This document shows positions 1 through 64,000 of a stretch of 64,000 nucleotides of DNA, one piece after another. Below the pieces are notes generated by a model, which ran no database searches, had not been told where the DNA came from, and was given only the letters and a program-made list of their open reading frames with translations. Within the stretch, counting starts at the first letter, position 1. Each line of letters starts with the position of its first letter. The DNA lies in the NCBI RefSeq assembly GCF_055900595.2, contig NZ_CM148325.1; one strand, given 5' to 3'. The position numbers and the translations under genes are program-made.

Positions 1-881
1 AGCTCGCTTACCACGCGGTTTAAACGGTCGGCTTCTTTCGCCATCACCTGCGCCAATTGATGTGCTTCTCCTCCTGCTGGTGCGCGTTCGGCAAAATATT
101 TCGCCAGCCCTTTAATCGAGGAAAGAGGGTTACGGATTTCATGGGCGACGCCTGCGGCCAGATGTCCCAGCGCCACCAGCTTCTCTTTGCGCTTCATTTC
201 ATCCTGTAACAGCTGGCGCGAGCGAAGATAGCGGCGATACCAGAAGAATGACAACACGCTTGCCAGCAAGACCGTCGCCAGGGCGAAGAGGATAATCAGG
301 GTGTTTCTCTGCTCACGCTCTTCGGCACTCACAATGTTACTGGCGTCGAAAGCGATAAAAATTGCTTGTGGTGTCGTGGCATACTGCTGCATATGGCGCA
401 TCCGGTGCATTCCAGCAGCAAACATCGGTTGAAACTGGCGATAAATTTCCAGAACAGGCTCGCCGTCTGCGCTATCGATCCGCCGCCACGCTTCTTCGTC
501 TCCCGGATGTAACTGCTGCATTTCCTGCGGGGAATAAAGCTGTTTTCCCACCATGCCGGAGTTGCTATGCATCACGATTGTTCCTTGTTCATCCGTGACC
601 GCAAACCAACGCACTCCTGGCTGCCCAGCCATTTCTTCCAGTAAAGCCTGCTGCTGCGCATGATGCATGCGCATCCCCATACCGACGCGCGAGCCGGATT
701 CGAGAGCGCGGATAAGTACACTGCCTTTTTCCAGCAGAGTTTGTCTGGCGGCGGCAGTCTCGCGCCCATAATCGCGAATCACGGTCACCGCAAACAACCC
801 CACCAGTCCAACAATGACTACGGGAAGGATCGCGCTTAACCATTTTGCTAAGGCATCTTTTGATCGCTGCATAAAACGCAT
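1..881 (-). CDS. zraS: Sensor histidine kinase ZraS (HydH), N-terminal part; gene continues beyond window start
   Basis: Minus-strand reading from ATG at 881 gives [14 protein letters not shown]..., matching remembered ZraS N-terminus; open to position 1. Confidence 0.85.
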
Positions 882-910
882 CTTCTTCTTTGCCTGTTCA
901 TCCCTTTTTG

Positions 911-928
911 ACAGCAGAAATCATGCCA
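911..928 (-). promoter_or_regulatory. Candidate sigma54 promoter for zraS
   Basis: Minus strand reads TGGCAT-N5-CTGCT (GG-N10-GC spacing) upstream of zraS start. Confidence 0.5.
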
Positions 929-979
929 TCTTTTATTAGCACTTACCCTGCGCTTTAACACAAAGGCTTAAGTTTCAAT

Positions 980-1025
980 GAGTAAAAATGACTCGCTACA
1001 CACAGCAGGCGAGTCATTTTTACTC
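980..1025. promoter_or_regulatory. Perfect 17-bp inverted repeat, candidate ZraR enhancer-binding site
   Basis: GAGTAAAAATGACTCGC / GCGAGTCATTTTTACTC separated by 12 nt, centred in the divergent zraS-zraP intergenic region. Confidence 0.65.
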
Positions 1026-1067
1026 GTTTATCATGTCATATTGCCCGTCATATCAGCGTTTCGCCGT

Positions 1068-1083
1068 TGGCACGAAAGATGCA
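1068..1083 (+). promoter_or_regulatory. Candidate sigma54 promoter for zraP
   Basis: TGGCAC-N5-ATGCA (-24 GG / -12 GC) about 35 nt upstream of the zraP ATG. Confidence 0.65.
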
Positions 1084-1118
1084 ATACCCAAAGTAAGACA
1101 ACCACTGGAGGATTAACC

Positions 1119-1538
1119 ATGAAACGGAACACGAAAATTGCCCTGGTGATGATGGCGCTTTCAGCAATGGCGATGGGATCGACATCTGTATTTGCTCACG
1201 GCGGACACGGTATGTGGCAGCAAAATGCCGTGCCTTTGACCAGCGAACAACAGACAGCGTGGCAGAAAATCCATAATGACTTTTACGCTCAAAGCAGCGC
1301 ACTGCAACAGCAACTGGTGACGAAGCGTTATGAATACAATGCCCTGTTAGCCGCGAACCCACCGGATAGCAGCAAAATTAACGCGGTCGCCATAGAGATG
1401 GAGAATTTGCGTCAGTCGTTAGATGAGTTACGGGTGAAACGAGATATTGCGATGGCTGAAGCGGGTATTCCGCGCGGTACCGGAATGGGTTACGGCGGCT
1501 GCGGTGGTGGCGGTCATATGGGTATGGGCCACTGGTAA
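1119..1538 (+). CDS. zraP: Zinc resistance-associated periplasmic protein ZraP
   Basis: MKRNTKIALVMMALSAMAMG... signal peptide, Gly/His/Met-rich C-terminus; GGAGG RBS at 1106-1110; the ORF-track start at 978 is an upstream in-frame extension through the promoter. Confidence 0.9.
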   Translation: MKRNTKIALVMMALSAMAMGSTSVFAHGGHGMWQQNAVPLTSEQQTAWQKIHNDFYAQSSALQQQLVTKRYEYNALLAANPPDSSKINAVAIEMENLRQSLDELRVKRDIAMAEAGIPRGTGMGYGGCGGGGHMGMGHW

Positions 1539-1539
1539 A

Positions 1540-2241
1540 TCAGAACGTTTTCTCGTTGGGTTGCCAGCGACAGAAATCAGAGTTTGCCACTAACAGTAAT
1601 TGCGAACCTTCGGGCGCTTCCAGCCATGCCACGCTGACATCAACAGAAGAGCGGCTCTGGCGGCGCTCGATATGCGCTATCGCCTGCGAATCTAAATCAG
1701 GTTTAATGGTTTGCCCTTCGCAGGTGGTCACGGTCTGTTCCATCGCATGCCAGCGCCCCTGGCGCAGCACGACTCTCCCCTGACGTAAGGCATCGCTAAT
1801 CTGGCGGATCTGATCAGCACGATAACGGTATAAATCGATTTGGTCGTTAGAAAGCTGCTGCTTTTCCCCATCGGATTCACGTTGCATAAAGCTCAGATCG
1901 CCGCGATCGTCAAAACGCGCGCGAATATTCACCGGCGGTTTGCTGTAAACATTGATATTGATAAGCGTGAGGTTATCGCCCTGCCAGCGATACTCTCGCG
2001 TCGTGGTATCGCCACTGCGCCACGGGCTAAACACAGCAAGCAGATGCACATTATTGCCACTGTCTTTTCGCCAGATACGTACCGCGCCCTGATCTTCAGC
2101 AAATCCACTGGCGGTAAAGGGAGGAAGTGAAGAGTTGTGACTACAGGCAGTGAGAAACAGAGCGCCCGCCAGCATCAATGATCGACGCCAGAAAGACAAA
2201 AGGGGTGAAACCACCCCTTCGTTAAAACTGTTCACTGCCAC
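1540..2241 (-). CDS. yjaH: DUF1481 putative lipoprotein YjaH
   Basis: 233-aa ORF with lipobox-like LFLTAC; directly downstream of hupA on the same strand. Confidence 0.8.
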   Translation of the reverse strand: MAVNSFNEGVVSPLLSFWRRSLMLAGALFLTACSHNSSLPPFTASGFAEDQGAVRIWRKDSGNNVHLLAVFSPWRSGDTTTREYRWQGDNLTLININVYSKPPVNIRARFDDRGDLSFMQRESDGEKQQLSNDQIDLYRYRADQIRQISDALRQGRVVLRQGRWHAMEQTVTTCEGQTIKPDLDSQAIAHIERRQSRSSVDVSVAWLEAPEGSQLLLVANSDFCRWQPNEKTF

Positions 2242-2247
2242 GCAATC

Positions 2248-2520
2248 TTACTTAACTGCGTCTTTCAGTGCCTTGCCAGAAACAAATGCCGGCACGTTAG
2301 CTGCGGCAATTTTGATTTCTTTACCGGTCTGCGGGTTGCGGCCAGTACGCTCAGCGCGGTGGTTCACTTTGAAGGTACCGAAACCAACCAGTTGTACAGC
2401 ATCGCCTTCTTTCAGAGACTCAGTAATTGCAGCCAGAGTGGACTCCAGAGCAGCTTTAGCCTGGGTTTTGGACAGTTCTGCTTTCTCTGCAATTACATCA
2501 ATCAGTTGAGTCTTGTTCAT
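2248..2520 (-). CDS. hupA: DNA-binding protein HU-alpha
   Basis: 90-aa [29 protein letters not shown]...; HU family signature GFGTF. Confidence 0.95.
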
Positions 2521-2706
2521 AAGTTATCCTTACAATGTGTTTATCGCTTGCTAAGCATCGAGTGCGACGGAAATGCCAGAATAGCACTCTCCTGCATACA
2601 CGCACCGATAGCCACTTTTTTTCGCCCCCCAAATGTAGACCAGACGGGGGGCGAAAGGGAAGACTCCAGGTATGACAAATCAGGCGTTAAATCACGTTTT
2701 CTGGTC

Positions 2707-3297
2707 TTATTGCTGAAAAATTATACCAATATTGCTCTCGCCCGCCTCACGCAGGTCTGCCCTAAGGCCTTTTATCAGCTCGATATCGCGTTCTTCGCAC
2801 TCAGCTAAAAGTCGGAATATTTCCCACTGAATGTCCCACTCTTGCTCTACAGCTGGGTTTTCTTTGAGCTCTTCATCGCTCATTTCACGGCCAGCCTGAG
2901 TCATTTCCAGCATCGCCACGGTCGTGATGGAGGTCTTACTCACTTCTACCGCGTGTTCGAGCGTTTCGCCACTTAAACGCGAATGGACCAGTTCACTTAA
3001 CGCCACGCAAGCATCGATTGCCGGATAAACGCCGTACAGATCGAAATCGTCGGCTGAAGGAATCGCTTCTTCAAATTTCTCCAGTTGGCTGTCGAAATTT
3101 ACTTTTGCGTCTTTGACGGTCAGCGTTTCCCAGATGAGATCGAGAATACGGCGGTAAATTTGCCCATCACCAAAACCAGTTTGCTGACAGAACATGGCGT
3201 AATTAGGGTACATGCGTTCGCATAAGCAGGCCATAAAAGTGACGTGCTGCCAGCTTTCCAGGCGCTCCAGACGCAGATGAATTGGGTTTTGTAACAT
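2707..3297 (-). CDS. yjaG: DUF416 protein YjaG
   Basis: 196-aa ORF; last gene of the nudC-hemE-nfi-yjaG cluster. Confidence 0.85.
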   Translation of the reverse strand: MLQNPIHLRLERLESWQHVTFMACLCERMYPNYAMFCQQTGFGDGQIYRRILDLIWETLTVKDAKVNFDSQLEKFEEAIPSADDFDLYGVYPAIDACVALSELVHSRLSGETLEHAVEVSKTSITTVAMLEMTQAGREMSDEELKENPAVEQEWDIQWEIFRLLAECEERDIELIKGLRADLREAGESNIGIIFQQ

Positions 3298-3339
3298 GTT
3301 GAGTTCTCAAATACGGAAATTATCCGCAGTTTACCTGAA

Positions 3340-4011
3340 TTAGGGCTGATTTGCTGTATAGCGCACGAACGCCGGACGTTCCGAGGCCACCGCGTCTGCC
3401 CAGCGCGTTGGCTCCGGCAGACGATAGCCTTTCATGCAGCGTTGTACCCACGCCAGCGCGCTGTCCACGCTGACCCGATGACCGGTAGCGATAAATAGCG
3501 GGTTACAGCGCGCTTTGCTGCGCCAGACCCATGCCAGCTGCTCGCCTTTATCCATCAGTGGGGCCAGCGCGCCCGGTTCGCTGGAGAGCGGTTCGAATTT
3601 ACCGCAGAGCCGTTTTTTCGCTACGCCAATGGTCGGCACATCCACCAGCAAACCAAAGTGGCTGGCGACGCCAAGACGGCGAGGATGCGAGATCCCATGA
3701 CCATCGACAAACACTAAATCGGGCTTTTGCGACAGCATCTCCCACGCTGCCAGCAGCGCAGGATATTCGCGGAAGGAAAGAAAACCTGGAATGTAAGGCA
3801 TGGTGGTGGCGATGCGTGCCACTTTATACTCCACCAGCTCAAGAGAGGGGTATTTCAGCAGCACCATCGCCGCTCGCGTCACATCTCCGCCTTGCTCAAA
3901 CCCGACATCGGCTCCGGCGATCAGATCCGGCGGATCTTTATCAAGTCGATCCTCACGGATCACAGAAGAAGCCAGTTCGATTTGTTGAGCGCGTAATGAC
4001 GCGAGATCCAT
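3340..4011 (-). CDS. nfi: Endonuclease V
   Basis: Translation from [17 protein letters not shown]... (223 aa); ORF track begins 2 codons upstream. Confidence 0.9.
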
Positions 4012-4020
4012 AATCACTCC

Positions 4021-5085
4021 TTAGCGGTGATACTGTTCAGACAGGCGATGCACAGCCTCCACAAACACGCCAGCATGTTCTGGCGGCACATCCTGATGAA
4101 TGCCGTGACCAAGGTTAAATACATGACCTTCGCCGTGACCGAAACCTGCAAGTATAGTCGCGACTTCTTCTTCAATGCGGGCAGGTGGCGCGTACAGCAT
4201 CGACGGATCCATATTACCCTGCAGCGCGACTTTATTGCCCACGCGGCGGCGCGCATCGGCGATATCCGTTGTCCAGTCGAGGCCCAGCGCATCGCAACCC
4301 GTTTCCGCCATAGCTTCCAGCCACTGTCCACCGCCTTTGGTAAACAGGGTGACCGGTACACGGCGACCGTCGTTTTCACGCAGTAAACCATCAACTATTT
4401 TATGCATGTAATAGAGCGAGAACTGTTGATAATCGCGCCCGGTGAGCACGCCGCCCCAGGTATCGAAGATCATCACGGCCTGAGCACCAGCTTTAATTTG
4501 CGCATTCAGATACAAAGTGACGCTTTTCGCCAGTTTATCGAGCAGAGCGTGCAGCGCCTGTGGATCGGCATACATCATCTTTTTGATCACGGTGAACGCT
4601 TTGCTGCTGCCACCTTCCACCATATAGGTCGCCAGCGTCCACGGGCTGCCGGAAAAACCAATCAGCGGCACTTCGCCTTTCAGTTCGCGGCGAATAGTAC
4701 GCACCGCGTTCATCACATAACCCAGCTCATCTTCCGGGTCCGGAATTGGCAGTTTATCAACGTCAGCTTTGCAGGTGACTGGCGAGGTAAAACGCGGACC
4801 TTCTCCGGCTTCAAAATAGAGCCCTAACCCCATCGCGTCCGGCACGGTGAGGATATCGGAAAAGAGGATCGCCGCATCCAGCGGATAGCGACGCAGCGGT
4901 TGCAAAGTCACTTCGCACGCCAGCTCTGCATTTTTGCACAGCGACATAAAATCGCCCGCCTGGGCGCGCGTGGCTTTATATTCCGGTAGATAGCGACCCG
5001 CCTGGCGCATCATCCATACTGGAGTGACATCAACGGGCTGGCGCAGCAGCGCCCGCAGATAACGATCGTTTTTGAGTTCGGTCAT
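4021..5085 (-). CDS. hemE: Uroporphyrinogen decarboxylase
   Basis: 354-aa [39 protein letters not shown]... (URO-D signature). Confidence 0.95.
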
Positions 5086-5124
5086 TTTGGCTGTTCCTTA
5101 GTGCGTCAGGCGGTCAGTGTATCA

Positions 5125-5898
5125 TCACTCATACTCTGCCCGACACATCGCCACCGTATCTTCTATCAGACGGCGCGCCACGGTGCCGGGCGGCGGAAGT
5201 AACGGTAAATCATCGTAGCGATACCAGTTCGCCTCGAGCAGCTCTTTCGGATCAATCACGATGTCGCCGCTATCATATTCCGCCATAAATGCGGTCATCA
5301 GCGACTGGGGAAACGGCCACGGCTGGGAAGTCACGTACCGCAAGTTTTTAACTTTAATTCCGCTCTCTTCCATCACTTCCCGCGCGACCGCCTGCTCGAG
5401 GGTTTCGCCCACTTCGACGAATCCGGCAAGTACCGTATGGACACCGTTACGATGGCGGGTATGCTGGGCGAGGAGGATCGAATCATCGCGACGGATGGCA
5501 ACAATAATGCAGGGGGCGATTTGCGGGTAGTAACGCTCACGGCAATGGCTGCACAGCATCGCCCATTCGGTTTTGCTCGGATACATTTCATGCCCGCAGT
5601 AACCACAGTATTTATGCGATCGGTAAAACTCCGCCAGTTGCACGCCACGTCCGGCCAGTTGAAACAGCCCAACATCGAGATCAATGACCTGACGTACCGA
5701 CCCCATATCGTGACGCCGCTGCTGTTGTACTAACCAAACAGGTTCCCCCTGCCATTCGCCGATTTGTAGTGCGCGCTGACCCACAAGATCGAAATTTGCC
5801 GCTTCGCCATATGGCAATTCTCCCTTCGGCAACCATAATTTTTGTTCATGGCTGACGACCCACCAGCCGTGATCTAATTTTTCAATTATACGATCCAT
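5125..5898 (-). CDS. nudC: NADH pyrophosphatase (Nudix hydrolase)
   Basis: 257-aa ORF with C4 zinc motif (CGYCGHEM...CSHC) and Nudix box ([22 protein letters not shown]). Confidence 0.93.
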
Positions 5899-5992
5899 AG
5901 CTCTTGCACTACCTTTGCATCACTGGCATGTTTAACATGGTTTTTACATTTCTCACTGAGCAGTTTTTGAATACAAACTTGCGGAGTCAATC

Positions 5993-6469
5993 ATGCTTAA
6001 CCAGCTCGATAACCTGACGGAGCGCGTCAGAGGAAGTAACAAACTGGTTGATCGCTGGCTACATGTACGTAAGCATCTGCTCGTGGCTTACTACAATCTG
6101 GTTGGCATTAAGCCTGGCAAAGAATCGTACATGAGGCTAAACGAAAAAGCCCTTGATGATTTTTGTCAGAGCCTGGTCGATTACTTGTCTGCCGGACATT
6201 TCAGTATTTATGAGCGCATTCTTCATAAACTGGAAGGCAATGGGCAACTCGCACGCGCCGCGAAGATTTGGCCACAACTCGAAGCCAATACCCAACAGAT
6301 TATGGATTACTACGATTCCAGCCTTGAAACCGCTATCGATCATGATAATTACCTTGAGTTTCAACAAGTTTTATCTGACATCGGCGAGGCCCTGGAAGCG
6401 CGCTTTGTGCTGGAAGATAAGCTGATTCTGCTGGTGCTTGACGCCGCCCGCGTCAAACATCCTGCTTGA
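5993..6469 (+). CDS. rsd: Regulator of sigma D (anti-sigma70 factor Rsd)
   Basis: 158-aa ORF MLNQLDNLTERVRGSNKLVDRWLHVRKHLLVAYYNL... Confidence 0.92.
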   Translation: MLNQLDNLTERVRGSNKLVDRWLHVRKHLLVAYYNLVGIKPGKESYMRLNEKALDDFCQSLVDYLSAGHFSIYERILHKLEGNGQLARAAKIWPQLEANTQQIMDYYDSSLETAIDHDNYLEFQQVLSDIGEALEARFVLEDKLILLVLDAARVKHPA

Positions 6470-6489
6470 GTTCTGCGCTGTTAACGCGT

Positions 6490-6660
6490 AATTTACATTC
6501 AACGCCCCGTTTGCGGGGCTAATTTCTTGTCGGAGTGCCTTAACTGGCTGAGACCGTTTATTCGGGATCCGCGGAACCTGATCAGGCTAATACCTGCGAA
6601 GGGAACAAGAGTTAATCTGCTATCGCATCGCCTTTGCGGCGATCGTCTCTTGCTTCATCC
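6490..6660 (+). promoter_or_regulatory. TPP (THI-box) riboswitch in thiC leader
   Basis: Conserved CTGAGA ... ACCTGATCAGGCTAATACCTGCGAAGGGAAC elements just upstream of thiC. Confidence 0.85.
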
Positions 6661-6698
6661 GTCGTCTGACAAGCCACGTCCTTAACTTTTTGGAATGA

Positions 6699-9224
<2,526 letters not shown>

Positions 9225-9232
<8 letters not shown>

Positions 9233-9980
9233 CCGTGATTTTATGCGTTATAGCCGTCAAATCCTGCTCGACGATATTGCTCTTGACGGGCAACAAAAAC
9301 TGCTCGACAGCCAGGTGCTGATTATCGGTCTGGGTGGGTTGGGTACACCTGCTGCGCTATACCTGGCGGGAGCTGGTGTCGGGACGCTGGTACTGGCAGA
9401 TGACGACGATGTGCATTTGAGCAATCTGCAACGACAAATCCTCTTTACCACTGAAGATATCGATCGCCCGAAATCGCAGGTCAGCCAACAGCGACTGACA
9501 CAGTTAAATCCCGACATTCAACTGACAGCATTACAACAACGGTTAACGGGTGAGGCGTTAAAAGATGCGGTAGCACGGGCCGATGTGGTGCTCGACTGTA
9601 CCGACAACATGGCGACTCGCCAGGAGATTAATGCCGCCTGCGTAGCACTTAACACACCGCTTATCACCGCCAGCGCGGTCGGATTTGGTGGTCAGTTGAT
9701 GGTGCTGACACCGCCCTGGGAACAGGGGTGTTACCGCTGCCTGTGGCCGGATAACCAGGAGCCTGAACGCAACTGCCGCACGGCAGGCGTGGTTGGCCCG
9801 GTGGTCGGGGTCATGGGCACGTTACAGGCACTGGAAGCAATTAAGCTATTGAGTGGTATAGAGACCCCTGCGGGATATCTTCGACTGTTTGACGGTAAAT
9901 TAAACCAATGGCGCAACCTGGCGTTGCGCCGCGCCAGCAGTTGCCCGGTATGCGGAGGAAGCAATGCAGATCCTGTTTAA
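9225..9980 (+). CDS. thiF: ThiS adenylyltransferase ThiF
   Basis: Start at [15 protein letters not shown] (251 aa); ThiF/MoeB fold GLGGLG; C-terminal CPVCG; overlaps thiE end. Confidence 0.92.
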
Positions 9981-10164
9981 CGATCAACCGATGCAGTGCG
10001 TCGCCGGACTAACTGTTCACGAACTGCTGGAGCAACTCGATCAACAACAAGCAGGTGCGGCACTGGCGATTAATCAGCAAATCGTCCCGCGGGAACAATG
10101 GGCGCAACATATCGTGCAGGATGGCGACCAGATCCTGCTTTTTCAGGTTATTGCAGGGGGTTGA
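9964..10164 (+). CDS. thiS: Sulfur carrier protein ThiS
   Basis: 66-aa ORF ending ...VIAGG (C-terminal Gly-Gly). Confidence 0.93.
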
Positions 10165-10165
10165 G

Positions 10166-10936
10166 ATGTTACATATTGCGGACAAAACGTTTGATTCACA
10201 TCTGTTTACTGGCACCGGAAAATTCGCCTCTTCACAACTGATGGTGGAGTCTATTCGCGCTTCCGGCAGCCAACTGGTGACGCTGGCGATGAAACGTGTC
10301 GACTTGCGCCAGCACAACGACGCTATCCTCGAACCGCTTATCGCGGCGGGTGTGACCCTGCTGCCGAATACTTCCGGGGCGAAAACCGCGGAAGAAGCCA
10401 TTTTCGCCGCCCATCTGGCACGTGAAGCGTTAGGCACAAACTGGCTAAAATTAGAGATTCACCCTGACGCCCGCTGGCTGTTGCCCGATCCCATCGAAAC
10501 CCTGAAAGCCGCAGAAATGTTGGTGCAACAGGGATTTGTCGTGCTGCCTTACTGCGGTGCCGATCCAGTGTTGTGCAAACGTCTGGAGGAAGTGGGCTGT
10601 GCAGCAGTAATGCCGCTTGGCGCACCAATTGGCTCTAATCAAGGACTGGAAACCCGCGCCATGCTGGAGATTATTATCCAGCAAGCCACGGTTCCGGTGG
10701 TCGTTGATGCTGGCATTGGCGTTCCCAGCCATGCCGCGCAGGCGCTTGAAATGGGAGCCGATGCGGTGTTAGTGAATACGGCGATTGCCGTCGCTGACGA
10801 TCCCGTCAACATGGCGAAGGCATTTCGTCTGGCGGTAGACGCCGGCCTGCTGGCACGTCAGTCCGGGCCGGGCAGTCGCAGTCATTTTGCTCATGCCACT
10901 AGCCCGCTGACCGGATTTCTGGAGGCATCGGCATGA
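10166..10936 (+). CDS. thiG: Thiazole synthase ThiG
   Basis: Start at [20 protein letters not shown] (256 aa). Confidence 0.93.
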
Positions 10937-12066
10937 AAACCTTCAGCGATCGCTGGCGACAACTGGACTGGGACGACATCCGCCTGCGAATCAACAGCAA
11001 AACGGCAGCTGACGTAGAGCGGGCACTCAATGTTTCGCAACTCACTCGCGACGATATGATGGCATTGCTATCACCTGCCGCCGGTGAATACCTGGAACCA
11101 CTGGCTCAACGGGCGCAGCGCCTGACCCGCCAGCGATTTGGCAACATCGTCAGCTTCTACGTCCCGCTTTATCTCTCTAATCTTTGCGCTAACGACTGCA
11201 CTTACTGCGGATTTTCCATGAGCAATCGCATCAAGCGTAAAACGCTGGATGAAGCGGATATCGCCAGGGAAAGCGCCGCTATCCGGGAGATGGGCTTTGA
11301 ACATCTATTGCTGGTCACTGGTGAACATCAGGCGAAAGTGGGGATGGATTACTTTCGTCGTCATCTCCCTGTCCTGCGTGAACAGTTCTCTTCACTACAG
11401 ATGGAAGTACAGCCACTGGCGGAAGCGGAATACGCCGAGTTAAAGCAACTTGGTCTGGATGGGGTGATGGTTTATCAGGAGACATATCACGAGGCGACAT
11501 ACGCCCACCATCATCTGAAAGGGAAAAAACAGGACTTCTTCTGGCGGCTGGAAACGCCGGATCGGCTGGGCCGTGCGGGGATAGATAAGATAGGCCTCGG
11601 CGCGCTAATCGGCCTTTCCGACAGCTGGCGCGTTGACTGCTATATGGTTGCCGAACATTTGCTATGGCTGCAACAACATTACTGGCAAAGCCGTTACTCT
11701 GTCTCCTTCCCGCGCCTGCGCCCGTGTACTGGCGGGATTGAGCCAGCGTCGATTATGGATGAACGCCAGTTAGTACAAACTATCTGCGCCTTCCGCCTAC
11801 TTGCGCCGGAGATTGAACTGTCACTCTCCACGCGGGAATCACCGTGGTTTCGCGATCGCGTTATTCCGCTGGCGATCAATAACGTCAGCGCCTTCTCGAA
11901 AACGCAACCAGGTGGTTATGCCGACAATCATCCCGAGCTGGAACAGTTCTCACCGCACGACGATCGCAGACCAGAAGCGGTGGCCGCCGCGTTAACCGCT
12001 CAGGGTTTGCAGCCGGTGTGGAAAGACTGGGACAGCTATCTGGGACGCGCCTCGCAAAGGACATGA
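10933..12066 (+). CDS. thiH: 2-iminoacetate synthase (tyrosine lyase) ThiH
   Basis: 377-aa ORF with radical-SAM CANDCTYC motif. Confidence 0.93.
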
Positions 12067-12113
12067 GACAAAATGTAAGAACGTAAATTTATTCCGAGCA
12101 GCTACGGAAGATG

Positions 12114-12149
12114 AAAAACGCAAGGTTGTTGAAAGCGTTGCGTTTTTTT
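12114..12149. terminator. Bidirectional rho-independent terminator downstream of thiH
   Basis: AAAAACGCAA / TTGCGTTTTT 10-bp stem with 14-nt loop, U-run on both strands. Confidence 0.6.
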
Positions 12150-12260
12150 ATGTTAGTACCGTCAGCAGGAATGTTGTCCAGGGCGAAAAGCTTCTTCCTC
12201 GTTTCGCCCTGCCTTTCTTAATATTTCCCATGAAGAATTTGCCCTCTGAATAACACCCAT

Positions 12261-12286
12261 AAAAAAACCCGCCGAAGCGGGTTTTT
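12261..12286 (-). terminator. rpoC rho-independent terminator
   Basis: Minus strand: AAAACCCGC-TTCG-GCGGGTTTTTTT immediately after the rpoC stop. Confidence 0.8.
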
Positions 12287-12307
12287 ACGTTATTTGCGGA
12301 TTAACGA

Positions 12308-15300
12308 TTACTCGTTATCAGAACCGCCCAGACCTGCGTTCAGCAGTTCTGCCAGGCTGGCAGATGCGTCTTCTGCAGTCACCTGCGGTGCAGCCGGAGC
12401 TTCACCTGCAGCACGGCGACGCATACGATCCTGGTGGTACGCGTAACCGGTACCTGCCGGGATCAGACGACCTACGATAACGTTCTCTTTCAGGCCGCGC
12501 AGTTCGTCGCGTTTGCCCGCAACGGCTGCTTCGGTCAGCACGCGAGTGGTCTCCTGGAACGATGCCGCGGAGATGAAGGACTCGGTTGCCAGAGACGCTT
12601 TGGTGATACCCAGCAGATCGCGGGAGTAAGTTGCACCCACTTTGCCGTTCGCTTCCAGTTCGCGGTTTGCGATCTTGACGCGAGAGTATTCAACCTGTTC
12701 GCCTTCCAGGAAGTCGGAGCTGCCCGCGTTAACGATGGTAGCTTTACGCAGCATCTGACGAACGATAACTTCGATGTGTTTATCGTTAATCTTAACGCCC
12801 TGCAGACGGTATACGTCCTGTACTTCGTTAACGATGTAACGAGTCACAGCATGAACACCACGCAGACGCAGAATGTCATGCGGCGCTTCCGGACCGTCGG
12901 AAATTACGTCACCACGTTCTACACGTTCACCTTCGAACACGTTGAGCTGACGCCATTTCGGAATCATCTCTTCGTACGGCTCGCTACCGTCTACCGGGGT
13001 GATAACCAGACGACGTTTACCTTTGGTTTCTTTACCGAAGGAAACCACACCGCTGATTTCAGCCAGGATTGCCGGCTCTTTCGGACGACGTGCTTCGAAC
13101 AGGTCCGCAACGCGTGGCAGACCACCGGTGATGTCCTTGGTACCGCCAGATTCTTGCGGAATACGCGCCAGGGTGTCACCGGAGCTGATCTGTACGCCAT
13201 CTTCCAGCTGAACAATCGCTTTACCCGGCAGGAAGTACTGCGCAGGCATGTCGGTACCCGGGATCAGAACGTCGTTACCCTGAGCATCAACGATTTTCAG
13301 TGCCGGACGCAGATCTTTACCACCTGCGGTACGTTCTGCGGAATCCAGAACCACCAGCGAAGACAGACCGGTCAATTCGTCGGTCTGACGAGTAATGGTC
13401 TGGCCGTCGATCATGTCAGTAAAGCGTACAAAACCGCTTACTTCGGTGATAACCGGCATGGTGTGCGGGTCCCAGTTTGCAACGGTCTCGCCGCCAGCAA
13501 CCTGTTCGCCATCGCCTTTCGCCAGTACTGCACCGTAAGGCACTTTATAGCTTTCTTTGGTACGACCGAATTCGTCGATCAATTTCAGTTCGGTGTTACG
13601 GGAAGTGATAACCAGTTTGCCGCTGGAGTTCACAACCGACTTCACGTTGCTAAGCTTGATGCTACCTTTGTTTTTCACCTGGATGCTGGATTCAGCAGCC
13701 GCACGAGATGCCGCACCACCGATGTGGAACGTACGCATGGTCAGCTGTGTACCCGGTTCACCGATGGACTGTGCCGCGATAACACCGATTGCTTCACCTT
13801 TGTTGATGATGTGGCCACGCGCCAGGTCACGACCGTAGCAGTGCGCACATACACCAAAGTCGGTGTCACAAGATACAACAGAACGTACTTTTACCGCGTC
13901 GACAGAGTTCTCTTCCAGCAGGTCACACCACTGTTCGTGCAGCAGCGTGTTGCGCGGAACGAGGATATCAGCAGTACCCGGCTTCAGAACGTCTTCAGCA
14001 GTTACACGACCCAGTACGCGATCGCGCAGCGGCTCTTTAACGTCACCACCTTCGATAACCGGAGTCATCATGATACCTTCATGAGTACCACAATCGTCTT
14101 CGGTAACCACCAGGTCCTGCGCCACGTCAACCAGACGACGAGTCAGGTAACCGGAGTTCGCCGTTTTCAGTGCGGTATCCGCCAGACCTTTACGAGCACC
14201 GTGGGTTGAGATGAAGTACTGGAGTACGTTCAGACCTTCACGGAAGTTCGCGGTGATTGGCGTTTCGATGATGGAGCCATCCGGCTTCGCCATCAGACCA
14301 CGCATACCCGCCAGCTGACGAATCTGTGCCGCAGAACCACGCGCACCGGAGTCGGCCATCATGTAGATGCTGTTGAAGGAAACCTGCTTCTCTTCCTGAC
14401 CGTCACGGTTAATAACGGTTTCAGTTTGCAGGTTATCCATCATCGCTTTGGATACACGATCGTTCGCCGCAGCCCAGATATCGATAACTTTGTTGTAGCG
14501 TTCGCCCGCAGTTACCAGACCAGACTGGAACTGCTCCTGAATCTCAGCAACTTCAGCTTCTGCCTCGGAGATGATTTCGTGTTTCTTCTCCGGGATGACC
14601 ATGTCATCGATACCAACAGATGCACCAGAACGCGCTGCATATGCAAAGCCGGTGTACATGATCTGGTCCGCAAAAATAACGGTCGGTTTCAGACCGAGAA
14701 TGCGGTAGCAGGTGTTCAGCATTTTGGAGATTGCTTTCTTACCCAGCGCCTGGTTGACGATGGAGTAAGGCAGACCTTTCGGTACAATCATCCACAGAAT
14801 GGCACGGCCAACGGTCGTATCTTTCAGGCTGGTTTTCGCTACTAATTCACCGTTAGCATCTTTTTCATACTCGGTGATACGCACTTTAACGCGCGCATGC
14901 AGAGAAGCCAGACCAGAGCGATACAGACGTTCTGCTTCTTTCGGGCCAGTCAGCACCATGCCTTCGCCTTTGGCGTTAACACAGTCGCGGGTCATGTAGT
15001 ACAGACCCAGTACAACGTCCTGAGACGGAACGATGATTGGTTCGCCGTTCGCCGGGGACAGGATGTTGTTGGTAGACATCATCAGCGCACGCGCTTCCAG
15101 CTGGGCTTCCAGCGTCAGCGGTACGTGAACAGCCATCTGGTCACCATCGAAGTCGGCGTTATATGCCGCACAAACCAGCGGGTGCAGCTGGATAGCTTTA
15201 CCTTCGATCAGTACCGGTTCAAATGCCTGGATACCCAGACGGTGCAGAGTCGGTGCACGGTTCAGCAGTACCGGGTGTTCGCGGATAACTTCGTCCAGGA

Positions 15301-16531
15301 TATCCCAAACGACAGCTTCTTCGCGCTCAACCATTTTCTTCGCAGCTTTAATGGTGGTAGCAAGACCACGCAGTTCCAGCTTGCCGTAGATGAACGGTTT
15401 GAACAGTTCCAGTGCCATTTTCTTCGGCAGACCGCACTGATGCAGACGCAGGTATGGACCTACGGTGATTACAGAACGACCGGAGTAGTCAACACGCTTA
15501 CCGAGCAGGTTCTGACGGAAACGACCCTGTTTACCTTTGATCATGTCGGCCAAAGATTTCAGAGGACGCTTGTTAGAACCAGTGATCGCACGACCGCGAC
15601 GACCGTTATCCAGCAGGGCGTCTACCGCTTCCTGCAGCATACGTTTTTCGTTACGTACGATGATGTCCGGCGCAGCCAGATCCAGCAGACGTTTCAGACG
15701 GTTGTTACGGTTAATGACGCGACGATACAGATCGTTCAGGTCAGAAGTCGCGAAACGACCACCATCCAGCGGAACCAGCGGACGCAGATCTGGCGGCAGT
15801 ACCGGCAGAACGGTCAGGATCATCCACTCTGGTTTGTTACCAGACTGAACGAACGCTTCCAGCAGTTTGATACGCTTGGTCAGCTTCTTACGCTTAGTTT
15901 CGGAGTTGGTTTCGTTCAGCTCTTCACGCAGCTGTTCGCACTCTTGCTCCAGATCCATGCTCTTCAGCAGAGCCTGGATTGCTTCCGCACCCATTTTCGC
16001 GTCGAATTCGTCACCGAACTCTTCCAGCGCGTCCAGATACTGCTCTTCAGTCAGGATCTGCTGACGCTCCAGGTTGGTCATACCGCCTTCGATAACCACA
16101 TAGGATTCGAAGTACAGTACGCGTTCGATATCGCGCAGCGGCATATCGAGCAGCAGACCGATACGGGACGGCAGTGATTTCAGGAACCAGATGTGCGCAG
16201 TCGGGGAAGCCAGTTCGATGTGGCCCATACGCTCACGACGTACTTTGGTCTGGGTCACTTCAACGCCGCACTTCTCACAGATGACGCCACGGTGTTTCAG
16301 GCGCTTGTACTTACCGCACAGGCACTCGTAATCTTTTACCGGCCCAAAGATACGGGCGCAGAAAAGGCCGTCACGTTCTGGTTTGAACGTACGGTAGTTG
16401 ATGGTTTCCGGCTTTTTAACTTCACCGAAAGACCATGAACGGATCATGTCTGGCGAAGCCAGAGCAATTTTGATCGCATCAAACTCTTCGGTTTTAGTCT
16501 GCGCTTTCAGAAACTTTAATAAATCTTTCAC
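12308..16531 (-). CDS. rpoC: RNA polymerase subunit beta'
   Basis: 1407-aa [68 protein letters not shown]...; NADFDGD active site. Confidence 0.98.
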
Positions 16532-16607
16532 GGATTTGCTCCCGTCGGAGTTAGCACAATCCGCTGCCGGGTTTTACCCCGACAGCAGTGACCTGTTTGA
16601 GCGAGAA

Positions 16608-19600
16608 TTACTCGTCTTCCAGTTCGATGTTGATACCCAGCGAACGAATCTCTTTCAACAATACGTTGAAGGATTCTGGCATGCCCGGCTCCATCTGATG
16701 GTTGCCGTCCACGATGTTTTTATACATCTTGGTACGACCGTTCACGTCATCAGACTTAACGGTGAGCATTTCCTGCAGGGTGTATGCTGCGCCGTATGCT
16801 TCCAGCGCCCACACTTCCATCTCCCCGAAACGCTGACCACCGAACTGTGCCTTACCACCCAGCGGCTGCTGAGTAACCAGGCTGTAAGAACCGGTGGAAC
16901 GCGCGTGCATCTTGTCGTCGACCAGGTGGTTCAGTTTCAGCATGTACATGTAACCCACGGTTACCGGACGTTCGAACTGTTCACCAGTGCGACCGTCGTA
17001 CAGGCGGATCTGACCAGAAGTCGGCAGGTCGCCAAGTTTCAGCAGTTCTTTAATTTCTGCTTCTTTCGCACCGTCGAAGACCGGCGTTGCGATTGGCATA
17101 CCTTTGCGCAGGTTTTCAGCCAGACGCATAACTTCTTCATCGCTGAAGGTACTCAGGTCAACTTTCTGACGAACATCAGCGCCCAGATCGTATGCACGCT
17201 GGATGAATTCGCGCAGTTTCGCGACTTCTTGCTGCTGTTTCAGCATGGCGTTGATCTTGTCGCCGATACCTTTCGCAGCCATACCCAAGTGGGTTTCGAG
17301 GATCTGACCGATGTTCATACGAGACGGTACGCCCAGCGGGTTCAGTACGATGTCTACCGGCGTACCGTTTTCATCGTAAGGCATATCTTCGATCGGGTTG
17401 ATCTTAGAAATTACACCCTTGTTACCGTGACGACCTGCCATCTTGTCACCAGGCTGGATACGGCGTTTAACCGCCAGATATACCTTAACAATCTTCAGCA
17501 CGCCCGGTGCCAGATCGTCGCCCTGGGTGATTTTGCGGCGTTTCGCTTCGAGTTTCTTCTCGAACTCATGTTTCAGTTCGTCATACTGCTCAGCCAGCTG
17601 TTCCAGCTGATTTTGTTTCTCTTCGTCGGTCAGGCCCAGCTCCAGCCAGCGATCGCGCGGCAGTTTGTCGAGCTTCTCAGCTTCAACGCCACCGGCTACC
17701 AGCACAGCACGGATACGGCTGAACAGACCCGCTTCGAGGATCTGCAGTTCTTCAGACAGGTCTTTCTTCGCCTGTTTGAGCTGCATTTCTTCGATTTCCA
17801 GCGCACGTTTGTCTTTTTCTACGCCATCGCGAGTAAAGACCTGAACGTCGATAACCGTACCGGATACACCGTTTGGTACGCGCAGAGAAGAGTCTTTAAC
17901 GTCAGACGCTTTCTCACCGAAGATCGCACGCAGCAGTTTTTCTTCTGGGGTCAGCTGAGTTTCACCTTTCGGCGTTACCTTACCAACCAGAATGTCGCCA
18001 CCGGTCACTTCCGCACCAATGTAAACGATACCGGATTCATCCAGTTTGGAGAGCGCAGCTTCACCTACGTTCGGGATGTCAGCAGTGATCTCTTCTGGCC
18101 CCAGCTTGGTGTCACGGGACACACATGCCAGTTCCTGAATGTGGATGGTGGTGAAACGGTCTTCCTGAACAACACGCTCGGATACGAGGATGGAGTCTTC
18201 GAAGTTGTAACCATTCCACGGCATGAACGCTACGCGCATGTTCTGACCGAGCGCCAGTTCACCGAGGTCGGTGGACGGACCGTCTGCCAGCACGTCACCA
18301 CGTTCTACCGGTTCACCCAGAGACACACACGGCATCTGGTTGATACAGGTGTTCTGGTTAGAACGGGTGTACTTGGTCAGGTTGTAGATGTCGATACCTG
18401 CTTCACCCGGATACATCTCATCTTCGTTAACTTTGATAACGATACGGGAAGCATCCACGTACTGAACGACACCACCACGTTTAGCAACCGCAGTTACACC
18501 GGAGTCAACGGCAACAGCACGTTCCATACCCGTACCAACCAGCGGCTTATCAGCACGCAGAGTCGGAACGGCCTGACGTTGCATGTTCGCACCCATCAAT
18601 GCACGGTTGGCGTCATCGTGTTCAAGGAACGGGATCAGGGACGCACCGACGGATACCACCTGCTGGGTGGATACGTCCATGTAGTCAACCTGGTCGCGGC
18701 TGAACAAGCTGGATTCGCCTTTGCTACGGCAAGTTACCAGATCTTCTACGAAGTGGCCTTCTTCATCCAGGTTGGAGTTCGCCTGGGCGATAACGTAGTT
18801 GCCTTCTTCGATAGCAGACAGGTAGTGAATTTCGTCGGTTACAACACCGTCGATCACTTTACGGTACGGCGTCTCAAGGAAGCCATATTCGTTAGTCTGT
18901 GCGTACACGGACAGGGAGTTGATCAGACCGATGTTCGGACCTTCAGGGGTTTCGATTGGACATACGCGACCGTAGTGAGTCGGGTGTACGTCTCGAACTT
19001 CGAAGCCTGCACGTTCACGGGTCAGACCGCCTGGGCCGAGTGCGGAGATACGACGCTTGTGTGTAATCTCAGACAGCGGGTTGTTCTGGTCCATAAACTG
19101 AGACAGCTGGCTGGAACCAAAGAACTCTTTCACTGCTGCGGAAATCGGTTTGGCGTTGATCATATCCTGAGGCATCAGGGTATCCAGATCGCCCAGAGAC
19201 AAACGCTCTTTCACCGCACGCTCTACACGTACCAGGCCAACGCGGAACTGGTTTTCCGCCATTTCGCCAACGGAACGGATACGACGGTTACCGAGGTGGT
19301 CGATATCATCGACTTCGCCTTTACCGTTACGGATATCGATGAGCTTTTTCATAACATCAATGATGTCGTCTTTGCTCAGGATACCGGAACCTTCGATTTC
19401 GTCGCGCAGCAGAGAGCGGTTGAACTTCATACGACCAACCGCAGACAAGTCATAGCGGTCTTCAGAGAAGAACAGGTTCTCGAACAGGCTTTCAGCGGCT
19501 TCACGAGTCGGCGGCTCGCCAGGGCGCATCATGCGGTAGATTTCTACCAGTGCGCTCAGACGATCGTTAGTTGGGTCGACACGTAAGGTTTCAGAGATAT

Positions 19601-20636
19601 ACGGGCCGTGATCCAGATCGTTGGTGAACAGCGTTTCGATACGCTTGTGACCAGACTGGCTCAGCTTAGCCAGCAGATCCAGGCTCAGCTCCATGTTCGC
19701 AGCACAGATAAGCTCACCAGTAGACTCATCAATGTAGTCTTTAGCAACCACTTTACCTGCGATGTACTCAACCGGGACTTCGATCAGTTTGACGTCGTCT
19801 TTTTCCAGCTGGCGAATGTGGCGCGCAGTAATACGGCGGCCTTTTTCTACGTACACTTTACCGTTAGCTTCGATGTCAAAAGATGCGGTTTCACCACGCA
19901 GGCGTTCCGGCACCAGTTCCATCTGCAGCTTGTTATCACGGATTTCAAAGATAACTTTTTCAAAGAACAGGTCGAGGATCTGCTCTGTGGTGTAGTTCAG
20001 GGCACGCAGAATGATGGTCGCAGGCAGTTTACGGCGACGGTCGATACGTACGAACAGGTTGTCCTTCGGATCGAATTCGAAGTCCAGCCAGGAACCACGG
20101 TAAGGGATGATGCGCGCGTTATACAGCACTTTACCCGAAGAGTGGGTTTTACCTTTGTCGGAGTCAAAGAAGACGCCCGGACTACGGTGCAGCTGGGAAA
20201 CGATAACACGCTCAGTACCGTTGATAACAAAGGTACCGTTGTCCGTCATGAGCGGAATTTCGCCCATGTAGACTTCTTGTTCTTTAATGTCTTTTACGGT
20301 GCCTTCCGGCGCTTCGCGCTCATAGATCACCAGACGCAGTTTAACGCGCAGCGGTGCGGAATAGGTCACGCCACGGATTTGACATTCCTGGACGTCAAAC
20401 ACCGGTTCGCCAAGGCGGTAGCTGACGTATTGCAGCTCGGAATTACCGCTGTAGCTCTGAATCGGGAATACGGAACGGAAAGCAGCTTCCAGACCATACT
20501 GCCCTTCAGGATCTTGCTCGATAAATTTCTGAAACGAGTCAAGCTGGATAGAAAGGAGATAAGGTACATCCAGAACTTGTGGACGTTTACCAAAATCCTT
20601 ACGAATACGTTTTTTCTCGGTATAGGAGTAAACCAT
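16608..20636 (-). CDS. rpoB: RNA polymerase subunit beta
   Basis: Start at [35 protein letters not shown] (1342 aa); ORF track begins 11 codons upstream. Confidence 0.98.
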
Positions 20637-20885
20637 AGGGTTCCTCAGCTCGCTGACAAGTCGACCCATCTGTCCATTGAGCGGACAGTTTGTGCAACAC
20701 TATTTTGTTGACCGGAAAATGGAACACTTTCCGCAATGCCTGTTGCTATCACGCTTAAACCATTTCATTGCGATTTACACAGAACGGGCGTCCTGTCGCA
20801 GTATATTAAGTCGTCGATAGAAACAAGCATTGAAAGGCACAGCAGTAGTCAAACAGTGTGAAACGCTACTGGCGCCTTACAGCGC

Positions 20886-20921
20886 AAAAAGGCTGGTGAC
20901 TAAAAAGTCACCAGCCATCAG
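20886..20921 (-). terminator. rplL-rpoB intercistronic attenuator/terminator
   Basis: Minus strand GGCTGGTGACT-TTTT-AGTCACCAGCC followed by TTTTTGCGCTG, between rplL stop and rpoB. Confidence 0.75.
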
Positions 20922-20955
20922 CCTGATTTCTCAGGCTGCAACCGGAAGGGTTGGC

Positions 20956-21321
<366 letters not shown>

Positions 21322-21387
21322 TTAAATTGTTCCTGAATATCAGAATAAGTTTATACGTAAGCGAATGCGTTAAAAAGATAACTGCGA

Positions 21388-21885
21388 TTAAGCAGCTTCT
21401 TTCGCATCGCGTACAGCAGCCAGAGTACGAACCAGTTTGCCAGCCGAAGCTTCTTTCATGGTTGCCATCAGGCGTGCAATTGCTTCTTCGTAGGTCGGCA
21501 GAGTTGCCAGGCGGTCGATCTGAGACGCCGGGATCAGCTCACCTTCAAAGGCAGCGGCTTTGACCTCAAATTTTGCATTCGCTTTCGCGAACTCTTTGAA
21601 CAGACGAGCAGCTGCGCCCGGGTGTTCCATAGAGTATGCAATCAGGGTCGGACCAACAAACGCGTCTTTCAGGCACTCGAACGGAGTACCTTCAACAGCA
21701 CGGCGCAGCAGGGTGTTACGAACAACACGCATGTATACGCCAGCTTCGCGACCTGCTTTACGCAGTTCAGTCATTTTATCTACAGTTACGCCACGGGAAT
21801 CCGCAACTACTGCAGACAGCGCGCCTTTGGCTACTTCGCTGACTTCAGCAACAATCGCTTGTTTGTCTTGAAGATTTAAAGCCAT
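21388..21885 (-). CDS. rplJ: 50S ribosomal protein L10
   Basis: 165-aa [62 protein letters not shown]... Confidence 0.97.
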
Positions 21886-22297
21886 TAGCTTTGCTCCTGG
21901 ATGTTTGCCAGAGAAAATCTCTGGAACTCACTTCACTCCTCCAAACGGAGAGAGCGTCTTTATTACGGTGAGCAGAAACAAGCCAGAATATAAAAGAATA
22001 ATCTTAGCGTTCTGTCACCGTCTACGCAGGGGATTAAGTTTCTTGCGAAACTCCTGCGGTCTTCGACGGAGGCCTGGATAGGCCAGGCTCCAACGAACAA
22101 ATCTTTTCTATCCGTCGCTATTCAGCTTGTAGCGGCGTTGGCTTCCTTCGTTCGCACCAGTCACATAGTTAGCTATGCTCCTGGCGACTCACTCAGTTGC
22201 CGCCTTGCTACAACCCGAATATCTCGGATATACGTCTGCATTAAGCATTATACGTGGGGGTAAGATTGTAGACAAAATCACCGCCCACGTAAAGGCA
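21886..22297 (-). promoter_or_regulatory. rplJ leader region (promoter and L10/L12 autoregulatory leader)
   Basis: About 410 nt untranslated GC-rich structured region between rplA stop and rplJ start; role assigned from the known operon architecture. Confidence 0.55.
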
Positions 22298-23497
<1,200 letters not shown>

Positions 23498-23592
23498 TTA
23501 CGGGCAAGGCCCATAAAAACAAAAGGCGCGAAATTGTATTCCAATCTCGCGCCTTGTGCAACGATTAAATCGCCGCTTTTTTGATCGCTGGG

Positions 23593-24138
23593 TTAGGCTT
23601 TTTCAACCTGGCTGAAGTCCAGCTCTACCGGGGTCGCACGACCGAAGATAGAAACAGACACTTTCAGACGAGATTTCTCGTAATCAACTTCTTCAACAAC
23701 ACCGTTGAAGTCAGCGAACGGACCATCATTAACACGAACCATTTCACCCGGTTCAAACAGCGTTTTCGGACGCGGCTTATCGCCAACCTGCTGCAGGCGA
23801 TTCATAATCGCATCCACTTCTTTATCGCTGATTGGCGCAGGACGATCGGAAGTACCGCCGATGAAGCCCATCACACGCGGTACGCTGCGCACCAGGTGCC
23901 AGCTCGCGTCGTTCATCACCATCTGAACGAGGACGTAGCCAGGGAAGAATTTGCGTTCGCTTTTGCGACGCTGTCCGCCACGGATTTCAACCACTTCTTC
24001 GGTTGGTACCATGACTTCACCAAACAAATCTTCCATGTTATGTAATTTGATATGCTCACGTAGCGACGTTGCTACGCGGCCTTCAAAACCGGAAAACGCC
24101 TGAACGACGTACCAGCGCTTTTTAGGAGCTTCAGACAT
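23593..24138 (-). CDS. nusG: Transcription termination/antitermination factor NusG
   Basis: 181-aa [74 protein letters not shown]... Confidence 0.97.
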
Positions 24139-24139
24139 C

Positions 24140-24523
24140 TCAGAACCTCAGGCCAGTGATAAAGGATACCAGGCGAACCAGAATACCATCCAGTCCCCAC
24201 AGGATCAGTGACATTACTGCGGTAACCGCAGCCACAATCAGCGTGGTGTGCAATGTTTCCTGGCGAGTCGGCCAAATGACCTTACGGACTTCGGTACGCG
24301 CTTCACGGGCAAAAGCAACGGTTGCTTTTCCTTTTGTCGTTAACAGCGCGACACCACCCGCTGCAGCAATCAGAATTACTACGGCCAGCGCACGCAGCGG
24401 CAGCATAATGTCGCGATAAAGGTAGTTGCCGACAATTGCTACCAGGAGCAATGCCACCACAACGACCCACTTCATCGCTTCCAGGCCGCGCCCGCTTCCT
24501 TGAGCTTCGGTATTCGCACTCAT
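24140..24523 (-). CDS. secE: Protein translocase subunit SecE
   Basis: 127-aa membrane ORF directly upstream of nusG. Confidence 0.95.
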
Positions 24524-24752
24524 AAACCAACCTGTCAGAAGTATTCTACAAACATTTTCACCCCGCGATCGCGAGGCAAACCAAATCGAAACGCGTATTA
24601 GCTTTTCGGATTATACGCCCTCAACAGAGCCTGTCTCAGCAATGATTATGACAAAGAAAATCACTGATGAGCCAGGTTCTGGTACGAAAGCGTGCAAAAA
24701 GGGCATCAAATGATGCCCTTTTAGTGCGCATTGCGTCAAATGTTATCGGCAA

Positions 24753-25973
<1,221 letters not shown>

Positions 25974-26049
25974 TCACCACATCAACCAGGCAACATGCCC
26001 GACTTGTTGAATGCAATAAACAGAAGGAAAAAACAGGGAGGAGAAAAGA

Positions 26050-26125
26050 AGTGGTGCTGATAGGCAGATTCGAACTGCCGACCTCACCCTTACCAAGGGT
26101 GCGCTCTACCAACTGAGCTATATCA
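26050..26125 (-). tRNA. thrT: tRNA-Thr (anticodon GGU)
   Basis: Reverse complement reads GCTGATATAGCTCAGTTGGTAGAGCGCACCCTTGGTAAGGGTGAGGTCGGCAGTTCGAATCTGCCTATCAGCACCA. Confidence 0.95.
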
Positions 26126-26131
26126 GCACAT

Positions 26132-26208
<77 letters not shown>

Positions 26209-26322
26209 ATCCTGGAACTCGGCTACCTGATTTTCATTCTGCACTGAATATCGAGAGAAGCTCTCTTTATTCGAGCCGGTAAGCGAACTTATCGTCTCGG
26301 GCTACGCCATCGCGTGGCCGAA

Positions 26323-26407
<85 letters not shown>

Positions 26408-26415
26408 CCGGACTT

Positions 26416-26493
<78 letters not shown>

Positions 26494-26854
26494 ATCAAGT
26501 AGCGCGCATTCTATGGAGACATGCGAGTTCATGCAACTAAAAAATTGCATAATTTGTTTTATTGGTCATATTTTATGCGACACGATGAAGAAACAGTCGA
26601 ACAGAGGGCAAATTAGCACACTTTTTCAACATCATTGTTCTCAACAATGCGCTCCTTCTAAAGCGCAATTCTTTTTATCAGATGGAATATCTGTCACATT
26701 GCTTTTCAACGATAGCTTCCTGGGAGAGATTTTTTCTTATTATTCCTCCCCATCTGGTGTTACCCTCCTGCCCATTAACCCATTCAACAGAACTGTGACG
26801 CGCCATGGCAAATATCGTTTTGCCGATAGAGCTATGACCGCCAGAAACATGCTT

Positions 26855-27805
26855 ATGAGTATAAAAGAGCAAACGTTAATGACGCCTTACCTACAGTTTG
26901 ACCGCAACCAGTGGGCAGCTCTGCGTGATTCCGTACCTATGACGTTATCGGAAGATGAGATCGCCCGTCTCAAAGGTATTAATGAAGATCTCTCGTTAGA
27001 AGAAGTGGCCGAGATCTATTTACCTTTGTCACGTTTGCTGAACTTCTATATAAGCTCGAATCTGCGCCGTCAGGCAGTTCTGGAACAGTTTCTTGGTACC
27101 AACGGGCAACGCATTCCTTACATTATCAGTATCGCAGGTAGCGTCGCGGTGGGGAAAAGTACAACCGCCCGTGTATTGCAGGCACTATTAAGCCGTTGGC
27201 CGGAGCATCGTCGTGTTGAACTGATCACGACTGATGGCTTCCTTCACCCTAATCAGGTGCTGAAAGAACGTGGTCTGATGAAGAAGAAAGGCTTCCCGGA
27301 ATCGTATGATATGCATCGCCTGGTGAAGTTTGTTTCCGATCTCAAATCCGGCGTGCCAAACGTTACGGCACCTGTTTACTCGCATCTTATTTATGATGTG
27401 ATCCCGGATGGAGATAAAACTGTTGTTCAGCCTGATATTTTAATTCTTGAAGGGTTAAATGTCTTACAGAGCGGGATGGATTATCCTCACGATCCACATC
27501 ATGTATTTGTTTCTGATTTTGTCGATTTTTCGATATATGTTGATGCACCAGAAGACTTACTTCAAACGTGGTATATCAACCGTTTCCTGAAATTCCGTGA
27601 AGGGGCTTTTACAGACCCGGATTCCTATTTTCATAACTACGCGAAATTAACTAAAGAAGAAGCGATTAACACTGCCATGACATTGTGGAAAGAGATCAAC
27701 TGGCTGAACTTAAAGCAAAATATTCTACCTACTCGTGAGCGCGCCAGTTTAATCCTGACAAAGAGTGCTAATCACGCGGTAGAAGAGGTCAGACTACGCA
27801 AATAA
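26855..27805 (+). CDS. coaA: Pantothenate kinase (type I)
   Basis: Start at [24 protein letters not shown] (316 aa); P-loop [10 protein letters not shown]; ORF track extends 114 codons upstream into the tRNA operon promoter. Confidence 0.93.
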
Positions 27806-27810
27806 TTTTC

Positions 27811-27830
27811 AGGGGAGCTAATGCTCCCCT
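27811..27830. terminator. Bidirectional terminator between convergent coaA and birA
   Basis: AGGGGAGC-TAAT-GCTCCCCT hairpin flanked by T/A runs. Confidence 0.7.
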
Positions 27831-27833
27831 TTC

Positions 27834-28799
27834 TTATTTTTCTGCACTACGCAGGGATATTTCACCGCCCATCCAGGATTTTATTATTCCATCCTGCTCA
27901 AGCAATAAAGCGCCTTGTTTGTCTATTCCACGTGAAATGCCAAATATTTCTTTATCACCAATGATAAGTTTCACTGGGCGATTAATAAAATTATCCAGTT
28001 TTTCCCAGCGCGAAAGATAAGGTGCCAATCCTTCTTGCTCAAAGAGTTCCAGCGCCGCACGTAATTCACGTATTAGCATGGCCGCCAACGCATTACGATC
28101 GAGATTGATCCCAGCTTCCTGCAGCGTGATCCACCCCTGATTAACGACACTCTCTTCAACACGACGCATTGCCATGTTGATACCAGCACCAACGACTATT
28201 TGCGCCGCATCGCCGGTTTTGCCAGTCAGCTCCACAAGAATACCTGCCAGCTTGCGATCCTGCAGATAGAGGTCATTCGGCCATTTAACACGAACTTTAT
28301 CAGCGCCCAACTTGCGTAATACTTCCGCCATCACGATACCGATAACCAGACTTAAACCAATCGCCGCAGCCGGGCCTTGTTCCAGACGCCAGAACATCGA
28401 CAAATACAAGTTTGCGCCAAAAGGCGAAAACCATTTCCGACCTCGGCGACCACGACCAGCCTGCTGATATTCTGCAACGCAGGCATCACCCGATTTAAGC
28501 TCTCCGATACGATCAAGAAGGTACTGATTCGTAGAGTCAATAACTGGCAGCACGGCTACACTACCGCTATCCAGCTGACTCAATATCTGTTCAGCATTAA
28601 GTAACTGGATGGGCTCAGGCAGGCAGTATCCTTTACCCGGAACGGTAAAGACATCAACGCCCCAGTCACGCAGTGTTTGAATATGTTTATTAATGGCCGC
28701 CCGGCTCATTCCTAACGTTTCACCCAGCTGCTCGCCAGAGTGAAATTCGCCATTCGCTAATAGCGTGATTAATTTTAGCGGAACGGTATTATCCTTCAT
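27834..28799 (-). CDS. birA: Biotin-protein ligase / bio operon repressor BirA
   Basis: 321-aa [61 protein letters not shown]... Confidence 0.95.
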
Positions 28800-29824
28800 G
28801 AAATCGTCTCCACTGCGCTAACTTCACCTGATGCACCAATAAAGCGAACTTCTGGCTCAAGCCAGACATTAAATTTTTCACCCACTTTCTGTCTTACATG
28901 ATGTGCCAGCTGCACAATATCTTCGCTTTTTGCATTGCCTTCATTAATGAGAACTAACGCCTGTTGACGGTGTACCGCAGCCCCACCAATTTGTGTTCCT
29001 TTTAGCTGGCACTGATCGATAAGCCAACCAGCGGCCAGTTTTACTGAACCATCCGTCTGGGGATAATTTGGTGCTGTTGGAAATTGTGCCAGTAATGCTT
29101 TAGCCGTTTCGGCAGATACAACAGGGTTTTTGAAGAAACTACCGGCATTGCCATTCACTTTTGGATCAGGGAGTTTGGTGGTGCGCATATGACACACCGC
29201 ATCAAATACTTGCTGTGGCGTTACGGTTGTAGGATCCAGACGAGTTAAGTCACCATACGTTAGTACAGGTTGCCACTCTTTTGGCAGGCGCAGACCTACG
29301 GCTACAATGGCGAAGCGGTCCTGGTATTCATGTTTAAAAATACTGTCGCGATAGCCAAAACGGCACTCTTTGGCAGTTAAGCGCACTTGCTTGCCTGTCG
29401 CCAGTTCGACACAGTCAACATAAGCGCAAACTCGCTGTAATTCTACGCCATAAGCACCAATATTCTGGATAGGTGATGAGCCGACACAACCAGGAATTAA
29501 CGCCAGATTTTCCAGACCTGGCATACCTTCCTGCAAAGTGTATTTTACCAGGCGATGCCAGTTTTCTCCGGCTCCTACATGTAAATACCACGCATCAGGT
29601 TCATCATGAATTTCGATACCTTTGATCCGGTTGATGATCACCGTGCCGCGATAGTCTTCCAGAAAAAGTACATTACTTCCTTCACCCAGAATAAGAACGG
29701 GTTGCCCTTCTGCGGTTGCATGCTGCCAGGCATTGAGTAGTTGTTGTTCGTCTTCGGCACATACAATGTGCTGAGCATTATGATCAATGCCAAATGTGTT
29801 CCAGGGTTTTAAGGAGTGGTTCAT
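28796..29824 (-). CDS. murB: UDP-N-acetylenolpyruvoylglucosamine reductase MurB
   Basis: 342-aa [24 protein letters not shown]...; overlaps birA start by 4 nt. Confidence 0.95.
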
Positions 29825-29917
29825 AGCTGCTTTCCTGATGCAAAAACGAGGCTAGTTTACCGTATCTGTGGGGGGATGGCTTGTAGTTATGACGACAGGG
29901 AGAGTTTGTAGAAACGC

Positions 29918-29944
29918 AAAAAGGCCCAGTCTTCCGACTGGGCC
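29918..29944 (-). terminator. rRNA operon terminator (single hairpin)
   Basis: Minus strand GGCCCAGTC-GGAA-GACTGGGCC followed by TTTTTGCG, 14 nt after the 5S end. Confidence 0.8.
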
Positions 29945-29958
29945 TTCTGCTTAATTTG

Positions 29959-30078
29959 ATGCCTGGCAGTTCCCTACTCTCGCATGGGGAGACCCCACAC
30001 TACCATCGGCGCTACGGCGTTTCACTTCTGAGTTCGGCATGGGGTCAGGTGGGACCACCGCGCTAAGGCCGCCAGGCA
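29959..30078 (-). rRNA. rrfB: 5S ribosomal RNA
   Basis: 120-nt reverse complement TGCCTGGCGGCC...GGGAACTGCCAGGCAT. Confidence 0.95.
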
Positions 30079-30171
30079 AATTCTGTTTCATCAGACCGCT
30101 TCTGCGTTCTGATTTAATCTGTATCAGGCTGAAAATCTTCTCTCAATCCGCCAAAACATCTTCGGCGTTGT

Positions 30172-33076
<2,905 letters not shown>

Positions 33077-33269
33077 TCACAACCCGAAGATGTTTCTTTC
33101 GATTCATCATCGTGTTGCGAAAATTTGAGAGACTCACGAACAACTCTCGTTGTTCAGTGTTTCAATTTTCAGCTTGATCCAGATTTTTAAAGAGCAAATA
33201 TCTCAAACGTCACCCGAAGATGAGTTTTGAGATATTAAGGCAGGTGACTTTCACTCACAAACCAGCAAG

Positions 33270-33345
33270 TGGCGTCCCCTAGGGGATTCGAACCCCTGTT
33301 ACCGCCGTGAAAGGGCGGTGTCCTGGGCCTCTAGACGAAGGGGAC
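33270..33345 (-). tRNA. gltT: tRNA-Glu (anticodon UUC) in the 16S-23S spacer
   Basis: Reverse complement reads GTCCCCTTCGTCTAGAGGCCCAGGACACCGCCCTTTCACGGCGGTAACAGGGGTTCGAATCCCCTAGGGGACGCCA. Confidence 0.95.
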
Positions 33346-33430
33346 GTATCAGTCTGCTTCGCAAGACGCCTTGCTTTTCACTTTCTATCAGACAATCTGT
33401 GTGAGCACTGCAAAGAACAGTTCTTTAAGG

Positions 33431-34972
<1,542 letters not shown>

Positions 34973-35149
34973 AAAAGTTTGATGCTCAAAGAATTAAACT
35001 TCGTAATGAATTACGTGTTCACTCTTGAGACTTGGTATTCATTTTTCGTCTTGCGACGTTAAGAATCCGTATCTTCGAGTGCCCACACAGATTGTCTGAT
35101 AAATTGTTAAAGAGCAGTGCCGCTTCGCTTTTTCTCAGCGGCGCGGGGT

Positions 35150-35185
35150 GTGCATAATACGCTTTCCCGCTTCAGAGTCAAGCAT
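35150..35185 (-). promoter_or_regulatory. rrn promoter P2
   Basis: Minus strand TTGACT-N17-TATTAT (GCTTGACTCTGAAGCGGGAAAGCGTATTATGCACACC). Confidence 0.75.
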
Positions 35186-35261
35186 TTTTTTGCTTTTCTC
35201 TGTCGAGATTCTCAGGAGAATCTCGCTGACCCGGCGGCGTGTTTGCCGTTGTTCCGTGTCA

Positions 35262-35290
35262 GTGGTGGCGCATTATAGGGAGTTATTCCG
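35262..35290 (-). promoter_or_regulatory. rrn promoter P1
   Basis: Minus strand CTTGTCAGGCCGGAATAACTCCCTATAATGCGCCACCACTGAC (-35 TTGTCA, -10 TATAAT, GC-rich discriminator). Confidence 0.8.
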
Positions 35291-35344
35291 GCCTGACAAG
35301 AGGAAATTTAAAATAATTTTCCGACCGCGCAACATTCAACCAAA

Positions 35345-36202
35345 TCAGTCTAAAACTGCCAGTTTTTCGAGCGTTTCGAAGCCGTAGCGCTGTAAAACGG
35401 GCAATAATTGTTCAGCTTCTGGCGTCATTGCCATACAAAAGGCAATATTCGCATCGGCGGATTTTGCATCCGGGGCTTCATGTTCTAACAACCAGGCCGT
35501 TCGGCGAGCAATCGCTGCGCCAGAATCCACCAGCCGTGTTCCCTCTGGCAGCACTTGTAACAGTTCTTCTTGTAGTAGAGGGAAGTGGGTACACCCCAGA
35601 ACAACGGTATCTGGTGGCTCTTTCATTCTTAACCACGGGCGCAAGATACGCTTTAGTGCATCCAGAGAAACATCTTCGCCATGCAGCTTCGCTTCAGCCA
35701 ACTCAACCATCTCTGCCGAGCCCAGCATTTCTATCTGGCATTCATTAGCGAAACGCGCGATCAGCTCATGAGTATAAGAACGTTTAACTGTTCCGCGGGT
35801 TGCCAGTAATCCGACAATGCCATTTGCCGTCAGACGTGCAGCAGGTTTAATCGCCGGCACGACACCAACAACCGGGAAGTCGAACTTTTCGCGTAATGCA
35901 GGAAGTGAAACGGTACTGGCGGTGTTGCAAGCGACCACTGCCAGCGCAAGGGGATAGCGTTCTTGCACTGCGGTGACAATTGCCACCACTCGCTCAACAA
36001 TAAACTCTTCGCTTTTTTCGCCATAAGGGAAAGCGACGTTATCGAAAGCATAAATGTAATGGAGATCCGGCAAGAGATGCCGGATCTCGTCATAGACCGA
36101 CAACCCACCGACGCCGGAGTCAAACACCAGCACGGTGGGACGTGGTTCAGAAGGTGTAGCTGCCAGACAAGGTGTATTCCCGTCCTGCAGTTTGGTAGCC
36201 AT
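35345..36202 (-). CDS. murI: Glutamate racemase MurI
   Basis: Start at [40 protein letters not shown] (285 aa); ORF track begins 4 codons upstream. Confidence 0.92.
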
Positions 36203-37991
36203 AGACTGTCTCATAATCTTTGTCGAACAGGTTGGCTATTTTACCACGAACTGTCAGGTGAGAGGTGACCGGATACGCAACCGCAAGATCCCACAAGCTC
36301 ACACCGCCCATTTTCACGGTTTGATACGGCCAGGAGGAGTAATCCTTATCATAGCGAGTGCCTAAATACTGATAAGTAATACCCCAGTCGAAGTCATACA
36401 ACTGCCAGTCGAGCTGGTATTTCACCTGCTGTTTAGCACGGCGTAACAACGGCGTGTCGGTAATTGCATTGCGCGCATCGACATAATCATAACTCACAGT
36501 ATGCGTCAGTGGTCCGGTATCAAAATTGGCGGTCGCCTCGACGCCCTTAATTCGCGCTTTCCCTTCGTTATAGTATTTCAGGGTGTGATCATCGTAATCG
36601 ATCAAGTCACTGACATCGTTACGATATCCAGAAATACGCCAGTTCACCCCAGCGGTTAAGCCTTCAAACGCGCCTTCCCACTGTTTGCTTTTCTCAGGTT
36701 CCAGATTTGGATTTCCGTAGAAGCCATACAGTTGTCCAAGATTTGGTGCCTTATAAGATGTCCCGTAGGAAGCAATGAAGCGATAGCCTTCGATGAATTC
36801 CCAACCAGCGCTGGTTTGCCAGGTTCCATGACGACCAAACTGTGAGTTATCGTCGCTGCGTGCTGCGCCTTCAAAGGTAAAATCGCCGACTTGTTGCAGC
36901 CCGGTCAGATAGATGCCGGTATTACGTTGATCATATCCATCCTCAACGTAACCTGTACCCGGCGTCGTAGTCTGTTTCTGCCAGTCGACACCCGCACCAA
37001 TACTACCGTGACCAACGATGACATTGTTTGCCCACTGGACGGTGTATTGCTTCATCTCATCAAGCGTCGCCGACGAATCATAACGACCATAATGCGGATC
37101 GTAGTTGTAATCTTTGCTATGGCTATAGCTGGTAATGAGTTGTGATTTAATCAGTTCGCCGTTATAGCGCAGCCCGGCGTCCCAACTTTGGCTATAGAGT
37201 TTACGGGTATCGAGCAACGGTGAGCCGGGAGAATAATATGCGTCATAATTGGTATGGTTATCATAGCCATAGCCGCGCACAAAACCGCTCCAGACATCAG
37301 TAAAGTTATGCTCCAGCGCGCCATAAAGCGTTTTACTTAAAAAACCATCGTTATCTGGCTGAGCTTGCGTTCCGGTATTACCATAGGCGACAACATCATA
37401 ACCATGAGTATGGGCATAATCGCCCAACAGCGTTACCCGTGTCTTATCTCCCAGTAGTTGCTGTGTAGAAACATCATAGTTCTGATAGCTATTGCTTCCC
37501 CACCCTGCTGAAATTTCCGTTCCGGGTTGATCGCGCGTCGTGATGATATTCACGACCCCACCTATTGCATCGGAACCATAAACAGCGGAGCGCGGCCCAC
37601 GGATATATTCAACACGCTGGACAAGCGCAATAGGGAACTGGCTAAGGTCGGCAGAACCACTCACCCCCGCCAGATTCAGGCGTACGCCATCAATTAACAC
37701 CAACACATGACTGGCATTTGTACCGCGAATAAAAATAGAAGAGAGTTGACCTGAACCGCCGTTTTGGGTGATATCGACACCCGGAAGACGGCGCAGCACA
37801 TCATTGACCGAGGTCGACTGCCAGCGGTCGATATCCTGACGCGTCACAACGGTGGTTGGTGCAAGCACAGTGCTGCGCGGCTGTTCAAAACGGTTAGCCG
37901 TAACGACGAGAGTATCCGGGCTGGTATCCTGTGCCCAAGCAGAAAATGCCGTGACGGAACACGCCGTCAGCAGCGAAGCTTTTTTAATCAT
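36147..37991 (-). CDS. btuB: TonB-dependent vitamin B12 outer-membrane transporter BtuB
   Basis: Start at [35 protein letters not shown] (614 aa, TonB box DTLVVTA); 3' end overlaps murI start. Confidence 0.95.
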
Positions 37992-38232
37992 TGTAAAGCA
38001 TCCACAATAGAAGAAGGATGCCGCAGGCTTCATCAATATTACGCGATGATGAGAACCAGATGCGACGTTAGCCGGCAGGTCTTCGGGCTTGGAGGGGTAT
38101 ATAAAATACTAAGAGATGATGACTTCCCACCGGATGGCAGTGTCCGCATAACGCAATCATCGCACCTTTCCTTACCGCTGCGCGTCAGCTCCAGATTTGC
38201 ACTGGATTCCCTATTAACTCACAGGACCGGCG
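37992..38232 (-). promoter_or_regulatory. Cobalamin (AdoCbl) riboswitch in btuB leader
   Basis: Minus strand GCCGGTCCTGTGAGTTAATAGGGAATCCAGTGCAAATCTGGAGCTGACGCGCAGCGGTAAGGAAAGGTGCG..., the long btuB 5' UTR. Confidence 0.85.
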
Positions 38233-38359
38233 AGTGGATGCTACAGGTTGTAACAAGTTGCTGTCCAGACGTAGCTCACAAATAGAAATACATCAAGATC
38301 TGGACATCTGATGAGCAATCCCTACAATCGCCGCGTACATTTCATTTTCAGGATACATC

Positions 38360-39460
38360 ATGACCCCCGAACACCTTCCAACAGAACAGTATGAAGCGCA
38401 GTTAGCCGAAAAAGTGGTACGTTTGCAAAGTATGATGGCGCCGTTTTCTGACCTGGTTCCGGAAGTGTTTCGCTCGCCGGTCAGTCATTACCGGATGCGT
38501 GCGGAGTTCCGCATCTGGCACGATGGCGATGACCTGTACCACATCATTTTCGATCAACAAACCAAAAGCCGTATCCGCGTGGATAGCTTCCCCGCCGCCA
38601 GTGAACTTATCAACCAGTTGATGACGGCGATGATTGCGGGTGTGCGTAATAATCCCGTTCTGCGCCACAAGCTATTCCAGATTGATTACCTCACTACGCT
38701 GAGTAATCAGGCGGTGGTTTCCCTGCTGTACCATAAAAAGCTGGATGACGAATGGCGTCAACAGGCGGAAGCTCTGCGCGATGCGTTGCGCGCACAAAAT
38801 TTAAATGTGCATCTGATTGGTCGGGCAACGAAAACCAAAATCGCGCTGGATCAAGATTACATCGACGAACGTCTGCCGGTCGCAGGGAAAGAGATGATCT
38901 ACCGTCAGGTAGAAAACAGCTTTACCCAGCCGAACGCGGCGATGAATATTCAGATGCTGGAATGGGCGCTGGACGTCACCAAAGGCTCAAAAGGCGATTT
39001 ACTGGAGCTGTACTGCGGCAACGGTAACTTCTCATTAGCCCTGGCGCGCAATTTTGATCGGGTATTAGCCACCGAAATCGCCAAGCCGTCGGTCGCTGCC
39101 GCGCAATACAACATTGCCGCTAACCATATTGATAACGTCCAAATTATTCGTATGGCGGCAGAAGAATTTACTCAGGCGATGAATGGTGTGCGCGAGTTTA
39201 ATCGCCTGCAAGGGATCGACTTGAAGAGTTATCAGTGCGAAACCATTTTTGTCGACCCACCGCGCAGCGGTCTGGACAGTGAAACCGAGAAAATGGTGCA
39301 GGCGTATCCACGTATTCTGTATATCTCCTGCAACCCGGAAACATTATGTAAGAATCTGGAAACATTAAGCCAGACGCACAAGGTTGAACGTCTGGCTCTG
39401 TTTGATCAGTTCCCCTATACGCACCATATGGAGTGCGGCGTATTACTGACCGCTAAGTAA
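38360..39460 (+). CDS. trmA: tRNA (uracil54-C5)-methyltransferase TrmA
   Basis: 366-aa [32 protein letters not shown]... Confidence 0.94.
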
Positions 39461-39467
39461 AGCCCAT

Positions 39468-39489
39468 GCCGGATGCGCTAGCATCCGGC
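39468..39489. terminator. Hairpin between convergent trmA and yijD
   Basis: Perfect palindrome GCCGGATGC-GCTA-GCATCCGGC. Confidence 0.6.
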
Positions 39490-39498
39490 ATGAACCGA

Positions 39499-39858
39499 TT
39501 ACTCAGCAACTTCCTGCTTACGGTTACGCATCTTCGCGCCAATCCAGAACACCATAATGACGGACAGTACGGCCGGGAAGAAGTTAGAACCTATATCCGG
39601 ATATTCCGCACGAACCACAGTGCTATACAGCAGAACGCCGAGAATAAAACAGGCAGCTGCCAGACCCGGCAAGCCTACCGGCATAGTGCGATTAAGATAA
39701 CGTTGATGCAGGCAGTAAACCGTCAGCACCAGGGAAATAATCGGGAATACAGAAAATGGCACAATGGAGCTAAACAGCGCTGCGAAAGTACCATTAATCG
39801 ATAAGCCAGCCACCAGCGCCAGCAGCAGCGTACCTCTATCTTGATTTGCTTGTTTCAT
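39499..39858 (-). CDS. yijD: Inner-membrane protein YijD
   Basis: 119-aa hydrophobic ORF; start overlaps fabR stop. Confidence 0.88.
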
Positions 39859-40562
39859 TACTCGTCCTTCACATTTCCCGGAATAATTGCGGTTTTCTCT
39901 TGTTCACGGCGATACCAGTAATAAGCCCCTTTCGAAATCATTCGCAGTTGCAGTACCAGTCGCTCTTCTAATTGCCGACGTTGTTCGACGCCGACGTCCA
40001 ACGCCTCGGCACCCGCACTGAAGACAATCGTCACCATGGCTTCGGCTTGCGCTTCAGTAAACGCACGCGGCATATGGTTTTCGAGTTCCAGATAGTCCGC
40101 AAGTTCCGCAATGAAGTGCTGAATTTCACGCGCAACGGCGGCACGAAACGCAGCGGAGGTGCCGGAGCGTTCCCGCAATAATAACCGGAAGGCGTTAGGA
40201 TTATTACCGATGAACTCCATAAATGTGGAGACCGAGGTGCGGATCACACTCCCGCCTTTGGCGATACGCTGACGCGCCTGGCGCATGAGTTGGCGCAGCA
40301 TTAAACCGCTCTCATCAACCATGGTCAGACCGAGTTCGTCTACGTCGCGAAAATGCCGGTAAAAAGAGGTGGGAGCAATGCCCGCTTCACGCGCCACTTC
40401 ACGCAAACTCAGGCTGGCGAAGCTGCGTTCAGCACTTAATTGGCTAAATGCGGCTTCCACCAACGAACGGCGGGTTTTTTCTTTTTGTTGCGCTCTTACG
40501 CCCATCACGATGTCTGAATCCTTGCCAAAAGTACTGCTGGCACTATACCAGAGAATGAACAT
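39858..40562 (-). CDS. fabR: TetR-family repressor of unsaturated fatty-acid synthesis FabR
   Basis: TetR HTH ([21 protein letters not shown]); start taken at MFILWY... (234 aa), alternative upstream ATG at 40601. Confidence 0.88.
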
Positions 40563-40839
40563 ACTGGATTGCTCCAGTGTTGTGAATGAACCGTAACGCA
40601 ATAAAACATATTTACTGCAATTCTTTGGCTGGTTCTTTTACGAACAACGGAAACCTGCCACTTAAACGGTGAGTACTGGCGATAAAAATCCAATAAAACG
40701 TTCAAGGCAAAAGTAAGAAACAGACAAAGCAAAGGCCGCTCACGATATAGCCAGATAAATGACGGGGATCAATTGGCTTACCCGCGATAAAATGTTACCA
40801 TTCTGTTGCTTTTATGTATAAGAACAGGTAAGCCCTACC

Positions 40840-42240
40840 ATGCCACATTCCTACGATTACGATGCCATAGTAATAGGTTCCGGCCCCGGCGGCGAAGGCG
40901 CTGCAATGGGCCTGGTTAAGCAAGGTGCGCGCGTCGCAGTTATCGAGCGTTATCAAAATGTTGGCGGCGGTTGCACCCACTGGGGCACCATCCCGTCGAA
41001 AGCTCTCCGTCACGCCGTCAGCCGCATTATAGAATTCAATCAAAACCCACTTTACAGCGACCATTCCCGACTGCTCCGCTCTTCTTTTGCCGATATCCTT
41101 AACCATGCCGATAACGTGATTAATCAACAAACGCGCATGCGTCAGGGATTTTACGAACGTAATCACTGTGAAATATTGCAGGGGAACGCTCGCTTTGTTG
41201 ACGAGCATACGTTGGCGCTGGATTGCCCGGACGGCAGCGTCGAAACACTAACTGCTGAAAAATTTGTTATTGCCTGCGGTTCTCGTCCATATCATCCAAC
41301 AGATGTTGATTTCACCCATCCACGCATTTATGACAGCGACTCAATTCTTAGCATGCACCACGAACCGCGCCATGTACTTATTTACGGTGCTGGAGTGATC
41401 GGCTGTGAATATGCGTCGATCTTCCGCGGTATGGATGTAAAAGTGGATCTGATCAACACCCGCGATCGTCTGCTGGCGTTTCTCGATCAAGAGATGTCAG
41501 ATTCTCTCTCCTATCACTTCTGGAACAGTGGCGTAGTGATTCGTCACAACGAAGAGTACGAGAAGATCGAAGGCTGTGACGACGGTGTGATCATGCATCT
41601 GAAGTCGGGTAAAAAACTGAAAGCTGACTGTCTGCTCTATGCCAACGGTCGCACCGGTAATACCGATTCGCTGGCGTTACAGAACATTGGGCTGGAAACT
41701 GACAGTCGCGGACAGCTGAAGGTCAACAGCATGTATCAGACCGCGCAGCCGCACGTTTACGCGGTGGGCGACGTGATTGGTTATCCGAGCCTGGCGTCGG
41801 CAGCCTATGACCAGGGGCGTATTGCCGCACAGGCGCTGGTGAAAGGTGAAGCCACCGCACATCTGATTGAAGATATCCCTACCGGTATTTACACCATCCC
41901 GGAAATCAGCTCTGTGGGCAAAACCGAACAGCAGCTGACCGCGATGAAAGTGCCATATGAAGTGGGCCGCGCCCAGTTCAAACATCTGGCACGCGCACAA
42001 ATCGTCGGCATGAACGTGGGCACGCTGAAAATTTTGTTCCATCGGGAAACAAAAGAGATTCTGGGCATTCACTGCTTTGGCGAGCGCGCTGCCGAAATTA
42101 TTCATATCGGTCAGGCGATTATGGAACAGAAAGGTGGCGGCAACACTATTGAGTACTTCGTCAACACCACCTTTAACTACCCGACGATGGCGGAAGCCTA
42201 TCGGGTAGCCGCGTTAAACGGTTTAAACCGCCTGTTTTAA
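40840..42240 (+). CDS. sthA: Soluble pyridine nucleotide transhydrogenase SthA (UdhA)
   Basis: 466-aa [41 protein letters not shown]... with FAD/NAD Rossmann motifs. Confidence 0.95.
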
Positions 42241-43140
42241 CACTTTATCGAAATGGCCATCCATTCTTGCGCGGATGGCCTCTGCCAGCTGCTCATAGCG
42301 GCTGCGCAGCGGTGAGCCCGGACGATAAACCAGGCCAATAGTGCGGCGTGGTTCCGGCTTAATACACGGCAAATAAACAACCCCATCGCGTTTACGCTCC
42401 GGCGGCACAGCCAGCGCAGGCAGTAAAGTGATCCCGCTACCTGCCGCCACCATGTTGCGCAGAGTTTCCAGGCTGGTCGCGCGGAAGTGTGTATCTTCAT
42501 CCGCCCCGGCTTCAAAGCAGAAACCCATTGCCTGATCGCGCAAACAGTGACCATCTTCCAGCATCAGCAGTTTTTCCCCTGCCAGATCGGCCATTGGTAC
42601 GCATTCGCGGTTCGCCCACGGGTGATCTTCATAGATAGCCAGCAACATTGGCTCATCAAACAACGGCACTTCAATGAATGCTTCGCTCTCTTTCACCAGC
42701 GCGAGGATCACGCAATCGAGTTTGCCGCTGTCCAGTTGCGCCAGTAACTGGTGGGTCTGTGCTTCATGCAGATACATTTCCAGCTTTGGAAAGGTCTGGT
42801 GCAGCATCGGGATAATATGCGGTAACAGGTAAGGCCCAACCGTGGGAATCAAACCAATATGCAGCGGCCCGGACATTGTCTCGCCCTGCTGGCTTGCCAT
42901 CTCTTTAAGGACTTTCACCTCACGCAGCACGGTACGCGCCTGATCCACCAGCAGCATTCCCGCCTGGGTGAATAACACTTTACGGCTGGTCCGCTCCAGC
43001 AACATCACGCCCAGCTCATCTTCCAGCTTACGAATTTGCCCGCTAAGCGTCGGCTGGCTAACGTGGCAGGAATCTGCCGCACGCCGAAAATGACGGTGTT
43101 CAGCCAATGCCACCAGGTACTCAAGATCACGAATATTCAT
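42223..43140 (-). CDS. oxyR: LysR-family oxidative-stress regulator OxyR
   Basis: Start at [44 protein letters not shown] (305 aa); redox Cys pair (HCLRDQ, HFRATS region). Confidence 0.96.
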
Positions 43141-43235
43141 TATCCATCCTCCATCGCCACGATAGTTCATGGCGATAGGTAGAATAGCAATGAACGATTA
43201 TCCCTATCAAGCATTCTGACTGATAATTGCTCACA

Positions 43236-43347
43236 GAAACGGAGCGGCACCTCTTTTAACCCTTGAAGTCACTGCCCGTTTCGAGAGTTTCTCAACTCGA
43301 ATAACTAAAGCCAACGTGAACTTTTGCGGATCTCCAGGATCCGCTTT
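43236..43347 (+). ncRNA. oxyS: OxyS small regulatory RNA
   Basis: GAAACGGAGCGGCACCTCTTTTAACCCTTGAAGTCACTGCCCGTTTCGAGAGTTTCTCAACTCGAATAACTAAAGCCAACGTGAACTTTTGCGGATCTCCAGGATCCGCTTTTTTTT, divergent from oxyR and ending in a terminator hairpin plus U-run. Confidence 0.93.
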
Positions 43348-43391
43348 TTTTTATTCTACAGGCCCACAGCAAGAGAGCCTGATAGTAACAG

Positions 43392-44675
43392 TTACTCAAT
43401 CCGATCTTTGACAATAAAGAAGTAACACAGCGCCCCGGTGAACGTCACACAGGCCGCGATAACCAGCGCCAGATTAAACGAGTGCGTGGTATCCACTACC
43501 CAACCGGTTACGATCGGAGCAAAGGAAGCAAAAACAAAACTGCCAAAGTTTTGAATCCCGGCGATGGAAGCCACTTTTGTTTCTGACACCATCACCTGCA
43601 CCAGTCCCCATGCAGATGTTCCCGCGAAATGCACGCAGAACAGCGCCATTGAGATAAACGCTACAGCCTGGGCTGGCGAGGAGGATTGCACGACCAGCAA
43701 CGTGCCTAATGCCGACATCATCAAACCGCAGACAATAGCCGTTTTACGCGTCTTCGCCAGGTCGTAGCCTTTTTTCGCCAGCCGATCGACAACAATACCG
43801 TTAACCCACATCCCGACCGCCGCCGCGAGGAAAGGAATCGCCGCCACCCAACCGGTTTTCGCCAGACTGAAGCCTTGCTCGGCTTGTAAATAACCGGGTA
43901 ACCACGCGATGTAGAGCCAACCGGTATAATTGACGCCAGAGAAACCTAAAATCATCCCCCAGGTTGTCCGATGCTTAAACAGCGCCAGCCACTCGCTAAA
44001 TTGTAATTGTGGACGCGGTTTAACCGGCGCGGAGAGATAGGTCCGTTCTTCGTCGGTCAGGACAAACTGCGCCCGGTTGCGATACCACGCGTACCAACAG
44101 ATCCCAACCAGAATCCCCGCCACGCCGATGATGACGAACATTGCCCGCCAGCCCCATGCCAGCTGCATCAATACAAGAGCAGGAGGCGCAATAGCCTGAC
44201 CGATAACGGTAGATGAGTTAAAAATCCCCAGCGCCGTGCCGCGTTCTTTTTGCGCATACCAGTCGGTGATCGACTTTACTCCCGCAGGCATAAATGGCGC
44301 TTCGCCAATACCCAGACCGATACGCATTAAAATAAAGTGGCTAAAAGAATTAACCATTCCTGTTAATGCCTGCATTAATGACCAGAATATTAAGCCTGCA
44401 CCTAAAACTATTCGTGGGCCAAAGCGGTCTAGCAAAATACCGGAAGGGAGTTGTGAAAAACCATAAGACAGAGAAAATGCAGAAAGCAAAACGCCAAATT
44501 CTGTCGCCGATAATCCTAACTCGCCACGAATCGCTTCGCCTGCCACGCTCAATGACGAACGGTCGAGGAAATTAACGATCCCCGCCATAAATAATAAAAC
44601 CAGCGTTACTGTCTGAATACGACGAATCCGTTGCGGTTTATTACCCGCAACACTGGTTGACACATCAACGTCCAT
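43392..44675 (-). CDS. MFS transporter, anion:cation symporter (ACS) family; predicted sugar-acid (aldonate/hexuronate-type) permease
   Basis: 427-aa ORF with 12 predicted TM segments and MFS motifs (DRFGPR; DgoT/ExuT-like); accessory relative to K-12 gene order. Confidence 0.8.
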   Translation of the reverse strand: MDVDVSTSVAGNKPQRIRRIQTVTLVLLFMAGIVNFLDRSSLSVAGEAIRGELGLSATEFGVLLSAFSLSYGFSQLPSGILLDRFGPRIVLGAGLIFWSLMQALTGMVNSFSHFILMRIGLGIGEAPFMPAGVKSITDWYAQKERGTALGIFNSSTVIGQAIAPPALVLMQLAWGWRAMFVIIGVAGILVGICWYAWYRNRAQFVLTDEERTYLSAPVKPRPQLQFSEWLALFKHRTTWGMILGFSGVNYTGWLYIAWLPGYLQAEQGFSLAKTGWVAAIPFLAAAVGMWVNGIVVDRLAKKGYDLAKTRKTAIVCGLMMSALGTLLVVQSSSPAQAVAFISMALFCVHFAGTSAWGLVQVMVSETKVASIAGIQNFGSFVFASFAPIVTGWVVDTTHSFNLALVIAACVTFTGALCYFFIVKDRIE

Positions 44676-44741
44676 TTTTAGCTCCTTGAGCGGAATTAAT
44701 CGATTTGCTGACTATTCAGAAAATAATTAAGCGAACCGTTA

Positions 44742-45956
44742 TTACCAGTTCCACAATGTGCCATCTTCCAGTCGTGCGACGGGGAGATACGCCGGGTCAT
44801 ACGGATATTTCGCCGCCAGTTTCTCATCGAAAGAAATACCCAGCCCCGGTTCATCGCCTGGGTGCATATAACCTTCATCGAAGCGCCAGCTGTGCGGGAA
44901 GACTTCAAGCATTTGTTCGGAATAGCCCATGTACTCCTGAACACCAAAGTTTGGCACCCAGAGGTCAAAATGCAGCGCCGCCGCATGACAAACAGGCGAT
45001 AAATCTGAAGGGCCATGCGAACCGGTACGTACCTGATAAAGCGATGCAAAATCGGCAATCCGTCGCATCCCGGTAATGCCGCCTGCATGGGTAATCGTCG
45101 TGCGAATATAGTCAATCAGCTGCTCTTCGATTAACTGCTTGCAGTCCCAGATACTGTTAAACACTTCACCGACCGCAATCGGCGTCACAGTATGCTGGCG
45201 AATCAGACGAAAACATTCCTGGTTCTCGGCAGGCGTCGGATCTTCCATCCAGAACAGGCGGTAATCCTCTATGCTCTTCCCAAAGCGTGCCGCTTCGATA
45301 GGAGTCAGGCGATGGTGCATGTCATGCAACAGATGTTCGTTAAAACCGAACTTATTACGCACCGCTTCAAATAACTTCGGTGTAAAATCGAGATACTTTT
45401 CTGAAGACCACAACTGCTCTTCCGGCCACAGGCCTTTGGTTGCCGGTTCATACGCCAGTCCTTTGCCCTTCGCCAGGCCATAAGTGGTTTGCATACCCGG
45501 TACACCGCACTGCACACGAATCGCCTTAAAGCCCATCTGCTGGTGCTTTGCATAGTCTTCAAGGACTTCATCAATCGTGCGCCCGGTGGTGTGGCAATAA
45601 ACCATCACGCCTTCACGAGAAGCCCCACCAAGCAGTTGATACAATGGCATATTTGCCGCTTTGGCTTTGATATCCCACAACGCCATATCAATGGCAGAAA
45701 TGGCCGACATCGTGACGGGGCCACGTCGCCAGTAAGCACCTTTATAAAAGAATTGCCAGATATCTTCGATACGACTGGCATCGCGGCCAATTAATTGTGG
45801 ACAAAGATGATCTTTCAGATAAGAAGCGACCGACAATTCGCGACCATTTAATGTGGCATCTCCCAATCCACAAAGTCCGCTTGCAGTGGTTATTTTAAGC
45901 GTAACGAAATTACGTCCTGGGCAAGTAACAAAAACATCTGCAGCAATAATTTTCAT
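44742..45956 (-). CDS. Enolase-superfamily dehydratase, mannonate dehydratase (ManD)/RspA-like subgroup
   Basis: 404 aa from [24 protein letters not shown]...; AGGAG RBS 9 nt upstream; ORF track begins 20 codons earlier. Confidence 0.8.
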
Positions 45957-46346
45957 TATTGCAATCTCCTGTGTTGTAAATAGACGCTTCAAACTTAATT
46001 TTACGCCTACTACCATACAAGAGAGAAAGAGCGATTATTCAACCGTGATCACATTAAAAATAAAAATTTCCACCGAGGAACAAAAATATCCTCAAATCTC
46101 ACCTACACTATTAACTACCATCGTTAAAACAACGTGTTAAATAATCACATAACAAATTCCTTTAAGGAAGGGAGTTATAACAACAACAAAAGATAATCAT
46201 ATTTTACTTAATTCAATACGTATCGATAGGTTTATTTAAAAAGGATTTTTCGGAATGAGAGATGAAAAGAAGATACACAAGCAGGAAGAAATACGATTAA
46301 TATTAGTTGCGGTAAGGGTAGCCGTTCCTCCCTTCCGCAACCCATT

Positions 46347-46443
46347 AACCGTTGAAGTCACAGACTATTTCAGGCATTTCTCAACTCAAAATAACGACAG
46401 CCAACGTGAACTTTATGGCTCTCCAGGATCTGCTTTGTTTTCC
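46347..46443 (+). repeat. Diverged copy of the oxyS 3' portion (oxyS-like remnant), direct orientation
   Basis: ACCGTTGAAGTCAC...TTTCTCAACTC...AGCCAACGTGAACTTT...CTCCAGGATCTGCTTTGTTTT aligns with oxyS 43258-43347 at roughly 80% identity by eye; terminator stem not conserved. Confidence 0.7.
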
Positions 46444-46444
46444 A

Positions 46445-47923
46445 TCAAACAACGGAGCTCAGCGCACTGGCTACCTGTTTAAAGCGAGCAAACCGTCGCC
46501 TGAGCATGTGTGCTTTTTCTACATTCGGTTCAAGACGAATCACGTTGAGCTGCGTAGCCTTCATGGCCTGTTTGAATCCAGAATAAGCCCCTCCTCCTAC
46601 TGCCGCACACATTGCAGCCGCTCTACAACCTGACTGTTCAATATCGACAATTTCAAGAGGCATTTTGCTGGCATCACAAAACATCTGCATCCAGATTCTG
46701 GAATGCGTTGGCCCGCCAGAGAAACGAATCGTTTGCAATGACTTATCAATCTCAATAAGACGGTCCTGATGCAACAAATGAGAAAAGACAATGCCCTGAT
46801 AAATAGCGTACACCAAATCTTCTCTTTTATGATGCCCACACAGCCCCAAAAATCCCCCGCTTAATGCCTCATGGTAATTCGAGCCAAACAACCACGGGAA
46901 AAAGAGAATATCATTCTGCTTCTCATACCCTCGTTCCACCCACTCATTAATCACCCGATAACTGTCAGGAAGATCCGGTAAAAATTGCTGCAAGAACCAT
47001 GTCAAATTACTGGCTGATGTAGGGCTTCCCTCATGGGCGAAAAATGTACCTGGAATGCTAAATTTCCCCCATACATAGGGATAATCAGAAGGAATAATGC
47101 GATCAAAGATTCGCGTTGCAATTGACCAGGTGCCAGCAACCGCACTTAACGTTGTACTGTCATAGATGCCAGAAGTGAGCGCCGCACCAACGACATCAAA
47201 AACACCACCAAAAACAGGCGTTCCGGCGAGAAGCCCACATTGGCTGGCTGCTTCAGATGTCACAAACCCAGCTAAATCAGCGGAGCCAATAATATCGGGA
47301 ACCTTACCCGCAACTTCCTTAATCTCAAATAGGCGAAAAAGTTCAGCATCATAAGCACTGGTATATTGATTATAAAAATTACTGCCTGAAATATTGGTTT
47401 CTTCACAAGCCAGTTTGCCAGTAAGCCGTGAACGTATGTAATCATGAACCATCAAAATGGTTCCGATGCGGCCATAATTGTCAGTCTCATGTTTTTTCAA
47501 CCAATGCAATAGTGCTACAGGGTGCGATGGCCAGAGCTGTTGCAGACTACGGTGATAACTTTCGCGGTCAATTCCTTGTTCTTTCCAGCTTGCAACCAGT
47601 TGTTGTGCGCGAGAATCAGAGGAAACAATGCCGTGTCGTAAGGGCTTACCTTGCCGGTCGAGCAGGTACAAACCTTTACCATGAGCAGAAAAACTGATGC
47701 CATCAATCTGACTCGCAGTAATATTGTTATCTGACATCGACAGTGAAATGACCTGGCACGTTACCTTCCATAACGCCTCCATGTCGCGTTCGCAAAAACC
47801 AGGACATGGGCTTAACAGAGGTAACGCCTGCGAAGAGACACCTATTTCACGTCCTTCTGCCGTATAAATTCCCGCTTTGGTTTCTGTACCACCTAAATCG
47901 ACACCAATAAAATACCGCTCCAT
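46445..47923 (-). CDS. FGGY-family carbohydrate kinase, L-xylulose/3-keto-L-gulonate kinase (LyxK)-like
   Basis: 492-aa ORF; N-terminal FIGVDLGGTETKAGIY and C-terminal FSGGPTHSRIWMQM actin-fold motifs. Confidence 0.8.
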   Translation of the reverse strand: MERYFIGVDLGGTETKAGIYTAEGREIGVSSQALPLLSPCPGFCERDMEALWKVTCQVISLSMSDNNITASQIDGISFSAHGKGLYLLDRQGKPLRHGIVSSDSRAQQLVASWKEQGIDRESYHRSLQQLWPSHPVALLHWLKKHETDNYGRIGTILMVHDYIRSRLTGKLACEETNISGSNFYNQYTSAYDAELFRLFEIKEVAGKVPDIIGSADLAGFVTSEAASQCGLLAGTPVFGGVFDVVGAALTSGIYDSTTLSAVAGTWSIATRIFDRIIPSDYPYVWGKFSIPGTFFAHEGSPTSASNLTWFLQQFLPDLPDSYRVINEWVERGYEKQNDILFFPWLFGSNYHEALSGGFLGLCGHHKREDLVYAIYQGIVFSHLLHQDRLIEIDKSLQTIRFSGGPTHSRIWMQMFCDASKMPLEIVDIEQSGCRAAAMCAAVGGGAYSGFKQAMKATQLNVIRLEPNVEKAHMLRRRFARFKQVASALSSVV

Positions 47924-47939
47924 GATCCCTCCTTAGTTT

Positions 47940-48803
47940 CTAAATATTATCCCAGCCGGCAAAGCGCATTTTCTCTTCAATCCATTGACGTGCATGAATA
48001 ATTTCTAATAGAGGTTCCGTCGCTTTTTCTGTCCACATTTCTATCAGAAACGTTCCGCGATAATTAAGATTACGCAGGATCTTAAATAATTTAATAAAAT
48101 CTACACACCCTTCACCAAAAGGAACGTCACGAAATTGCCCTGGAGAATCAGGCGTTACTGGGTACGTATCTTTAAGATGGATTGCGGCAATTCGATCAAT
48201 CCCCTTTACCAGCTCACTTTCCAGTTCATTACCCCATGCGGTCAGATTGCCAACATCCGGATAAACGGTAAACCAAGGGGAATTAATTTTTGTATCCAGG
48301 ACTTTCCATTTACTAATAGAATTAATAAATGGCGTATCCATGATCTCTACAGCACACATAACTTGTGCCGCTGCGGCCTGTTCAGCTGTCCAGGCCATCG
48401 CATCTTCAAACCAGGCGATAGTTTCTTCATTCTGCGGCTCATAATAAACGTCATAGCCTGCCAGTTGGATTGTTCGAATCCCCAAATCCTGCGCCAGGCG
48501 TAACGCCTTCAACATAATCGTACGTGCCTGCTGACGAGTATCTCTATCATGGCTACCAAATGGAAAACGCCGGTGAGCAGACAGGCACATTGTCGGAATA
48601 CGGATCCCCGTTTGCTGAATGGCGCTAATAAGCTCCATACGCTCGGTGAGCGACCAGTCCAGGCGGGCGAGTCGTTCATCATTCTCATCTACCGACATCT
48701 CAACAAAATCAAAACCGCAAGATTTAGCCAGGGCTAGTTTCTCTACCCAACTGGTATTCCTGGGTAGCGCTTTTTCATAAATACCTAACGGGTGGCGTCG
48801 CAT
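47940..48803 (-). CDS. Sugar-phosphate 3-epimerase, UlaE/SgbU-like (L-ribulose-5-P / L-xylulose-5-P 3-epimerase family, xylose-isomerase-like TIM barrel)
   Basis: 287-aa ORF with LGIYEKALP...GFDFVEMSVDE...LAGYDVYYE...GEG.VDF motifs; start overlaps upstream permease stop. Confidence 0.8.
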   Translation of the reverse strand: MRRHPLGIYEKALPRNTSWVEKLALAKSCGFDFVEMSVDENDERLARLDWSLTERMELISAIQQTGIRIPTMCLSAHRRFPFGSHDRDTRQQARTIMLKALRLAQDLGIRTIQLAGYDVYYEPQNEETIAWFEDAMAWTAEQAAAAQVMCAVEIMDTPFINSISKWKVLDTKINSPWFTVYPDVGNLTAWGNELESELVKGIDRIAAIHLKDTYPVTPDSPGQFRDVPFGEGCVDFIKLFKILRNLNYRGTFLIEMWTEKATEPLLEIIHARQWIEEKMRFAGWDNI

Positions 48804-49849
48804 TATTTTCCCTCACGAGTGATCAATTGTTGTTGAAAGATTTTCCGGCTCTTATTCATGTCACGCTGCAACTGCCATTTTTGTTTGATGAATTTAAATG
48901 CCAGTGCGGCGATCAATGTGATCCCCCATACCGCCAGATTGAAATGCAAACTAAGTCCCAACAGACTAAGGCCGGTAGCAATAACCTGAAGCACAAGTAA
49001 GGCACAAAAAACATGACTGACTTTACCCGCCCCACCGAATGGATCTGTGCCTCCCAATACAATTGCAAGAACCGTCAAGAGCAGATAGGAATCGCCATAG
49101 CCCATACGCGCCGAATTAAATCGCGCGAGCATAATAAGACCTGCTAATACACACAACATGCTGGATATAGCATATATAGCAATTAATACGCGGTCGGTGC
49201 GAATACCGCTAAACCATGTGGCGTTAATATTACTGCCACACATATAAATCGTTTTTCCCGTACGGGTTTTGCCGAGGAACAGAGCTAAAGCAACGGTGGT
49301 GACGATAAAAATTATCATCGGTACTGGGATCCCCATGATAACTTCAGACCCAATACTGCGGACTACTGGTGGCATACCACTTAAAGCTGCCCCCTTAGTC
49401 AGGTAAATACCGATACCACTAATAATGGTCATGCTACCCAATGTGACCAAAATAGGGTGAGCGCCTATATGAGAAATAATTGACCCAGTAATAGCTCCAA
49501 TGATGATGGCAATAAGCATCGCCCCGACAATAGCCAGGAAGAGCCAAAACAACTGACTACCTGTAGATGCATCTGCGGGTACATATTGAATCAACAGCCA
49601 GGCCATAAACAGGCTGGTCAGATTCGCAGTACCGATGATTGCCAGATTGAGCCCCCCGCTCAACATGGGTATAAACATCGCAAACGTGAGCAACCCAAGC
49701 TCTGGCAATTGAAATGCAATGCTCAGAAAAGTATTGCCGGTGAAAAAACGCCCCGGCATTACCAGACTAAATAACACCACCGCAATAAAACATATTGATA
49801 ATAAGCCTGAACTGGTACCATCTAGTGGAAAAAATATCCGCTTGTTCAT
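48803..49849 (-). CDS. Sugar ABC transporter permease (CUT2 / RbsC-like)
   Basis: Polytopic membrane ORF; start taken at MNKRIFFPLDG with GGAGG RBS 6 nt upstream (ORF track starts 10 codons earlier). Confidence 0.8.
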   Translation of the reverse strand: MNKRIFFPLDGTSSGLLSICFIAVVLFSLVMPGRFFTGNTFLSIAFQLPELGLLTFAMFIPMLSGGLNLAIIGTANLTSLFMAWLLIQYVPADASTGSQLFWLFLAIVGAMLIAIIIGAITGSIISHIGAHPILVTLGSMTIISGIGIYLTKGAALSGMPPVVRSIGSEVIMGIPVPMIIFIVTTVALALFLGKTRTGKTIYMCGSNINATWFSGIRTDRVLIAIYAISSMLCVLAGLIMLARFNSARMGYGDSYLLLTVLAIVLGGTDPFGGAGKVSHVFCALLVLQVIATGLSLLGLSLHFNLAVWGITLIAALAFKFIKQKWQLQRDMNKSRKIFQQQLITREGK

Positions 49850-49862
49850 TTCGATCCTCCCG

Positions 49863-50855
49863 TTAGACGAAACCAACATCAGTTTCTTTACGTTTTTTGT
49901 AATGGGTCACACAAATCGCCGAGACAATAACCACTCCAATAACGATATTGACGAAATAACTCGAGATGCCAATCAAATTAAGGCCGTTTTTAAGAATACC
50001 GATAAGAAATACGCCCATAAGCGTACCAATGACCGTACCACGTCCGCCTGATAAACTGGCACCGCCCAATACCGCTGCAGCCAGCACATCCAACTCTCCG
50101 CCAACCAATGCATTCGGCACAACTTCACTCATACGGTAAGCTTGCAGCATTCCACCAATTGCTGCAGCGGCACCAAGATAACCATAAGCAAACAGATAAA
50201 TTAGCGACACCCGAATCCCAATACGTCTTGCTGATTCGGTATTCCCTCCCACGGCATAAAGCTGACGCCCAATATGGGTTTTGTTCATTATCATCCACGT
50301 CAGAAATGCCATTCCCAGCATAACCACTAACGGTAATCCGATCTGGTAATCTTCTCCGCCAAATTCAAAACTCAGGAAAGAACGCTGCGTAATCCACCAA
50401 TCCGGTAAATCGTAAATACTGTGGCCATTAGTCAACCACATCAACATACCGAACAGTAGCGACTGCATACTAATCGTAATGATGATGGAAACGACATTAA
50501 GGTAATAAATAAGAATAGCGTTTATCAAACCAAAAATGATGCCAAGAAAAACAGCAAACACCAGACAGAAAAATGGATTTGATAGCGTTTCATTAAGCAG
50601 TAACGACGCCACAACATATTGCACAACCGAAGCTACTGCTGCAAAAGAGATATCAATTCCGCCAGTAACCAATACGACAAATAATCCGAGGGCGAAAATA
50701 CCCGTTACGGCATAACTTTCCGAGAGATCGAGCAAGTTCTGTATTGATAAAAACTCATCGCTCATGATGGAAAAAAATACCAGCATGAGAACAATGACCC
50801 ATCCTAACCAAGCTTCGACTGAACGAGGAAACCGCAGCCGCATAAAGCTAACCAT
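49863..50855 (-). CDS. Sugar ABC transporter permease (CUT2 / RbsC-like)
   Basis: 330-aa polytopic membrane ORF; start overlaps the ATPase gene stop by 8 nt. Confidence 0.8.
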   Translation of the reverse strand: MVSFMRLRFPRSVEAWLGWVIVLMLVFFSIMSDEFLSIQNLLDLSESYAVTGIFALGLFVVLVTGGIDISFAAVASVVQYVVASLLLNETLSNPFFCLVFAVFLGIIFGLINAILIYYLNVVSIIITISMQSLLFGMLMWLTNGHSIYDLPDWWITQRSFLSFEFGGEDYQIGLPLVVMLGMAFLTWMIMNKTHIGRQLYAVGGNTESARRIGIRVSLIYLFAYGYLGAAAAIGGMLQAYRMSEVVPNALVGGELDVLAAAVLGGASLSGGRGTVIGTLMGVFLIGILKNGLNLIGISSYFVNIVIGVVIVSAICVTHYKKRKETDVGFV

Positions 50856-52365
50856 TAATCACCTCCGCCAACTGCTGCTCGGTATAATTCGAAGGCAACA
50901 GCTCATTAATAATCTTTCCGCGCTTCATATGAAAAATACGATCGCAGTTATAATAAGCTTCTGGTGCTTCATCAGTAATTAATATCACTGAAATACCCAC
51001 ACCTGAAAGCCGATGAATAAGCTGGTAAATACTATCTTTTGCGCCAATATCTACACCTACCGTTGGCGCATCCAGAATTAAAACCTTAGGTCGTGTTAAA
51101 ATCCATTTAGCCAGGACAACCTTTTGTTGATTGCCGCCAGATAGCGTTGAAAGTGGATTATTTGGATCGGTGACTTTAATATCCAAATCCTGGATCCACT
51201 CCTTGACTAAGGTTTCTTTTCGATTTTCATCAATAAACCCCGATGCCGTCTTTAAACGATCCAGAATCGAGAGCACCATATTATCGCTGATAGATTGGGG
51301 TAATACGGCCCCCAGTGTCAGGCGATCTTCTGAAACATATGCTATTCCCAGTTTTACCGCATGCGTGTTGTCTTTAATTGTAACGGGCTTACCTTCCAGA
51401 TAAATATCACCACTATCTGGTCGAGTAATACCGAAAAGACTCAATGCTAATTCAGTTCTCCCCGCACCAAGTAAACCACACAATCCCAGAACCTCGCCCT
51501 GGTGTAGTTTTAGAGAAACATCTTCAAATTGCCCTTTTCTGCATAATTTGTTTAGTTCAAGGACTACTTTGCCTTCAACGCTATTTGGTAGCTTCTTCTG
51601 GTGGACTATAGTTTTTCCGGTCATTAACTCAGTAATATCGCCCGGAGAAAGTTGATTGGCAGCCCACGTTCCAATTATCTCTCCATCACGGATGACCGTA
51701 ATCCGATCTGAAATTTCCTTAACTTCATCAAGGCGGTGGCTAACAAAAACTACGGTAATATTTTTATCGCGTAAGTAATTCACTGTGCGTAGTAATTGAT
51801 TAACTTCTGTACGCGTCAATGATGCCGTTGGCTCGTCCATGATGACTAAGCGGGCATCGGCAATCAGAGCCCGGCAAATCGCGACCTGTTGGCGTTGTGC
51901 AATCGGCAAATGTTGTACTAACGCATCAGGATCGAGATTGAATTGCAGCTCCTGAATTATTTTCTGCGATACATCTCGAAGTTGTTTTTTTCTGTGCAGC
52001 CCTAAATATCCCTTCAGGTTGTATTCAAAAGCGATATTTTCAGCAACAGAAAGATTTGGGAATAAAGAAAGATCCTGATATATCACCTGAATACCCAGTT
52101 CCCGAGCTTTATCAGGAGAAAGACGAGTCCAGGACTTACCATCTATAATAATTTCACTTCCCGAATCAGGGACATAAACACCACACAGCGTTTTGATCAG
52201 AGTACTTTTACCACACCCATTCGCACCAGCAAGACAATGAACCTCACCTTTATTTAAGGTAAGATTGATATTCTTTAGAGCCCTATGGCCACCGAAACTT
52301 TTCGTTAGTGACCTTAGCGTCACTAATGGTTGCTCCGCATTCTTCTCTATAATATGAGGCATCAT
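50848..52365 (-). CDS. Sugar ABC transporter ATP-binding protein with two fused nucleotide-binding domains (RbsA/MglA-like)
   Basis: 505-aa ORF; Walker A GANGCGKST in the N-terminal domain, ABC signature LSGGNQQKVVLAKW in the second. Confidence 0.85.
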   Translation of the reverse strand: MMPHIIEKNAEQPLVTLRSLTKSFGGHRALKNINLTLNKGEVHCLAGANGCGKSTLIKTLCGVYVPDSGSEIIIDGKSWTRLSPDKARELGIQVIYQDLSLFPNLSVAENIAFEYNLKGYLGLHRKKQLRDVSQKIIQELQFNLDPDALVQHLPIAQRQQVAICRALIADARLVIMDEPTASLTRTEVNQLLRTVNYLRDKNITVVFVSHRLDEVKEISDRITVIRDGEIIGTWAANQLSPGDITELMTGKTIVHQKKLPNSVEGKVVLELNKLCRKGQFEDVSLKLHQGEVLGLCGLLGAGRTELALSLFGITRPDSGDIYLEGKPVTIKDNTHAVKLGIAYVSEDRLTLGAVLPQSISDNMVLSILDRLKTASGFIDENRKETLVKEWIQDLDIKVTDPNNPLSTLSGGNQQKVVLAKWILTRPKVLILDAPTVGVDIGAKDSIYQLIHRLSGVGISVILITDEAPEAYYNCDRIFHMKRGKIINELLPSNYTEQQLAEVING

Positions 52366-52392
52366 AATATTCCTGAATACGACTAAAGGAAT

Positions 52393-52412
52393 TCCGGGTC
52401 AAATTTGACCCG
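52393..52412. promoter_or_regulatory. Perfect 20-bp palindrome (intercistronic stem-loop) between binding-protein and ATPase genes
   Basis: CCGGGTCAAATTTGACCCGG within the 63-nt gap. Confidence 0.5.
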
Positions 52413-52428
52413 GTGATTTACAGTAAAA

Positions 52429-53433
52429 TTACAAGCCTAGCTTCACTAAACGTCGTGTATTTTCAAGATCGAGCTTTTCTGGATTATCACTATAAATAGT
52501 GTTGTTATTAACCTTGATCTCGCCCATATCACCGATTTTTACACCGTCTTTAATAGGTTCACCGTTCATCATTGCCGTCGCAACCTGGACAAAAACCTTA
52601 CCCGCAATCATAGGGTTTGAAATATATCCCCCATCAATGGCACCTTTTTCGAGTAGCTTAATTCCCTGACCTGGAGTGAAGGTTCCAAAAACGCAAATTG
52701 CATCATTTTTCTTCCGCTTATCAATAGCACGCCCCGCACCAATTGGTCCTTGTGAACCAAATGACATAATGCCTTTAAGATCTTTATATTTAGACATTAA
52801 ATCGTTCGTCGTGCGCATTGAATCATCCACCGACTCAGCAACACCAAAACGATCTTCAACCAACGTCATATTTGGATAATGTTCTTTTTGATAGGCAATC
52901 GCGGCATTGGCCCAGTCATTTACCAAAGGCACAGTCAGACTGCCGACAAACATGGCGTATTTACCTTCTTCGCCCATACACTTCGCCATATCTTTCATAT
53001 GATTGGCACCCATTGTCTGGGTATTTAACAACTCAAAATCCCAATCTGCATTTTTTTGATCTGGTGATTCGTGGGTAATAACTTTAATACCGGCTTCTTG
53101 TGCACGCTTAAGTACAGGTTCAAGAACCTTTGCATCGTTAGGAACAACACCAATAACATCCACTTTTCGTGCAATTAAATCTTCAATCGCCCGAACCTGT
53201 TCAGCTGGATCTGCCGTTGTAGGGCCGACCTGCCATGCATCAACCCCCAATAGTTTTCCTTCATTTTTAATGCCTTGTTCCATCACATTAAACCAGGGAA
53301 TTCCACCGACTTTTACTACTACCCCCATCGTAAAAGGTTTATTCGCTTTTTGTGATGTTACAGTCTGATCAGCCCATGCAGCAGTGGAAGATAATACGGT
53401 AGCAATAAGGCAGGGTAAGATTAATTTTTTCAT
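52429..53433 (-). CDS. Periplasmic sugar-binding protein (type I PBP, RbsB-like)
   Basis: 334-aa ORF with signal peptide MKKLILPCLIATVLSSTAAWA; first gene of the ABC operon. Confidence 0.85.
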   Translation of the reverse strand: MKKLILPCLIATVLSSTAAWADQTVTSQKANKPFTMGVVVKVGGIPWFNVMEQGIKNEGKLLGVDAWQVGPTTADPAEQVRAIEDLIARKVDVIGVVPNDAKVLEPVLKRAQEAGIKVITHESPDQKNADWDFELLNTQTMGANHMKDMAKCMGEEGKYAMFVGSLTVPLVNDWANAAIAYQKEHYPNMTLVEDRFGVAESVDDSMRTTNDLMSKYKDLKGIMSFGSQGPIGAGRAIDKRKKNDAICVFGTFTPGQGIKLLEKGAIDGGYISNPMIAGKVFVQVATAMMNGEPIKDGVKIGDMGEIKVNNNTIYSDNPEKLDLENTRRLVKLGL

Positions 53434-53461
53434 CGTAATTTCCTTAAGAAATAGTTCAGGT

Positions 53462-53493
53462 GTCAGGAAAACTCGATATAATATCGACCTGAC
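53462..53493. promoter_or_regulatory. Nested inverted repeats in the binding-protein promoter region, candidate operator for the adjacent DeoR regulator
   Basis: GTCAGG-AAAAC-TCGATATAATATCGA-C-CTGAC, 36 nt upstream of the binding-protein start. Confidence 0.35.
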
Positions 53494-53555
53494 TATTTAT
53501 ATAATTTATAATCCCTTAGGCATTGATTAATAATTTAGACAATAAATAACGCCTA

Positions 53556-54365
53556 TTATTTATCAACCTCCACAATGTTTAATTGTGGAAATTGTGTTCG
53601 ATACCGAGTATCTGTACAAACATTAGTCACCAGAATATCGATTTCATCCAGCGTGCATATTTTACTAAATGCATACTGTTCAAACTTAGTGGAGTCGACC
53701 AGCAATATTTTTTGTCCTGACACCTGAAGCATCACCTGTTTAAGTCTGGCATTAATTTCACTGCCATCGCGGACACCATTCCCCAGATTCAACCCCTGGC
53801 ATGAAAAGAAAAAACTGTTGATTTGAAAATTTCGGATCGCACTCTCTGCAACCGGGCCATGAAAATCATCATGTCGCTCAGAATACTCACCACCGATACC
53901 AATAATTCGAACTCGATCACGGCAAGCTAACGCCTGAATTATCCGTAATGAATTTGTAACTACGGTAACATCTATATCGGGAATTTGACGAGCTAAAAAC
54001 CAACAAGTACTACTGTTATCCATTAAAATACAATCACCAGGGTGAATAAATTGCAATGCGGCCTTCGCAATTCTGGCTTTTATATCAGGATTTTCTTCAG
54101 TCCGTTTACGGAATGATTCCGCACGATCGATACTATTATCTTGCCACGCATTATCGGCGAGCATAACCGGAGCGCTATCAGATGAATCCAGAGCGACCGC
54201 GCCACCAAAGCTACGGATTAACTTTTTGTTGCGCTCCAGTACCGTTAAATCCCGACGAATTGTCTCAGGAGACGCTTTAAATAATCGTGATAATTCAGTT
54301 ACCCGCACAGCACCTTGTTTTTGTACATGTGCGCATATCATTTTATGGCGCTCTGCCTGCAACAT
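53556..54365 (-). CDS. DeoR-family transcriptional regulator
   Basis: 269-aa ORF with N-terminal HTH (VRVTELSRLFKASPETIRRDLTVLE) and C-terminal DeoR sugar-binding domain. Confidence 0.85.
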   Translation of the reverse strand: MLQAERHKMICAHVQKQGAVRVTELSRLFKASPETIRRDLTVLERNKKLIRSFGGAVALDSSDSAPVMLADNAWQDNSIDRAESFRKRTEENPDIKARIAKAALQFIHPGDCILMDNSSTCWFLARQIPDIDVTVVTNSLRIIQALACRDRVRIIGIGGEYSERHDDFHGPVAESAIRNFQINSFFFSCQGLNLGNGVRDGSEINARLKQVMLQVSGQKILLVDSTKFEQYAFSKICTLDEIDILVTNVCTDTRYRTQFPQLNIVEVDK

Positions 54366-54744
54366 AGTATCGGTCCGTTATTATCAAATTAGCATGCTTA
54401 TATAATTAACTGTTCCCTCATAAAATAAAGTGATAGGAATCAAGATTCATTTTATAATTATAATCGCAAACAGGAATGGTGATCTTTATCACAAATTAAA
54501 TTGAGAACACTCTACTATTTGACATTACTTTGAGATATCGGTCACTAAATAAGTCTTATTCTGCCATCTAACGAAAAATTTAAATACAAAAACAAAAATA
54601 ATCGGGCATAGCAATCGCTTCCATTCATGACCGAATACGCCCGAATAAAACCGTTTATACCCACTTATCCTCTTTCGTTGCCTTCTTACATGCCTTGAAT
54701 ATTTTACATTTCTTATATTCAGCGTAATTTAGGAAACATAATTT

Positions 54745-54816
54745 ATGAGCAAAAAAAGCCCAAACTCAAAAGTTAAAGTTTATTTATATAATACATACAG
54801 ATTATCGTGGAGTTAA
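54745..54816 (+). CDS. Candidate 23-codon upstream ORF ([23 protein letters not shown])
   Basis: AGGAAA 8 nt before the ATG; TAA stop ends 2 nt before the 4-epimerase ATG; no homology claimed. Confidence 0.25.
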
Positions 54817-54818
54817 AA

Positions 54819-55511
54819 ATGGATATGCTAAAGGAAAAAGTTCTTGCTGCGAATTTATCATTACCCCTTCATCAGTTAGTGACGTTTACCTGGGGAAATG
54901 TTAGTGGTGTTGATCGCGAAAAAGGTGTCATGGTTATTAAACCTTCTGGGGTCGAATACAGCCAAATGGGCATTGCAGATATGGTGGTAGTGGATTTACA
55001 AAGTGGTGAAGTTATTGATGGACACAGGAAACCCTCTTCAGACACCGATACTCATCTGGCGCTATACCGTGCTTTCCCGGATATTGGTGGTATCGTTCAT
55101 ACCCATTCCCGACACGCCACAATATGGGCTCAGGCCGGAAAAGATCTCACGGCCTTTGGGACAACCCACGCTGATTATTTCTACGGCACTATCCCCTGTA
55201 CACGCCCCATGAAGGATGACGAAATTAATGGACAATATGAATATGAAACGGGGCGAGTGATTATTGAAACGTTCAGACAACGAGAAATATCTCCCGCTGA
55301 CATTCCGGCTGTTTTAGTAAACAGTCATGGCCCCTTTGCCTGGGGAACTGATCCCGCGAACGCCGTGCATAACGCCGTTGTACTTGAAGAAATTGCCTAT
55401 ATGAATCTCTTTACACAACAACTACAGCCCCATCTTACGGCTATTCAACAGCCTCTACTGGATAAGCATTTTTTACGCAAGCATGGTGCCAATGCTTATT
55501 ACGGGCAGTAA
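54819..55511 (+). CDS. Class II aldolase-family L-ribulose-5-phosphate 4-epimerase (AraD/SgbE/UlaF-like)
   Basis: 230 aa from [34 protein letters not shown]...; GGAG RBS 6 nt upstream; HTHS and HADYFYG motifs; ORF track uses a GTG at 54807. Confidence 0.85.
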
Positions 55512-55560
55512 CCCTCTTAGCATGGCCTGGCGTTTTGCCAAGCCATAAATCGCCTAAGAC

Positions 55561-56934
55561 TTACTCCAACCGCGCCTGCGCAAAAGCAATCGCCTGCGCC
55601 ACCTGCTGCGGTGAGACGCCGCCTTTTGCCGCACGCTTGTCGAGGCACGATTGCAGCGACAGAATCGGATAGACATCTTCGCCAATCACCTGACTGAATT
55701 TCTGCAACTCACTGAGCGGCAGATCTTCCAGCGGTTTGCCCTGACGAATGGCTTCCACCACCGCTTCACCAACAATATGGTGCGCCTCGCGGAACGGCAC
55801 ACCTTTCGCCACCAGGTAATCCGCCAGTTCAGTGGCGTTCGCATACCCCTGCTGCGCCGCTTCCTGGCAACGTGGGCGTTTCACCTGAATGCCGTCCAGC
55901 ACCAGCGCCGCCATATGCAGGCAGTCCAGCCAGGTATCGAGCGCGTCGAACAGACCTTCTTTGTCTTCCTGCATATCTTTGTTATAAGCCAGCGGCAAAC
56001 CTTTCAGCGTCATCATCATGCCAGTCAACGCGCCCTGAACACGACCGCATTTACCGCGAATCAGCTCCAGCGCATCCGGGTTTTTCTTCTGCGGCATTAA
56101 TGATGAACCGGAAGTCACGCGATCAGAAAGCTCCACAAAACCCGCTTCGCCGGTGTTAAAGAAAATCAGATCTTCGGCAAAACGCGACAAATGCACCATA
56201 CCGATAGCGGCGGCAGAAAGCAGTTCCAGCACGTGGTCGCGGTCAGAAACGCTGTCGAGACTGTTACGGGTCGCCGAAGCAAAGCCCAGCCAGCCTGCTA
56301 ACTGTTCACGGTCGATTTCATAGGCCGTTCCCGCTAGTGCGCCACAGCCTAACGGGCTGACATCCAGACGCTTAAGCGCATCCTGCAAACGGCTTTCATC
56401 ACGCGCCAGCATCTCAACATAGGCCAGGCACCAGTGCGCGAACGTCACCGGTTGGGCGCGTTGCAGGTGAGTGTAACCTGGCATTACCGCGTCCTGATTG
56501 TTTTGTGCGGTTTCCACCAGCGCCGATTGCAGCTGTCGGTTAGCCGTCAGCAACTCGCTAACGGTATCCTTGCACCACAGTTTCAGATCGGTCGCCACCT
56601 GATCATTACGGCTACGCCCGGTGTGCAGTTTTTTGCCTAACTGGCCCACTTTGTCGATCAGTTTGCCTTCCACCCAGCTATGGATATCTTCGGCGTCGCT
56701 TTCAAGAATTTGTTGTGGCCTGGCGCGAACATCTTCCAGCAGCACATTGAGCGCCTCTTCCAGTTGCACCTGTTCTTCTGCGGTTAACACGCCTACCGTT
56801 ACCAGCGCTTTGGACCAGGCCACAGAGCCAACAATATCCTGCTCCGCCAGACGGTAATCAAAGCGCAGTGAGTCGTTGAATTGTTTAAACCGTTGATCTG
56901 CTGCCTGGGTAAAACGCCCGCCCCAAAGTGCCAT
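55561..56934 (-). CDS. argH: Argininosuccinate lyase
   Basis: 457-aa [47 protein letters not shown]... Confidence 0.96.
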
Positions 56935-56994
56935 AACTCTGTTTCCTTATTTTGAAATTCAATGCCGGAAAGCTACATCTCCGGCCAACAAAAC

Positions 56995-57771
56995 TTAAGC
57001 TAAAATCCGTGTACCCATCGGCATACCGTTAAACAGTGCCGGAAGCTGTTCCGCATGACGCCAGGAGGCAATATCTACCGGGCGACCCAGTGTGCGCGCA
57101 GCGTCCAGCGCCGCGTTCACTTTCACTATCATGCCGTCAGTAATAATGCCCTGCTCAATCAGTTGTTCTGCTTTCGCTGCGGTCATTTCGGCAATACGTT
57201 GCCCTTTGCCGTCGAGAATACCGCTGACATCAGAGAGCAAAATCAGATCCGCGCCCAGCGTTGCCGCCAGCGCCGTCGCCGCCTGGTCAGCATTGACGTT
57301 CATCAGTTGCCCTTCGTCCGTTACGCCAATGGAGCTGACCACTGGTAGATAACCGTTTTCCAGCAACGTGTTGATAAGCTTAGGCGAACCTGGCTGCGCC
57401 AGTCCAACATGGCCTAACTCTTCATCGAGCTGGGTCACTTTTACGCTGTCGCCGTCGCCAAGAAACAAACCTACGGCTGCAATCTGATGTTTCTTCGCCC
57501 ATGCCAGCAGGGTTTTATTTGCCGTTCCCGCCAGCGCTCCGGTGATAATGTCTATCTGATCCGCAGGCGTCACCCGCAGGCCGTTTTTCTTTTTCACCGG
57601 CAGATTCAGTCCTTTCATCAGCTCATCCACCACGCAGCCGCCGCCGTGGACAATCACCAGCGGACGCTGATGTGACTCGCGATAATTCACCAGGGCGCTA
57701 AACAGACGTTCCAGCGCCTCTTCACTATCCAGCAGTACGCCGCCCAGTTTGATAATTAATGGATTCATCAT
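56995..57771 (-). CDS. argB: Acetylglutamate kinase
   Basis: Start at [24 protein letters not shown] (258 aa); ORF track begins 11 codons upstream. Confidence 0.94.
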
Positions 57772-57778
57772 TGCACCC

Positions 57779-58783
57779 CTAAATAAGAGACTGCGTTTCC
57801 GCATAGCCGAAACGAATATTGGCGCACTGTACCGCTTGTGCTGCCGCGCCTTTCAATAAGTTGTCTTCGGTCGCCACAATAATCAGATGTTCCCCCTGAA
57901 CGGCAAAACCGATATCGCAGAACGGCAGCCCGACGACATTTTTCAGCGCCGGAACGCCTTTGTCATACAACCGTACCAGCGGTTTATGGGCATACGCCTG
58001 CTGTAACGCTTGCGCGACTTGCGCCTGGTTCACGCCTGGCTTCAGGCGGCAGGTAATGGTTTCGAGAATGCCGCGCGGGAAATTGCCCAGATGCGGGGTA
58101 AAAATAACGTCAGCACCGAGATGCGTGGCGATCTCCGGCTGGTGGCGATGGGTAAAGACACCATACGGTTGCAGGCTAACTTCACAAAAACTATTTGAAA
58201 TCGCTGCCTTACGTCCTGCTCCGCTCACACCACTGGTGGCGTTGATAACCGGCCACTGATTGAGGTCAAGAAGATCGGCATCAATCAACGGTTTCAGCGC
58301 CAATTGCGCCGCCGTCGGATAACAGCCAGGCACCGCAATTAAGTTCGCTTCTTTTAATTTATGACCGCACCACTCCGCCAGACCGTAAGCTGCCTGTTCC
58401 AACAGTTCCGGGTATTGATGGCTAAAGCCGTAATATTTTTCATAGAAGGTGGCGTCGTTAACACGAAACGCGCCGGAAAGGTCGAACACCACACAGCCCG
58501 CTTCAAGAAATTGTGGCGCTAAATCGTGACTAACTTCATGGGCAGTAGCAAGAAACACCACGTCCACCCCTGGGCTAAACTCACTGATATCCGACATCGG
58601 CTGCAACGGCAGATCAACGATGCCTTTTAGCTGCGGATGCAAATCGGAGATTAACTTTCCCGCATCATTGCTTTGCGCTGAAACAGTCAAAGCGGTTATG
58701 TTCATATGCGGATGGCGATTTACATAGGTCACTAGCTCTGCGCCAGCGTAACCGCTGGCACCCACAATCAGCGTATTCAACAT
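57779..58783 (-). CDS. argC: N-acetyl-gamma-glutamyl-phosphate reductase
   Basis: 334-aa [46 protein letters not shown]... Confidence 0.95.
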
Positions 58784-58936
58784 CGGGGCTATTCACCTTC
58801 TTATGTCTGGTTGCCTGGTTAAACGTAAAACATTCACCTTACGGCTGGTGGGTTTTATTACGCTCAACGTTAGTGTATTTTTATTCACAAATACTGCATG
58901 AATATTGATACTATCATGACCAGAGGTGTGTCAACA
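58784..58936. promoter_or_regulatory. Divergent argE/argCBH control region with ARG-box-like operators
   Basis: AT-rich palindromic motifs ATTTTTATTCACAAATACTGCATGAATATTGATACTATCAT between divergent argC and argE starts. Confidence 0.7.
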
Positions 58937-60088
58937 ATGAAAAACAAATTACCGCCATTTATCGAGATTTACCGTGCTCTGATTGCCACACCTTCAATAA
59001 GCGCCACGGAAGAGGCACTCGATCAAAGCAATGCAGATTTAATCACTCTGCTGGCGGACTGGTTTAAAGATTTGGGCTTCAATGTGGAAGTGCAGCCCGT
59101 GCCGGGAACTCGCAACAAATTTAATATGCTAGCCAGTTGCGGACAGGGAGCTGGCGGTTTGCTGCTGGCGGGGCATACCGATACGGTGCCATTTGATGAC
59201 GGCCGCTGGACGCGCGATCCGTTTACGCTGACGGAGCATGACGGCAAGCTTTACGGCTTAGGCACCGCCGACATGAAAGGCTTTTTTGCGTTTATCCTCG
59301 ATGCACTACGCGATGTCGACGTCACGAAACTGAAAAAACCGCTCTACATTCTGGCGACTGCCGATGAAGAGACCAGTATGGCAGGAGCGCGTTATTTTGC
59401 CGAAACTACCGCCCTGCGCCCGGATTGCGCCATCATTGGCGAACCGACGTCGCTGCAACCGGTACGCGCGCATAAAGGCCATATCTCGAACGCCATCCGT
59501 ATTCAGGGCCAGTCGGGGCACTCCAGCGATCCAGCACGCGGAGTTAACGCGATCGAATTGATGCACGACGCCATCGGGCATATTTTGCAATTGCGCGATA
59601 ACCTGAAAGAACGTTATCACTACGAAGCATTTACCGTGCCATACCCTACGCTCAACCTCGGGCATATTCACGGTGGCGATGCATCTAACCGTATTTGCGC
59701 TTGCTGTGAGTTGCATATGGATATTCGTCCGCTGCCAGGCATGACACTCAATGAACTTAATGGTTTGCTCAACGATGCATTGGCTCCGGTGAGCGAACGC
59801 TGGCCGGGTCGTCTGACGGTCGACGAGCTGCATCCACCGATCCCTGGCTATGAATGCCCACCGAATCATCAACTGGTTGAAGTGGTTGAGAAATTGCTCG
59901 GAGCAAAGACCGAAGTAGTGAACTACTGTACCGAAGCGCCGTTTATTCAGACGTTATGCCCGACGCTGGTGCTGGGACCTGGCTCAATTAATCAGGCTCA
60001 TCAGCCTGATGAATACCTGGAGACACGGTTTATCAAGCCCACCCGCGAACTGATCACCCAGGTGATTCACCATTTCTGCTGGCATTAA
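58937..60088 (+). CDS. argE: Acetylornithine deacetylase
   Basis: Start at [23 protein letters not shown] (383 aa); M20 peptidase motifs. Confidence 0.94.
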
Positions 60089-60091
60089 AAC

Positions 60092-60141
60092 GTAGGCCAA
60101 ACAATGTCGGATGCGATGCTTGCGCATCTTATCCGACCTAC
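60092..60141. repeat. REP (repetitive extragenic palindromic) element
   Basis: GTAGGCCAAACAATGTCGGATGCGATGCTTGCGCATCTTATCCGACCTAC downstream of argE. Confidence 0.7.
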
Positions 60142-60389
60142 ACCTTTGGTGTTACTCAAGGCGATTTTTTAACATTTCCATAAGTTACGCTTATTTAAAG
60201 CGTCGTGAATTTAATGGCGTAAATTCCTGCTATTTATTCGTTTGCTGAAGCGATTTCGCAGCATTTGACGTCATCGCTTTTACGTGGCTTTATAAAAGAC
60301 GACGAAAAGCAAAGCCCGAGCATATTCGCGCCAATGCGACGTGAAGGATACAGGGCTATCAAACGATAAGATGGGGTGTCTGGGGTAAT

Positions 60390-63041
60390 ATGAACGAACA
60401 ATATTCCGCATTGCGTAGTAATGTCAGTATGCTCGGCAAAGTGCTGGGGGAAACCATCAAGGATGCGTTGGGAGAACACATTCTTGAACGCGTAGAAACT
60501 ATCCGTAAGTTGTCCAAATCTTCACGCGCTGGCAATGATGCTAACCGCCAGGAGTTGCTCACCACTTTACAAAATTTGTCGAACGACGAGCTGCTGCCCG
60601 TTGCGCGTGCGTTTAGTCAGTTCCTGAACCTGGCTAACACCGCCGAGCAATACCATAGCATTTCGCCGAAAGGCGAAGCAGCCAGCAATCCGGAAGTGAT
60701 CGCCCGCACCCTGCGTAAACTGAAAAACCAGCCGGAACTGAGCGAAGACACCATCAAAAAAGCAGTTGAATCGCTGTCGCTGGAACTGGTCCTCACGGCT
60801 CACCCAACCGAAATTACCCGTCGTACGCTGATCCACAAAATGGTGGAAGTGAACGCCTGCTTAAAACAGCTCGACAACAAAGATATCGCCGACTACGAAC
60901 ATAACCAACTGATGCGCCGCCTGCGCCAGTTGATCGCCCAGTCATGGCATACCGATGAAATCCGTAAGCTGCGCCCAAGCCCGGTAGATGAGGCCAAATG
61001 GGGCTTTGCCGTAGTAGAAAACAGCCTGTGGCAAGGCGTACCGAATTACCTGCGCGAACTGAACGAACAACTGGAAGAGAACCTCGGCTACAAACTACCC
61101 GTCGAATTTGCTCCGGTGCGTTTTACCTCGTGGATGGGCGGCGACCGCGACGGAAACCCGAACGTCACTGCCGATATCACCCGCCACGTCCTGCTGCTCA
61201 GCCGCTGGAAAGCCACCGATCTGTTCCTGAAAGATATTCAAGTTCTGGTTTCTGAACTGTCGATGGTTGAAGCAACTCCGGAACTGCTGGCGCTGGTCGG
61301 CGAAGAAGGTGCCGCAGAACCGTATCGCTATCTGATGAAAAACCTGCGTTCCCGCTTGATGGCGACACAGGCATGGCTGGAAGCGCGCCTGAAAGGTGAA
61401 GAAGTACCAAAACCAGAGGGTCTGCTGACGCAGAACGAAGAACTGTGGGAGCCGCTCTACGCTTGCTACCAGTCCCTTCAGGCGTGTGGCATGGGTATTA
61501 TTGCCAACGGCGATCTGCTCGACACCCTGCGCCGCGTGAAATGTTTCGGTGTACCGCTGGTCCGTATTGATATCCGTCAGGAGAGCACCCGTCATACCGA
61601 AGCGCTGGGCGAACTGACCCGCTACCTCGGCATCGGCGACTACGAAAGCTGGTCAGAGGCCGACAAACAGGCGTTCCTGATCCGCGAACTGAACTCCAAA
61701 CGCCCTCTTCTGCCGCGTAACTGGCAACCGAGCGCCGAAACGCGCGAAGTACTTGATACCTGTCAGGTAATTGCTGAAGCACCGCAAGGTTCCATTGCCG
61801 CCTACGTGATCTCGATGGCAAAAACGCCGTCCGACGTACTGGCTGTACACCTGCTGCTGAAAGAAGCGGGTATTGGATTTGCGATGCCGGTTGCACCGCT
61901 GTTTGAAACCCTTGATGACCTGAACAACGCCAACGATGTCATGACCCAGTTGCTCAATATCGACTGGTATCGCGGCCTGATTCAGGGCAAACAGATGGTG
62001 ATGATTGGCTATTCCGACTCAGCAAAAGATGCGGGGGTGATGGCGGCTTCCTGGGCGCAATATCAGGCACAGGATGCATTAATCAAAACCTGCGAAAAAG
62101 CGGGTATTGAACTGACGCTGTTCCACGGCCGCGGCGGTTCCATTGGTCGCGGCGGCGCACCTGCCCATGCGGCGCTGCTGTCACAACCGCCAGGAAGCCT
62201 GAAAGGCGGCCTTCGCGTGACCGAACAGGGCGAGATGATCCGCTTTAAATATGGTCTGCCAGAAATCACCGTTAGCAGCCTGTCGCTGTACACCGGGGCA
62301 ATTCTGGAAGCCAACCTGCTGCCACCGCCGGAGCCGAAAGAGAGCTGGCGTCGCATTATGGATGAACTGTCAGTCATCTCCTGCGATCTCTACCGTGGCT
62401 ACGTACGTGAAAACAAAGATTTTGTGCCGTACTTCCGCTCCGCTACGCCGGAACAAGAGCTGGGCAAACTGCCGTTGGGTTCACGTCCGGCGAAACGTCG
62501 CCCGACCGGCGGCGTCGAGTCACTGCGCGCCATTCCGTGGATTTTTGCCTGGACACAAAACCGCCTGATGCTCCCCGCCTGGCTGGGTGCAGGTACGGCG
62601 CTGCAAAAAGTGGTCGAAGATGGCAAGCAGAGCGAACTGGAAGCCATGTGCCGCGACTGGCCATTCTTCTCGACGCGTCTCGGCATGCTGGAGATGGTCT
62701 TCGCCAAAGCAGACCTGTGGCTGGCGGAATACTATGATCAACGTCTGGTAGACAAAGCATTGTGGCCGTTAGGTAAAGAGTTACGTAATCTGCAAGAAGA
62801 AGACATCAAAGTGGTGCTGGCGATTGCCAACGATTCTCACCTGATGGCCGATCTGCCGTGGATTGCGGAGTCTATTCAGCTGCGAAATATTTACACCGAC
62901 CCACTGAACGTATTGCAGGCCGAGTTGCTGCACCGCTCCCGCCAGGCAGAAAAAGAAGGCCAGGAACCGGATCCTCGCGTCGAGCAAGCGTTAATGGTTA
63001 CTATTGCCGGGATTGCGGCAGGTATGCGTAATACCGGCTAA
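60390..63041 (+). CDS. ppc: Phosphoenolpyruvate carboxylase
   Basis: 883-aa [46 protein letters not shown]... ending ...AGMRNTG. Confidence 0.97.
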
Positions 63042-63061
63042 TCTTCCCCCCTCCTGCAAAC

Positions 63062-63088
63062 CCTCGTGCTTTTGCGCGAGGGTTTTCT
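63062..63088 (+). terminator. ppc rho-independent terminator
   Basis: CCCTCGTGC-TTTT-GCGCGAGGG followed by TTTTCTG. Confidence 0.7.
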
Positions 63089-63224
63089 GAAATACTTCTG
63101 TTCTAACACCCTCGTTTTCAATATATTTCTGTCTGCATTTTATTCAAATTCTGGATATCCCTTCAGATATCCTTAAGGAATTGTCGTTACATTCGGCGAT
63201 ATTTTTTCAAGACAGGTTCTTACT

Positions 63225-64000
63225 ATGCATTCCACAGAAGTCCAGGCTAAACCTCTTTTTAGCTGGAAAGCCCTGGGTTGGGCACTGCTCTACTTTTGGT
63301 TTTTCTCTACCTTGCTACAGGCCATTATTTACATCAGTGGTTATAGTGGCACTAACGGCATTCGCGACTCGCTGTTATTCAGTTCGCTGTGGTTGATCCC
63401 GGTATTCCTCTTTCCGAAGCGGATTAAAATTATTGCCGCAGTAATCGGCGTAGTGCTATGGGCGGCCTCTCTGGCAGCGCTGTGCTACTACGTCATCTAC
63501 GGTCAGGAGTTCTCGCAGAGCGTTCTGTTTGTGATGTTCGAAACCAACACCAACGAAGCCAGCGAGTATTTAAGCCAGTATTTCAGCCTGAAAATTGTGC
63601 TTATCGCGCTGGCCTATACGGCGGTGGCAGTTCTGCTGTGGACACGCCTGCGCCCGGTCTATATTCCAAAGCCGTGGCGTTATGTTGTCTCTTTTGCCCT
63701 GCTTTATGGCTTGATTCTGCATCCGATCGCCATGAATACGTTTATCAAAAACAAGCCGTTTGAGAAAACGTTGGATAACCTGGCATCGCGTATGGAGCCT
63801 GCCGCACCGTGGCAATTCCTGACCGGCTATTATCAGTATCGTCAGCAACTAAACTCGCTAACAAAGCTACTGAATGAAAATAATGCCTTGCCGCCGCTGG
63901 CTAATTTCAAAGATGAATCGGGTAACGAACCGCGCACCTTAGTGCTGGTGATTGGCGAGTCGACCCAGCGTGGACGCATGAGTCTGTACGGTTATCCGCG
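63225..64000 (+). CDS. eptC: Phosphoethanolamine transferase EptC (YijP/CptA), N-terminal part; continues past window end
   Basis: MHSTEVQAKPLFSWKALGWALLYFWFFSTLLQAIIYISGYSG... membrane N-terminus, open to the window end. Confidence 0.8.
   Translation, partial: MHSTEVQAKPLFSWKALGWALLYFWFFSTLLQAIIYISGYSGTNGIRDSLLFSSLWLIPVFLFPKRIKIIAAVIGVVLWAASLAALCYYVIYGQEFSQSVLFVMFETNTNEASEYLSQYFSLKIVLIALAYTAVAVLLWTRLRPVYIPKPWRYVVSFALLYGLILHPIAMNTFIKNKPFEKTLDNLASRMEPAAPWQFLTGYYQYRQQLNSLTKLLNENNALPPLANFKDESGNEPRTLVLVIGESTQRGRMSLYGYP

Follow-up and report, generated by a model that had tools for sequence, protein, structure and literature searches.

An eight-gene cassette of Escherichia coli as a probable scavenging unit for free L-xylulose

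The gene cassette described here encodes the three enzyme families (LyxK, SgbU/UlaE and SgbE/UlaF/AraD) that form the back end of the yiaK-S (sgb) and ula pathways, with the reactions in matching order. Uptake in these pathways is by TRAP or PTS transporters, whereas the cassette encodes a CUT2 ABC importer. The cassette also lacks their SgbH/UlaD decarboxylase, YiaK reductase and YiaL, and its regulator is of the DeoR type, unlike PlaR of yiaK-S, which is of the IclR type. A second point of comparison is provided by the D-ribulose ABC systems Aau of EHEC and Rbl of Citrobacter rodentium (Cottam et al., 2025; PMC12307932). The binding protein AauA binds alpha-D-ribulose at 2 uM, and its His167 bonds the C2 and C4 hydroxyls of the ligand (PMC12307932).

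The window analyzed here is a stretch of 64,000 nucleotides from contig NZ_CM148325.1 (RefSeq assembly GCF_055900595.2). Eight intact genes lie at positions 46445-55511, seven on the minus strand and one, encoding a 4-epimerase, divergent. The eight open reading frames listed in the initial annotation were all found, and all eight are also annotated by RefSeq in E. coli chromosomes with an identical sequence. Two of the listed starts need a slight shift: RefSeq begins the 4-epimerase at 54819 rather than at the GTG at 54807, and the second permease at 49849 rather than at 49879. Since all eight frames are kept in both E. coli alleles, with dN/dS values of 0.05-0.43, these are real genes and not chance open reading frames. 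Family assignments for all eight bore out the view that the components are without exception members of known families. The combination of these parts has no earlier characterization, and a literature search found no publication on the eight-gene cassette.

We judge the odds to be somewhat better than even that the cassette is a scavenging unit for free L-xylulose, in which ABC uptake is followed by three steps to D-xylulose-5-phosphate. The binding protein would capture L-xylulose, probably in the furanose form, and the CUT2 importer, made of two permeases and a fused double ATPase, would take the sugar in unmodified. A LyxK-like FGGY kinase would convert L-xylulose to L-xylulose-5-phosphate, an SgbU-type 3-epimerase would convert this to L-ribulose-5-phosphate, and an AraD/SgbE-type 4-epimerase would yield D-xylulose-5-phosphate, which could enter the pentose phosphate pathway. 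A free ketopentose such as L-xylulose had been suggested as the substrate in the initial annotation; the SgbH-free clade of the kinase and the position of the D-ribulose receptor AauA as closest characterized relative of the binding protein both lend support to this suggestion.

The cassette lies on island-specific DNA (46278..55560, neither strand) between argH and manD/oxyS. When the junctions were mapped against strain L094, which lacks the island, it emerged that 172 bp of the manD-argH spacer of island-free E. coli have been exchanged for 9,283 bp, and the composition profile gives a GC content of 37-46% for the island, compared with ~52% in its flanks. The island was found in 146 of 5,426 complete E. 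coli genomes (~3%) and is whole in every carrier. Just downstream of the kinase gene, alignment with the true OxyS and with the Citrobacter oxyS region revealed the degenerate remains of an additional copy of oxyS (approximately 46330..46440, plus strand). Only the true copy, at 43236-43345, passes the Rfam threshold. The relic marks an argH-cassette-oxyS arrangement in the donor.

The eight-gene cassette occurs with identical content in 24 loci from ten genera, and its neighbors differ where they were inspected. It is also carried on conjugative IncF plasmids, between IS elements. The cassette is most likely a horizontally mobile, self-contained unit. The E. coli kinase is 69-70% identical to its Citrobacter and Atlantibacter orthologues, compared with 81-95% for the other seven proteins, and is by these identities the fastest-evolving component. 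No decarboxylase, dehydrogenase or isomerase gene is present within the island, and tblastn searches with SgbH, YiaK and Zn-ADH returned no match in the 24 orthologous cassettes. The absence of SgbH/UlaD, dehydrogenase and isomerase from the cassette, first proposed for this locus alone, extends to every species examined.

An alternative is import of an L-aldopentose (L-lyxose or L-xylose), with a host RhaA or FucI encoded elsewhere making L-xylulose from it for the cassette enzymes to process further. Enteric bacteria reportedly isomerize both sugars to L-xylulose, a point of classical biochemistry. In three Yersinia species the cassette directly adjoins an apparent fucose operon, seen as a full set including fucI in Y. 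enterocolitica and as an adjacent FucR-like regulator in the other two. Relatives of the binding protein also accompany aldose-type genes such as those for AlsK and ribokinase. However, the cassette travels among hosts and plasmids without an isomerase, and its neighbors in the other genera inspected include no sugar-isomerase genes. We regard this route as very unlikely.

The predicted L-xylulose 5-kinase (46445..47923, minus strand) is 42% identical to K-12 LyxK over its full length (411 bits), and all remaining FGGY models and structures, including the XylB, LsrK and GntK models, score at most ~200 bits. LyxK is thus, by a wide margin in sequence comparison, its nearest characterized kinase, and it is also the only characterized relative. 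None of the NCBIfam equivalog models passes for this protein (XylB 200 against a cutoff of 380; LsrK 138 against 528), and the ribulokinase models NF003154 and TIGR01234 reach only 68 and 42 bits. The kinase tree contains two clades. One holds K-12 LyxK of yiaK-S and is linked to SgbH, with sgbH detected by tblastn in every sampled locus of that clade and with that clade only; the cassette kinase falls in its sister clade, never linked to sgbH, where it adjoins kinases from Klebsiella and Serratia polyol-dehydrogenase operons. Seventeen fixed signature positions are common to the cassette and polyol-operon kinases and differ in the K-12 LyxK clade. This position indicates a LyxK-like paralogue rather than a LyxK orthologue. 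An identity of 42% to LyxK is too low for specificity to be deduced from sequence, and phosphorylation of L-xylulose at C5 is the predicted activity; membership in an SgbH-free clade beside polyol-dehydrogenase operons is consistent with free L-xylulose as the substrate.

The same comparison bears on whether the cassette handles a keto-sugar acid, for example 3-keto-L-gulonate or 2,3-diketo-L-gulonate, with a host SgbH or UlaD carrying out the decarboxylation. LyxK, the closest characterized kinase, serves that pathway and reportedly also acts on 3-keto-L-gulonate, and E. coli K-12 encodes both SgbH and UlaD. Nevertheless, sgbH accompanies the kinase in the other clade only, and the signature of the cassette kinase is that of dehydrogenase-linked kinases. 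The binding protein, moreover, is of the neutral-sugar CUT2 type with two glutamates kept in its pocket, and duplication of SgbU and SgbE without SgbH would be unparsimonious. Keto-acid catabolism is therefore highly improbable.

The L-xylulose-5-phosphate/L-ribulose-5-phosphate 3-epimerase of the SgbU type (47940..48803, minus strand) is 71% identical to K-12 SgbU and exceeds the cutoffs of NF009689 (475 bits against 200) and TIGR00542 (457 against 272). Its alignment with the UlaE structure 3CQH (337 bits) retains all four metal-binding and catalytic residues (Glu, Asp, His, Glu). The L-ribulose-5-phosphate 4-epimerase of the AraD/SgbE type (54819..55511, plus strand) is 72% identical to K-12 SgbE, passes NF009002 (434 bits against 386) and TIGR00760 (414 against 389), and aligns with the AraD structure 1JDI at 362 bits. 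The Zn ligands His95, His97 and His171 are kept in it, as are the catalytic residues Asp120 and Tyr229. The kinase and both epimerases are under purifying selection (dN/dS 0.09-0.18), and all three are required only if L-xylulose-5-phosphate is the product of the kinase. Profile and structure comparison thus confirmed the proposed grouping with LyxK, SgbU and SgbE, and not with Lsr or allose/psicose enzymes.

The genes for the importer identify it, by their architecture, as a CUT2 sugar ABC system (TC 3.A.1.2). The fused two-domain ATPase (50848..52365, minus strand) has 505 residues, of which 10-503 match XylG, AraG, RbsA and YtfR, all below cutoff; both halves are matched by RbsA, XylG and AraG, and two PF00005 domains are recorded in orthologues. 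Permease 1 (49863..50855) and permease 2 (48803..49849), both on the minus strand and of the BPD_transp_2 type, resemble RbsC, AlsC and AraH in NCBIfam matches. Permease 2 has AlsC/RbsC/LsrD-like matches below equivalog cutoffs, with PF02653 in its orthologues, and permease 1 is likewise assigned from NCBIfam matches and orthologue Pfam domains. Together with the matches of the binding protein, these results corroborate uptake by an ABC system rather than by PTS or TRAP.

The periplasmic binding protein (52429..53433, minus strand) is a paralogue of AauA. It matches 43 sugar-binding proteins in the PDB and is of class I (Peripla_BP_4), with PF13407 recorded in orthologues of 87-89% identity; its NCBIfam matches are RhaS/LsrB-like and fall under all equivalog cutoffs (LsrB 103 against 384). 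The Lsr autoinducer-2 system was considered and rejected, given the LsrK and LsrB scores and the absence of an LsrF or LsrG gene from the island. At ~60% identity, and with 285-288 bits against PDB entries 9I1M (AauA) and 3D02, AauA from EHEC is the closest characterized binding protein by sequence. The AauA contacts Lys37, Trp43, Glu118, Glu196 and Ser223 are kept, and His167 is replaced by Val171. Valine occupies this position in all 35 members of the clade, and histidine in all 107 nearest relatives. Retention of two glutamates and one lysine in the pocket fits a neutral sugar.

L-Xylulose and D-ribulose are epimers at C4. The retention of five of the six contacts of AauA, a D-ribulose binder, raises the possibility of another ketopentose (L-ribulose or D-ribulose), or of several under a broad specificity, with the kinase acting as a ribulokinase. 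FGGY kinases can be promiscuous, and AraB acts on D-ribulose (PMC12307932). On the other hand, the kinase groups with LyxK and not with the ribulokinase models, and the ligand-contact histidine is replaced across the whole binding-protein clade. D-ribulose-5-phosphate would require neither epimerase, and for L-ribulose-5-phosphate the 4-epimerase would suffice. Nonetheless, every cassette has the 3-epimerase, which is under purifying selection. We consider a ribulose substrate quite unlikely. The uncharacterized proteins that most resemble the binding protein, at 62-68% identity, are encoded beside genes for AlsE, AlsK and ribokinase, or beside FucA-like and RhaB-like genes, so its family is not limited to ketopentoses, and the protein alone is no proof of a ketopentose ligand.

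Three pocket-region positions, Val171, Thr253 and Ser272, are uniquely fixed in the clade, and two of the changes (His to Val and Trp to Ser) are toward smaller side chains, which would be just as compatible with a ligand that is larger or otherwise different. These substitutions, along with the rapid evolution of the kinase, would fit some other five-carbon sugar, rare or modified, beyond those discussed so far, with a phosphate accepted by specificity-shifted SgbU- and SgbE-like enzymes. Identities of 71-72% to SgbU and SgbE and the conservation of all catalytic residues argue instead for unchanged chemistry, and stereochemistry suggests that 3- and 4-epimerization of a hexulose would miss a D-series central metabolite. 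A rare sugar is accordingly an unlikely substrate, and we retain L-xylulose as the preferred one.

The regulator (53556..54365, minus strand) belongs to the DeoR/GlpR family. The FucR, SrlR and AgaR models match over its full length, and HTH_DeoR (PF08220) and DeoRC (PF00455) are recorded in orthologues. The divergent regulatory region (54366..54818, neither strand) contains motifs conserved across six genera in alignment. Tandem TTCGGGCGT/TTCGGTCAT repeats (54627-54645, minus strand) and an inverted ATCGGGCAT (54601-54609) form a candidate DeoR operator, and a CRP-like GGTGATCTTTATCACA is found at 54478-54493. The DeoR-family repressor probably acts on the TTCGG(G/T)C(G/A)T repeats, which are conserved and lie between both promoters. 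A sugar phosphate such as L-xylulose-5-phosphate probably frees it from DNA, and cAMP-CRP probably supplies catabolite control.

The D-ribulose systems Aau and Rbl share with the cassette the four-component CUT2 type of transporter and, like it, are accessory islands in enteric bacteria. They differ in the binding protein, where the cassette clade has fixed other residues at the position of AauA His167 and at two further sites of the pocket region, and in lacking the DeoR-family regulation of the cassette. The cassette encodes an L-xylulokinase-like kinase and two epimerases; the enzymes of Rbl are a D-ribulokinase and a KpsF-like isomerase, and Aau carries none. The als-like and related loci of Pectobacterium, Vibrio and Sodalis have the transporter genes in the same order, a DeoR regulator and the binding proteins of 62-68% identity noted above. 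These proteins keep His at 171 and Trp at 272, in contrast to Val171 and Ser272 of the cassette, and the enzymes of these loci comprise either AlsE, AlsK and ribokinase or FucA-like, RhaB-like and ribokinase-like proteins. In the type B polyol-dehydrogenase operons, found in Klebsiella, Serratia and Sodalis, the sister kinases (52-55% identical) are accompanied by a DeoR regulator and by the same two epimerases. Unlike the cassette, they carry a Zn-dependent dehydrogenase, and their transporter has one permease instead of two; its binding protein (304 aa) is RbsB-like and unrelated to that of the cassette. Type B operons appear to import a polyol and form free L-xylulose inside the cell, and they probably encode the L-xylulose route of Aerobacter aerogenes, which has reportedly been described biochemically.

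ORF calling on this stretch of E. coli chromosome recovered the eight genes that the initial annotation had described at 46445-55511, flanked by argH (55561-56934, minus strand) and a manD-MFS-oxyS-oxyR segment. The 3-epimerase passes NF009689 with 475 bits against a cutoff of 200, is 71% identical to K-12 SgbU and, when aligned to the UlaE structure, has all four metal/catalytic residues intact. The 4-epimerase passes both NF009002 and TIGR00760, is 72% identical to SgbE, and retains AraD's Zn-binding and catalytic residues. The kinase, an FGGY protein, passes no NCBIfam equivalog (XylB, 200 vs 380; LsrK, 138 vs 528). Its full-length match to LyxK (42% identity, 411 bits) far exceeds that to any other characterized relative. 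The transporter is of CUT2 composition: the binding protein belongs to Peripla_BP_4, the ATPase is a fused double protein, and both permeases are of the BPD_transp_2 type. The regulator is of the DeoR/GlpR type. Lsr/AI-2 and allose/psicose assignments, which the initial annotation had singled out as telling against a pentulose pathway, were both ruled out by NCBIfam scores, and the cassette enzymes have neither affinity. We consider it reasonably probable that the cassette takes up free L-xylulose and converts it to L-xylulose-5-P, L-ribulose-5-P, and finally D-xylulose-5-P.

The kinase alignment was scanned against one genome per species, and the flanks of 80 loci were annotated, giving three architectures. 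Type A is the cassette studied here. Type B, found in Klebsiella, Serratia, Sodalis, Succinivibrionaceae, and others, combines a Zn-dependent polyol dehydrogenase, an RbsB-like binding protein, and one permease with the kinase and two epimerases. Type C is the yiaK-S arrangement with plaR, yiaK, yiaL, and the SgbH decarboxylase; among the 80 annotated loci, sgbH is restricted to this type. In a neighbor-joining tree built without bootstrap values, type C, with K-12 LyxK among its members, forms the sister group of a clade lacking SgbH; within the latter, type A is nested beside the enterobacterial type B kinases. Seventeen fixed kinase residues are common to types A and B and different in type C. 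Oxidation of a pentitol by a dehydrogenase yields a free ketose, so that, judging from the type B context, the type A/B kinase clade probably acts on free L-xylulose. One of the main rivals to this proposal is that the cassette serves a keto-gulonate and depends on the host's decarboxylase. The kinase comparison gave no interpretable pattern for a carboxylate-binding residue particular to sgbH-linked kinases.

The E. coli kinase (46445-47923, minus strand) is 69–70% identical to its Citrobacter and Atlantibacter orthologues (comparison loci L012, L019, and L037), whereas the other seven cassette proteins are 81–95% identical. A mosaic or recombinant origin was ruled out because this divergence is spread evenly along the whole gene, which is under purifying selection within E. 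coli.

Outside E. coli, the same eight genes occur in the same order at 24 loci, in Yersinia, Brenneria, Affinibrenneria, Pantoea, Erwinia, Serratia, Providencia, Citrobacter, and Atlantibacter, and their neighbors differ in the loci inspected. The Citrobacter amalonaticus cassette likewise lies between argH and oxyS-oxyR. In Citrobacter braakii, the whole cassette is carried on the conjugative IncF plasmid pKAM621_2 (locus L097, 5588-17232), with an IS5-like ISKpn26 on one side and IS1 on the other. A query spanning kinase to regulator was matched over 96% of its length by ten other plasmids, from Citrobacter, Enterobacter, and Klebsiella. The cassette on pKAM621_2 has as its neighbor a sugar module (PTS EIIC-rpiB-rpe) that includes a SIS-domain protein, and together they resemble a small "rare sugar" accessory region. 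No decarboxylase, dehydrogenase, or isomerase was found in any of these cassette copies, so that the absence of all three noted in the initial annotation holds in other bacteria as well. This absence argues that the unit moved around by natural selection is the eight genes alone. An L-aldopentose substrate, another main rival to free L-xylulose, would call for isomerization by host enzymes.

The Y. enterocolitica cassette sits immediately next to an apparent fucose operon (fucO, fucA, fucP, fucI, fucK, fucU, and fucR by Pfam), and in two other Yersinia species a FucR-like regulator occupies the same position (Yersinia loci L003, L020, and L022). Given that FucI is able to isomerize L-xylose, this adjacency might be functional, or it might be coincidence.

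The best PDB matches of the binding protein (52429-53433, minus strand) were 9I1M and 3D02, an unpublished Klebsiella entry for which a full-text literature search found no paper. The former is AauA, the D-ribulose-binding protein of the EHEC Aau system, with alpha-D-ribulose bound (Kd ~2 uM); its His167 bonds the C2 and C4 hydroxyls of the ligand (PMC12307932). Of the six residues that contact the ligand in AauA, the cassette protein keeps five; the sixth, His167, is Val171 here. L-xylulose is the C4 epimer of D-ribulose. When 35 type A binding proteins were compared with their 107 nearest relatives, only three positions were fixed in each group yet different between them: type A has Val at 171, Thr at 253, and Ser at 272, where the relatives have His, Ser, and Trp. 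By an approximate pairwise alignment, Ser272 aligns with RbsB Gln235, a ribose contact; a full-text literature search found nothing on LsrB Trp266 as a pocket residue. This pattern looks like a specificity change, and a few pocket substitutions (His171Val, Ser253Thr, and Trp272Ser) may have retuned the binding protein to the C4 epimer.

The nearest relatives that keep His at position 171 sit with AlsE, AlsK, and ribokinase, or with a FucA-like aldolase, a RhaB-like kinase, and a ribokinase-like protein. It is to these neighboring His-type loci, not to the cassette, that the allose-type enzymes belong. None of three such loci, in Pectobacterium (L007, 7146-15093), Sodalis (L008, 6220-15076), and Vibrio (L009, 7168-15319), appears to be characterized. 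Attachment to such different enzyme sets argues that this transporter lineage has been repeatedly re-partnered for different sugars and that the wider binding-protein family is not confined to ketopentoses. Another ketopentose and an unrecognized sugar complete the main rivals, and the assignment of free L-xylulose as ligand rests mainly on the enzyme complement.

By composition profile, GC content is 37–46% across the cassette region vs ~52% in the flanks. Relative to an island-free strain, the island-specific DNA occupies 46278-55560, with 9,283 bp in place of 172 bp of spacer. The island is present in 146 of 5,426 complete E. coli genomes (~3%), whole every time, and falls into two allele groups ~1.4% apart. 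All eight genes are intact in both alleles, with dN/dS values of 0.05–0.43 between them, which argues that the cassette genes are working. In one E. coli locus (L095, NZ_CP195442.1, 1729-2426), the kinase gene is split by IS1, and in four more genomes the match is split in the same way and is ~776 bp longer; these cases argue for loss of the pathway in some lineages.

Besides the intact OxyS sRNA gene (43236-43345), a second, degenerate copy is present at 46330-46440 (plus strand), directly 3' of the kinase stop codon. This relic, together with the cassette abutting oxyS in Citrobacter, suggests that the island brought some of the donor's oxyS flank with it into E. coli. At 43392-46016 (minus strand), genes for a ManD-type D-mannonate dehydratase and an MFS protein of the galactonate-transporter family separate the island from oxyS. 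Their GC content is close to that of the core genome, which argues that they entered the same argH-oxyR hotspot earlier, as an insertion of their own. A functional tie between these genes and the cassette was ruled out by the different GC content and by their far wider spread (~1,859–2,101 of 5,426 genomes, and at least 1,859, vs 146 with the island).

The divergent region between the regulator and 4-epimerase genes (54366-54818) is 453 bp long. At 54601-54645, the sequence TTCGG(G/T)C(G/A)T occurs three times, twice in tandem and once inverted, and a CRP-like site lies at 54478-54493; the blocks that hold these elements are conserved in six genera. Over the whole window, the 9-mer TTCGGKCRT shows no enrichment (64 matches vs 55.6 expected); clustering and cross-genus conservation of the repeats suggest a putative operator role. 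DeoR-family repressors usually respond to a phosphorylated pathway intermediate, which makes L-xylulose-5-P the likely inducer. A hairpin in the spacer between the deoR and binding-protein genes folded no better than shuffled sequence (z = -1.7), and a promoter scan gave fewer consensus sites than shuffles (13 vs 25). A 23-codon ORF (54746-54817, plus strand) ends two bases before the 4-epimerase start codon; because its stretch is not conserved in other genera, it is probably meaningless.

Full-text searches found no description of this cassette, and its wiring is uncharacterized as far as these searches show. The cassette reveals no new chemistry: all its families are known, and knowledge of its three enzymatic steps dates from the 1960s. 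We know of no described bacterial transporter for L-xylulose, which can arise in the gut or urinary tract when microbes oxidize polyols or through the host glucuronate-xylulose pathway. Which enteric strains colonize a host can depend on their accessory islands for sugar uptake. We tentatively propose, at slightly short of even confidence, that the cassette is dedicated to high-affinity scavenging of free L-xylulose and offers its carriers a private niche in the gut or urinary tract. If so, this nutrient niche would be open to lineages of E. coli, Citrobacter, Yersinia, and Providencia and to the carrier plasmids, and a function would be given to an island found in ~3% of complete E. coli genomes, in many other Enterobacterales, and on conjugative plasmids. 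The cassette would also be a natural experiment in the retuning of a sugar-binding protein by two or three pocket residues.

Under the same proposal, the cassette would be a third ketopentose ABC system beside Aau and Rbl, the D-ribulose system of Citrobacter rodentium, and would extend the theme of colonization by sugar island to L-xylulose. A 2025 study showed that both D-ribulose systems are important in the mouse gut (PMC12307932). Compared with type B, the cassette keeps the enzymes but has no dehydrogenase and uses a different transporter. In its wiring, an sgb back end that lacks the decarboxylase is coupled to an AauA-type ABC importer whose pocket looks retuned, and the whole moves as a cassette.

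Follow-up and report, generated by a model that had tools for sequence, protein, structure and literature searches.

In E. coli, the structure in the malE-malF spacer blocks PNPase and RNase II after an endonucleolytic cut, and the half-lives within malEFG are 3.5 vs 1 min (PMC5927463; the protective structure is that of Newbury et al. 1987, as summarised there). Four further E. coli ABC operons have been described in which the stabilised cistron is always that of the binding protein (PMC5927463). In Ruminiclostridium cellulolyticum, stem-loops after binding-protein genes act as internal terminators low in U and so set the stoichiometry of the importers (Wu et al. 2022, PMC9045158), and at least 15 stem-loops are predicted after 5'-located binding-protein genes in E. 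coli K-12 (PMC9045158). Palindromic repeats are found in comparable places, as operons of Yersinia and other Enterobacterales contain ERIC/IRU elements (reviewed in PMC2229807 and PMC3184786). The first-pass annotation of the DNA studied here remarked that hairpins at this position of ABC operons commonly stabilise the binding-protein transcript or attenuate readthrough, and a gain of binding-protein mRNA over translocator mRNA through hairpins in this setting is indeed documented (PMC5927463, PMC9045158).

The window that we analysed is a 64-kb stretch of E. coli DNA carrying the true oxyS, rRNA, a btuB riboswitch and argCBH. The importer operon lies in an island of low GC content (42-46%, vs about 50-56% around it) at approximately 44000-56000, between argH and oxyR. 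Of 5426 complete E. coli genomes, 146 carry it. Atlantibacter (95%) and Citrobacter (93%) have the nearest orthologs of the binding protein, and an ortholog from a metagenome likewise adjoins argH. The locus runs from a divergent araD-like L-ribulose-5-phosphate 4-epimerase gene through genes for a DeoR regulator, a binding protein, an ATPase, two permeases and an L-ribulose-5-phosphate 3-epimerase to an FGGY kinase gene, a layout that PGAP also gives on an identical E. coli chromosome. All genes from the regulator to the kinase are on the minus strand. The DeoR/GlpR-family protein (53556..54365), encoded directly upstream of the binding-protein gene, is likely the transcriptional regulator of the operon. 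The binding protein (52429..53433, stop codon TAA at 52429-52431) is a periplasmic sugar-binding protein of 334 aa that matches PF13407, is annotated by PGAP and is RhaS/LsrB-like, RhaS and LsrB being its best NCBIfam matches, both far under their cut-offs. The ATPase (50848..52365, ATG at 52363-52365) is a two-domain sugar ABC ATPase of 505 aa by NCBIfam and PGAP, with XylG, AraG, RbsA and YtfR all scoring similarly and none over its cut-off. Permease 1 (49863-50855) and permease 2 (48803-49879) are assigned by profile match and PGAP, and the L-ribulose-5-phosphate 3-epimerase (47940-48803) and FGGY sugar kinase (46445-47923) are encoded by distal genes of the same operon. Two start codons in this set can be drawn differently: the ATPase frame begins ATGATG, and its second ATG (52360-52362) is the start in Citrobacter amalonaticus and the metagenome ortholog, while permease 2 starts at 49849 in PGAP (348 aa) and at 49879 if its first in-frame ATG is taken (358 aa).

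The LyxK/SgbU/SgbE route of E. coli is an established pathway, and analogy with it suggests that the operon may take up L-xylulose or a related pentulose; a search of the literature found nothing specific on this operon. The 122-nt spacer between the regulator and binding-protein genes (53434-53555, minus strand) holds a nested inverted repeat, GTCAGG-TCGATATTATATCGA-GTTTT-CCTGAC, a candidate for either a DeoR-family operator or a weak terminator of the regulator gene. Just past the kinase gene, at 46312-46434 on the plus strand, is a second oxyS-like sequence, about 70% identical to the true oxyS (43236-43345, plus strand); it scores 30 bits with the Rfam OxyS model, under the gathering score, against 139.5 bits for the true gene, and manD and an MFS transporter gene lie between the two. 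This copy looks like either the oxyS end of a donor genome brought in with the island or a duplication through nested insertions.

Between the binding-protein stop and the ATPase start there is, as first annotated, a gap of 63 nt (52366-52428). The perfect 20-bp palindrome reported within it is real, although its coordinates, given as 52393-52412, were one base off: CCGGGTCAAATTTGACCCGG occurs once in the window, at 52394-52413 on the plus strand, and no other perfect palindrome of 16, 18 or 20 nt is present in the 64 kb. Folding of the minus-strand RNA, which the annotation had proposed, places an intercistronic hairpin at 52394..52413 in the minimum free energy (MFE) structure, with a 5' arm CCGGGUCA (52413-52406), a loop AAUU (52405-52402) and a 3' arm UGACCCGG (52401-52394). 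The stem comprises 8 bp, six of them G-C, closed by the 4-nt loop, with a stability of -13.9 kcal/mol that none of 300 base shuffles of the 63-nt spacer matched (mean -4.3, best -12.9); folding of a 96-nt region gave z = -3.1 relative to dinucleotide shuffles. RNA pairing is restricted to the 8 bp of CCGGGUCA/UGACCCGG, and the perfect 20-bp appearance arises because the loop AAUU is self-complementary by chance, which it is in E. coli and in no other ortholog. The 20-bp palindrome is thus present as sequence, but the unit that is conserved is the 8-bp stem. At 8 bp and -14 kcal/mol, the E. coli stem is modest beside paired REP structures, and Rfam 15 returned no match at 52366-52428, either at E<=1 or at the gathering thresholds. 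Elsewhere in the window, at 39465-39492, is a perfect 12-bp inverted repeat (CATGCCGGATGC/GCATCCGGCATG, 4-nt loop) that is probably REP-like in sequence, judged by the REP consensus; it is unrelated to the spacer hairpin.

The hairpin divides the spacer into two unequal parts. Its foot stands 15 nt past the binding-protein UAA, and this linker (UUUUACUGUAAAUCA, 52414..52428, minus strand) would, we infer, leave barely enough room for the stem to form next to a ribosome that is terminating. Its end lies 28 nt ahead of the ATPase AUG, and the A/U-rich segment in between (AAUUCCUUUAGUCGUAUUCAGGAAUAUU, 52366..52393, minus strand) contains a weak U-rich tract, UUCCUUU, and the ATPase Shine-Dalgarno sequence AGGA (52374-52371). 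The same segment has three matches (GAAUU, GUAUU and AUAUU) to the RNase E motif RN↓WUU, as taken from PMC5927463, and may be cleaved by that enzyme, the matches being a weak pointer because such motifs are common in A/U-rich RNA. The flanking genes are co-directional and no promoter-like site was found in the spacer; the binding-protein and ATPase genes are probably co-transcribed.

Among the 146 E. coli genomes there are two allele groups with 3-4 differences in 141 nt around the site. All variants have one of these differences within the spacer, strain MG32 has a second one there, and none falls in the stem. As these alleles are too close to inform, orthologs from other genera were fetched, using binding-protein homologs with their contigs and a single scan across 100,044 species genomes. 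A binding protein that is at least 82% identical is encoded at twenty-odd loci, and the four examined for gene order (Yersinia, Pantoea, Brenneria and a metagenome contig) all share the same arrangement, including the DeoR-family regulator gene. The orthologs yielded 14 distinct simple-spacer sequences from at least seven genera, covering E. coli, Citrobacter (three loci), Atlantibacter, the metagenome contig, Pantoea coffeiphila, Erwinia (two loci), Brenneria, Serratia, Affinibrenneria and Yersinia (enterocolitica, alsatica, massiliensis and similis).

Simple spacers range from 59 to 147 nt, and in each of the 14 sequences this slot holds a GC hairpin that fits CCGG[G/A]NN-loop-NN[C/U]CCGG and is part of the MFE fold. 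The distance from stop codon to stem is about 9-24 nt (77 nt in Y. similis), and the loops vary in sequence and in length (4-8 nt). The four basal pairs, CCGG/CCGG, are invariant in 14/14, and the other four of the eight change on both sides (G-C/A-U; C-G/U-G/G-C/U-A; C-G/A-U; G-C/G-U/U-A), while the rest of the spacer diverges past alignment across genera. In an alignment that was anchored on the stem and therefore favours structure, 96.4% of stem cells are paired, vs 17-49% when the partners are slid by one to three columns, and the covariation score was reached by none of 500 shuffles. Because the 14 sequences represent about four to five clades, independent events are fewer than cells. Eight cells are wobbles, all of them G·U on the sense strand and arising from at least five independent events, and none is A·C, a mismatch that would be expected equally often under antisense pairing or pure DNA dyad symmetry; pairing therefore works in the sense RNA only. 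Since the loops differ, the inner pairs compensate and G·U is confined to the sense strand, it is, to judge from these alignments, a stem in the RNA that is conserved, rather than a 20-bp palindrome, an operator in the DNA or a repeat of the REP type. What shows as a palindrome in the DNA is a stem-loop of the polycistronic mRNA transcribed from this sugar ABC-importer operon, and its standing as a functional mRNA hairpin is well supported by the conservation of structure.

Outside the simple-spacer orthologs, the slot is filled in other ways. Six Providencia orthologs (L022-L026 and L028; after position 4993) have spacers of 142-231 nt in which long imperfect palindromes replace the simple hairpin. 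Of the 35 positions of the ERIC core, 30 match in the P. heimbachae insert; an ERIC identity for all of the Providencia inserts was rejected, as the others are different long palindromes. In Y. pestis NCTC5923 (L019) the spacer reaches 859 nt (5006-5864) because an IS200/IS1541-like element with a Y1 transposase frame has inserted, 7 nt past the conserved hairpin and inside its T-rich tail, between CCTTATT and TTTTCGACC; the insertion presumably cuts the binding-protein gene off from the remaining genes of the operon.

More distant relatives of the transporter were also compared. In 48 of 59 such loci (57-66% identity) the two genes abut or overlap (-4 to +4 nt) with no hairpin, and the idea that the hairpin is universal in the transporter family was rejected on this count; it is dispensable for this type of transporter. 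The remaining 11, from Tolumonas, Planctomycetota metagenome-assembled genomes (MAGs), Rhizobium and Solirubrobacterales, have a spacer, and all 11 carry a strong GC hairpin in it (-11 to -30 kcal/mol), mostly without a U-tract. A sister clade (L031-L078) that includes Pantoea, Serratia, Rahnella, Pectobacterium and Dickeya, with binding proteins 59-66% identical, has its stop and start codons overlapping or within 4 nt of each other, leaving no room for a hairpin. The reading as an mRNA hairpin stands as far as a selected sense-strand stem-loop with compensatory changes in at least seven genera is concerned, and does not extend to the transporter family in general.

Most likely, as far as these comparisons indicate, the hairpin serves to keep the binding-protein message above that of the membrane components. 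As to how, we lean, with moderate confidence, towards a barrier to 3' exonucleases that would stabilise the binding-protein message, as at malE-malF. RNA polymerase would mostly read through the stem because the U-tract is poor. RNase E would then cut the full-length message, either within the A/U-rich leader or within the ATPase/permease portion, which is poorly protected, and 3'-to-5' exonucleases (PNPase, RNase II) would degrade back and stall at the foot of the stem, leaving a stable, translatable monocistronic binding-protein mRNA. Binding protein would in this way come to exceed the membrane translocator in amount, as in malEFG. Termination at the stem may occur as well, in a minority of polymerases, and both routes would push expression the same way. 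The interpretation offered in the first-pass annotation is the textbook one, given the malEFG and Ruminiclostridium precedents, and the comparative data fit it.

A possible but less probable main mechanism is a leaky Rho-independent terminator, at which a fixed fraction of polymerases would stop and protection of the 3' end would be a by-product. The conservation of structure fits such a terminator equally well, and the site is the top terminator-like match in a 10-kb scan (eight pairs, six GC, loop of 4, tail AATTCCTTTA), although terminator-like sites in the region are not above shuffles (11 vs 9.6). Low-U internal terminators after binding-protein genes also have a precedent, as experiments in Ruminiclostridium showed that they set ABC importer stoichiometry, and they were predicted for E. 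coli (PMC9045158). What bears on the choice is the tail. In E. coli this is AAUUCCUUU, whose two residues beside the stem are A; a lenient scan accepts it (5 T in 8 at offset 2), but its nT is 0.90 and its discriminant -33 by an approximate d'Aubenton-Carafa-type formula, used with modern ViennaRNA energies. Two controls in the same window, the rrn-distal terminator and a hairpin at 20891-20916, scored +15 and +28. Even poorer tails follow the stem in Brenneria (GCTACTCA, -36), the metagenome ortholog (CATCCTTA, -44) and Citrobacter/Atlantibacter (AAATCCTT, -30 to -34), and the tail is poor in 9 of 14 orthologs overall. T-rich tails are found in Pantoea coffeiphila (TTTATTCA, +12), Y. enterocolitica and Y. 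alsatica (TCTTATTT, -10 in Y. enterocolitica), Serratia (TCTTGGTTATT, -6) and an Erwinia MAG. Given the poor tails in E. coli, Brenneria, the metagenome ortholog and Citrobacter/Atlantibacter, it is the stem, not the tail, that is conserved, and because the stem is kept and the U-tract is not, a 3'-exonuclease barrier fits the E. coli allele better than a terminator. Attenuation of readthrough, the other role that the first-pass annotation had allowed, is consequently the weaker of its two options for the allele with AAUUCCUUU. In E. coli the contribution of leaky termination may be slight at most; it is probably more important in Pantoea, Yersinia and Serratia, which have better U-tracts.

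It is improbable that the element is instead a translational device, in which spacer and hairpin would uncouple translation of the ATPase from that of the binding protein and a second helix would mask the ATPase ribosome-binding site, lowering ATPase synthesis and leaving mRNA levels unchanged. The helix in question is predicted to pair UCCU (52389-52386) weakly with AGGA (52374-52371) on the minus strand; the MFE fold pairs AUUCCU with AGGAAU beside the main hairpin, the helix is present in the consensus fold of five sequences of the E. coli/Citrobacter/Atlantibacter clade, and the overlapping stop and start codons of the hairpin-less relatives imply tight coupling there. However, the helix overlaps sequence that is needed anyway as a Shine-Dalgarno element, and it shows no covariation because its 4 bp are invariant. 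Occlusion of the Shine-Dalgarno sequence or start codon is not consistently predicted outside the E. coli/Citrobacter clade, even with long-range helices included, and a translational role leaves the conservation of the GC stem unexplained.

A more speculative proposal, which we hold to be comparably unlikely, is that a specific factor recognises the foot of the stem, be it an RNA-binding protein or a conditional step of antitermination or processing. It is prompted by the invariance of the basal CCGG/CCGG where loop, inner stem and spacer are free to vary, and by the refilling of the slot in Providencia. The ratio of binding protein to translocator would then be regulated and not fixed, and a single transporter family would have two interchangeable designs for its stoichiometry, a spacer with a hairpin on the one hand and overlapping genes on the other.

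That the palindrome is a neutral relic of a mobile or repetitive REP/MITE-like element, with no role of its own, is very unlikely. Its slot does hold long palindromic inserts in Providencia, one with an ERIC-like core, and an IS200-like element lies 7 nt past the stem in Y. pestis. Nevertheless, a REP or other dispersed repeat is ruled out by copy number, as the window has a single match even at 3 mismatches and each of the 146 island-bearing E. coli genomes (of 5426) has the hairpin at one locus; the '2 places' that were reported presumably arise because the palindrome matches itself on either strand. There is also no Rfam match, and the stem has been kept by compensatory changes across genera in a spacer that otherwise diverges. 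A DNA site with dyad symmetry that binds a dimeric protein, such as the DeoR-family regulator encoded nearby if it acted as a roadblock, is scarcely credible and was rejected despite the perfect 20-bp symmetry in E. coli and a regulator gene about 1.1 kb upstream. The spacing of the CCGG cores varies by up to 4 nt with the 4-8-nt loops, inner positions differ between genera, and the symmetry is disrupted at T·G positions, which can pair in the sense RNA only, while A·C does not occur. In addition, half-site 8-mers of CCGGGTCAAA are absent from the promoter regions 53434-53555 and 54366-54806, and a place between two co-transcribed cistrons would be unusual for an operator.

A hairpin that skews the ratio of binding protein to membrane components is a well-known and ordinary arrangement, and this one carries little weight for general biology, such hairpins having been known since malEFG and catalogued genome-wide. 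Its value lies in being a clean comparative case, in which a stem is conserved rather than a U-tract or a sequence motif, and in which sister lineages display different solutions: some have a simple hairpin, some have long palindromes derived from repeats, and some have no hairpin but overlapping genes. A small gain in annotation is made for an uncharacterised accessory uptake operon of the pentulose/L-xylulose type in E. coli, Yersinia and relatives.

Set beside the known systems, the spacer hairpin shares its position with the malE-malF structure, as both immediately follow, on the 3' side, a 5'-located binding-protein gene of an ABC importer operon. Both are stem-loops of the sense RNA, and the proposed consequence is the same, namely that exonucleases stall and the binding-protein mRNA outlives the translocator mRNA. 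The malE-malF structure, however, consists of REP repeats, a dispersed family, whereas the spacer hairpin is single-copy, unrelated in sequence and shorter (8 bp). With the Ruminiclostridium terminators it shares a single stem-loop directly after the binding-protein gene, with no antiterminator partner, a GC-rich stem, few and scattered U residues in the tail, and a proposed constitutive, fixed ratio. Those elements have longer stems (optimum about 11 bp) and measured termination, in contrast to an 8-bp stem whose tail starts A, A and at which termination is predicted to be weak. Canonical E. coli Rho-independent terminators have in common with it a GC-rich 8-bp stem and 4-nt loop, but the spacer hairpin has no U run right after the stem and sits inside an operon, 28 nt before a start codon. 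ERIC/IRU elements, on which De Gregorio and co-workers reportedly obtained functional data in 2005, with changes possible in the levels of flanking cistrons, resemble it in being structured palindromic RNA of intercistronic spacers, and an ERIC-like core occupies the very same slot in P. heimbachae. ERICs are multi-copy mobile repeats of about 70-127 bp, whereas the E. coli hairpin is a single-copy element of 20 nt that does not resemble the ERIC core (score 11).

Follow-up and report, generated by a model that had tools for sequence, protein, structure and literature searches.

The AT-rich DNA that separates a DeoR/GlpR-family regulator gene from an L-ribulose-5-phosphate 4-epimerase gene on an accessory island of the Escherichia coli chromosome is likely to represent an ordinary yet well-conserved back-to-back divergent promoter region for a sugar-catabolism island, in which a 23-codon upstream open reading frame (uORF) next to the epimerase has arisen by chance. 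Across eight genera, the region retains a predicted promoter for each of the two divergent transcription units, three CRP-like sites and an inverted array of 10-bp repeats, most of them held at fixed or nearly fixed distances from one another. The locus clearly illustrates that spacing in a regulatory region can be better conserved than sequence. The map presented here comprises a candidate operator motif, three CRP-like sites and two predicted promoters, and offers a testable guide to the regulation of an accessory sugar island that is uncharacterised to date.

The island and its divergent control region

The window (the 64,000-nucleotide stretch of DNA that was analysed) is part of the E. 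coli chromosome and contains an accessory island inserted between oxyR/OxyS and argH (55561–56934); OxyS RNA (43236–43345) is the sole Rfam match at gathering threshold within positions 40000–64000. The island is found in 146 of 5426 complete E. coli genomes (approximately 2.7%), as a single chromosomal copy in every case. Its minus strand encodes an MFS transporter, ManD, an FGGY kinase, an L-ribulose-5-phosphate 3-epimerase, two ABC permeases, an ATPase, a periplasmic binding protein (SBP) and the regulator, the regulator gene being the first of the operon that continues with the SBP, ABC, 3-epimerase and kinase genes. The 4-epimerase gene is transcribed in the opposite direction (Table 1); its product scores 433.7 bits against NCBIfam model NF009002, exceeding the cut-off of 386, and its ATG at 54819 is the RefSeq/PGAP start. 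Because the enzyme set combines an ABC transporter, an FGGY kinase, an L-ribulose-5-phosphate 3-epimerase and a 4-epimerase, the island probably specifies an L-xylulose-type route to D-xylulose-5-phosphate. A search of the literature on the island or its regulator, transcript and binding data included, found no report.

The regulator, which RefSeq names only to the DeoR/GlpR family, matches the NCBIfam models for FucR, SrlR, AgaR, GlpR and UlaR over its full length (E-values of 1e-47 to 1e-32), in each case below the equivalog cut-off. The top models are FucR, SrlR and AgaR; the FucR match (161 bits, cut-off 259) is barely above those to SrlR and AgaR, and the UlaR match reaches 112 bits against a cut-off of 244.

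Table 1. Genes, predicted control elements and intervals of the regulator–epimerase region. Positions are those of the window; matrices for CRP and sigma-70 are approximations, and the CRP scores should be read as such. Intervals refer to 21 aligned loci.
Feature or interval	Position or length	Strand	Basis and remarks
DeoR/GlpR-family regulator gene	53556–54365	-	NCBIfam, RefSeq, conserved synteny
Divergent control region, regulator gene (-) to 4-epimerase gene (+)	54366–54818	.	453 bp, GC 0.30
Predicted P(-), -10 hexamer AATTAT	54402–54407	-	conserved columns A54402, T54403, T54406; predicted start ~54395
CRP-like site 1 (CRP1), AGTGA-N6-TCAAG	54426–54447	.	centre 54436.5, PWM 9.0
CRP-like site 2 (CRP2), GGTGA-N6-TCACA	54475–54496	.	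centre 54485.5, PWM 15.3
CRP-like site 3 (CRP3), TGAGA-N6-TCACT	54528–54549	.	centre 54538.5, PWM 7.6
Candidate reverse operator units R2 and R1	54591–54610	-	PWM, spacing; R2 54591–54600, degenerate in E. coli; R1 54601–54610, reverse complement TATGCCCGAT
Candidate forward tandem operator units F1 to F4	54626–54665	+	10-bp period; F1 CATGACCGAA, F2 TACGCCCGAA and F3 TAAAACCGTT at 54626–54655; F4 TATACCCACT, weak
Predicted epimerase promoter P(+)	54703–54730	+	-35 TTTACA (54703–54708), 16-bp spacer, -10 TAATTT (54725–54730); predicted start ~54737
23-codon uORF	54745–54816	+	ATG 54745, TAA 54814–54816; window allele
Shine-Dalgarno sequence of the epimerase, GGAG	54809–54812	+	6 nt before ATG 54819
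L-ribulose-5-phosphate 4-epimerase gene (AraD/SgbE/UlaF type)	54819–55511	+	NCBIfam, RefSeq
Regulator ATG to P(-) -10 box	34–90 bp		free variation
P(-) -10 box to CRP1	24 bp		21/21 loci
CRP1 to CRP2	49 bp		21/21 loci
CRP2 to CRP3	52–54 bp		all loci; 53 in window
CRP3 anchor to R1	71–72 bp		all loci
R1 to F2	27, 37 or 47 bp
F3 to P(+) -35	41–43 bp		52 in E. coli
P(+) -35 to -10 offset	22 bp		21/21 loci
P(+) TAnnnT box to epimerase ATG	81–268 bp		free variation

The initial annotation had described a gap of about 450 bp of AT-rich sequence between the two genes and had considered it long enough to hold DeoR operators, both promoters or a small RNA. The size and composition are borne out, and candidates for the operators and for both promoters were found across genera; for the small RNA no evidence emerged, the region having neither an Rfam match nor, by consensus scan, a terminator-like site. 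The comparison rests on 19 orthologous loci from seven other genera (Atlantibacter, Citrobacter, Yersinia, Erwinia, Affinibrenneria, Providencia, and Pantoea), which together with the two alleles found in E. coli give an alignment of 21 loci in eight genera. At all 19 loci the divergent gene order is unchanged, the regulator is 63–86% and the epimerase 71–83% identical, and the intergenic region is AT-rich and 423–631 bp long. The MAFFT alignment of the 21 loci resolves into short conserved blocks with unconserved stretches between them; these sequence features, their conservation and their spacing are direct observations.

Predicted promoters, CRP-like sites and the operator array

On the regulator side, a conserved -10-like block spans 54401–54407 in the alignment and suggests a minus-strand promoter, P(-), whose predicted start is the A of a conserved CA. 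Measured from this start, the three CRP-like sites would be centred at -41.5, -90.5, and -143.5, with the same geometry in the 21 loci. A CRP site at -41.5 with further sites upstream occupies the textbook positions of a class II promoter. P(-), with its CRP-dependent class II geometry, would drive the regulator gene together with the transporter/kinase operon, its transcript reading on via short or overlapping gene junctions into the binding-protein, ABC, 3-epimerase and kinase genes. The -10 element itself begins with a base other than T in every locus examined, and its columns also read as TATAAT, a better match, on the plus strand; they were assigned to the minus strand because of the exact class II CRP geometry and because indels are found only on the DeoR side.

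Among the CRP-like sites, the GTGA..TCA core of site 1 is conserved in all loci, and site 3 scores 8–15 on the approximate matrix in most orthologues, against the lower value in the window. Three or more matches to the CRP consensus TGTGA-N6-TCACA were present in 1% of shuffled sequences. A plus-strand promoter using CRP3 at -41.5 or -71.5 was also considered, but its -10 element (near 54568–54573 or 54597–54602) would fall in an unconserved stretch that is not -10-like in Atlantibacter or C. amalonaticus. A promoter consensus scan of the region returned two promoter-like hits, compared with a mean of 3.1 in shuffles, and neither is conserved in orthologues.

Further toward the epimerase lies an array of 10-bp units in which one or two reverse copies face three to five forward copies at the 21 loci. 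The unit consensus, TATGMCCGAW, was derived from 64 copies; the PWM score of R1 averages 11.8 across the 21 loci, and F4 is weaker than F1–F3 in the window. Within the 64-kb window, a tandem pair of these units exists in the array and nowhere else, and no operator clusters were found in the DeoR-SBP spacer (53434–53555) or the kinase-ManD spacer (46017–46444). The adjacent DeoR-family regulator most likely uses the inverted TATGMCCGAW array as its operator, and its binding there would make expression respond to a sugar phosphate. Relative to the predicted starts, the array lies at approximately -72 to -146 for P(+) and -196 to -270 for P(-), so that it overlaps neither predicted core promoter, a placement that would be unusual for a DeoR-family repressor of the simple kind. 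A weak operator unit at the start of P(-), represented by a conserved CATG, was considered as a possible means of closing a loop and set aside with a mean PWM score of -5.4; outside the R and F units, no aligned position in the region, P(+) included, averages above -1.3.

The predicted epimerase promoter, P(+), is the second-highest conserved promoter-like position in the alignment, the highest being its own mirror on the minus strand. Its -10 box reads TAnnnT (T1, A2, T6) in 21 of 21 loci; its -35 box is poor outside the clade formed by E. coli, Citrobacter, and Atlantibacter. P(+), with its TAATTT box approximately 88 nt before the epimerase ATG, would drive the 4-epimerase gene with a leader of approximately 82 nt. 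We infer from these motifs where CRP and the regulator bind and where transcription starts.

The two predicted promoters, the CRP-like sites and the array together make up a core of about 330 bp that is almost free of indels in the eight genera (Table 1). The two intervals that vary freely correspond to the predicted 5' leaders, and a protein-binding scaffold lying between two leaders would be expected to produce this pattern. The 10-bp steps in spacer length around the array could stem from repeat units having been gained or lost instead of from selection on helical phase. The two E. coli alleles differ in 25 places, all of which lie outside the 84 predicted motif positions (P ~0.006, a test that is not fully independent since both alleles are within the alignment that defined the motifs), and 6 of the 25 fall on the SD-like sequence, the start codon and the first eight codons of the uORF.

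A core that is nearly free of indels in eight genera would also fit a structured RNA or a coding sequence, and the conserved DNA might then encode a small RNA, a riboswitch-like cis-regulatory leader or a small protein instead of binding proteins. This is highly improbable. Rfam 15 gives no match at E<=1 on either strand of positions 53400–55700, and the terminator-like site that a small RNA would call for is missing, as noted above. Conservation is restricted to short blocks that match TGTGA-N6-TCACA and the 10-bp repeat, and column identity in the core, at 0.63, 0.61, and 0.62 for the three phases, has no 3-nt periodicity. With no long open frame shared among the loci either, a hidden small protein gene in the core was ruled out. 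Mini-ORFs beginning 'MTEY...' do recur, at 9–47 codons and without an SD, because the operator reads ATGACCGAATA.

It is likewise quite improbable that the region is an AT-rich, horizontally acquired spacer silenced by H-NS, with gene-proximal promoters and no specific architecture. Its GC content of 30%, against approximately 50% in the flanking core genes, would suit such an origin, as would the restriction of the island to a small fraction of complete E. coli genomes and the presence of several chance TATAAT-like boxes. A spacer of this kind would not, however, be expected to keep conserved blocks at invariant spacing in eight genera whose flanking proteins have diverged by approximately 20–35%, nor to accumulate allelic substitutions that avoid the motif positions.

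The 23-codon upstream open reading frame

The uORF drew attention in the initial annotation for its geometry, described there as typical of translational coupling or leader-peptide control, and the geometry is as claimed: an AGGAAA (54731–54736) stands 8 nt before its ATG, and its TAA ends 2 nt before the ATG of the epimerase. Among 3000 dinucleotide-preserving shuffles of the intergenic region, 8.1% contain an ATG-initiated ORF that has 23 codons or more and stops close to the epimerase ATG; the share is 2.9% when the stop must fall within -4 to +5 nt, and 0.7% when an SD-like motif is also demanded. The combination is therefore mildly unusual, though it was picked after the fact.

Comparison among the 146 island-bearing E. 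coli genomes does not favour a function for this frame. The window allele, with its ATG, is present in nine genomes, which are identical to the window, whereas 136 are at least 99% identical to the allele of CFSAN061763 over the 111-nt uORF stretch; the remaining strain, N3, differs from the CFSAN061763 allele by a 1-nt deletion and also carries ACG. In the major allele the uORF start codon is changed from ATG to ACG, so that ACG is found in 137 of 146 genomes, AGGAAA has become AGGCAA, and no alternative ATG, GTG or TTG is available in the uORF frame. All four substitutions inside the uORF alter either the start codon or an amino acid (K to N, P to Q, and S to P for the three beyond the start codon). 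The conservation of the frame across strains carrying the island had been put forward as a check, with frame-disrupting indels as the sign against it; the frame is not kept, and it is lost through its start codon rather than through indels, to much the same effect.

Beyond E. coli, a homologous uORF is absent from all 19 orthologous loci in the seven other genera. A few orthologues do have short ORFs ending near the epimerase ATG, but these encode unrelated peptides that differ between close relatives. An excess of such non-homologous uORFs was considered and discarded: 5 of 19 loci have one that reaches 15 codons or more, where shuffles predict 13.6%, a difference that is not significant, and close relatives disagree. 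What is maintained is a Shine-Dalgarno sequence for the epimerase itself, with GGAG, GAGG or GGGG located 5–8 nt before its ATG in 21 of 21 loci, and the epimerase would be translated from this SD. The leader folds no more stably than shuffled controls (z = -0.39) and contains no terminator-like site, there being none in the region as a whole.

The uORF falls within the length-variable 5' leader predicted for the epimerase mRNA, and its AUG would lie only about 8 nt from the 5' end of the predicted P(+) transcript. The AGGAAA falls between the predicted -10 box and the predicted +1 and would therefore be left off that mRNA. It would be included if transcripts began upstream of 54731, for which the perfect TATAAT hexamers at 54453–54458 and 54459–54464 are candidates; these E. 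coli-specific boxes, not conserved elsewhere, might fire in AT-rich DNA and give a long transcript that carries the uORF SD. Such a transcript, taken with the intact start, the well-placed AGGAAA and the close stop of the window allele (0.7–2.9% of shuffles, depending on the features demanded), is what speaks for translation of the 23-codon frame and its control of, or coupling to, epimerase translation, whether as a leader peptide or by termination and reinitiation at TAA-AA-ATG. Set against loss of start and SD from 137 of 146 genomes without an in-frame substitute, exclusively non-synonymous substitution, the lack of any orthologous uORF, the invariant epimerase SD and the missing attenuator-type structure or terminator, this prospect is very remote.

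The leader-peptide and coupling proposal thus goes unsupported because conservation of the uORF is lacking, the SD of the epimerase never varies, and the leader has neither terminator nor stable structure; the uORF arose by chance, in the poorly conserved leader carried by a minority E. coli allele, and is not a leader peptide. Its resemblance to known leader peptides and coupled uORFs, such as those of amino-acid operon attenuators, holds for the window allele alone, where a short ORF preceded by an SD stops beside a downstream start. The uORF differs in being unconserved, in having no regulatory codon run and no terminator/antiterminator, and in preceding a gene with a conserved SD of its own. 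The uORF can accordingly be dropped from consideration, no new leader-peptide or coupling mechanism being indicated at the locus.

Mode of regulation and related divergent systems

Repression and activation by the regulator are both conceivable from the sequence, with repression favoured by family precedent. With the same architecture, the DeoR-family protein might act as an upstream activator comparable to FucR, recruiting RNA polymerase from the array to a weak P(+); the array would then lie at approximately -70 to -110 (-72 to -146 in the E. coli allele) and, with the three CRP sites, could form one complex serving both promoters in the manner of malEp/malKp. An array that overlaps neither predicted core promoter is consistent with this, as is the poor -35 box of P(+) outside the E. 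coli/Citrobacter/Atlantibacter clade, and the distance from array to P(+) shifts by about one helical turn (41–43 versus 52 bp). The top NCBIfam match of the regulator is moreover the L-fucose operon activator FucR. That match is, however, below its cut-off and only marginally better than those to the repressors SrlR and AgaR, and in E. coli P(+) has a good -35 box, TTTACA. Most characterised DeoR/GlpR-family proteins are, in addition, repressors freed by sugar phosphates, as described for UlaR (PMC5934670) and GlpR (PMC2753651; PMC7567609). Activation by the regulator from the array is therefore possible but doubtful, and an activator-type or CRP-cooperative mode of action in general is similarly regarded as a tentative alternative.

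A related and somewhat speculative proposal treats the 330-bp core as a single phase-locked nucleoprotein scaffold, in which three CRP dimers and an oligomer of the DeoR/GlpR-family protein on the inverted array would act upstream of both promoters, either as an activator or as an anti-activator working through CRP, with no promoter occlusion. Such a scaffold is compatible with the data because spacing is invariant in eight genera, the array lies outside both core promoters, and spacer lengths change in steps of approximately 10 bp. If it does exist, it would amount to a mal-like design built with a DeoR-family protein.

In its components, the locus is an uncharacterised further case of the GlpR/CRP, ula and mal types of divergent control. 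The 10-bp half-site of GlpR, approximately WATGTTCGWT, resembles the TATGMCCGAW unit of the array. The E. coli glpTQ-glpACB and glpFK systems share with the locus a DeoR/GlpR-family regulator with multiple operators, four to eight sites being present per glp operon. The glp operons include divergent ones, combine GlpR and CRP in AND logic and have operators that interact at a distance (PMC7567609; PMC2753651; title of Larson et al., 1992, as cited there). The array differs in that direct repeats predominate, opposed by one or two units in inverted orientation, where glp has palindromic 20-bp operators, and in lying off the predicted core promoters; the regulator scores below the cut-offs of the GlpR models, and the sites described here are predictions from sequence.

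The ulaG/ulaABCDEF operons with UlaR likewise have a DeoR-family regulator and divergent arrangement, together with the same last chemistry. In that pathway a 3-epimerase and a 4-epimerase convert L-xylulose-5-phosphate to L-ribulose-5-phosphate and then to D-xylulose-5-phosphate, and a sugar phosphate is the inducer (PMC5934670). The island takes up its substrate with an ABC transporter and FGGY kinase, not a PTS, lacks a lactonase and a decarboxylase, and has its regulator gene at the head of one divergent unit.

The malEp-malKp region offers the closest likeness in layout, with back-to-back promoters a few hundred base pairs apart and several CRP sites and repeated regulator sites between them. 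It has been described as one nucleoprotein complex that serves both promoters (Raibaud et al., 1989, in the account given by PMC3161199). MalT is an activator of a different family, whereas at the present locus a DeoR/GlpR-family protein would take its place, all three CRP-like sites are grouped toward P(-), the regulator array lies toward P(+), and the complex is putative.

Insertion site and modular organization of the island

The full-length OxyS sRNA gene (139.5 bits) immediately precedes the accessory sugar-catabolism island, and the insertion point therefore lies between oxyS and argH. argH also adjoins the orthologous locus in Citrobacter and Atlantibacter, and in Yersinia, Erwinia, Pantoea, and Providencia the locus lies away from this gene. 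Within the island, a second long AT-rich spacer (428 bp, approximately 32–33% GC) separates the FGGY kinase gene from ManD; it includes a TGTGATCACGG stretch, and no array of the predicted operator unit TATGMCCGAW, the candidate site of the DeoR-family regulator, was found in it. The ManD-MFS pair is probably transcribed from a promoter of its own in this spacer, and so the island may comprise two modules.

Coordinates of the features discussed (in the window unless a locus is named)
Feature	Coordinates	Strand	Remark
OxyS sRNA	43236-43345	+	
Kinase-ManD spacer	46017-46444		
DeoR-SBP spacer (regulator gene/binding-protein gene)	53434-53555		contains hairpin
Intercistronic hairpin	53462-53493	-	GUCAGG-UCGAUAU..AUAUCGA-..CCUGAC in transcript
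Divergent control region	54366-54818		L002 (other E. coli allele): 14067-14519
GTGATA-17-TATAAT, with overlapping second TATAAT	54453-54464	+	promoter-like match, AT-rich spacer
23-codon ORF, MTEYARIKPF...	54627-54698	+	overlaps predicted operator array
TTAACT-17-TATTAT	54816-54788	-	promoter-like match inside the short ORF preceding the epimerase gene
Tandem operator-like pair, Providencia L012-L020	3216-3235	reverse	within DeoR-family gene

Variation in the divergent control region

Between the two E. coli alleles of the island, 5.5% of positions (25/453) are different in the spacer separating the regulator and 4-epimerase genes, and the regulator proteins and epimerases are 99.3% and 97.8% identical, respectively. 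The first 92 bp adjoining the regulator gene, which hold the core of its predicted promoter, P(-), and the predicted CRP-like site 1, are identical between the alleles. On the epimerase side, the predicted leader is approximately 140–190 bp longer in Yersinia massiliensis (L008) and Affinibrenneria (L010) than in the other genera, with 243–268 nt between the predicted -10 box and the epimerase ATG. Past the epimerase gene, Yersinia carries one more DeoR-family paralogue (32% identity).

Another 23-codon ORF overlaps the predicted operator array, and its start, MTEY/F..R.., is apparently recurrent in many orthologues. A conserved peptide was rejected as the explanation, given that the ORFs vary from 9 to 47 codons, the remaining peptide is unrelated, and no SD sequence is present; the recurrence is an artefact that arises because the operator unit reads ATGACCGAATA. 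Neither of the two promoter-like matches detected in the E. coli control region is conserved in other genera, and both are possibly spurious promoters of a type common in AT-rich acquired DNA.

Elements within and downstream of the regulator gene

In Providencia, a reverse-strand tandem pair of operator-like units sits at approximately +216 from the ATG of the DeoR-family gene. The pair is present in eight of the nine loci, the exception being L012, where only a single unit reaches a comparable score, and none was found at the equivalent E. coli position. In Providencia the pair could support looping as a distal operator, or could be just a by-product of coding conservation.

The intercistronic hairpin between the regulator and binding-protein genes is kept in Citrobacter and Atlantibacter with compensatory changes (e.g., CCAAU/AUUGG). 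It lacks a long T-run and any operator or CRP motif. Its possible roles are stabilisation or processing of the mRNA, or partial termination that would set the regulator:transporter ratio.
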